Origin: a virus
Lineage: Duplodnaviria; Caudoviricetes
Direction: 5' to 3' (one strand)
DNA: 26,589 nucleotides
IMG/VR virus record: IMGVR_UViG_3300035148_000427
Coordinates: 1-26,589 of that record
In this document: piece by piece, positions 1 through 26,589 of the stretch
Numbering within the stretch: position 1 is the stretch's first letter
Layout of the letters: each line of letters begins with the position of its first letter
Translations under genes and position numbers: made by a program
The notes under the pieces: generated by a model
The model's input: the letters and a program-made list of their open reading frames with translations, nothing else
Told to the model about the DNA's origin: nothing
The model's database searches: none

Positions 1-1566
1 AACGTCGCCGAGCTGCATGACCGCACCCGTGCAACCTTCGCAAACATAGTTCATGGAATTGGGCCAGCCATTCGACGATGGCGAGCCGTCGTAGCAATAC
101 CGCTCTAGGTGCACACTCCGTCCGAGCACGTTTCGGAAGAAAGTTCGAGCTGTGCTTGAGCTGGAAATGAACCCGCAGTTCTGAAGATTGAGGCAATCTC
201 CATTGTGTTGGTCGAACATTGTGCCCGACAAGTACACAACCCCATTCCGAGCGTAGTACACCGCACCGCAGCCACCAACGTAAGTGTTTGGCAGGTTGAT
301 GCGCGTCGGAACGGGATAGGTGTTTCCGCCGTCGAGCACACCAAGGCTTGAGTTGTTGTTTGGTACGGTAGCGAGCCTGCAACCTCGCACAGAAGATTTC
401 CAAAGCTGGCAAGTGCCGCCGCCGTAAATGTTGAGGAAGGCGCTACCTTGGTTGATGCCAAGGTCCTTGAGGCGAGCTTGGTCATTCATCACCATATAGT
501 GGTCGTTGTAGACCTTTCCGTAGGAGGTGATGACCTGCTGACCGCTTGCGAATTGGTCGAGGCGCACGGCGAAGCATCCCCAATAGAAAACCCCGTCGTG
601 AGATGCAGTTTCGTTGAGAAGGAAAATGAGCGGCTTGTTGTGCGAGGCAACCAAATCGTCGTAGCTGTTCCTGATGATGCAGGCAGGACTCACAATGCGA
701 ACAGATTTGCCGACAGGACTTCCAGAATATCCAGAGTTGAGAGTGAGCCTGCTCGTAGTGTTGTCCCTGATGACGTAAGTTTGCCAGTTGCCAGGTGGGT
801 CTTGCACTTGTGCGACGTATCCCCGCCACGCGCCAGCGACGAATGGCGTCCCTCCGAAATCAAGATAGACCTCATACCCAGCGGGGCCATTTGTACCCGC
901 TGCGGTACAAACTTGGGGAGCGAGCAATTCTTCCCAATTCAGCGGGTCGAGAACTGTGGTTAGGGTGAGTTGAAAGTATGACCCCCGATGCCAGGTGTGC
1001 TGTCGTGCGCCTGGATACGGCCCGAAGTAGAACGCCGCCTTGTCGCCGTAGGGTTCTGGATTTCTTGGTCTGTGAACGCCAGGAGCCAACTCGAACCAAA
1101 CGTAGTTGTTGAGGTGGTTCGGTAGAGCGTCCCAACAGTCCATGATGTACTTGAAGGCGGTAGCCCCCTGCCCAAGAAGCCATGCGTCGATTTCTGCCTG
1201 AGTAGAAAACACTGTGCCAGGTGGAATTTGGACGCCTGTGCTGTTGTCGATTGAGAAGGTCAACGTGCCGTTCTGGTGGGTTTCCTCGCCACCACCAGAA
1301 GCGTCGATGAGAATTTTCTCGACGCCGCCAGGACTTTGGACAGTCAGCGCGATATTCGTACCCGCCACAAGTTTGTCCGCCAGATGTTCTGGCGTTGTAT
1401 CGGTTGCGCTCACCGCAACCTTGTCATTGGTGTCCACAGCAGGGTCGGCCCATTGAGGCACGCTGCCGATTTCCTTGAGCACGCGACCATCAACGCCAGT
1501 GGGTTCGGGCACGTTGCCGACAGCAACGGCGATTTGGTCAATGATGAGTTCTGGTGTCGTGGTCAT
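1..1566 (-). CDS. Tailspike/receptor-binding-like protein, 3'-truncated (>522 aa; absent from the ORF track)
   Basis: ATG at 1566 overlaps the upstream TGA (ATGA) and has an AGGAG RBS. Hand translation gives 522 codons with no stop to the window edge (MTTTPELIIDQIAV...DKVAVSATDTTPEHLADKLVAGTNIALT...). The C-terminal half is N/C/G/aromatic-rich like a beta-helix. The ORF is solid; the function is inferred. Confidence 0.8.
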   Translation of the reverse strand, partial: MTTTPELIIDQIAVAVGNVPEPTGVDGRVLKEIGSVPQWADPAVDTNDKVAVSATDTTPEHLADKLVAGTNIALTVQSPGGVEKILIDASGGGEETHQNGTLTFSIDNSTGVQIPPGTVFSTQAEIDAWLLGQGATAFKYIMDCWDALPNHLNNYVWFELAPGVHRPRNPEPYGDKAAFYFGPYPGARQHTWHRGSYFQLTLTTVLDPLNWEELLAPQVCTAAGTNGPAGYEVYLDFGGTPFVAGAWRGYVAQVQDPPGNWQTYVIRDNTTSRLTLNSGYSGSPVGKSVRIVSPACIIRNSYDDLVASHNKPLIFLLNETASHDGVFYWGCFAVRLDQFASGQQVITSYGKVYNDHYMVMNDQARLKDLGINQGSAFLNIYGGGTCQLWKSSVRGCRLATVPNNNSSLGVLDGGNTYPVPTRINLPNTYVGGCGAVYYARNGVVYLSGTMFDQHNGDCLNLQNCGFISSSSTARTFFRNVLGRSVHLERYCYDGSPSSNGWPNSMNYVCEGCTGAVMQLGDV

Positions 1567-1898
1567 CCTAAATCTCCTCTCACGTCGAGCCAAAGCGGAT
1601 ACCGCTTCGGCACGGTGAATCGCTTGCCGTCTGTTCGGACGAACTCGAACTCGGCTTGGTAGCGACCCTTCACGGCGAGGTCGCCAGGCTCCCAAGCGAC
1701 CCACCCTTGTTCGTGGTCCATCGTGTTCACAGTTACGGGTCGGCTGAACCTCGACCCGTCAGGCTTCACCAAGTTGCACGTCACCGAAGCGAAGGTGGTG
1801 AGGTCGAAACCTGGGAAGCGAATCAGCATCTCGGCGGTGTCGCGGGCGACCAAATCGACCAGCGTTTGCCGAGGCATTGTCGTGACAGTGGTGGTCAT
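1563..1898 (-). CDS. BppU-like (baseplate upper/fibre anchor) Ig-fold protein
   Basis: 111 aa with pattern RDT...FDLT...V..NLVKPDG...G.V.W..GDL...GRYQAEFE..DG...TVP typical of BppU N-terminal domains; GGAGG RBS. Confidence 0.7.
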   Translation of the reverse strand: MTTTVTTMPRQTLVDLVARDTAEMLIRFPGFDLTTFASVTCNLVKPDGSRFSRPVTVNTMDHEQGWVAWEPGDLAVKGRYQAEFEFVRTDGKRFTVPKRYPLWLDVRGDLG

Positions 1899-2296
1899 GT
1901 TTCGTTCCCTCCTACTGCGGGCACGATGACGAACTGACCTTGGATGTGGACATTCTCAGTCGCGTCGATGCGCACGCGCCGCACCTCGTAGAGCCAGAAG
2001 GTCGTTTCGGTTTCAGCAGCTTCGGCGAGGTCGGCCCGCGTGAACGTGAAGGCGGTCTTGCCGTTTGGCCCGTCGAGGTGGGTGCCCGCAAGATTCGCCT
2101 TCTGGATTTTGATGTCGCCGCTGTAATAGTCGCGGACGGTCACTTGCACCTCGTCTGCGCTGATGTCAACGGGATTTCCAAACCCGTCCGTCAGAACAAA
2201 CTCAAAGGTGTTGTCCGTACCACGGACCATTTTGATGCAAACGGCAGACGGTTCGACTGCGACGCAGCCGTTCTCAGTTTTCAAACAACAAGTCAT
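1895..2296 (-). CDS. BppU-like/Ig-fold virion structural protein
   Basis: 133 aa with RGTD..FEF.LTD..GNPVDIS...G...FTFT..D....YEV....G.F.I.P pattern; translationally coupled to both neighbours. Confidence 0.6.
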   Translation of the reverse strand: MTCCLKTENGCVAVEPSAVCIKMVRGTDNTFEFVLTDGFGNPVDISADEVQVTVRDYYSGDIKIQKANLAGTHLDGPNGKTAFTFTRADLAEAAETETTFWLYEVRRVRIDATENVHIQGQFVIVPAVGGNET

Positions 2297-4032
2297 GGCA
2301 AACCTCTGTACCAGCGAGCGATGTACCCACCCACGCCGGTTGTGTACGCCTTCCCTCCGACCGAGGTTTGTTCACTCTGTCCTGGGATGCGGAGGCGTCC
2401 GGTGAGTTCGGATTCGGCCTCGATTTCGCCCGCCAACCCCGCGAGGCGGGTCAACATGCCTTCGATGGACGAGTCGCCTTCGATGATGCCCTGGAGCCAA
2501 GCCCAGGCTTCCAGGCGACCCATGAGGTCGGAGTTGGCAAGGATTTCACCCGACACGCGGAAACGGCGTCGAATGTAGGCTTGGAGGTCGCTCGTCGATG
2601 CGAGCGAACCTGCCATGAGAATCTGAATCGCAAGTTTCCCCGCGAGGTCAGACGTGCCAGGCAAAACGCCTCGCACAGCGAGCAGCGAACTGGTTTTGCC
2701 CGTCAGGTCAGAATCGCCGTCGAGTGACCCTTTGGTCGCGTAGGCGACGCGAGGGATGCCCGTCAAATCGCCCCACCCGTCGATGATGCCACGGAAGGCA
2801 GTTCGACGGACAAGGCGAGCGGACAAAACAGAATTGCCCGCAAGCAGCGCCGAAACCTGTCGGATGCGCGTCAACGTCGCGTCGAGGTCGCCCACGGCGT
2901 CGAGCGAGCCAGCGATAGGAACCGCCGCCCGAAGTTTGCCCAATAGAGTCGAGTCGCCGTTGAGTTGTCCACCCAAGTCGAGGACGGCCATGAGCCAACC
3001 GTCCAGGTCGCCTTGAGCTGTCAACGCGCCTCGAATGGGCACCGATGCTCGGAGGAATCCAGGCAAATTGCTTTGCCCATGGATTTCACCCCAAAGTCTC
3101 CAAAGGAAAGTCAGGTTGCCGGGCAGCGCACTTGTCGCAGGAAGATTTCCTTGCAGGGGAACGTCTGAAATGAGCCACGCGGTGAGGTCAGACCAAGCGT
3201 CGATGCTCCCCAAAAGACTTCTGATTCGGACGAGCTTCGCAAAAAGGTCTGACTGCCCCGCAACGTACCCCGCAACCGGCACTTGGGCCGATAGGTACGA
3301 CGAAAGCGAGGATGTCCCGTCGATGTAGCCCGCGAGATGTTCCTTCTGCTCTTGGCTGAAAGTTTGCTGCGACTCAATTCGGAAAATCCTAGGGTGGACG
3401 GCTTTTGTCGGCGGACTCACCGACAAAGTGCCAATCAACCCCTGCCGGGTTTCGCGCTCTGGAGAAGAATTGCCTGTTATCCGTGCATGAAGCCACGGGC
3501 GGAAATACTCAGCCGAGAACCGCTTCACAAGAGCCAAGCGTTCGTCGGTGGCGAGCAGCCGTTTGAAAAACGAAAACTCGGCGTACTCGCCGCTGCAATA
3601 CTTTTGACTGTTCGCCGAGCCAATGGTCAGCGGCAATCCGTTGTTGAGACTTCCCCCGTTTGGGTTGAGGTCTTGCGCAAGCAAATTGCCATCACCGTAC
3701 AACCGCATGGCGGTGTCTCGGTCAACCTCGAACAAGAAATGATGCCAGTTGCCATCAAACAAGTTCGGAAAGTCGGCAGAGATTGACCTTGAAGGCGTCG
3801 TGCTCGTATTGATGCCCGCGCCTACTTGGACGCCTTGATTGTAGCGGACCTCCCATCCAACGCCCGTTTGTCCCGCTCGTCGCCCAAGAAAGCAGCACAG
3901 ATTCGGCGGCAAGGTGCCGTTGAACCTGTAGAAGAACGAAACGGCAAAGTCGTCCGTGTTCGTCAAATCAAGACGAACGTCGTTTGGAAAGGTGATGTCC
4001 TGCGACGATGCAGCCAAAAAGGACCGCGCCAT
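2293..4032 (-). CDS. LamG/concanavalin-A-like domain plus 16x20-aa repeat virion protein
   Basis: aa 1-170 carry LamG motifs (FAVSFF, DGNWHHF, LYGDG, LTIG, FFKRLL..DE); aa 233-552 are 20-aa tandem repeats; GAGGAGG RBS. Confidence 0.8.
   Translation of the reverse strand: MARSFLAASSQDITFPNDVRLDLTNTDDFAVSFFYRFNGTLPPNLCCFLGRRAGQTGVGWEVRYNQGVQVGAGINTSTTPSRSISADFPNLFDGNWHHFLFEVDRDTAMRLYGDGNLLAQDLNPNGGSLNNGLPLTIGSANSQKYCSGEYAEFSFFKRLLATDERLALVKRFSAEYFRPWLHARITGNSSPERETRQGLIGTLSVSPPTKAVHPRIFRIESQQTFSQEQKEHLAGYIDGTSSLSSYLSAQVPVAGYVAGQSDLFAKLVRIRSLLGSIDAWSDLTAWLISDVPLQGNLPATSALPGNLTFLWRLWGEIHGQSNLPGFLRASVPIRGALTAQGDLDGWLMAVLDLGGQLNGDSTLLGKLRAAVPIAGSLDAVGDLDATLTRIRQVSALLAGNSVLSARLVRRTAFRGIIDGWGDLTGIPRVAYATKGSLDGDSDLTGKTSSLLAVRGVLPGTSDLAGKLAIQILMAGSLASTSDLQAYIRRRFRVSGEILANSDLMGRLEAWAWLQGIIEGDSSIEGMLTRLAGLAGEIEAESELTGRLRIPGQSEQTSVGGKAYTTGVGGYIARWYRGLP
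2377..3336 (-). repeat. 16 degenerate tandem repeats of 20 aa (60 nt), consensus about hxGxhxGxSDLxGxLxxxxx
   Basis: Units LAGYIDGTSSLSSYLSAQVP, VAGYVAGQSDLFAKLVRIRS ... LAGEIEAESELTGRLRIPGQ align without gaps. Confidence 0.9.
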
Positions 4033-4041
4033 GCAATCCTC

Positions 4042-4536
4042 CTATGGCGCTTCGCGCAGTGCTACTCTCAGCAATTCAGCGTCACCTACCATCGTGTCCG
4101 CAGCGTTCGACCCTTGGCGTGTGACTCGGAGTCGAAACGACTCGCTCATCAGTAGCCCGTCAATCTCGCTATTTGAGAACGAGATTTCGGTGTACTGAGG
4201 TGCGCCGTTCGTCGCGGCAGGCGTCGCGTCGGCAGTTTTTGCCGCAGCGAAGTCGTCCACGTCCAAGTCTGTCACCTCATCTTGGTGTCGCTCAAAGGCG
4301 ACTGCCCATCGGCATGACCCCGTGGTCGCTGTTGTAGCCAACCACACGAGCTGCACGATGATGCCGCCGCCGTTGTAGTACCGAGGGAGGACGCCTCCAA
4401 AATGGGCGTTCTCGTCTACGGTATCATCGAAATCCAAGACGGGATGAGTGTTTCGCGTGTCGAAGGTAGCGAAGTTCGAGGCAGGCGGGTGATTCGCCGT
4501 GGCATTCCACGCCAATAAGGTTTCGCCCGCAGCCAT
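4042..4536 (-). CDS. Hypothetical beta-sandwich virion protein (tail/fibre associated)
   Basis: 164 aa, AAGGAG RBS, beta-rich, lies among fibre-associated genes. Confidence 0.65.
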   Translation of the reverse strand: MAAGETLLAWNATANHPPASNFATFDTRNTHPVLDFDDTVDENAHFGGVLPRYYNGGGIIVQLVWLATTATTGSCRWAVAFERHQDEVTDLDVDDFAAAKTADATPAATNGAPQYTEISFSNSEIDGLLMSESFRLRVTRQGSNAADTMVGDAELLRVALREAP

Positions 4537-4546
4537 TCTTCACTCC

Positions 4547-4951
4547 TTAGTCAAGCGTCACGTCAAGGTCGCCAATCGCAAAACTGGCGGTGTCTCCCGC
4601 GTCGATGGTTTTCGGGTTCGTCAGTTGGCCCCAACCGAGCATGTTGCCGCCCGAAGCCAGGTCCATGACAACGAAGTACCCAACTGTGCCCCACGAAGCG
4701 GTCGCTGTCGGGAAGGCCAAGGCCACCCCGTTCGCCTTCGCGCCCGAAACCGCCGCAGGCCAGTTGGTCAGGTTGTTGACACTCGCCACGCGAGCGTACC
4801 CCGCCGCGCCCGAAGGCTCGTTGATGTTCCCGCCTGCATCGGTGGGCTGAGTCGTGCTCAGTCCGATGTAGAGGGTTCCGGGTGGGGTGTAGGCCGAAGC
4901 GCCCCAAACGTGGTCCAGCAATTCATTCTCAAGAAAATCTCCAAAGCTCAT
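4547..4951 (-). CDS. Conserved small phage tail/fibre-associated structural protein
   Basis: 134 aa with LEN.LLDH...Y..P.TLYIGL.T..P.D.G...E.SG..YARV...N...FP.AT..WGTV....D..SGGN.L....L...KTI..GD...F..G.L, a widespread phage structural family; AGGAGG RBS. Confidence 0.8.
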   Translation of the reverse strand: MSFGDFLENELLDHVWGASAYTPPGTLYIGLSTTQPTDAGGNINEPSGAAGYARVASVNNLTNWPAAVSGAKANGVALAFPTATASWGTVGYFVVMDLASGGNMLGWGQLTNPKTIDAGDTASFAIGDLDVTLD

Positions 4952-4988
4952 GTTCTTCCTCCTGCGTCGTTTTGACGCAAAAAAGTTC

Positions 4989-5306
4989 CTACCTGTTTCT
5001 CAAGTCGTCCTTCAAATCCTTCAGCGCGTCCACCAATTTGTCAGTCTGAGATTTCTGGTGCTCGCGCTCAACGCCCATCTGCACCTCGGTCGCCTGCCGC
5101 TGCCGTTCAAGTGCGTCCATGAAGTCGGCCCGCTCTTGCGTCGAGGCTTCGCGGTAATCTTTTCTCGCCGCCTCGACTGCCTTCTCAAAGGATTCAGCAA
5201 GCCGAGGAATGGTGTGGTTGGTGGTCCGCCACACAAGCCAAAAAATGAACCCAAGGGCACCGAGATTGCCCACTAGGTCGAGAAAAAGTTTCGACGTTTC
5301 TTCCAT
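4989..5306 (-). CDS. Holin-like single-TM coiled-coil protein (BhlA/UviB-like architecture)
   Basis: 105 aa; N-terminal TM segment LVGNLGALGFIFWLVW followed by a charged coiled coil; TGATG coupling to the upstream ORF. Confidence 0.6.
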   Translation of the reverse strand: MEETSKLFLDLVGNLGALGFIFWLVWRTTNHTIPRLAESFEKAVEAARKDYREASTQERADFMDALERQRQATEVQMGVEREHQKSQTDKLVDALKDLKDDLRNR

Positions 5307-5554
5307 CAGAAGTACCCTCGCAAGCCCACCTGGGCACCGAAATCACGTTCCCATGAACCTCCAACGCGACTCATTCCGCCCCATGCGGTCGCGTACCCCG
5401 CGAGGTCAAAACGACCTCGCTTCACCCTAGTCAAAAGGTCGAGCGACCCGCCCAAGAAGTCGGGCGTAGCTCGCAACCCCAGGTCAATCGACGACCTCAC
5501 ACCCCCGAAGGGTGCCACGTCAAGCGCCGTTGCCCTGTCCAAGCCCCGCGTCAC
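5306..5554 (-). CDS. Hypothetical beta-rich ORF, possibly the -1 frameshift extension of 5578..6135
   Basis: Fills the gap and is coupled to the next gene. Its GTG has no RBS, and its frame stays open back through A AAC CCT at the end of the upstream gene. Confidence 0.55.
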   Translation of the reverse strand: MTRGLDRATALDVAPFGGVRSSIDLGLRATPDFLGGSLDLLTRVKRGRFDLAGYATAWGGMSRVGGSWERDFGAQVGLRGYF

Positions 5555-5577
5555 CGACGCGCCGACAGTCGGGGCCG

Positions 5578-6135
5578 CTAAGGGTTTGAGTTCGACTCAG
5601 CCAGGACCGCCGATTCGACCTTGGCAGAGATGAACTTCAGCAACCCGTCCTCTGAAAGCCCAAGCACCTTGCCTGCTTCGGCGAGGCCCTTGACGCCCCA
5701 GATTTCCTTGAATTTGGCGATGACCGCTGCCTTGATGTTCTCGGCTTCGGCCTTGGTCAAGTTGACCCCGCCAGGCGATTTCGGGTCTTTGGCGGCTTTG
5801 ATGGCAGCGACCGTCGTTTGCTCGGCCTCTCGGACGAGCGTGACAACCGAATCGGCCAACCGCGCCAACATGCCCGCAATCATCTCGTTCTTGGTTTTGG
5901 CCTGAATCCAGGCGATGAGCTTCACCTTGAGCCACACAAGGGCAGCGCCCATGAGCGGAAGGAAAAACTGCATGACAGTCCAGAAGATGTCAGATTTGGG
6001 TTCGACTGTCGCAGGCGCTACGACGGGCGTGACCGCATCGGCGACTGCCGCTGCGACCTCTTGTGCCCACGCCACAATAGGAAACACGACGACCGCAAAC
6101 GCTGCGGCAAGCGATAGAATCTTTTTCATGGTCAT
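5578..6135 (-). CDS. Membrane protein, LL-H-type holin-like, with an extra N-terminal signal peptide
   Basis: MKKILSLAAAFAVVVFPIVAWA|QE signal-like segment, second TM (FWTVMQFFLPLMGAALVWL), then ...V..AEQ...K..V...I.AKVESAV helical region resembling LL-H holins; AAGGAG RBS. Confidence 0.55.
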   Translation of the reverse strand: MTMKKILSLAAAFAVVVFPIVAWAQEVAAAVADAVTPVVAPATVEPKSDIFWTVMQFFLPLMGAALVWLKVKLIAWIQAKTKNEMIAGMLARLADSVVTLVREAEQTTVAAIKAAKDPKSPGGVNLTKAEAENIKAAVIAKFKEIWGVKGLAEAGKVLGLSEDGLLKFISAKVESAVLAESNSNP

Positions 6136-6494
6136 TCTCCTTGAGCGACCGCTTTCGGCGACTCAGTTTCATCGGCGACTACCTGTTTGTCCCAGGCTTT
6201 GATGTCCTCGATGTACTTGTTGTGCTCGCCCTGGAGGACGAGCTGTTTCTTTTCCAACGCGGCAAGGAATTGCCTGCCCTGCTGAATTCTGCTCGAAACG
6301 TCCTCGAACTCTGTCCTAGCCTTCCTGAGTTTTTCAAGAAGGTAGGTGACAAACTTGTTTGGACTTTCCGCCTCGCCGCTCAAGAGTTGGGCAACGCGCT
6401 CGTTGCCTTCCTTGATTGCAGTTGGTTCGCCTGGTTCGACTGAAGCTGGCGGCTGCTGCGGCACTTTTTCTTCTACTTTGTTCTTGTTGCTCAC
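6132..6494 (-). CDS. Hypothetical coiled-coil protein
   Basis: 120 aa, GTG start with AAGGAG RBS, heptad-like C-terminal half. Confidence 0.7.
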   Translation of the reverse strand: MSNKNKVEEKVPQQPPASVEPGEPTAIKEGNERVAQLLSGEAESPNKFVTYLLEKLRKARTEFEDVSSRIQQGRQFLAALEKKQLVLQGEHNKYIEDIKAWDKQVVADETESPKAVAQGE

Positions 6495-6507
6495 GTTCTC
6501 TCCTTGT

Positions 6508-6765
6508 CTATCTGTCGTTGGTTTCTGGAATTCTCAAACGGTTGTCGGGACACCAAGGCGAACCCGGCAATCGAGACAACCCGTTCTGGTTTTTTCCTAT
6601 CAAGTTATTGGACTGCGCCTGATAGAAAAAATCCTGCACGGCTTCTTCTGTCACTCCGTTCGCAAGCCACTTCCAGTAGTTGCGAGCGCCAATCATTTCT
6701 TCGCCTTCGTAGGTCATCCCCGCGTTGGTTGCGAGAGTTTGAAGGTCTGTGCTCGGTGCTGCCAT
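6508..6765 (-). CDS. Hypothetical protein (85 aa), possible tail fibre assembly factor
   Basis: Start moved to ATG 6765 (MAAPSTDL), which has an AAGGAGG RBS and directly follows the tail fibre gene. Confidence 0.65.
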   Translation of the reverse strand: MAAPSTDLQTLATNAGMTYEGEEMIGARNYWKWLANGVTEEAVQDFFYQAQSNNLIGKNQNGLSRLPGSPWCPDNRLRIPETNDR

Positions 6766-6776
6766 GTGAATCCTCC

Positions 6777-8681
6777 TTAGACAACCAATTCCCACTCGAC
6801 GTGGTACAGACTTGCGGTGCATCCAGTTGCCAACGTCACGCCCACATAGCAGGTATAAGAGCCGTCGCCCGCCGTCGCCTGACCCTCTGTGTTGACCGTC
6901 GCAATCGGGAAAGTACCAAAAGTCCCGTTTTGGATAGTGTGCATTTGCCGATAGCCCGTGCCCGGCGAAGCGAGCGTGCCCATCGACTCAATGAAAAAGT
7001 CGGCCTCAAGATACCAATCGCTAGGGGCGGTACACGGCGAGCCAATCATCGCCCCACCAGACATCCCAATTTGGCAAGTGATGTTGTTATTGCCAGCGCC
7101 GCCAGCGTAGTCGGTGTACCCCCACGCCTTCACTCGGAGCAAAGAGCCAGACATCATCGCCCAGAGGGGAATGTTGTAGTACGAAGCAGAGAACGCGCCC
7201 GTAGTTGTTCGTTGCTGTCCGCCGCTATTTGATTTGTGGACGCCTCTCACTTTCGCGTAGGTGTGGTTGACACCTGCGGTCGCTCCCGCTCCCCAGCGAA
7301 TAGATGGAATTGAATCGACGTAGTTGGTTGGGCGGTACTCAAACATTCGTCCCGCCGCTACGCCTGGTTCTGAACCCGTGAAAACGGGAAGTTTGACGTA
7401 GTTGGTGTCGGCGTAGAAGTCACCCGCCATCAAAGCGCCACCCGCTTCGATGTTCCCCTCCGCGTAGATTTTGTTGTCGGTGGGCGTGCCCCCTACGGCT
7501 CCGACGTAAAGGCCGTTGGCGATTCGGACACCATCAGAAACAATCCTCATTTCCTCGGTGCCGTTCAAGACGAACTGCATGTTGGTCCCGTCCCAATTCA
7601 TGTAGTCGTCCGCGCCCACATAGACGGTCCCGCCATCTGCGTACAGGTCGCCACCCGCTCGAATTTCTCCCACGGCGTAGATGTTGTTGTCGCCCGGTGC
7701 CGTTGCGTCGCCGACTCTCAAACCTCCGTACATGCTCACAAGGCCCGCAGCCGTCCACCACATGACGCCAGCCAAATTGCAGTAGATGTTGCCGCCCGTC
7801 GCGCTGTTGTAGATGTAGCTGCTTGAGTTCGGCGTCTGAATCGTGCCATCTCCCGCACGAAGGAACGTGGTAGCTGCAACGTAGGTGGTTGCCTGAACGT
7901 AGCTGCCCGCCGAAACGTAAGTCCCTGCTCCCAGAAAAGTGCCCGCCGAAATTGAAGCGGCGGCTCCGATGCAGTCATCGGTCGGAGCAGTCGTCAGGTC
8001 GCCGACGTAAAGGCCATTTCCTACGTTGAGGCCCGCCGCCTTGACTCGCACTTCCTCGACATCGGCAATCTTGAATTGGAAGTAGTCGCTGGCTCGGTTG
8101 TAGGCAATCTTGTCGCCGCTCGCGCCGAACTGAAGATAGGGCGCGGTGCCGCTGTCAAAGGCCATTTTCAGGTCGGCATCGCCGAGCTGGATTTCATCAT
8201 CAACAGGAGTCGGCGAAGCAATCCCGACGCACAGCCCACCAGGAACGATGAGGTCATCTTCGATGGTCAAATCGCCGTCGATGTAGAGTCCAGAAGCGTT
8301 GGCGTACAGCGCCAAATTTCCGCCCGCGTAGAGTTCGAGTTGAGAAGAACCGCTGTTGTACTTGATGCCGTACTGCGCACCAGTGTCCCAATAGGTATCC
8401 TTGCCGAGTCGGACCTCGGTGTTCGTGATTCGTATGGCTTCGGTAGCGTTGCCAGGACTTTTGAGCACAAGCTCGTCCTTGGACGCGCCGTCAAAAAGTC
8501 GTTCGTTCAGCCACTTCATCCACTCGCCAGTGAGTTTCGTCCGCCAGTTTTCAAAGGCCGAGGGAGGTATTTCCTCAAACAACCAGCCCTGGTCCTTTTT
8601 GACCTCTGGTGGTTCGATGATGTTCGCCGACGTGTCTGCCCATCGGGGTATCTTGGTTGGCTTTGTGTAGGTAGCTGTCAT
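6777..8681 (-). CDS. Tail fibre protein
   Basis: Follows the baseplate wedge genes. N-terminal WA...EP...K..GW...PP....NW.......W..WL fibre-anchor motif; Gly-rich beta repeats. Confidence 0.85.
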   Translation of the reverse strand: MTATYTKPTKIPRWADTSANIIEPPEVKKDQGWLFEEIPPSAFENWRTKLTGEWMKWLNERLFDGASKDELVLKSPGNATEAIRITNTEVRLGKDTYWDTGAQYGIKYNSGSSQLELYAGGNLALYANASGLYIDGDLTIEDDLIVPGGLCVGIASPTPVDDEIQLGDADLKMAFDSGTAPYLQFGASGDKIAYNRASDYFQFKIADVEEVRVKAAGLNVGNGLYVGDLTTAPTDDCIGAAASISAGTFLGAGTYVSAGSYVQATTYVAATTFLRAGDGTIQTPNSSSYIYNSATGGNIYCNLAGVMWWTAAGLVSMYGGLRVGDATAPGDNNIYAVGEIRAGGDLYADGGTVYVGADDYMNWDGTNMQFVLNGTEEMRIVSDGVRIANGLYVGAVGGTPTDNKIYAEGNIEAGGALMAGDFYADTNYVKLPVFTGSEPGVAAGRMFEYRPTNYVDSIPSIRWGAGATAGVNHTYAKVRGVHKSNSGGQQRTTTGAFSASYYNIPLWAMMSGSLLRVKAWGYTDYAGGAGNNNITCQIGMSGGAMIGSPCTAPSDWYLEADFFIESMGTLASPGTGYRQMHTIQNGTFGTFPIATVNTEGQATAGDGSYTCYVGVTLATGCTASLYHVEWELVV

Positions 8682-9232
8682 GCGATTCCGCCTCCGTACT
8701 TCCCGATGTCAAATCCTGGGCCGACATCATACCGGAAAGAGCCGAGAACGCCGAAGGTCAAGATGGCCTCCACGCCCGCAGGTTTTCCTTGCTGCACGAT
8801 GCCCCACAATTTGGTCGGGTCGATGATAGTTGGGTCGATGGGGTCCACTACGTTCGCTATGAACGCGGCGGGGAAGAATTCCAAAACCTGCACGCGCACG
8901 TCCCCCGCGAGGCCGCGCAAGAGGTTTTGGATGTCTTGGATTGTCCCGTCGCCGATATTCAGTTGCATCCTCGCCTTGATTGCAGTTCGGTATTCGAGGT
9001 CGGGTCGGCTTTCACGAGCTTCGCCAACGATTGAACCGAACCCGTCAAGTTGCGCTCCTTCGGCGTAGTCAATCCACCGCTCAGTCACGAGCTGGTAGAA
9101 AACGTCCTCCAATTCTTGAATCTGGCGACTCAGAGTGTTGATGAGCGAGGCGAGCTTGGGCTTGCCCTTGAATTGAGCTGCCAAATTCGCCAACGCTTCG
9201 GAGGCGTGGGTGGTCTTGAAAGTGAGTGCCAT
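8678..9232 (-). CDS. Baseplate wedge protein (DUF2612/gpI-like)
   Basis: L..QFK.KP.L...IDYAEGAQLD..G.IVG..R....D..YR..IKA....N...GT...PAGV motifs; position after J. Confidence 0.85.
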   Translation of the reverse strand: MALTFKTTHASEALANLAAQFKGKPKLASLINTLSRQIQELEDVFYQLVTERWIDYAEGAQLDGFGSIVGEARESRPDLEYRTAIKARMQLNIGDGTIQDIQNLLRGLAGDVRVQVLEFFPAAFIANVVDPIDPTIIDPTKLWGIVQQGKPAGVEAILTFGVLGSFRYDVGPGFDIGKYGGGIA

Positions 9233-10707
9233 CAGACCACCGTCACCGTGATTCGGCTAGTGTCGAACGTCGCAAGGTCGCGGAAAGCGACCACGATGTT
9301 CCCCGTGTTCACCGGAGGAAACACAGTGTCAATCTTGAAAATGGTCACGTCCTCGACGCCAGCGACCGAAAGAGGAACGCACCTGAACTGGAGGGCGATG
9401 ACATCATCGCCAATTTGCAGCGCGTCGCCAAAGGCTTTGAGCGCCAACTTGATTTGGTCCACCCCGTCAGTCGGAAACGTGGCGGGATTTTTGACGACAG
9501 TGAGGTCCATCCAAATGGGCCTCAAAGTGGGTCGGCTGAAGTTGATGGTGTGAAGGAAGCCCATCGTGTCGATGACTGTCTTAGCCACCGAGCCGAAGGT
9601 TTCTATGCCCGCTGGCTTGGTCAACCAAATGGCGTCGGCGATTTCTTGGTCGTCGCCGCCAGCGGCGACCACCTCAAACGATTTCGGAGGCAGCCCGTTG
9701 CTGTCCACCACCATCGTCACGTTCTCGAAAATGAAGGCTTGAAGAACGTCATCAAGTTCTCGAACCTTGGCGCGTATCGCCTCAAGCGTGCCTGCGCCAG
9801 TGATGCGCAGCAATTCGATGCGGCGAAGGCGAAAAGATGCGTCTGTTTCAACGTCGCGCCCAAGTGTTGCGTCGAGCGAATTGAATCCCTTGATGAGCGT
9901 AGTGACAAAACCAAGCGCGGTGTTGCCCGTGCCGCCGATGACTTGAACAGAATTTCCCGACCCCGCTTCGTCAGTGAAAATCCTAACCTTAGTCAAAGCG
10001 GCAAGTGCGCCCCCTCCAGCCAAGGCGCTGTCGATGACTGACGCAACCTCCGACGCGGTGGCGTTGTTGATGTCAACGAAGTCGCCCGCGTTGAACGTGA
10101 CTGTCTGCACCAAGCCGCCATCAACCTTGATGTCGAGGGTGTCGCCGTCGTTCAAGGCGTAGGGTTCGGCGTTGTCGCACGTCAGCGCAGAATTGGATTT
10201 CCACCCACTCACGGGTGTCTGAATCGCGTCGATGGTCGAAGCGAGTCCGAGAATGGGTCCGTAGTCCTCCGATTCAGCAAGAACTGAAAATGTGGCAGGA
10301 GCGCCGGTCGAGTTTGTTGCCGAAGTGGTTGTCTTGAACCGAGCGCCAGCCGTGCCCACACTGACCAAGCGGCCTGCGGGCAAAGAAACGCCATCGTCCA
10401 AGTGGATACGGTCGAGAACAATCGCGCTCTTTGTCGCAGGAAGGCGCGTCGCGCCCGTGATGGAAGAAACTTGGTCAAGCGCCTCGCCGTCCGCCGAATC
10501 GGGATATTGAGAACGGTAGACTGCTTCGGCAACGTCCCACAGCTCGCGCAGTTTGTCGCCGTAGATGCCGTTGAGTTGTCCAAAAACCGATGTGGCGAGA
10601 AGATTCAGAGTAGGACTGATGTTCGCCCGCTCGTCAGATTCTATCTCGTTCAAAAGGTCGGCCAGGGTCTTTTTCAAGAACCCGGATGGAGTGACGCCGT
10701 AGCTCAT
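9232..10707 (-). CDS. Baseplate J/gp47-like wedge protein with an internal inserted domain
   Basis: YGVT..GF..K.L, A.GEALD......G..R, G.D.ETDA.FR.R, ENxT...D.NGLPP.SFE.V..GG....IA..IW..KPAGI.T.G, FSRPT motifs. Confidence 0.92.
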   Translation of the reverse strand: MSYGVTPSGFLKKTLADLLNEIESDERANISPTLNLLATSVFGQLNGIYGDKLRELWDVAEAVYRSQYPDSADGEALDQVSSITGATRLPATKSAIVLDRIHLDDGVSLPAGRLVSVGTAGARFKTTTSATNSTGAPATFSVLAESEDYGPILGLASTIDAIQTPVSGWKSNSALTCDNAEPYALNDGDTLDIKVDGGLVQTVTFNAGDFVDINNATASEVASVIDSALAGGGALAALTKVRIFTDEAGSGNSVQVIGGTGNTALGFVTTLIKGFNSLDATLGRDVETDASFRLRRIELLRITGAGTLEAIRAKVRELDDVLQAFIFENVTMVVDSNGLPPKSFEVVAAGGDDQEIADAIWLTKPAGIETFGSVAKTVIDTMGFLHTINFSRPTLRPIWMDLTVVKNPATFPTDGVDQIKLALKAFGDALQIGDDVIALQFRCVPLSVAGVEDVTIFKIDTVFPPVNTGNIVVAFRDLATFDTSRITVTVV

Positions 10708-11063
10708 ACAATCAACTCCTTGGTGTAGGTGAAGTCACCCTCGACCGACTTCACGTTGAAGGAAACCGAAAGGCGTCTCGTGGGTCCGTCATAATCAAGA
10801 ATGAGGTCGTTGATTGTTCGGACGCCGGGGCTGGTCATTATCGCCTTTCGGAAAATGTTTTTGAGGACGTTGAGCCGAGGCTTCTCACCCAAAATCTTTT
10901 GGAAGTACGGAACGCCCAAGCGCGAGTCCAAAAACCACTCGCCCTGGAAGAATTGCAGCCGAATGGTCAGGTCTTGAGCGACCTTCTCAATCCCCGACGT
11001 GAGGACGAGCGTGTCGCCTACAATCGCCAGGTCGCCGTTCGTGTCGAGTTTCAAGTCGCTCAT
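10704..11063 (-). CDS. Baseplate wedge/sheath initiator (gp25/gpW-like)
   Basis: D..GDL......Q....RL..F.GEWFLD...GVPY...ILG...I...PGV motif; precedes J. Confidence 0.85.
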   Translation of the reverse strand: MSDLKLDTNGDLAIVGDTLVLTSGIEKVAQDLTIRLQFFQGEWFLDSRLGVPYFQKILGEKPRLNVLKNIFRKAIMTSPGVRTINDLILDYDGPTRRLSVSFNVKSVEGDFTYTKELIV

Positions 11064-11066
11064 CGT

Positions 11067-11597
11067 TCAACTCACCGTATGACTTACGGGCGTGGGAGCC
11101 GTCGTGTCCAAGAAAGTAGCGCCCGCCATAGGTGCTGCCAGAATTGCCGCAGCGATTGCATCATAGGAATCCTCCATTGACAGTTTCCCGGTCGTGTTCG
11201 CTGTGAACACGAGTCCGAGATTGGTTGCGAACAAGGTTTCTGCACTTGAGTCGAGCATGAAAGGCGGGGGCAGCAGGAAAGGCCCCGCAGGGGGAGGCGT
11301 AACCTCGGCGAACAAAATGAGAGCTGTTGTGCCCGCCCAAAACGCTTTGCAAGCGTCCTTGATGATGGTGCCTGCCTGCAAAGCAGTTTGCCCTTGCGAA
11401 AACAGAGGCAAGATTGCCGTTTTGAACAGCGCAAGCGCAGCGGGGTCGCCCGATGCGGTTTTGTTCGTAGGCAATTCGGTAGCCTCGGCGATGAAAGCCT
11501 CCCAAGCGTCAGCCCAACCTTGCGCCATGGTGTTGGCGTCGGTCGGGTTGCCGATGAGCTTGAGCGCGTCGGCCAATGTTGCAACAGTCATCGCCAT
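11067..11597 (-). CDS. Hypothetical baseplate-associated protein
   Basis: 176 aa, Ala/Pro-rich, fills the gap between the spike and gp25-like genes. Confidence 0.65.
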   Translation of the reverse strand: MAMTVATLADALKLIGNPTDANTMAQGWADAWEAFIAEATELPTNKTASGDPAALALFKTAILPLFSQGQTALQAGTIIKDACKAFWAGTTALILFAEVTPPPAGPFLLPPPFMLDSSAETLFATNLGLVFTANTTGKLSMEDSYDAIAAAILAAPMAGATFLDTTAPTPVSHTVS

Positions 11598-11598
11598 C

Positions 11599-12363
11599 TT
11601 AGCCGTCCGGTATGCTCACCTTGGTTGAGTTGATGACCGCCTCCCACGGCGGACTCGGAATGGGTCCAGGCGCAGCAGGCGGACCACTTGGCCCCACGCC
11701 CGTTGGATGGGTGTGAGCGTCCAAGTAGAGGTTGAGTTTTCCCCAGAGAGTTTGCAGCGCCTCGACAATGGCAACGTGCTTTGCCCCGTCGCCGAGCGTC
11801 AATGTGGCGTCTGCGTCCTTGTTTTCGAGTTTGATGGTGTTCCCGCCGTCGAAGGTGATTTCCACCGCGCCGCCATCTTTGATGACGAGTTGAGAACCCT
11901 TCTCGTCCTGTCCAAGAACGAGGTCGTTTCCGTTGGAATCCTTGATGGGCTTGGCGAAGGGGTACAGACCAGGAAAAGCAACCGCGTCTGTCAAATCGTG
12001 CATCCGAAGGTCAACGGGGTCGGTATCTTCTCCCTGCCCTGCCATGTACTTGTCGATTGACCGCTCGACGATGACCAACAGAACGAAATCGCCTTGCTGT
12101 ACGGGGAAAGAAATGAAGTATCCCCCCGCACGCGGGAACATGACAGGAACGTCTGTGATGATGGGCAATTCCTCGACAAGCTCGGTGCCGTCCTCGTTGA
12201 TAGTCGTCTTTTTGAGCAGCGGTTTGATGTCGGCCTTCTGCGTGGCGGGGTCGTACTTTTCCACTTTCCCAGGCAACGAGGTGTGGACATCAGCGATGCC
12301 TTGGTCGAGCGCCGCACGAAGCACTTCCTCAAGACTAGGGCTGCGAGTGTTGCCGAGTCTCAT
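11599..12363 (-). CDS. Gp138-family baseplate central spike
   Basis: HT.LPG.V..YD...Q.A...P, LP...DVPV.FPR.GG....FPV..GD..L....ERSID, R.HDL.DA...PG; C-terminal HTH (HxH) metal-binding tip. Confidence 0.92.
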   Translation of the reverse strand: MRLGNTRSPSLEEVLRAALDQGIADVHTSLPGKVEKYDPATQKADIKPLLKKTTINEDGTELVEELPIITDVPVMFPRAGGYFISFPVQQGDFVLLVIVERSIDKYMAGQGEDTDPVDLRMHDLTDAVAFPGLYPFAKPIKDSNGNDLVLGQDEKGSQLVIKDGGAVEITFDGGNTIKLENKDADATLTLGDGAKHVAIVEALQTLWGKLNLYLDAHTHPTGVGPSGPPAAPGPIPSPPWEAVINSTKVSIPDG

Positions 12364-13214
12364 AGCGGCCTCCCCTCAAGGTCGCTGTACCAATCTTGAC
12401 CCCAGGTGTCGCCGAAGTGCTTGGTTTTTTCGAGCTTGAAAAACCCGTCGATGAGCGCCGACTTGATGTGGCATTTCCTGCCCGGCATCAGACCGCCCAA
12501 GAGCAAACACTTGGCCTTGACCACCCCGCCCTCACCCACCTCTGGCGACCCGATGAGGCCACTGTCCGCTGTCAGGCTGAGAACGTCTTGCTGAGTCGTT
12601 TCATTGGGTTGGAGAACCTGAAGCTGCCCGTCCTGAATCGACCATTGGAATCCCGCCGTCGTGCAATACTTGTCCAACACGTCGGACGCTCGGCCACTGA
12701 CTGTCACCCCTCTGGTGAATTCAGTTAGCCCGCCACGGAAATTTCCACTTGAAAATTTCTGAGCGGCGTTGCCCAACCCGACTCCCAAAGAATCAGCAGC
12801 GCCTTTGAGCAACGCGGACATTTGCGTGCCAGGACCGAAAGATTGGTTCATGCGAGCGGAAGAATACTGCTTGGCTCCATCGCCGCATTGAACCGTAGTA
12901 ATCCAATCGGTTGCTTCTCGAACGTGACTCACAAAGGTGATGTCACCTGAGAACAGTTGCTCGGTCGTTCCCACATAGCCAGCTTCGATGATGAGGGGTT
13001 GGTCTTTCTGCAAACTTGCCCGGTGTTCAGACGTGAGATTCCAAATTTTCACCTCGGCCTTGTTTGGGTCGCGGTTCGCGGATTTTTCTACCGAGAAAGA
13101 CATTTTCAAAAGCGGTTTGACCGTGGGCAAGGTGGGGTCGTCATCGAGGCCCCGCGATGCGATTCGGATAGTGTTGACCACTACCACGATGTCACGGTTG
13201 AAAAGGTCGCTCAC
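12360..13214 (-). CDS. Baseplate hub protein
   Basis: F.VEK.....PN.A...IWNL, EAGY......LF.G.I, D..T...CGDG, WSIQDG.L, SGLIGSPE, H.GDT.G..WY motifs. Confidence 0.88.
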   Translation of the reverse strand: MSDLFNRDIVVVVNTIRIASRGLDDDPTLPTVKPLLKMSFSVEKSANRDPNKAEVKIWNLTSEHRASLQKDQPLIIEAGYVGTTEQLFSGDITFVSHVREATDWITTVQCGDGAKQYSSARMNQSFGPGTQMSALLKGAADSLGVGLGNAAQKFSSGNFRGGLTEFTRGVTVSGRASDVLDKYCTTAGFQWSIQDGQLQVLQPNETTQQDVLSLTADSGLIGSPEVGEGGVVKAKCLLLGGLMPGRKCHIKSALIDGFFKLEKTKHFGDTWGQDWYSDLEGRPL

Positions 13215-13546
13215 GGCAAGGACTCCTGTTGTTCGTAGATGAGAGCGACCCGCTGGTCCAACCCCGTCAAATCAGGGTCGGCAGGAGGCGTTGTCGTGTC
13301 GAGCGCGATGATTTCGCCAGGAGGTCGTTCAGGAATCATCGCAAGACGTAGCACGGGGAAATTCACACTGAGTTTGACCCCACTTCGTATGGCGTTTCCT
13401 TTCGTGTCAGAGAGGTCCATGTACCAAACGCCCTCGCGGTCGTTGTACTTGAGGAAGATTTGGTATTCGAGTCCGTCCAACTCGACAACGAAGTAGAAGT
13501 TGCCGAAGTTGCTCGCGTTGGAGGTTGGGATGACTTGGGTTGCCAT
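13211..13546 (-). CDS. Baseplate plug-like small protein
   Basis: Start moved to ATG 13546 (GGAG RBS); F.V.LDG..Y...L.YN.R...WY.D..D..G.....G..L motif; located between Dit-like and hub genes. Confidence 0.75.
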   Translation of the reverse strand: MATQVIPTSNASNFGNFYFVVELDGLEYQIFLKYNDREGVWYMDLSDTKGNAIRSGVKLSVNFPVLRLAMIPERPPGEIIALDTTTPPADPDLTGLDQRVALIYEQQESLP

Positions 13547-13547
13547 G

Positions 13548-14147
13548 TTACGCTCCAAACAACCCGCCGAGCGAACTCAGAATCGACTGAGAACCGCCCG
13601 ACTGCGCCGCCGAAGCTGCGCCCTTTGCTTTCTTGCCCGCGTCCTTCGCCTTTTTCTGAGCTGCCTTGGAGGGTTCAGGCGCGGCTACGGTTTCGGTCTT
13701 TGCGATGATGATTTCTCGCAGGCCCAGGTTACAGTTCAGCACGTTGCCGTTTTGTGCGTCCCGCGTGACGCTCATGCTGGTGATTGCCATGTTCTCGTAT
13801 TCCCAGAATGAGGTCACGACTGTCACCAACTCGCCCTTGTCCATGATTTCGCGCAACGTCGCATAGGCGACTTCGGCGCGGTCTGGAGTGGGCGACAGGT
13901 CGTTCTCAAGCGGCGACGGCGCTTGGATGCTTGCTAGGAAGATGATGGGATGGTTGGTGACTATGCCGTTGAGTTCGAGCGATTCGGGCTGCCTCCGAAT
14001 ATGGTCGCTGATAGTCGAACCTTCCTCGACGGGGTGGTCCGTAATTTGGGCCTCCTTCGAGTGAGTTTCGCTCACGCTGCAATCGAATTGGACCGTGCCC
14101 ACCTGGGCTTTCGTTTTGGGTCCAAAAATGAGGTCGGTGAGGCCCAT
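13548..14147 (-). CDS. Dit-like baseplate/tail tube initiator protein
   Basis: FD...SE.H.....IT.HPVE.G..ISDH....P..L...G, V.V.T....Y.NM.I.S.......L.EI motifs; directly after TMP. Confidence 0.85.
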   Translation of the reverse strand: MGLTDLIFGPKTKAQVGTVQFDCSVSETHSKEAQITDHPVEEGSTISDHIRRQPESLELNGIVTNHPIIFLASIQAPSPLENDLSPTPDRAEVAYATLREIMDKGELVTVVTSFWEYENMAITSMSVTRDAQNGNVLNCNLGLREIIIAKTETVAAPEPSKAAQKKAKDAGKKAKGAASAAQSGGSQSILSSLGGLFGA

Positions 14148-15940
14148 CAGGTTGCTCCCGCAGCGGCAGGCGACAGCGCCCGAATTGCCATTCTGTTCGT
14201 GCGCTCGTTTTCAGCCGCAACATGCTTGGCGACAGCACTCGCAAGCATTTCCTCGTTCATTCCTGGCGCGGCGTTCACCGACACCGACACGTTGGACGTG
14301 GGCGAGAACCCGCCGCCTCCGGTGGTTGGAGATGCCGTAGCTACTCCTGCGCCAAAAGCACCTGGCCCCGCTGTTGCGAGCGTGCCCGCACCAGCCGCCG
14401 CCGAAGTTGCCTCTGCGCCGCCTATGCCCACCTTCGCCAGAAGTCCCTTCACGGCTCGGAATGGCGCGGTGATGGTATCGTAGATGAAACTGCCAAACTG
14501 TTTGAAAAGCTCCCACCAAAAACTGATGGCCGTTTTGATGGATTCAGTCACGGCGTTCCAGCCCGCGACGAAAATGCCCACGATTCCGTCCATGATTCCT
14601 TGGACGGTTTCAGAAATCCACTGGCCAATCGAGGTGAAAAACCCCGCGATAAGCTGCCACCACCACTGCAAGGCAGTTGTGATGTAGCCCCCAACCGCGT
14701 CCCACAAGGCTTGGAAAATCATCAGGACATTGTTGCCGAGGTTTTGGATTGCCTCGACAGGTCCCACCGTGAACATATCTATCCAGAACTGGATGAAGGC
14801 GAACACCATGTCCTGCATGAACTGGAAGTAGGCTTTGATGGTGGTCCACACCATCGCCATCGTTTCGCCCAGACCAGGAATAGTGTCGATGAGCTGTTGA
14901 AACCACGCAACGAGGTCGCCGATGACCGACTTGCCGCCCTCGCGCCACGTCTGGAAATCTTCGATGATGAGCGCAATCAACCCGATGAGCAGGAGGATGG
15001 AACCACCAGGCAACATGAGCAGCAGGGCGATAGCGGCGGCGATTCCGCCTATGAGCAGGAATTTCTTCTGCAACGGGTCGAGCGTTTTTGTCCACTCGAT
15101 GATGCCGTTGGTGATGTCAGAGGCAAGTCGGAAAAGTCGAGCGATGCCCTCGCCCACCCTCTGAATCGCAGGCCCAAACTTCGTGGCGAGCCATTCTCGG
15201 TTCGCCTTTATCCAGTTCACCATCGTCTTGGTGATTCCGGTCATGGCCGGGATGAGCGCCTTGCCCACGATGTTCTTGAGGCCCTGCAACCCCATCTTCA
15301 TCTGGTTTTGCGCGTCATCGTACTCAGCGGAAGCTCGAATGAGGTCTTGGTCCATGACCGCTCCGAGGTCATAGGCCGCCTGCATCTGTTCGTTGAGCGC
15401 CTTGGAGCCACCCTTGAGCATGGGCAACAAAGCGGTTCCGCTTTTGCCCAACACCTTCATGGTGAGGGCGGTGCGTTCGGTATCGTTCGTCACACCCGCA
15501 AGCCCATCGGCGATTTCGGGCATGAGTTGTTCGGCGTTTTTCAGCGACCCATCGGCGTTTTTGACGTTGATACCGAGCCGCTTGAAGGCCGCGCCCGTTT
15601 CCTTGCCGCCTGTCGCCGCATCTTCGGCAGCGACCGAGAGTTTCTTGATGGCACCCTCGACGGTTTCCGCCGAAGCACCCGAACCCTCTGCGACGTAGGA
15701 CCAGGCTTGGAGCGCCTGGGCGCTCGCGCCTGTGCGCTGCGCCATTTCGTCGAACTTGTCGCCGAGAGCGGCAACCTCCGCCGCCATGTCTTTGAACACG
15801 TCAAAGACTTTGATGGCGGCGAAGGCTACGGCAGCTTGCTTTGCGTAGCCGAGTAGCTTGTCCAGTCCTCCCTCGGCCTGTTGGAATGAGGCTTTGTCAG
15901 TCTCCAGACCGAAGAGAGCGGTCAGTTGTTTGACAATCAT
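14147..15940 (-). CDS. Tape measure protein
   Basis: 597 aa, Ala-rich helical, Trp-periodic C-terminal region, hydrophobic central segment; follows the chaperone pair; AAGGTGAGG RBS. Confidence 0.92.
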   Translation of the reverse strand: MIVKQLTALFGLETDKASFQQAEGGLDKLLGYAKQAAVAFAAIKVFDVFKDMAAEVAALGDKFDEMAQRTGASAQALQAWSYVAEGSGASAETVEGAIKKLSVAAEDAATGGKETGAAFKRLGINVKNADGSLKNAEQLMPEIADGLAGVTNDTERTALTMKVLGKSGTALLPMLKGGSKALNEQMQAAYDLGAVMDQDLIRASAEYDDAQNQMKMGLQGLKNIVGKALIPAMTGITKTMVNWIKANREWLATKFGPAIQRVGEGIARLFRLASDITNGIIEWTKTLDPLQKKFLLIGGIAAAIALLLMLPGGSILLLIGLIALIIEDFQTWREGGKSVIGDLVAWFQQLIDTIPGLGETMAMVWTTIKAYFQFMQDMVFAFIQFWIDMFTVGPVEAIQNLGNNVLMIFQALWDAVGGYITTALQWWWQLIAGFFTSIGQWISETVQGIMDGIVGIFVAGWNAVTESIKTAISFWWELFKQFGSFIYDTITAPFRAVKGLLAKVGIGGAEATSAAAGAGTLATAGPGAFGAGVATASPTTGGGGFSPTSNVSVSVNAAPGMNEEMLASAVAKHVAAENERTNRMAIRALSPAAAGAT

Positions 15941-15943
15941 GCC

Positions 15944-16198
15944 TCACCTTCCCAGGCCAGGTTTGAGAGGTTGCATCGCTCGTCGCTCGGCTTCCTCCTT
16001 CAAATCCAAAGCCTCGTTCGCATCCAAAACTTCCACGAGGTCGTAGAATCGCTTGATTTCCTCAAGCGACGCCACCCTCTCAATCACCAATCTCCAAACC
16101 AACCAATTCAGGTGGCTTGGGACGGGGACGGTGCCGCGCCCATCACCTGCGCGCCTCGGTTTCGCACGGCGTTCACCAAGGCGCTCAAGGACTTTCCC
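15944..16198 (-). CDS. Tail assembly chaperone frameshift extension (gpT-like part of a G-T fusion, about 214 aa total)
   Basis: Lies in the -1 frame relative to 16108..16587 and is entered at G GGA AAG; ends 3 nt before the TMP start. Confidence 0.8.
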   Translation of the reverse strand, partial: GKVLERLGERRAKPRRAGDGRGTVPVPSHLNWLVWRLVIERVASLEEIKRFYDLVEVLDANEALDLKEEAERRAMQPLKPGLGR

Positions 16199-16587
16199 CA
16201 TTGGACCTTCATGGCAAAGCCCGCCCATTGGTACATCGCCTCCAGTTTTCCTCTGAAGTGCGCGTCGAAAATGGGCTTGAGGGGTTTTCCGTCCACATGG
16301 GTCACTTCGGCCATTTGGTCGATAATGCGGCGCAAGGTGGCCTTGTCGATGCCGCCAAAAAGGGCGGACGCCGCCCTGGAGAAAAACGCGGTATCGAGTT
16401 CCATCTCAGGCAAAGGCTTTTTGTTGCCCGTGGCACTTGAGAGGAAAACATCGAACACCGGCCCCAGGGCGGGTCCGACCATCTTTGCCACATCCATCAG
16501 ACTGTCGTGTGATGCGAGTGGCGGCAGCATGTAGACGGTGTACTTGTGCCCGTCTAGCTCCAAGGTTTCACCGTCCATTTGCGACAT
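16108..16587 (-). CDS. Tail assembly chaperone (gpG-like)
   Basis: 159 aa between tube and TMP; GGAGG RBS; contains the slippery heptamer. Confidence 0.85.
   Translation of the reverse strand: MSQMDGETLELDGHKYTVYMLPPLASHDSLMDVAKMVGPALGPVFDVFLSSATGNKKPLPEMELDTAFFSRAASALFGGIDKATLRRIIDQMAEVTHVDGKPLKPIFDAHFRGKLEAMYQWAGFAMKVQWGKSLSALVNAVRNRGAQVMGAAPSPSQAT
16192..16198 (-). promoter_or_regulatory. Programmed -1 ribosomal frameshift site GGGAAAG
   Basis: In-frame TGG GGA AAG (W130-G131-K132); same heptamer and phase as the lambda G-T site; the -1 frame is open to 15944. Confidence 0.85.
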
Positions 16588-17015
16588 CAGTTACCTCCGT
16601 GGAATTGGATGAGGTTGTCCGTTTCAATGACCCACTCACGGCTCTCGGCTTCGCGGCCAAAAGCTGCGGCGGGCGGCTTCACAATCCACGCCTTCTCAGC
16701 GGTGTAGATGGACCGACCGGAGTTGTCCTTGATGAGCAACGGGCCGATTCCATCGCCGTTGGGGGTGTTGATGTCCACGTTGTGAACGGCGGAAAGCAGG
16801 TCGTTTGCCATGCTCCACTGTCCAAGCGTGAACGTCACGCGCCCACTTCGGTTGTTGGATTTGGCGCGGCAGCCTTCGCCGTCTGAGCCGATGGTCAGCG
16901 TGAAGCTGTCCTCGTTCTGCTCGACGTTCAGGAAAGTTCCATCAGCGTAGCCGTTGATGGGAATTCCCGCGAAAACAACCGCAACTTGGGACGGGTCATA
17001 GGTATGTAGTGCCAT
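16587..17015 (-). CDS. Tail tube protein (DUF3277-like)
   Basis: TYDP..V...F.G..I.GYADG.F, G.DGE.......N.SG..T..L.Q.S..N..L, A.I.KP....FG.E...REW motifs; AAGGAGG RBS. Confidence 0.9.
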   Translation of the reverse strand: MALHTYDPSQVAVVFAGIPINGYADGTFLNVEQNEDSFTLTIGSDGEGCRAKSNNRSGRVTFTLGQWSMANDLLSAVHNVDINTPNGDGIGPLLIKDNSGRSIYTAEKAWIVKPPAAAFGREAESREWVIETDNLIQFHGGN

Positions 17016-17027
17016 GGTGGTCCTCCT

Positions 17028-18350
17028 TTACACCGAAACTGTGCCGGTCACGATGACCTTGTGAATCGCTCCTGCCAACGTACCCTCAAACTTCACATCT
17101 GGGAGCAGGCGCATCGCCTTGTCCGTGAAGGGAACGTCTGCGACCAGAGGCACACTCACGGTGGGTTCTGGAGTCGCGGCAAGGATGCCTTGGTTGATAG
17201 AAAGGCGCAGCACGGCCCGCACCTCAGCCTCCACGATGCCCACACCCTGGTCGGTGTAGGGAATCTTGTCGGCGTTGGCGAGTCGAGCGTAGATGTACTC
17301 TTGCAACCGCGCCCGCATGAAGTCGATGGATTGGGTGATGTCGATGAACTCGCCAGCCCCGGTCACGCCCTGCTGAGTGATGGCGATTCCCGCCACCTCA
17401 GTGTAGTGATTGCAGGACTTGCCTTCGATGACACCCACTTCCGTTTCGGTAAGGTCAACGTAGTCAACCCCGCCGAGTGTTTTGAACTTCCAGGTGATGC
17501 TGCCGGGGTCCTTGGGCAAACATTTTCCGGTCCAAGCTGCACCAGGAAACTGCACCAAAGACTTCGGGTGGTACATCAAGAAAGTTCTGGCGTAGCCGCC
17601 GATTTGCAGCGCGGAGGCCACGTCATCAGTCACCAGCGCGTCGTAGATACCATCGTCGGCGCTTGAGACTCCCATAATCTTGTACAGCGACTCGACGTAG
17701 GCCGCCGCTGCCAAGATGCAAGGCTTGCTCAAATTGGTGAGGCAAACGCAGTACCACTCGTCGTTCACCTCGCGCACCGCCGTGATGTCGTGAACGATGC
17801 CGTTGGGCGAACCGTCCGCCGTGATGTTCTCCTGGTGGAGAATCCCACGCTCAACCACCTCGAACCTGAAAGCATCGGCGACGGTGTTTGCCTCAATCGT
17901 GAGTTCGGTTGCGGTAGCAACCGTGGTCACGGGCTTGGCAAGCGCGTCGATGGCAGTCTTGAGTCCTGCGGTGATTTCCGCCACGGTCGGAGTAGCGTCC
18001 GTCGTGAAGGTTGCGGTCACACCGTCAACGACCACCTTGTAGGCGTAGGTCGCCTTGAGATTGGTCGCCACAGGAGTCACTTCAATCTTCTGCTTGACGG
18101 TGTTCCGCTCGCGGCCCACGATGACCTTGGTGGGCTTGGGGTTTTGAGACAGCAACGCCTGCACAGCGAGGACAGCGGGGTGGTCAGGCGCAAAGCCGTC
18201 TGACACCATCGCGTCCACTGAAGTGTAGGTGCGTGCCAACTCGGTAAAAACTGTGTGATAGGCCATCACCAGAGGCGTGCCGAAACCAACTCGGCTCGGC
18301 GCAGTCGTCTGTGCTGTGATGGTGACTTGTACGATGTCACTGAGACTCAT
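17028..18350 (-). CDS. Tail sheath protein (DUF3383-like)
   Basis: L.DIV.V.I.......GFG..L, Q.P.P.....GR, PGS.TWKFK.L.GV, GEFID.....D.....LQ, KIPYTD.G, LAGAIH.V...G motifs; GGAGG RBS. Confidence 0.92.
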   Translation of the reverse strand: MSLSDIVQVTITAQTTAPSRVGFGTPLVMAYHTVFTELARTYTSVDAMVSDGFAPDHPAVLAVQALLSQNPKPTKVIVGRERNTVKQKIEVTPVATNLKATYAYKVVVDGVTATFTTDATPTVAEITAGLKTAIDALAKPVTTVATATELTIEANTVADAFRFEVVERGILHQENITADGSPNGIVHDITAVREVNDEWYCVCLTNLSKPCILAAAAYVESLYKIMGVSSADDGIYDALVTDDVASALQIGGYARTFLMYHPKSLVQFPGAAWTGKCLPKDPGSITWKFKTLGGVDYVDLTETEVGVIEGKSCNHYTEVAGIAITQQGVTGAGEFIDITQSIDFMRARLQEYIYARLANADKIPYTDQGVGIVEAEVRAVLRLSINQGILAATPEPTVSVPLVADVPFTDKAMRLLPDVKFEGTLAGAIHKVIVTGTVSV

Positions 18351-18922
18351 GGTGTTCCTCCGAATTCTTGGTCAATGCCGAAGGTTTCAGATTCAGCATG
18401 GACTCGTTCAATGTAGGTGGCGAACTCGGTCAGAGACAGAGTTGCGCCAAACGTCACGTCCAAGTTGGCACGCGACACATAGGCATCCTCAATCAACTCG
18501 TCGATGTTCTGCACTTCGCCCGGTCGCACGATTGAGATGCCAGCAGCTCGGAGAACCGCCAATACGCTTGGGAGCGAGAGCGTGGATTGCGCTCGTGCCG
18601 CATAAACAGCGGCATTGACGTTCGGGTTCCTGGCGTCAGTCATGCAAACATAGACTTGGCAAGACACAACGATTGAGCAGGGAACGCCAACGTCCATTTG
18701 GATTTCTTGCCCTTGCGGACGAGAAAGGTTGGTGGATGTTCGCAATTCCCACTGAGGGGCTTTGGGTGTCGGCCCAACAGTTCGCATCAAGGCAGCAAAG
18801 GGGTAGGGCGGCATCGGGGCAGATTGGCGACGCCAAATGGTTTGCAGACCAGTAGCGTTTTTGAACCACCCTTGGATGGTGTTGTCAAACGCCTCAAGGT
18901 CTATCGCCACATCAAACGTCAC
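18347..18922 (-). CDS. Neck/tail terminator protein
   Basis: 191 aa immediately before the sheath; W..Q..P.P..PF and E....RA..D..F pattern. Confidence 0.75.
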   Translation of the reverse strand: MTFDVAIDLEAFDNTIQGWFKNATGLQTIWRRQSAPMPPYPFAALMRTVGPTPKAPQWELRTSTNLSRPQGQEIQMDVGVPCSIVVSCQVYVCMTDARNPNVNAAVYAARAQSTLSLPSVLAVLRAAGISIVRPGEVQNIDELIEDAYVSRANLDVTFGATLSLTEFATYIERVHAESETFGIDQEFGGTP

Positions 18923-19280
18923 TCTTGACCTCCAAAGCCACCGCTTTGTAGTAGCCTCCTTCAGACCAATCTTCGGTGAACTCGACCTCGTAGGTCATGC
19001 CGTGCCACAAAATGCGGTCAGGCTGCTTTTGTTCCTTTTCCGAAGCGGTGTGAAGCGGCTCCACAGAGTAGATTTTGATTGCGCCCTTGGTGCGCCGCCC
19101 CTCATCAACGCGCACCAATTCGTGAGGTCGAGCAGGTTGGACGACCGCTCGGATTTCTATTTCCTCTGCGGGACGTTCCATCCATCGCCCTTGCTCATCG
19201 TAGGCTCCTGACGGTTTCCGGTACACCTTCACCGAGGAAGCCATCTCAAGGACTGCGCTTGTCATGCAGCAATCCATCAA
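18912..19280 (-). CDS. Head closure / head-tail joining protein
   Basis: 122 aa; G.YD..GRW, I.A.VQP, EG.R......IY....L, D.I.W.G..YEV....W motifs. Confidence 0.8.
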   Translation of the reverse strand: MMDCCMTSAVLEMASSVKVYRKPSGAYDEQGRWMERPAEEIEIRAVVQPARPHELVRVDEGRRTKGAIKIYSVEPLHTASEKEQKQPDRILWHGMTYEVEFTEDWSEGGYYKAVALEVKSDV

Positions 19281-19771
19281 CCGCCTCCCTTGGCCTTCGC
19301 CGCATCGACAACGACCGCGCTGATGGAATCCATCAAGCGGCCTGTGTCCCAGAGCGGCGTCGAGTCGCCCCCACGCCTTTCGACTGTCGATTCGGCGAGC
19401 GGAGGCGGAATACCGGACTTGACGGCGGCGTAGATGTCGGCTCGAAATTCCTCGCCGAGCACCAAAAGCTCGCCCTCTATCTTCGCACCTTCTAGGCCCG
19501 CGCCTGCAATCCTAGCAAGCTCGTCCTCGTACTTTTTCACGTTCGCATCGAAGGTGCTTCCGATGAATGAACGCGGCGGGATGCGCCCGTCCGTTGTGCC
19601 GAACTCGTGAATAGCGCCCAACTCAGCGTTGGTCATCCCGTCGTGGTCGCCCATCGCGGCGTCGCCTTGAATACCGACCGAGGCGGCTTTACCGCCCAGA
19701 CCACCCTTCGCAGCCAACGAGCGAATTCGGTCCCATCCCTTGTCCTCTACTTTCACCTTGGACTTTGCCAT
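19277..19771 (-). CDS. Neck/tail completion protein (HK97 gp10-like position)
   Basis: Start moved to ATG 19771 (MAKSKV, GAGG RBS); VGI, A..GAIHEFGT...IP.RSF, PPLA.ST...G...PL.DTG.L..SI motifs. Confidence 0.8.
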   Translation of the reverse strand: MAKSKVKVEDKGWDRIRSLAAKGGLGGKAASVGIQGDAAMGDHDGMTNAELGAIHEFGTTDGRIPPRSFIGSTFDANVKKYEDELARIAGAGLEGAKIEGELLVLGEEFRADIYAAVKSGIPPPLAESTVERRGGDSTPLWDTGRLMDSISAVVVDAAKAKGGG

Positions 19772-19772
19772 C

Positions 19773-20237
19773 TCATTCCTCGTGGTGGTCGTAGTTGTAA
19801 GGGAGTCCTCCGAATTCAGACGGGCCTCCGGGTATGTCATCCATTCCCTTCTGGAAAGAAGGTTGAACGGCATCGGTGTCGTTGGCGAGAGTTTCCTTTT
19901 GGCTTATGCTCAAGCCGCCAAAACTAGGCAGCGCAAGCGCCGCAAGGTCACTGGAGTCGTTGTCACGAAGTTCTTTGGCTCGTTCTCGAAACGCTTTCGA
20001 GATGTCGCCGCAGTTTTTCGACACGTCTCCCACGCGCACGGTCGCGAGGCGTCCGTAGCGGGCTGCGATTGCCTCACAGCAAACCGCAGCCGCTACGGTG
20101 ATAGTAGATTGGCTCGACAGCGCCCAGGCGATTTCCTCGTCTTGAACCAGTGGGCAGTTCCGGTCGGTATCACCGACAAGGAACCGCACTTTGTCGCGGT
20201 CATTCGAGTCTGGCCTGCCACTGTAATTCCAACCCAT
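19773..20237 (-). CDS. Head-tail adaptor/connector protein
   Basis: W.YSG.P.....D.VRFLVGDTD......DEEI...L......AA...E.IAA pattern; position after MCP. Confidence 0.8.
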   Translation of the reverse strand: MGWNYSGRPDSNDRDKVRFLVGDTDRNCPLVQDEEIAWALSSQSTITVAAAVCCEAIAARYGRLATVRVGDVSKNCGDISKAFRERAKELRDNDSSDLAALALPSFGGLSISQKETLANDTDAVQPSFQKGMDDIPGGPSEFGGLPYNYDHHEE

Positions 20238-20239
20238 CG

Positions 20240-20554
20240 TCAGCCTCGTTTCTTCTTTTTCTTCTTTCCGAACAAGCCTGCTTCCTCCGCTTCGGTTTGG
20301 CCGTCAACCTCTGCTTTCACAGCGGCGACAACCCCGCCTGGCGGTGTAAGGTCAGCCCGTTCGGTTTTCTTTTCGTCCACCTTGGCCGACCCAGGCGAAC
20401 CCGTGGGGCGGTCCAGGTGTCGAATGAACCCGGACCGTTCCCACGATTTCACATTTTCCCAAGTTTCGGCTTCGGGGACGGGGTCGCCTGGAACCACCTC
20501 AACGTAGCCCGCGCCACGTTTGATGGTCATAGATTTAGCAGCTACCCATCCCAT
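20240..20554 (-). CDS. Small hypothetical protein after MCP with a poly-Lys tail
   Basis: 104 aa, AAGGAGG RBS, ends GKKKKKKRG. Confidence 0.7.
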   Translation of the reverse strand: MGWVAAKSMTIKRGAGYVEVVPGDPVPEAETWENVKSWERSGFIRHLDRPTGSPGSAKVDEKKTERADLTPPGGVVAAVKAEVDGQTEAEEAGLFGKKKKKKRG

Positions 20555-20583
20555 GTTGCCTCCTTTCGACTCACCGTTGGTGT

Positions 20584-21549
20584 TTAGGCGATGACGTTCT
20601 TGAAGTAGACGCCGAGTTCGTCGGCGACCAGCTTGTTGTCATACGCCATCTCACCTTCGATGCGGTCGCTGCGGAGGCTCTGCATACGGAACCGCAACAT
20701 GCGGAGGCCGTTTGCCGAAGCGCCCAGGTAGCCCGTCCACGAGAAGGTGTACCCGGCAGTCGGCATCATGAGCGAAGGACGCGGCGCTGCGTAGCAGAGC
20801 AACGCGCACTTCTGGAACATGAACCGAAGGTCGTCTACGGCCTTCTCAGCGGCGATGTTCTCAATCGCGCCAGCGATGAGAACTTCCTCGATGCCCAACA
20901 CCGACGCCAGCAGGTCGATGTTCACAATCTTCCGCTGGGTGATGGCGATGCGGTCGAGGAAATCGCCGTTGTCCTGCAAAATGGTCCACACGTCCTCGGC
21001 AAGCACCAGCTTGTTCGGACGGAAGCCCGTTTTGCGCTTCATGGCAGACATCTGCGCTCGGATGTCGGCGATGGGCTTGGAACCACCCGCGCTCCAGAGA
21101 GTGCTTGGGGTGATGTCGCCGCCCGTTGTCGAACCCTTCCACACGCCGTCCTTGAAGTATTTGGTCGCCCAATCCTTCTCGCGGCGCAGGAGCAGACCGC
21201 GCGTCACGAACTCGGTGCTTGCGGCATCGAGGTTGAGCGGCGCGTCCTGGTTGGCTCGCAGTTGGTCGTCGATGTCCTTGTGCAACGCTTTGACGTTGCA
21301 CTGGTACGTCGGCGTGCTGTCAACGTCGAACCCGCTGCCCACGGACTCTTGGCTCAACCCGCGCTCACGCGCTTCGGTTCTGAACCACTGGCCCTTGGGG
21401 AACGTGAAGTAGCGGTCAGACTGCTTCGCCACTGGCACGTTCGGGAACACCTTGTCAGCAATGAATTCGGTTTGGTCCTGAAGGAAAGCCACGCTGATGT
21501 TGGTCAGCGGTGCGTTCACATGGACATCACTGGGAGTTGGTTGCGGCAT
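20584..21549 (-). CDS. Major capsid protein (HK97 fold)
   Basis: 321 aa; HV.APLTNISVA.......FIAD.VFP.VPV.KQS..Y, L..E...A, W......PI.DI........TG..PN....., PT.GYTF.W, G..F..VI motifs; AAGGAGG RBS. Confidence 0.9.
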   Translation of the reverse strand: MPQPTPSDVHVNAPLTNISVAFLQDQTEFIADKVFPNVPVAKQSDRYFTFPKGQWFRTEARERGLSQESVGSGFDVDSTPTYQCNVKALHKDIDDQLRANQDAPLNLDAASTEFVTRGLLLRREKDWATKYFKDGVWKGSTTGGDITPSTLWSAGGSKPIADIRAQMSAMKRKTGFRPNKLVLAEDVWTILQDNGDFLDRIAITQRKIVNIDLLASVLGIEEVLIAGAIENIAAEKAVDDLRFMFQKCALLCYAAPRPSLMMPTAGYTFSWTGYLGASANGLRMLRFRMQSLRSDRIEGEMAYDNKLVADELGVYFKNVIA

Positions 21550-21562
21550 GATTCATTCCTCC

Positions 21563-21937
21563 TTATGGGGCCACGCCCGTGATGCCAAGGAACACGGAAA
21601 TGAGTTCGTTGGCTCCACTGGAACCCGTCAACGCCCGGCCACGAAACACCGTGCCCGAGGCAGCCAAGATTGCCTTGCCAGTTGCGTCTGAACCCACAAG
21701 GTCACCAGGGTTCACGACGCCGCCAGCAACGACCTTGCTCACACCCGCAGGCGCAAGCTCGACCGCTTGGTCGGCAACCGGTTTGTCTTGGATGACTCCA
21801 TCGCAAATCCCGCCCAAGGTGGTATTCACCTGGACCTTGCCGAGATTGTCGATGTAGCCGAAAAGAAACTGTGCGGAGCTGAGGTCAGCACCGGCCACCA
21901 GGCCAGGGATGACCAGCTTTGGAAGTTCAAATGCCAT
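21563..21937 (-). CDS. Capsid cement/decoration protein (DUF2190-like)
   Basis: 124 aa; AGADLS..QF, GV.Q.KP, GVSKV.AG.....GD.V.SDA.GKA.......G.AL......E.I.V motifs; AAGGAGG RBS. Confidence 0.8.
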   Translation of the reverse strand: MAFELPKLVIPGLVAGADLSSAQFLFGYIDNLGKVQVNTTLGGICDGVIQDKPVADQAVELAPAGVSKVVAGGVVNPGDLVGSDATGKAILAASGTVFRGRALTGSSGANELISVFLGITGVAP

Positions 21938-21948
21938 TTGTGGCCTCC

Positions 21949-22917
21949 TTACTCAACGCCCGCAGGCGAAAGTTGCTGTGGATGCTCCGACAAGTACCGC
22001 TGATAGAGGTCGGGGTGATTCTTCATCACCTGCGCCATGGCCTTCTCGCGGCTCATGGGCTTGTCCGACTTCTCAACGATGCCGTCAGCCATCTTGGTGA
22101 TTTGGTCCCAAGCCGACCCGCCCCCGCCGCCCATGTTCGGGTTGGTGGGGATTCCACCTTCGCTGAACATCGACGACTTCTTGATGGCGGCGCTTGCGGC
22201 CTTCATCTGCTCGAACTGCTTCTTGGCGAGTTCGGGGTTGATGTCGGCCAGACCCTTGAGCGTTTTGCCCATTTCCTCGGCAGACTGACCGGGGAAGTGG
22301 CTCAACTCAGTCTTGGCCTTCTCGACCCAAGACTCAAGTTCACGAGCGTCGCGCTCGGCCTTGAGCGACTTCTGAACCTCGTCGTTCTGCTTTCGCAGCG
22401 CTTCGAGTTCGTCTGTCTGGGCCTTGAAAAGCCCCTCAACGTCCTTGCGCACGTCCTCGGGCAACGACTCCAGACCCTTCTTGACCTTTTTCGAGGTCGC
22501 ATCCGGGTATCCGTACTCGTCGTCCTCTTCCGACTCGCCCTTCTTCTTGGTCTTCATCTTGTCCTTGCCGTTCATCATCTCATCTTCGGGCTTCTTTGCC
22601 TTTTCGGTGTAGCCCGCGATGCTTGCGAGTTTGGCAAGTACGTCCTTCGGCATCTCGTCCTTGAAAGCCTGAAGGATGCGCAGCGCGCCCTTCGCGGCCC
22701 CTTGGCCCTTGTCCGAAACCTTGGCTTCTTTGAGTACGGCGTCCAGCTCGGCCTCGCCGTCTGTCTCCGTCTCAAGGACAGCCTTCAGAATTTCCTGCAT
22801 GTCCATGGATTCCTCCGTTTTGAAGATGGGAAACCGCTTTTTACGGTTTGCCCCTCTGGTTACTAGGCTGACTTCGGCTGCCTTCAGACCAGTCAGCGCG
22901 GTCAACTCCTTGTTCAC
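21949..22917 (-). CDS. Scaffolding protein with an N-terminal protease-like EVSLV..GAN segment
   Basis: 322 aa, highly charged coiled coil between protease and capsid genes; GTGA overlap and AAGGAG RBS; C-terminal helix-turn-helix ending PDLYQRY. Confidence 0.8.
   Translation of the reverse strand: MNKELTALTGLKAAEVSLVTRGANRKKRFPIFKTEESMDMQEILKAVLETETDGEAELDAVLKEAKVSDKGQGAAKGALRILQAFKDEMPKDVLAKLASIAGYTEKAKKPEDEMMNGKDKMKTKKKGESEEDDEYGYPDATSKKVKKGLESLPEDVRKDVEGLFKAQTDELEALRKQNDEVQKSLKAERDARELESWVEKAKTELSHFPGQSAEEMGKTLKGLADINPELAKKQFEQMKAASAAIKKSSMFSEGGIPTNPNMGGGGGSAWDQITKMADGIVEKSDKPMSREKAMAQVMKNHPDLYQRYLSEHPQQLSPAGVE
22804..22816 (-). promoter_or_regulatory. Internal RBS (GGAGG) and in-frame ATG (Met38) in the scaffold gene
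   Basis: Minus strand GGAGG-AATCC-ATG-GAC-ATG, in frame with 21949..22917. Confidence 0.6.
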
Positions 22918-25900
22918 TTCGCTTCTCCTTCTGCCGGTACGAGGTCTAGGAATGTGACCTTCGGCATCATTCCCTCAGACATCGGTGCGCGGAAACCAAC
23001 CCCACCAGGACTGAAGGCGTTGACATCGCCGTCTTGGTAGGCTTTCCACTCATCATCGCCGAGTTGAACGCCAAGGACCCATGACCCAGAGTGCAAAACG
23101 TCCGAACCGAATTTTCTTCGGTAGACTGAATGATTCTCCCCTCGCATCGCTTTGAGGTATTCGGCACGCGATGGGTATTGCTCGACCCAACTTTCGACCA
23201 CTTTGGCATCTGCCTTGGCCTTATGTTGAAATCCAATCACCATCTGTCCCTTCAAGAAGGCGTGCGCCGTTTCCTCTACCGCTGCGGGTGGAATCCAGTC
23301 GTTGTGCGCATCGGCACGCGGACCGTTTGGCCCATACGGGTCAACCACCACCCCGTAGACGATTCGCTTGGTTTGGTCGGCTTTGGAGATTGCAACGTGC
23401 TTCCTCGCCTCTGCCACCTTGCCGCTGCGAACGTCGTACTTCACCGGCTTCTCGCCAGGTTTCGCCCACACGACGAAATCCCGGCCTTTCCGCCGTTGTT
23501 CGCTTATGACATCAGCGAGTTCTTGAGCCTCGGCTCTGGGCTTCTGGTCGGTGGGCTTGTCAATCAGCCACACCCTTTCCGCCCCTAACCTCGGCAGCGT
23601 CAACATATATCTCCCAGAAAGGTACTTGCCGTCAAGGAAAATTTCTACGGCGTGCTGGGTAGCGACTCCGAGTTGGTAGGTCCCCTCGTCGCGCACGAAA
23701 AACTTCGAGTAGGTCTGCGACGTGGAGCCTGGGCCACCCGGCTCGACCGCCTCACCTTTGCCTTCGCCCATTTTCAACCAATCTTTGGGCTGCTGGAGCT
23801 TGGGCGCAAGGCGAAGATTTTGGTCGGCCTTGAGGTCGATGAGTTTGTCCTTGTGCGTCAACCCTCGGTTGTCTTTCGTTTCGCCGAGAAACACCGCCCA
23901 TCCAAAAAGTCCGTCTGGGCCTTCCAACCGGATGTCGCCATGAACCGAATGGTCGGTGGTGTCCATCAGCGCCTCGTCGGTCATGCCCTTCTGTTTTTCG
24001 TCGAGGCCCCGCCAATGGTGCTGGTAAACAAACCGACCGCCTTGCTTGGTCGGCATGTACTCGTGCCAATTTTCTTCCCACAACCGCTGCGCACGGTCGC
24101 CACGAGTTTCTTCCTCGCCCTCCGTTTTGCGGATTGCGTCGAGGATGCGCCCTGTTTTGCGCCCGACCTCTCCTGAATCACCGAATCGTCGCACAGCGGA
24201 CGGGTGCGGGAGGACAAAGCCTGCGCGTTCCCCCAACATGCGCTTGGCTGTTTGACCGAGCGCGACAACGACCTTCGGTTTCATGCGGTCGAGTTCGTCG
24301 TGAAGCCAGGGCTTCCATTCCTCGGCCTCGGCATTGGTTGGCTCCCGTACCTTTCCCTTCTCGTCGGTCAAAAACCGAGGCACGGCGTTGGTCATCGCTA
24401 CGTCCGCACGCGATAGCCCAAGCGGTTTCAAGTACATCTCGACAAAAAGTTCTGAGCCTGCCCCCACGAAGGGTTCGCCGCGCACCGCCTCCGTCCTACT
24501 AGGCGATGCGCCGACGAACATGATGGGAGCACCCTCCGGTCCAAAAGTCGGCACGATGTCGAGCGCCTTTTGAAGCACAGCGGCTCGGCGTGCAACGTCA
24601 ATCGCTTGCGCGGCGAAGTAGGGAGCTTTGCGCGTGCGGTCAACGTCAATGACCCTCGGCCCCAACCACATGAGGCGTTTTCCCGCCTCATCGGGGATGA
24701 GTTCAAGAACCTGCACGGTCAAAACCTCACCCGGCTTTGCCTCAATGTTCGTGTTGAATGTCTTGCCGAGGTCGATGTACTCGGTCCCGTTCAATGAGCG
24801 GGTGTTGGCGAACTCAAGGTCGCCAGGCAGTAATCCGCACCAATAGTTGTAGTCACCTGTTTTGGTTTTTTGTGCGTCGAGCACTGCGACCTTGAGTTCT
24901 GCCACCCGCTTGAGTTTCGACCATTCGTTGGTCGTGCCGCCTGTCTCATACTTTCCAGTAGAGGTCTTGGCGACCAATCCTTCCGAAGCATCGAAACCAA
25001 AGGCCCATTTCGCCGCTGCCTTGAGCGCAGGCAACGAATTCACCCACCGCGCTTGCGTGATGGGCAACTTTCCTTTCACCTTCGACTCGAGAATTTCTCG
25101 CCTGTCCTTGAACGGAAGGTCGCTCAAATCCTCGTCGAGGAACGGCGCGTCGAAAACAGTCACGACGATTTTCTCGCCCGCGTCCAGTTTCGGGTCGTCG
25201 CTGTTCAGTTTCGCCATCATGTTTCTGGGCAATCGCTTGCCCTCCTTCTCGATGGCAATGTCCGCGTCCAACACGAAATCGCCGCCCATTTTTTTGAGCG
25301 CGGCGGCGAGGTCGGGAAAGCGGTCGATGAGATTCTTGCCGATTTGACCCTCAAACCACGCGCCCACCTCATCGCCCTTCTTGAGCAAGATGGTTCTGAA
25401 CCCGTTGAGTTTTGGTTCAACGTCGATGGGCAAGCGGTCCTCTGCCCAAGCCCACACGTCGTCCACGTCATAGAGTTCGGTAAAGCCTTCGACCGCTGGC
25501 TTGGGTGGTGTGAATCGCTGGAACGGTTGCAACGCTTTTTCCACTGTGGAGGGCTTGCGCAAAGCGCCGCAGACGTAGATGAGATTTCCCTTCTTGCGCT
25601 CGACCAAATGCTCGACCTCGAACATGGGTCGGTTTTCAGCGAGGTCGGCCTGCGTCCAAAAGGCGAAACTCGCCTTGTTCCAAAATGACTTGTGCTCAGG
25701 GTGGGCGAAAGCGCCTGGGCCATCTGTCGAGGGAATCTCGAACACGAACCGCCCGCCTGGTTTGAGCACACGATGGATTTCTGCCATCACCTTCGATTTG
25801 TCTGCGAGGTGTTCGAGCACATGGTTCGCTCGAACCTCGTCCGCGTAGTCGTCGCTGAACGGTAGCCCACCATCGAGGTCGTGAACGAGGTCCACGCCTT

Positions 25901-26567
25901 CACCGCCGCGCTTGTCCACGCCGATGTAGCCTGCGGGTTTGCAATCGCCACAACCTATGTCGATGCGCACGTCCTCTGCCTTCACGAATTGCGTGGCGAT
26001 GTCCTCGCGCCGTCGCAGGACCAAATCGTAGAGGGGGATGAAGTCGCCGTGAGCGCCTTGGGGGTTGCTGAGCCAGTGGAGCTTTCCCTTTTTGTCTGGG
26101 TCGAGGGTGTTCCTGATGGGCAGCCACACGTTCTCGGATTGAATCACCACCTGTCCTGAATCTTTGTCCCACACCGCCCGAAGCATCACGTCCATATCCT
26201 TCGGGTCAGGATGTCCTTTCGCAAGCGACCCCACCACGGAAACGAAATCGCGCACCAACACCACGTCGCGGGGGAGTTCGTTCATGCGCTTGTGAAGCGC
26301 CCACCCTGTTTTCGTTTTGCGGAAATCTTCGATTGCATCCACGAGGGCGCTTGGGCTGATTTCAAACCCGCGCCGTTTCATCTCTTGGCTGACCCACACG
26401 GCAGCGTTGATGATGTCTTCGGTGGGCTGCTTGCGCTTTGTGGCGTTGGCAAACCACTGGTTGAGGCGTAGCCAAGCCTCGGAAATTTCCTCGTCGGGGA
26501 GCTTTTTCAACTGAGCGGGCCGCATATCGCCAAGGGCAACTTTTTCGAGCGTCGTGGGTTCGTCCAC
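22914..26567 (-). CDS. Multidomain polyprotein: NTase-like / SAM methyltransferase / ATP-dependent DNA ligase / UDG-like / LigD phosphoesterase-like / XkdF-type prohead protease (5' end uncertain)
   Basis: Motifs read from the translation: VVGS...DMDV; IDIGCG...HVLEH...RVLKPGG; EPKLNGFR, VFD, EGLVAK, WSKLK; FVGASP...E...GEPFVG, TN, VALG, HPS; FVYQHH, HGDIRLE, WAV, RDEGTY, LDG..LSGRY; RIVYGVV..P...DAH.D, IGFQH, VVESW, GSWVLG, FSPGG. Confidence 0.9.
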   Translation of the reverse strand: MDEPTTLEKVALGDMRPAQLKKLPDEEISEAWLRLNQWFANATKRKQPTEDIINAAVWVSQEMKRRGFEISPSALVDAIEDFRKTKTGWALHKRMNELPRDVVLVRDFVSVVGSLAKGHPDPKDMDVMLRAVWDKDSGQVVIQSENVWLPIRNTLDPDKKGKLHWLSNPQGAHGDFIPLYDLVLRRREDIATQFVKAEDVRIDIGCGDCKPAGYIGVDKRGGEGVDLVHDLDGGLPFSDDYADEVRANHVLEHLADKSKVMAEIHRVLKPGGRFVFEIPSTDGPGAFAHPEHKSFWNKASFAFWTQADLAENRPMFEVEHLVERKKGNLIYVCGALRKPSTVEKALQPFQRFTPPKPAVEGFTELYDVDDVWAWAEDRLPIDVEPKLNGFRTILLKKGDEVGAWFEGQIGKNLIDRFPDLAAALKKMGGDFVLDADIAIEKEGKRLPRNMMAKLNSDDPKLDAGEKIVVTVFDAPFLDEDLSDLPFKDRREILESKVKGKLPITQARWVNSLPALKAAAKWAFGFDASEGLVAKTSTGKYETGGTTNEWSKLKRVAELKVAVLDAQKTKTGDYNYWCGLLPGDLEFANTRSLNGTEYIDLGKTFNTNIEAKPGEVLTVQVLELIPDEAGKRLMWLGPRVIDVDRTRKAPYFAAQAIDVARRAAVLQKALDIVPTFGPEGAPIMFVGASPSRTEAVRGEPFVGAGSELFVEMYLKPLGLSRADVAMTNAVPRFLTDEKGKVREPTNAEAEEWKPWLHDELDRMKPKVVVALGQTAKRMLGERAGFVLPHPSAVRRFGDSGEVGRKTGRILDAIRKTEGEEETRGDRAQRLWEENWHEYMPTKQGGRFVYQHHWRGLDEKQKGMTDEALMDTTDHSVHGDIRLEGPDGLFGWAVFLGETKDNRGLTHKDKLIDLKADQNLRLAPKLQQPKDWLKMGEGKGEAVEPGGPGSTSQTYSKFFVRDEGTYQLGVATQHAVEIFLDGKYLSGRYMLTLPRLGAERVWLIDKPTDQKPRAEAQELADVISEQRRKGRDFVVWAKPGEKPVKYDVRSGKVAEARKHVAISKADQTKRIVYGVVVDPYGPNGPRADAHNDWIPPAAVEETAHAFLKGQMVIGFQHKAKADAKVVESWVEQYPSRAEYLKAMRGENHSVYRRKFGSDVLHSGSWVLGVQLGDDEWKAYQDGDVNAFSPGGVGFRAPMSEGMMPKVTFLDLVPAEGEAK
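22917..23381 (-). other. XkdF-like phage serine (prohead) protease domain, aa ~1063-1217
   Basis: KRIVYGVVVDP, DAHNDW, VEETAHAFL, IGFQH (candidate His1115), GSWVLGV, W.....G...AFSPGG (candidate Ser1186); sits at the protease position before scaffold and MCP. Confidence 0.88.
23553..24041 (-). other. LigD-type 3'-phosphoesterase (PE) domain, aa ~843-1005
   Basis: Colinear match to the PE consensus as recalled: FVxQxH, HxDxRLE, WAV, RLA, DxGxY, FxLDGxxLxGRY, WLxxK. Confidence 0.8.
24129..24563 (-). other. Uracil-DNA glycosylase family-4-like domain, aa ~669-813
   Basis: G...A.IMFVG.SP...E...GEPFVG..., TNAV, P...E....PWL..EL...KPKVVVALG.TA, HPS. Confidence 0.88.
24573..25532 (-). other. ATP-dependent DNA ligase (adenylation + OB domain), aa ~346-665
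   Basis: Motif I EPKLNGFR (K386), III FVLDAD, IIIa VFD, P...RR..L, IV EGLVAK, V WSKLK, followed by a beta-rich OB-like region. Confidence 0.9.
25554..25976 (-). other. Class I SAM-dependent methyltransferase domain (Methyltransf_11-like), aa ~198-338
   Basis: IDIGCG, GVD, DLVHDL...LPF.D...DEV...HVLEH, M.EIHRVLKPGG.F...P. Confidence 0.88.
25998..26270 (-). other. Pol-beta-superfamily nucleotidyltransferase-like domain, aa ~100-190
   Basis: hhGS-x9-DhDh signature: VSVVGSLAKGHPDPKDMDVML. Confidence 0.6.
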
Positions 26568-26589
26568 ACGCGCACGCGCAAGCGCGCCC

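Follow-up and report, generated by a model that had tools for sequence, protein, structure and literature searches.

A phage head polyprotein with a DNA ligase, a LigD-type phosphoesterase fold and predicted lysine cut sites for its own protease

A multi-enzyme polyprotein among head genes

We analyzed a 26,589-nucleotide stretch of viral DNA (hereafter the window; positions 1 to 26,589 of IMG/VR record IMGVR_UViG_3300035148_000427, Caudoviricetes). A long open reading frame (ORF) begins at one end of the contig; downstream of it lie a scaffold-like gene, a cement-like gene and the genes for the major head protein and for a contractile tail. These adjoining head genes, together with an XkdF profile at the C-terminus, bear out the original prediction that the ORF sits at a prohead-protease locus. 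The features are as follows.

26541..26588, minus strand, end of the N-terminal leader (residues 1–9 and the seven in-frame codons that precede the GTG), closing with predicted cut site K9
22914..26567, minus strand, polyprotein ORF, 1,217 aa, single open frame, 5'-truncated by the contig end
26289..26540, minus strand, module N0, helical hairpin, remotely endonuclease V (EndoV)/Pyr_excise-like, ending at predicted K84 or K93
25980..26288, minus strand, minimal Pol-beta-type nucleotidyltransferase-like module (NTase; G113 S114, D124, D126, D181), ending at predicted K196
25536..25979, minus strand, class I SAM methyltransferase (MTase), small-molecule type, ending at predicted K344
24567..25535, minus strand, ATP-dependent DNA ligase, adenylation domain and OB-like region (K386), ending at predicted K667
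24126..24566, minus strand, UDG-superfamily module, family-4-like, motif-1 Glu replaced and without Fe-S cysteines, ending at predicted K814
23382..24125, minus strand, LigD 3'-phosphoesterase (PE) fold with insertions (Q849, H851, H876, D878, R880, invariant K923), ending at predicted K1062
22914..23381, minus strand, XkdF (S78_2) prohead protease by Pfam and conserved residues (D1086, H1115, S1186), with the stop codon
21949..22917, minus strand, probable scaffold by position and motif density, 322 aa, predicted protease substrate (PHROG families of unknown function)
21563..21937, minus strand, small head protein (weak Pfam cement match; PHROG label, scaffolding)
20584..21549, minus strand, major head protein

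The reading frame upstream of the ORF contains no stop up to the contig end, and the seven in-frame codons before the GTG resemble the end of the leader found in homologues, where the position equivalent to K9 is Lys in 89 of 96 leader-bearing proteins. The GTG is therefore best read as an internal Val codon of a longer protein, probably ~1,260 aa long with ~43 leader residues beyond the contig. Thus, the single 1,217-aa frame reported earlier holds up, except that the contig stops short of its 5' end and the GTG is not its start; likewise, the domains named at the time are borne out (the NTase by motifs), but a helical module (N0, residues 10–88) had been overlooked.

The fusion was upheld when checked against other runs and homologues: it is seen in 76 full-length homologues, and every one of the six internal junctions is crossed by one or more contigs from other runs (three of the four runs belong to one study, possibly the source). 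Because of this support, and with the same module set present in 27 of 115 complete family members, an artifact of assembly or gene calling is vanishingly improbable, even though the contig ends within the gene and no single contig of other runs spans the whole stretch.

The family comprises 215 clusters at 50% identity (E ≤ 1e-30) and occurs in myo- and sipho-type genomes, both temperate and non-temperate, between portal/MuF and scaffold/capsid genes. Around 126 polyprotein ORFs, many of them at incomplete loci, the largest neighbor clusters (one representative of each scanned) were scaffold-like (n = 72), cement-like (n = 55), major head (n = 46), MuF-like (n = 43) and portal (n = 38). The PE module was found in none of 50,697 records of isolated phages.

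Enzyme modules

Pyr_excise was the top Pfam match in eight of nine N0 segments, six of which had been chosen for an earlier match, while the window's own segment had no match. An hhalign comparison of N0 with annotated phage EndoV gave 95%, using an alignment that included the row that had found EndoV. Direct BLAST of N0 against the EndoV-like insert of relative L071 produced no alignment, an Atlas search with N0 gave no usable match, profile searches of PDB sequences (alignments A2 and A4) returned nothing meaningful and a model of N0 plus NTase (residues 1–197) had no match in the PDB using Foldseek and VIA. In T4 endonuclease V, the catalytic Glu lies in the first long helix; the corresponding position in N0 is R34, with Arg in 99 of 110 sequences. 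We also considered N0 as a cleavage-activated AP lyase, which is disfavored by this Arg and by ~5 extra N-terminal residues compared with annotated phage EndoV.

Residues of the NTase are near-invariant (G113, D124 and D126 in 114/114 sequences, S114 in 112 and D181 in 100), with D181 inferred to be the third carboxylate. The NTase-like domain first proposed thus has its GS, DxD and third-carboxylate positions in place, but its identity comes from motifs, the model having found no PDB counterpart. Weak Pfam matches were obtained to NTP_transf_2 (4 of 48 homologues) and DUF6932 (13 of 48), and an Atlas search gave a lead at 0.89–0.90. Minimal NTases have been linked to protein modification (PMC5512222).

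The predicted methyltransferase was confirmed by a Methyltransf_11 Pfam match above the curated cut-off (residues 234–276), and is closest to small-molecule types rather than to a repair type. The ATP-dependent ligase was likewise confirmed, with a Pfam match at residues 383–553 (55.1 bits versus a cut-off of 26.2), kept motifs and an OB region that follows. K386, D473, E529 and K551 are each kept in 101 of 103 sequences and G530 in all of them; the motif III position, D436 in the window, is Asp in 52/103 and Glu in 40/103. Over a length of 260 residues the module aligns with an archaeal ligase. Its matches to DNA ligases of the archaeal and LigD types extend across the OB region, and its solved-structure matches are DNA ligases in 6/6 cases. 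It has no DNA-binding domain in front.

For the UDG-like module, a Pfam match above the curated cut-off (residues 674–794) supports the fold that had been proposed, and the NCBIfam score was 66.6 against a cut-off of 125.3. The position of the motif-1 Glu (E41 in Tth) is A687, with Ala in 54 of 77 sequences and Glu outside the five commonest residues, while the equivalents of E47, N80 and H155 are kept (E693 in 60/77, N727 in 58/77 and H788 in 75/77). Family 4 enzymes carry four Fe-S cysteines; there is no Cys in residues 668–814.

Pfam did not match the PE domain of the window protein, and it was the fold that bore out the suggestion of a LigD-PE-like domain: the model aligned to 3p4h with Z 13.6, rmsd 1.6 and 117 aligned residues. 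H876, D878 and R880 align to LigD His48, Asp50 and Arg52 and are kept in 150/150 sequences, as is H851, which we take to be LigD His42, in 147/150. Q926 (123/150) and W930 (150/150) presumably occupy the positions of His84 and Tyr88, as mapped by hand outside the structure alignment, and the module appears to lack these two residues, which LigD needs. A primase-type POL domain was sought in the polyprotein, with no Pfam or NCBIfam match and no unassigned stretch long enough to hold one.

Predicted processing at lysine sites

The C-terminal protease, also named in the original prediction, scored 49.1 bits for XkdF against a Pfam curated cut-off of 24 (residues 1059–1190), and its presumed catalytic residues are conserved (D1086 and S1186 in 117/117 and H1115 in 116/117). 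In polyproteins with XkdF, the motif [VILF]-x-K, picked after inspecting the query, occurred in 336 of 410 module-border windows versus 179 expected from shuffles blind to shared ancestry; in the 20 control proteins without XkdF, it occurred in 7 of 33 windows versus 7.6 expected. After thinning to <50% PE identity, the corresponding values were 40/47 versus 20 and 3/10 versus 2. When all 20 residues were compared at the last position of the motif across 593 border windows, Lys alone was strongly enriched (722 versus 341, z 24), the second best being Gln (z 3.8). The motif precedes XkdF in 119/121 cases, N0 in 81/83, UDG in 66/73, PE in 121/146, NTase in 81/111, ligase in 65/92 and MTase in 31/50, and is depleted at the internal junction of the ligase (18/103 versus 55 expected).

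The same motif is abundant in scaffolds, with 425 sites in 67 proteins versus 119 expected. The scaffold of the window has 16 versus 8.0 expected, and there is no excess in its small head protein or its major head protein (5 seen, 4.5 expected). Of 17 leaderless homologues, 11 start at the residue that directly follows the first predicted cut site. In the window chain, the predicted cut sites are K9, K84 or K93, K196, K344, K667, K814 and K1062.

Because the motif is found at borders and in the scaffold, is avoided at the ligase junction and falls to chance without XkdF, self-processing is likely, and we consider it quite probable from these sequence patterns that XkdF cuts both the chain and the scaffold at the Lys sites. 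The earlier idea that fusion loads the enzymes into the capsid, where the protease frees them, thereby gains strong sequence support for predicted cuts tied to XkdF. An XkdF relative in the isolated phage 0105phi7-2 has 22 motifs versus 10.6 expected, and the capsid protein of this phage has a motif ending at K11. Capsid residues 1–10 are missing from virions, in a study that used trypsin and in which K11 was retained in a few spectra (PMC10219371); these data are consistent with a Lys site and confounded by trypsin. The protease-scaffold of HSTV-1 has no overall motif excess (5 versus 3.2 expected).

Cargo variation across relatives

Tabulating the cargo of homologues revealed 10 architectures among the 115 complete members. 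The NTase accompanies the ligase in 78/78 members, a link that may reflect deletion of adjacent modules together, and 37/115 have no ligase. UDG occurs without ligase in 30/115 and ligase without UDG in 24/115, while 15 members keep PE and UDG with neither NTase nor ligase. After NTase, ligase is the commonest PE partner (93 of the best 150 PE relatives). A crude comparison of ligase and PE tree distances gave a rank correlation of 0.12 (102 proteins), which hints that the ligase was replaced in the history of the family. Other cargo in relatives includes Acb1 (1/79 segments, 2/30 proteins), MBL (14/79 segments, 9/30 proteins), Dam, 2H, DHH, GNAT, ART and a P-loop kinase-like AAA_33 module. 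Neither Ku nor an AP endonuclease had been visible at first, and searches of 19 related records detected no Ku (10 of the records being ≥90% complete) and no member of the AP endonuclease IV family; the window covers only part of a genome, and Ku could come from the host.

These results preserve part of the repair and end-joining toolkit that had been proposed, namely a linked NTase–ligase–phosphoesterase core with intact catalytic residues, but UDG is unlinked from ligase, the methyltransferase is not of a repair type, and Acb1, Dam, 2H, MBL and GNAT occur elsewhere in the family. We propose that UDG and the methyltransferase are additional cargo that members may or may not carry, comparable to the Acb1 and Dam of relatives, and that the slot is a general counter-defense payload.

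Proposed mechanism and rival explanations

Our best overall explanation, which we hold tentatively, is a head polyprotein whose modules are released at Lys sites and whose ejected core heals and seals phage DNA. The C-terminal XkdF protease probably enters the prohead, where it would cut behind the Lys of hydrophobic-x-Lys sites, both within the scaffold and at the module borders of its own chain. The released 10- to 36-kDa enzymes would stay in the particle and be ejected together with the phage DNA, and ligase, phosphoesterase and NTase would heal and seal nicks or breaks ahead of phage gene expression. If released at the Lys borders as predicted, the enzymes would be carried inside the particle, and their putative survival there and ejection is reasonably likely; given both, DNA end healing and sealing is marginally favored as the chief function of the core. 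Of the sites of action first suggested, repair inside the capsid seems the least likely, since both the ligase and the NTase depend on nucleotides as substrates.

A broader version, in which the protease frees and the virion delivers a complete set for short-patch repair and end joining that works before any phage gene is read, is doubtful. Here UDG would remove uracil accumulated in the particle before infection, the EndoV-like module would bind or open the lesion, PE would clear blocked 3' ends, NTase would add a nucleotide and the ligase, perhaps pre-adenylated on arrival, would seal the strand.

The modules might instead be packaged and ejected for ends other than phage DNA repair, their targets being nucleotide signals, proteins or the nucleic acids of the host, with the NTase modifying protein or RNA, the altered PE degrading a (oligo)nucleotide signal and the UDG fold binding or attacking modified DNA. 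The changed active sites of PE and UDG, the co-cargo (Acb1, 2H, MBL, DHH, GNAT and ART), the members with PE and UDG alone of the four enzymes and the roles proposed for minimal NTases and 2H domains (PMC5512222) all fit this idea, but the ligase resembles archaeal and LigD-type DNA ligases through the OB region and is the second-commonest partner of PE, a combination that is the LigD pairing; we judge such targets somewhat unlikely.

It is also unlikely that the enzymes, cut at Lys sites, seal nicks at the prohead during packaging and are then lost, with fusion serving late expression. The motif and head-gene evidence fits this equally, ATP is present in the producer cell and not in the particle, and no separate ligase or UDG was found in the 56 scanned of 126 ORFs called in two complete relatives. 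Against it, Acb1, Dam and 2H, most useful at entry, occupy the same slots, and a folded 36-kDa ligase would hardly leave a closed prohead.

Modules are freely gained and lost, as expected if the cargo were neutral baggage degraded along with the scaffold, but catalytic residues are near-invariant at 35–65% overall identity, the motif is kept at borders and rare at the internal junction of the ligase, and the polyprotein takes up ~7% of a 50-kb genome, making this highly improbable. Similarly improbable is an RNA repair set, delivered with the genome, that would mend tRNAs cleaved by anticodon nucleases of the host: RNA ends are in principle conceivable substrates for NTase, phosphoesterase and ligase, relatives carry 2H and the kinase-like AAA_33 module, and LigD PE acts on 3'-ribonucleotides, but the ligase structure matches are all DNA ligases, and partners such as UDG and the EndoV-like module suggest a DNA target.

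Comparison with known systems

The polyprotein is a polyvalent protein with a C-terminal head protease, a general design already in print as a prediction of processing and delivery with phage DNA (Iyer et al. 2017, PMC5512222). As in those proteins, unrelated enzyme domains lie in one chain among virion genes with the head protease last, and minimal NTase, 2H, GNAT, ART and adenine methylase are shared cargo types (PMC5512222). The core here, in contrast, is NTase, DNA ligase and a LigD-PE fold: the main text of PMC5512222 does not mention UDG, LigD or glycosylase, its three mentions of 'ligase' concern RNA ligases, and no cut-site code was found there, whereas a Lys code is predicted here. 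The combination of NTase, DNA ligase, LigD-PE and UDG was not found in the open-licence literature searched, including the main text of PMC5512222.

T4 gp21, which has a related protease fold (Z 6.6, middling), removes propeptides, degrades the scaffold and frees IPI–III and Alt for ejection, and IPI blocks a restriction enzyme (PMC9026906). In T4, each cargo protein has a gene of its own and carries a short targeting peptide, and cuts follow Glu (PMC9026906), unlike the one chain with predicted Lys sites seen here. LigD of bacterial and archaeal NHEJ (PE, POL and LIG; PMC8656161) shares the PE metal triad, an Arg52 equivalent and the joining of PE to an ATP-dependent ligase. It has a primase-type POL (PMC8656161) in place of a minimal Pol-beta-like NTase, and in our case Ku is absent from the 19 related records, PE is enlarged and apparently changed at His84/Tyr88, the modules are predicted to be cut apart and the gene lies in a head module. 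The core of African swine fever virus contains a ligase, polymerase X and AP endonuclease, for which genome repair before replication has been proposed; this is an unrelated eukaryotic virus with separate genes rather than polyprotein products, and the analogy is functional only (PMC12172490). Finally, the stand-alone XkdF protease-scaffolds of 0105phi7-2 (gp5, a Bacillus phage) and HSTV-1 (gp13, a halovirus) have a ~30% identical protease with the motif just before the domain and the same place between portal/MuF and capsid genes; they differ in having no enzyme cargo and a scaffold fused behind the protease instead of encoded next to it.

The broader repair set, if real, would parallel in a bacteriophage the repair enzymes that African swine fever virus packages, and would be a counter-defense that undoes host nuclease cuts rather than blocking them. 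Phage DNA is at its most vulnerable during the few minutes that precede expression of the phage genes. Most of the packaged countermeasures known so far stop or evade host nucleases, so that healing and sealing of DNA by packaged enzymes would represent a different strategy. Because the predicted cut code marks module borders, the unknown inserts of the family form a candidate list of early-acting counter-defense proteins. Known Acb1 sits in the same slot, and each released module would be small enough to express and assay.

Gene context and domain structure

The polyprotein frame (22914–26567, minus strand) holds 1217 open codons, with no stop codon between it and the contig end. Most homologues carry a leader of ~45 additional N-terminal residues that is absent from the called ORF, and 7 codons upstream of the called start match the end of this leader, which together indicate that the annotated start is internal and that the full polyprotein is probably ~1260 aa long. 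The genes downstream encode a 322-aa protein, a small and the major head protein, and a contractile tail; the usual gene order across homologous loci is portal, MuF-like, polyprotein, scaffold-like, cement-like and major head. The original prediction of one 1217-aa ORF at the prohead-protease locus held for the open frame, XkdF and head neighbours, but not for the start and probably not for the length.

Inside the scaffold gene, a diverged allele with small indels was present at 22431–22595 in contigs from three other sequencing runs (X1–X3), with the protease region identical. The tail-fibre region encodes a 579-aa protein with a Laminin_G_3 domain (2293–4032, minus strand) and a 634-aa protein without a match in Pfam or PHROG (6777–8681, minus strand).

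The chain contains the following modules, encoded on the minus strand:

Residues 10–88: N0 helical module, overlooked in the original prediction
Residues 94–196: NTase-like module, invariant G-S and D-x-D
Residues 234–276: methyltransferase, Pfam, over cut-off
Residues 383–553: ATP-dependent ligase, Pfam, over cut-off
Residues 674–794: UDG domain, Pfam, over cut-off
Residues 1059–1190: XkdF protease, Pfam, over cut-off

These Pfam matches confirm the methyltransferase, ligase, UDG-like and XkdF domains predicted originally. The predicted LigD-PE-like domain was borne out by a structure model of residues 816–1217 (alignment of 64 sequences, mean pLDDT 92.9), the first part of which had 7 Foldseek matches at E ≤ 0.001, every one a LigD 3'-phosphoesterase (PE) domain, with Z 13.6 to 3p4h and 11.6 to 3n9b; the second part resembles T4 gp21 at a middling Z of 6.6. 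For the NTase-like domain, the invariant residues and weak nucleotidyltransferase matches in homologues favor the prediction, but a fold search with a model of residues 1–197 found no match for this part. N0 homologues have a weak likeness to endonuclease V with Arg at the position of Glu, which argues that N0 is probably not a glycosylase.

Active sites

Ligase K386 is retained in 101/103 sequences, as are the remaining motifs except motif III (Asp in 52), and the NTase carboxylates are invariant. PE residues H876, D878 and R880 are present in 150/150, with K923 an additional invariant residue. LigD PE requires His84 and Tyr88, whose positions appear by hand alignment to hold Gln and Trp here. 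The UDG module keeps the equivalents of E47, N80 and H155, has Ala in place of E41, contains no cysteines and falls outside family 4 UDG. The methyltransferase matched small-molecule types only, and protease H1115, S1186 and D1086 are conserved. Judged by sequence, the modules are under selection.

Conservation of the family

The polyprotein is real and conserved. A whole-protein search returned 76 homologues, scans yielded 165 loci, and a PE profile search gave 215 clusters at E ≤ 1e-30 (409 at 1e-10, by E-value alone). The best 150 PE relatives include NTase in 101, XkdF in 95, ligase in 93, UDG in 40 and methyltransferase in 29. As the original prediction had proposed, XkdF-fused homologues were gathered and their cargo tabulated: of 166 non-redundant proteins, 115 are complete from N0 to XkdF, and in these NTase occurs in 96, UDG in 84, ligase in 78, methyltransferase in 41 and PE in 112, the last inflated because most loci were found via PE. 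The window's full set recurs in 27 of the 115. NTase accompanies ligase in 78/78 and ligase accompanies methyltransferase in 40/41; UDG occurs without ligase in 30 and ligase without UDG in 24.

No PE module was found in isolated phages (0 among 50,697 records). Assemblies labelled Dehalococcoidales, Dehalococcoides, Chloroflexota and Leptospira contain four of the loci, though none of these labels is a proven host. Lifestyle genes vary between two complete relatives: one carries integrase and DnaB, the other a DNA polymerase of its own.

Predicted cleavage sites

The predicted XkdF cut site, [VILF]-x-K, occurs at every module border of the chain (residues 9, 84/93, 196, 344, 667, 814 and 1062), although the pattern alone is loose, with 22 occurrences in total. 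Across 593 border windows from 152 non-redundant proteins, Lys was the sole strong enrichment at the third residue (722 vs 341 in shuffles), a count in which the motif was chosen after inspection of the query and the relatives share ancestry. The motif precedes XkdF in 119/121 but occupies the ligase-internal junction in only 18/103 (55 expected); 67 scaffold-like neighbours hold 425 sites (119 expected) and 42 major head proteins 25 (40 expected). Polyproteins with XkdF carry it in 336/410 windows, compared to 7/33, the chance level, in 20 without XkdF, a contrast that persists after thinning to <50% identity. Leader-bearing members have Lys 8 residues ahead of a conserved Pro (89/96), and leaderless members start 7 residues ahead of it (11/17). 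The isolated Bacillus phage 0105phi7-2 has a protease with 31% identity to the window's XkdF, and its capsid protein carries the motif ending at K11; capsid residues 1–10 were absent from virions, a result confounded by the use of trypsin, and K11 was retained in some cases (PMC10219371). Gp13 of halovirus HSTV-1 had no overall motif excess. Taken together, these patterns suggest that the polyprotein very probably processes itself.

At XkdF-less loci (L040, L042, L150, L164; L045, L057, L061, L063–L066, L139), another protease-like gene or domain follows the polyprotein, and the proteins have no [VILF]-x-K excess, with Q-L-A or L-S-E instead, possibly the sites of other proteases. Among 3-mers, the Tyr-Gly-Tyr-Pro/Tyr-Pro-Tyr class shows the highest enrichment in scaffolds that go with three different types of protease (21949–22917, minus strand, and scaffold-like neighbours at L001–L164), and it may be a shared docking signal.

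Proposed function

Most likely, the polyprotein would enter the prohead via its protease or leader, and the protease would cut scaffold and its own chain after hydrophobic-x-Lys. Released fragments of 10–36 kDa would remain in the particle and be ejected with the DNA, a loading alike in working to that of the T4 internal proteins and Alt, which are ejected (PMC9026906). Ligase, PE and NTase would then act on the entering genome to heal and seal its nicks or breaks.

A repair role for this core is plausible. The original repair/end-joining set is partly favored by the retained ligase and NTase active sites and the constant pairing of NTase with ligase, but UDG is independent of ligase, which counts against a complete repair pathway, as do the absences of Ku and AP endonuclease IV (each 0/19 related records). 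The prediction had seen no Ku domain, an absence that extends to these records, and no AP endonuclease, which agrees for endonuclease IV in the same records. The content is similar to LigD, but with no POL and no Ku the polyprotein falls outside it. The main alternatives are less likely: that the modules act on nucleotide signals or proteins, or, with nearly the same probability, that they work in the producer cell while DNA is being packaged. Under the preferred reading of ejected repair cargo, African swine fever virus (ASFV), which packages ligase, polymerase X and AP endonuclease (PMC12172490), offers an analogy only.

Polyvalent proteins of phages that end in an assemblin-like peptidase have been described, with processing predicted at assembly, so the general design is already known as a prediction (PMC5512222). 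The main text of that paper makes no mention of UDG, LigD or DNA ligase cargo, and our search of open-licence literature found no paper on this combination, which the original prediction had not recognized as characterized.

Variable cargo

Scanning 79 of 112 segments outside the named modules revealed a metallo-beta-lactamase (MBL) fold in 14, Dam-type methylase in 6 and 2H in 2, with single occurrences of Acb1, GNAT, ART, DHH, Pyr_excise-like, a second LigD PE and S78 protease; 30 further proteins, which may overlap this set, contained MBL (9), Dam (4), Acb1 (2) and 2H (2). The anti-CBASS Acb1 domain within the polyprotein (L133:7739–8560, plus strand; P0165, P0231) suggests that Acb1 may be packaged in the phage particle.

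In an 1804-aa relative (L039:4476–9890, plus strand), a 184-aa insert splits the ligase, ADP-ribosyltransferase domains follow, and PE is a separate downstream ORF. A further chain (L045:4989–5966, plus strand) has at its end a second LigD PE domain, this one Pfam-positive, together with a head-protease-like domain of a different kind. Close XkdF relatives without PE (P0099, P0101–P0103, P0106) carry UDG plus modules such as AAA_33 kinase-like or 2H, and LAGLIDADG-like or HNH domains, possibly mobile insertions, interrupt PE in P0155 and P0206.

Recurring or large cargo-slot inserts without a clear Pfam family (L007:8081–8512, L022:5104–5460, L028:3816–4367, L149:10697–12082, L003:5786–6568), one group of them His-rich with a weak YmaF match, are candidates for new early-acting proteins.

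Follow-up and report, generated by a model that had tools for sequence, protein, structure and literature searches.

Candidate lysine cut sites at the enzyme junctions of a phage polyprotein ending in an XkdF/assemblin-type prohead protease

Tailed phages are, to our knowledge, not known for polyproteins that are cut at every domain join in the manner of RNA viruses, and the virion RNA polymerase of phage N4 is packaged whole. Cleavage of packaged enzymes by prohead proteases is already known, as are polyvalent proteins that end in an assemblin-like peptidase. The head proteases T4 gp21, phiKZ gp175 and SPN3US gp245 share the fold of the protease described here; they use a short x-x-P1 code with cleavage after Glu and remove propeptides from proteins that have genes of their own, and, in the parts of the literature cited here, those of T4 and SPN3US process packaged, ejected proteins such as Alt (PMC9026906, PMC5694885). 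HK97 gp4, which is whole and carries no enzyme cargo, cuts the capsid protein gp5 at K103/S104, as given in PMC10275583. Iyer et al. 2017 (PMC5512222) described phage proteins that join several enzymes to an assemblin-like peptidase at the C-terminus, proposed a virion-processing role for this peptidase and had already drawn the analogy with viral polyproteins; section 8 of that paper has polyvalent proteins with peptidase domains transferred uncut, and its sections cited here give no cleavage site or code. Our literature search for a junction code in phage polyproteins found none.

The window, i.e. the whole 26,589-nt stretch of IMG/VR record IMGVR_UViG_3300035148_000427 that we analysed, encodes a polyprotein in which several unrelated enzyme domains share one chain among virion genes and are followed by a C-terminal assemblin-like peptidase, as in the polyvalent proteins of Iyer et al. 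(Table 1). UDG and glycosylase are absent from the main text of that paper, while its figure 4A or outside files may list this architecture (PMC5512222); the window protein, the start of which lies outside the window, has no Pfam or PHROG match to the zincin metallopeptidase, ArdC-N, MuF or ART hub domains. Counted from the GTG at 26567, the minus-strand ORF (26567-22914) is 1217 aa long. Residue numbers are provisional, since the frame is open, the GTG is preceded by no ribosome-binding site and more than 30 residues precede the first core in 26 of the 29 database homologues, as compared to 8 here; the true start is probably past the contig end. Two modules were assigned with the help of relatives: Pfam NTP_transf_2 matched the nucleotidyltransferase in relatives only (E 0.0027 and 0.0003; no match to the window polyprotein), a module that is also poorly modelled, and LigD_N matched the phosphoesterase in relatives only (E 4e-4, 6e-4 and 2e-15). 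The best Foldseek matches of the ligase module are DNA ligases. The next gene is called scaffold on account of its position and make-up, and had no match among the named families of Pfam and PHROG.

Table 1. Coordinates of the polyprotein, its modules and candidate sites, and the neighbouring head genes
Feature	Position	Strand	Evidence
Cargo-protease polyprotein, open frame	22914..26588	(-)	frame runs open to contig end
Residues 1-196, N-terminal helical region and predicted Pol-beta-like nucleotidyltransferase	25980..26567	(-)	G113, S114, D124, D126 invariant
Residues 197-344, SAM-dependent methyltransferase module	25536..25979	(-)	Pfam Methyltransf_11, E 8.6e-11
Residues 345-667, ATP-dependent DNA ligase (adenylation and OB part)	24567..25535	(-)	Pfam DNA_ligase_A_M, E 1.1e-14
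Residues 668-814, uracil-DNA glycosylase superfamily module	24126..24566	(-)	Pfam UDG, E 3e-22
Residues 815-1062, predicted LigD-type 3'-phosphoesterase (PE) module	23382..24125	(-)	H851, H876, D878, R880, Y964 invariant
Residues 1063-1217, XkdF/assemblin-type prohead protease without last strand	22917..23381	(-)	Pfam Peptidase_S78_2, E 7.2e-13
Catalytic His H1115	23223-23225	(-)	invariant in 20/20 and 54/54
Catalytic Ser S1186	23010-23012	(-)	invariant in 20/20 and 54/54
FRK84/T, present, not supported as site	26313..26324	(-)	K in 14/69 relatives; helix in model
Junction site FVK196/A	25977..25988	(-)	column in 64 relatives: K 46, R 0
Junction site VEK344/A	25533..25544	(-)	column in 21 relatives: K 13, R 1
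Junction site LQK667/A	24564..24575	(-)	K in 36/58 relatives
Junction site IRK814/T	24123..24134	(-)	K in 17/52 at column; K 28 three columns further
Junction site ISK1062/A, at protease edge	23379..23390	(-)	K 68, R 0 among 75 relatives
Scaffold, 322 aa, 8 motif sites	21949..22917	(-)	start overlaps polyprotein stop
Scaffold residues 1-33, predicted last protease strand (E15, S17, V19), ends IFK33/T	22819..22917	(-)	invariant 27/27
Major capsid protein, without leader or motif site	20584..21549	(-)	phrog_1005, E 3.8e-86

A sequence-only reading had placed a hydrophobic-x-Lys motif followed by Ala or Thr at all five domain junctions, and all five are located where it put them. Written as [FILVWYM]-x-K/[ATS], the motif matches 10 times among the 98 lysines of the polyprotein (5.0 in shuffles; 59/2000 shuffles were as high) and 8 times in the scaffold (2.3 in shuffles; 1/2000 equally high), where the seven sites listed in that reading are joined by MGK218/T. 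The 20 other window proteins have 22 matches as compared to 19.7 in shuffles; the capsid protein has none (1.4 in shuffles), nor does the decoration protein. The four internal occurrences that had been pointed out, at K298, K534, K602 and K1139, are also present. In the structure model these internal lysines lie in blocks of pLDDT 84-90, as compared to blocks of pLDDT 37-68 for four junction lysines, although near K196 the low confidence spans the whole nucleotidyltransferase. K1062 lies inside a predicted strand (pLDDT 83) and inside the Pfam XkdF match (1059-1190). The suggestion that K84 delimits the N-terminal domain did not hold, and we rejected it as a sixth site given how few relatives have Lys there; its linker has the Arg version of the motif in 12/63. 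In-register conservation among close relatives was likewise discarded as a discriminator, as internal sites (K298 6/9, K1139 10/24) score as well as junction sites (K196 8/22, K814 2/27). The K814 site slides inside its linker among relatives; linkers at this junction contain the motif in 23/45 cases (6.1 expected).

As the motif was defined post hoc in the window, the linkers of relatives served as the held-out test: 302 inter-module linkers from 96 non-redundant relatives, window excluded, with expectations from shuffles that preserve linker make-up. The enrichment at junctions that the sequence-only reading expected of homologues is there: hydrophobic-x-K/[AST] is found in 164/302 linkers versus 41.1 in shuffles (maximum 58 in 300 shuffles), in 109/236 versus about 30 when the PE-protease junction is set aside, and in 64/130 versus 17.4 at 50% identity, counts that come from relatives that are not independent. 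Motif density is 2.46 per 100 aa in linkers versus 0.52 in cores, and linkers are denser than cores in 75/89 proteins, with core limits drawn when the site positions were already known. Neither the Arg version (17/302 linkers versus 29.5 expected) nor the Glu version (36/302 versus 32.5) is enriched, while a control with the hydrophobic residue directly before Lys, phi-K/[ATS], is likewise enriched (85/302 versus 43.3). The strict motif occurs at 9/143 boundaries within one enzyme; a loose form without P1' occurs at 123/143 of them and was rejected, as it does not set such boundaries apart. Inserted modules have the motif at their borders (12/28 and 11/28 versus 3.6 and 3.0 expected), and their middles show no enrichment (11/106 versus 10.6). 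At P1', Ala (3.5x), Ser (2.7x) and Gln (2.2x) are over-represented and Thr is under-represented (0.53x): Ala stands, Thr does not, and hydrophobic-x-K/[ASQ] describes the code better. Similarly, the same motif at every junction is true of the window, but the strict form is found throughout in only 11 of the 48 relatives with at least three direct junctions; with P1' widened to A/T/S/G/Q/E, all junctions are matched in 32 of these 48.

The motif differs between relatives with different protease types. Scaffolds adjoining an XkdF protease have 358 motifs versus 115.6 expected (57 proteins); scaffold parts with another protease type have 33 versus 41.7 (27 proteins) and show [EQ][LM][AS] instead (62 versus 19.4). 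Module flanks give 129 versus 33.0 in the XkdF class and 7 versus 6.2 with the other type. In two relatives with a third protease type (L125 and L132), E and L replace K at two junctions each, in agreement with their inferred capsid borders. The tree-based test of protease/motif co-variation, run on a quick tree, gave two independent pairs on supported branches and was not significant (sign test p 0.5-1).

Known cut sites fit this pattern to differing degrees. Some phage head proteases do cut after Lys, as the sequence-only reading stated: HK97 K103/S104 reads FNK/S and fits hydrophobic-x-K/S, with four motifs in residues 1-103 of gp5 (the removed delta domain) and none in the mature part, and the GenBank mature capsid peptide of Listeria phage A511 starts at S24, after K23. 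The Lys-Ser bond claimed for A511 is right as to where the mature peptide begins, but its site, ALK/S, has Ala at P3 and falls outside the strict motif. Gp5 of 0105phi7-2 and gp13 of HSTV-1 are XkdF-family proteases (tblastn E 9e-8 and 6e-8) in which protease and scaffold form one gene without enzyme cargo; the former begins with this same strand, followed by the Lys site, and has 12 motifs in 408 aa. In 0105phi7-2 virions capsid residues 1-10 are missing, and K11 reads IEK/A, a position that its authors call undetermined because the virion data came from trypsin. Our literature search for a stated A511 or XkdF cut site found none, PMC3601020 and PMC12282133 not being informative on this point.

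The Peptidase_S78_2 profile matches the C-terminal domain over residues 1059-1190 with 49.1 bits (curated cut-off 24), and this domain is fused to the polyprotein in 145/169 polyproteins. It belongs to the same clan as HK97 gp4 (hhalign probability 80.7, E 1.3e-5), with the His and Ser motifs of which H1115 and S1186 align. The fold comparison used the protease of a relative (L033, pLDDT 88) rather than the window's own domain: Foldseek ranks 1-11 are T4 gp21, the best match (E 6.6e-4), and herpesvirus proteases. A sequence search for a solved structure of the window protease found none, and an initial search of viral sequences with this domain alone gave no match. Unlike HK97 gp4, the window protease is split over two genes and ends a five-module chain, and its capsid protein has no site; unlike in the T4, phiKZ and SPN3US systems, the code is Lys and is placed between enzymes of one chain. 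The last strand (E-h-S-h-V..P/G-A-N, h hydrophobic) is missing from the polyprotein end and is found at the scaffold N-terminus, where it aligns with HK97 gp4 141-160 (the scaffold profile by itself gave no significant match to gp4, E 0.62). E-h-S-h-V is present in 44/57 genes directly following a protease gene, and 8 loci have the strand in cis, after the protease. As the Pfam family ends before this strand, its absence bears on the completeness of the enzyme and not on family membership. The domain is thus likely incomplete without the first 33 scaffold residues, and the predicted 'self'-cleavage likely needs the scaffold. The view of a self-processed polyprotein keeps its enriched junction code and its protease in the same ORF, but, with the last strand in the scaffold, processing is probably not autonomous, unlike that of RNA-virus polyproteins.

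We estimate a probability of roughly 0.7 that the XkdF/assemblin protease cuts both scaffold and polyprotein after hydrophobic-x-Lys sites. Completed by scaffold residues 1-33, it would switch on when the polyprotein meets the scaffold and then digest the latter; cuts at K196, K344, K667 and K814, and less surely at K1062, would yield pieces of 16-36 kDa, with folding shielding the internal matches. Each enzyme module would be released as a protein of its own, probably while the head around it is assembling. The least certain steps are that the freed enzymes would remain in the head and be delivered with the DNA into the next cell, and that they would serve there as an end-repair and counter-defence kit.

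It is rather unlikely that the sites are real but serve to free the protease and, late in infection, to discard the cargo or set it loose in the cytoplasm, with no delivery by the virion. In favour of this, packaging is itself a prediction, cargo and protease are separate genes in 9 polyproteins that have the other protease class, and a protease in solution could be completed by the 33-residue leader. However, the gene is part of the head module and is coupled to the start of the scaffold, relatives bear Acb1 and other early-acting modules, and the proteases of T4 and SPN3US process enzymes that are packaged and ejected. Less probable still is a chain that stays uncut like the N4 polymerase, the motif serving as a signal for binding or packaging, or as a protease tether that resembles a substrate; the uncut peptidase-bearing proteins of Iyer et al. 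and the strict site missing at some junction in many relatives would agree with this, but the same pattern is the proven HK97 cut, it ends capsid leaders in 20/24 XkdF loci with a capsid unlike the window's type, and a repeated packaging tag would seem needless where chain and protease are already fused. The least probable reading, that the lysines are structural domain ends or an inherited linker and that common descent and lysine-rich linkers account for the enrichment, gains from the non-independence of relatives, the strand around K1062, the conserved internal sites and an equally fixed, possibly structural Met at the nucleotidyltransferase end in the other class (14/15), but composition-keeping shuffles reach a quarter of the observed count, five unrelated folds share one terminal pattern, the K814 site slides, E or L substitutes where the protease differs, and scaffolds carry the motif while 20 other window proteins show no excess.

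Cleavage at the Lys code, if true, would predict the specificity of the XkdF proteases, a family so far unstudied. It would also allow unannotated phage proteins to be divided into modules by a readable rule, which could lead to new counter-defence enzymes that are injected, and would be a simple means of loading several enzymes per capsid at a fixed ratio. Two cloned genes suffice for a direct test of both the junction code and the split protease. More tentatively, at somewhat less than even odds, a widespread uncultured phage family may use its prohead protease both to process a polyprotein and as a loading dock. Exchangeable enzymes (ligase, glycosylase, methyltransferases, Acb1, metallo-hydrolases) would ride on a split protease that is activated only once the scaffold provides its missing last strand, be cut apart in the head at the Lys code and be injected, with a protease swap rewriting the junction residue from Lys to Met/Leu or to Glu.

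Genes upstream of the polyprotein show no overall motif excess that separates the protease classes (O/E 1.16 versus 1.35) and a mild excess in their first 40 residues (51 versus 28.2). Three genome matches fall in bins of three different phyla.

The window is a linear virus record of 26.6 kb (completeness estimate 41%) whose minus strand carries genes for the head, neck and contractile tail. The first gene, an ORF of 1217 residues, matches Pfam profiles for methyltransferase (MTase), ATP-dependent DNA ligase, uracil-DNA glycosylase (UDG) and XkdF protease; a scaffold-like gene (322 residues) overlaps its stop and is followed by a decoration-like gene and then the capsid gene. The nucleotidyltransferase (NTase) and LigD-type phosphoesterase (PE) labels are tentative, coming from weak matches in relatives and invariant residues, with none from the window itself. 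As judged by sequence, the polyprotein ORF is probably truncated at the contig end and its GTG is probably not the start: the GTG has no upstream ribosome-binding site, the frame stays open to the contig end (26568-26588, minus strand), where it resembles the longer N-terminus of relatives, and 8 residues precede the first core, versus more than 30 in 26 of 29 database homologues. As the ORF is probably cut, residue numbering is provisional. The UDG module (24126-24566, minus strand) has G-A-S-P as its first motif and lacks cysteines, unlike the family-4 enzymes, which are iron-sulfur proteins; its activity may differ from the usual one.

The sequence-only reading had proposed that one motif, hydrophobic-x-K↓[A/T] (the arrow marking the putative cut), recurs at all five domain junctions as a candidate self-cleavage code, and every motif that it listed, the scaffold's K↓S forms among them, is present in the window. 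Taking this motif, with Ser also allowed after Lys, as given before relatives were counted, we used core profiles from alignment A1 on 34 long homologues and 150 loci; 169 proteins with at least three cores were kept and reduced to 97 at 70% identity, the window protein then being left out of these, and a junction was counted only if both profile matches reached their ends and the linker spanned 10-45 residues. The predicted enrichment was recovered: the motif occurs in 164/302 linkers versus 41.1 in shuffles (maximum 58), and at 50% identity in 64/130 versus 17.4 expected. Its density per 100 residues is 2.46 in linkers versus 0.52 in cores, boundaries within a single enzyme carry it in 9/143 cases, and replacing Lys by Arg or Glu in the motif gives no linker enrichment in relatives. 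Core limits were drawn with the sites known, and K1062 was put in the linker although the Pfam match begins at 1059; leaving out the PE-protease junction, the motif is found in 109/236 linkers versus ~30 expected. Two further observations count against the result: the control pattern phi-K↓[ATS] is also enriched in linkers (85 versus 43.3), probably reflecting an often hydrophobic P2, and a loose motif matches most within-enzyme windows.

Not all of the proposed code carries over to relatives. Alanine after the linker Lys is enriched 3.5-fold, followed by Ser (2.7-fold) and Gln (2.2-fold), while Thr, also part of the proposal, is depleted (0.53-fold). A motif at every junction holds for the window; among relatives the strict form is found everywhere in only 11/48, and with a wider P1' in 32/48. 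A few loci (L028, L059, L139, L235) have Arg where others have the site Lys, at the capsid leader or protease border, a hint of Arg-tolerant proteases.

Within the window, the scaffold contains 8 motifs versus 2.3 in shuffles (as high in 1/2000), the polyprotein is mildly enriched (10 versus 5.0; as high in 59/2000), the 20 other proteins are at chance (22 versus 19.7) and the capsid protein has none. In a structure model covering residues 18-1217 (input 28 sequences; NTase poorly modelled throughout), K196, K344 and K667 lie in coil (block pLDDT 37, 68 and 49), K814 at the end of a helix (62) and K1062 in a strand (83); the internal K298, K534 (which we take to be the lysine of ligase motif IV), K602 and K1139 lie within helices or strands (84-90). 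Eight residues upstream of K1062, within a segment that the model shows as flexible, 42/75 relatives have a second Lys that is absent from the window. Y-L-K1139↓A (23150-23161, minus strand) sits within a subfamily-specific protease insert, is kept in 10/24 close relatives and is a possible self-inactivation site of the protease.

Protease family alignments show no variation at His1115 or Ser1186. HK97 gp4 can be aligned to the profile of this family (E 1.3e-5), and T4 gp21 and herpesvirus proteases are matched by the model of a relative's protease, both of which argue against the description of XkdF as unrelated in a passage of PMC7824862. The polyprotein lacks the domain-closing strand of HK97 gp4, which is instead found at the start of the scaffold gene. 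The same split occurs in most relatives (44/57 next genes). Elsewhere the arrangement is cis or circularly permuted: in 8 loci the strand lies downstream of the protease within one chain and is modelled inside the domain (pLDDT >90), and in 0105phi7-2 gp5 it lies upstream of the protease. In the scaffold leader (residues 1-33), E15, S17, V19 and K33 are invariant in 27/27; the leader-end residue is Lys in 55/55, and the next mostly Ser, Glu, Arg or Gln. We infer that the leader completes the protease in trans.

Motif occurrence by junction in relatives, and coordinates of split or altered features
Feature	Coordinates	Observation
Split protease	window 22819-22917 (-) with 22917-23381 (-)	last strand at scaffold gene start
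PE-protease junction		motif in 55/66 linkers
UDG-PE junction		motif in 23/45 linkers
ligase-UDG junction		motif in 22/35 linkers
MTase-ligase junction		motif in 15/24 linkers
NTase-MTase junction		motif in 8/16 linkers
NTase-ligase junction		motif in 10/18 linkers
ligase-PE junction		motif in only 4/20 linkers
K84 junction		motif in 21/63 linkers
K-replaced junctions	L125:8018-13121 (Glu), L132:4913-9639 (Leu)	match inferred border of protease-capsid fusion proteins

Other head proteases accompany this cargo in some relatives; one class of them aligns weakly with XkdF. In these relatives the Lys motif occurs at chance frequency at module flanks (7 versus 6.2; XkdF class 129 versus 33.0), is not above chance in scaffolds (33 versus 41.7; XkdF 358 versus 115.6) and is present at the NTase end in 1/15 (XkdF 28/51). 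Instead, [EQ]-[LM]↓[AS] occurs 62 times versus 19.4, in counts from the same loci from which the pattern was derived, and fits 23/29 of their capsid leaders. With a third protease, in two loci, Lys is replaced at two junctions each by the residue of the inferred capsid borders. On the cargo tree there are four class changes and two independent pairs, too few for significance of protease/motif co-variation. Several divergent XkdF loci retain Met at the NTase end, most adding a Lys site directly after it. The Lys motif lies in the first 35 capsid residues in 20/24 XkdF loci with a capsid unlike the window's type and in 3/47 for the window's type.

We regard the junction motif as a real feature; the simplest account, to which we give a probability of roughly 0.7, is that hydrophobic-x-K↓ is the XkdF protease cut site on scaffold and polyprotein alike. 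HK97 is cut at K103/S104 according to a section of PMC10275583; this site reads F-N-K↓S, and the piece cut away holds four motifs, the mature capsid none. The A511 mature capsid, as annotated, begins after A-L-K23. In 0105phi7-2 virions, part of PMC10219371 reports capsid residues 1-10 missing, K11 (I-E-K↓A) being ambiguous owing to trypsin. By analogy with T4 and SPN3US (portions of PMC9026906 and PMC5694885), the odds are about even that the polyprotein products would remain in the head and then be injected. Sections of Iyer 2017 (PMC5512222) describe polyvalent proteins with an assemblin-like peptidase at the end, and sections of PMC9503650 Nudix fusions to the capsid-processing peptidase, neither giving a cleavage code there; literature searches covering few subscription papers listed none for such junctions.

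Relatives also carry inserted D12 methyltransferase, metallo-beta-lactamase-fold, GNAT, 2H, DHH and Acb1 modules, as seen in 30 proteins picked for long inserts or odd ends. The motif marks 12 left borders (3.6 expected) and 11 right borders (3.0 expected) of 28 inserts of at least 100 residues, and is at chance in insert middles (11/106 windows versus 10.6). One protease-fused polyprotein (L121:6683-10885) has an inserted anti-CBASS Acb1 domain (Pfam E 2.6e-22), and inteins/LAGLIDADG lie inside the ligase and PE modules of two related polyproteins (L148:4853-12604, L149:5453-10273). Finally, one head protease family, nearly devoid of Pfam or PHROG matches (L064:9517-10617, L126:10113-11243, L138, L149, L067 and loci L154-L178), has His70 and Ser116 invariant in 5/5, and its capsid leaders end in I-Q-E-L↓A-like sequences, a candidate second cleavage code.
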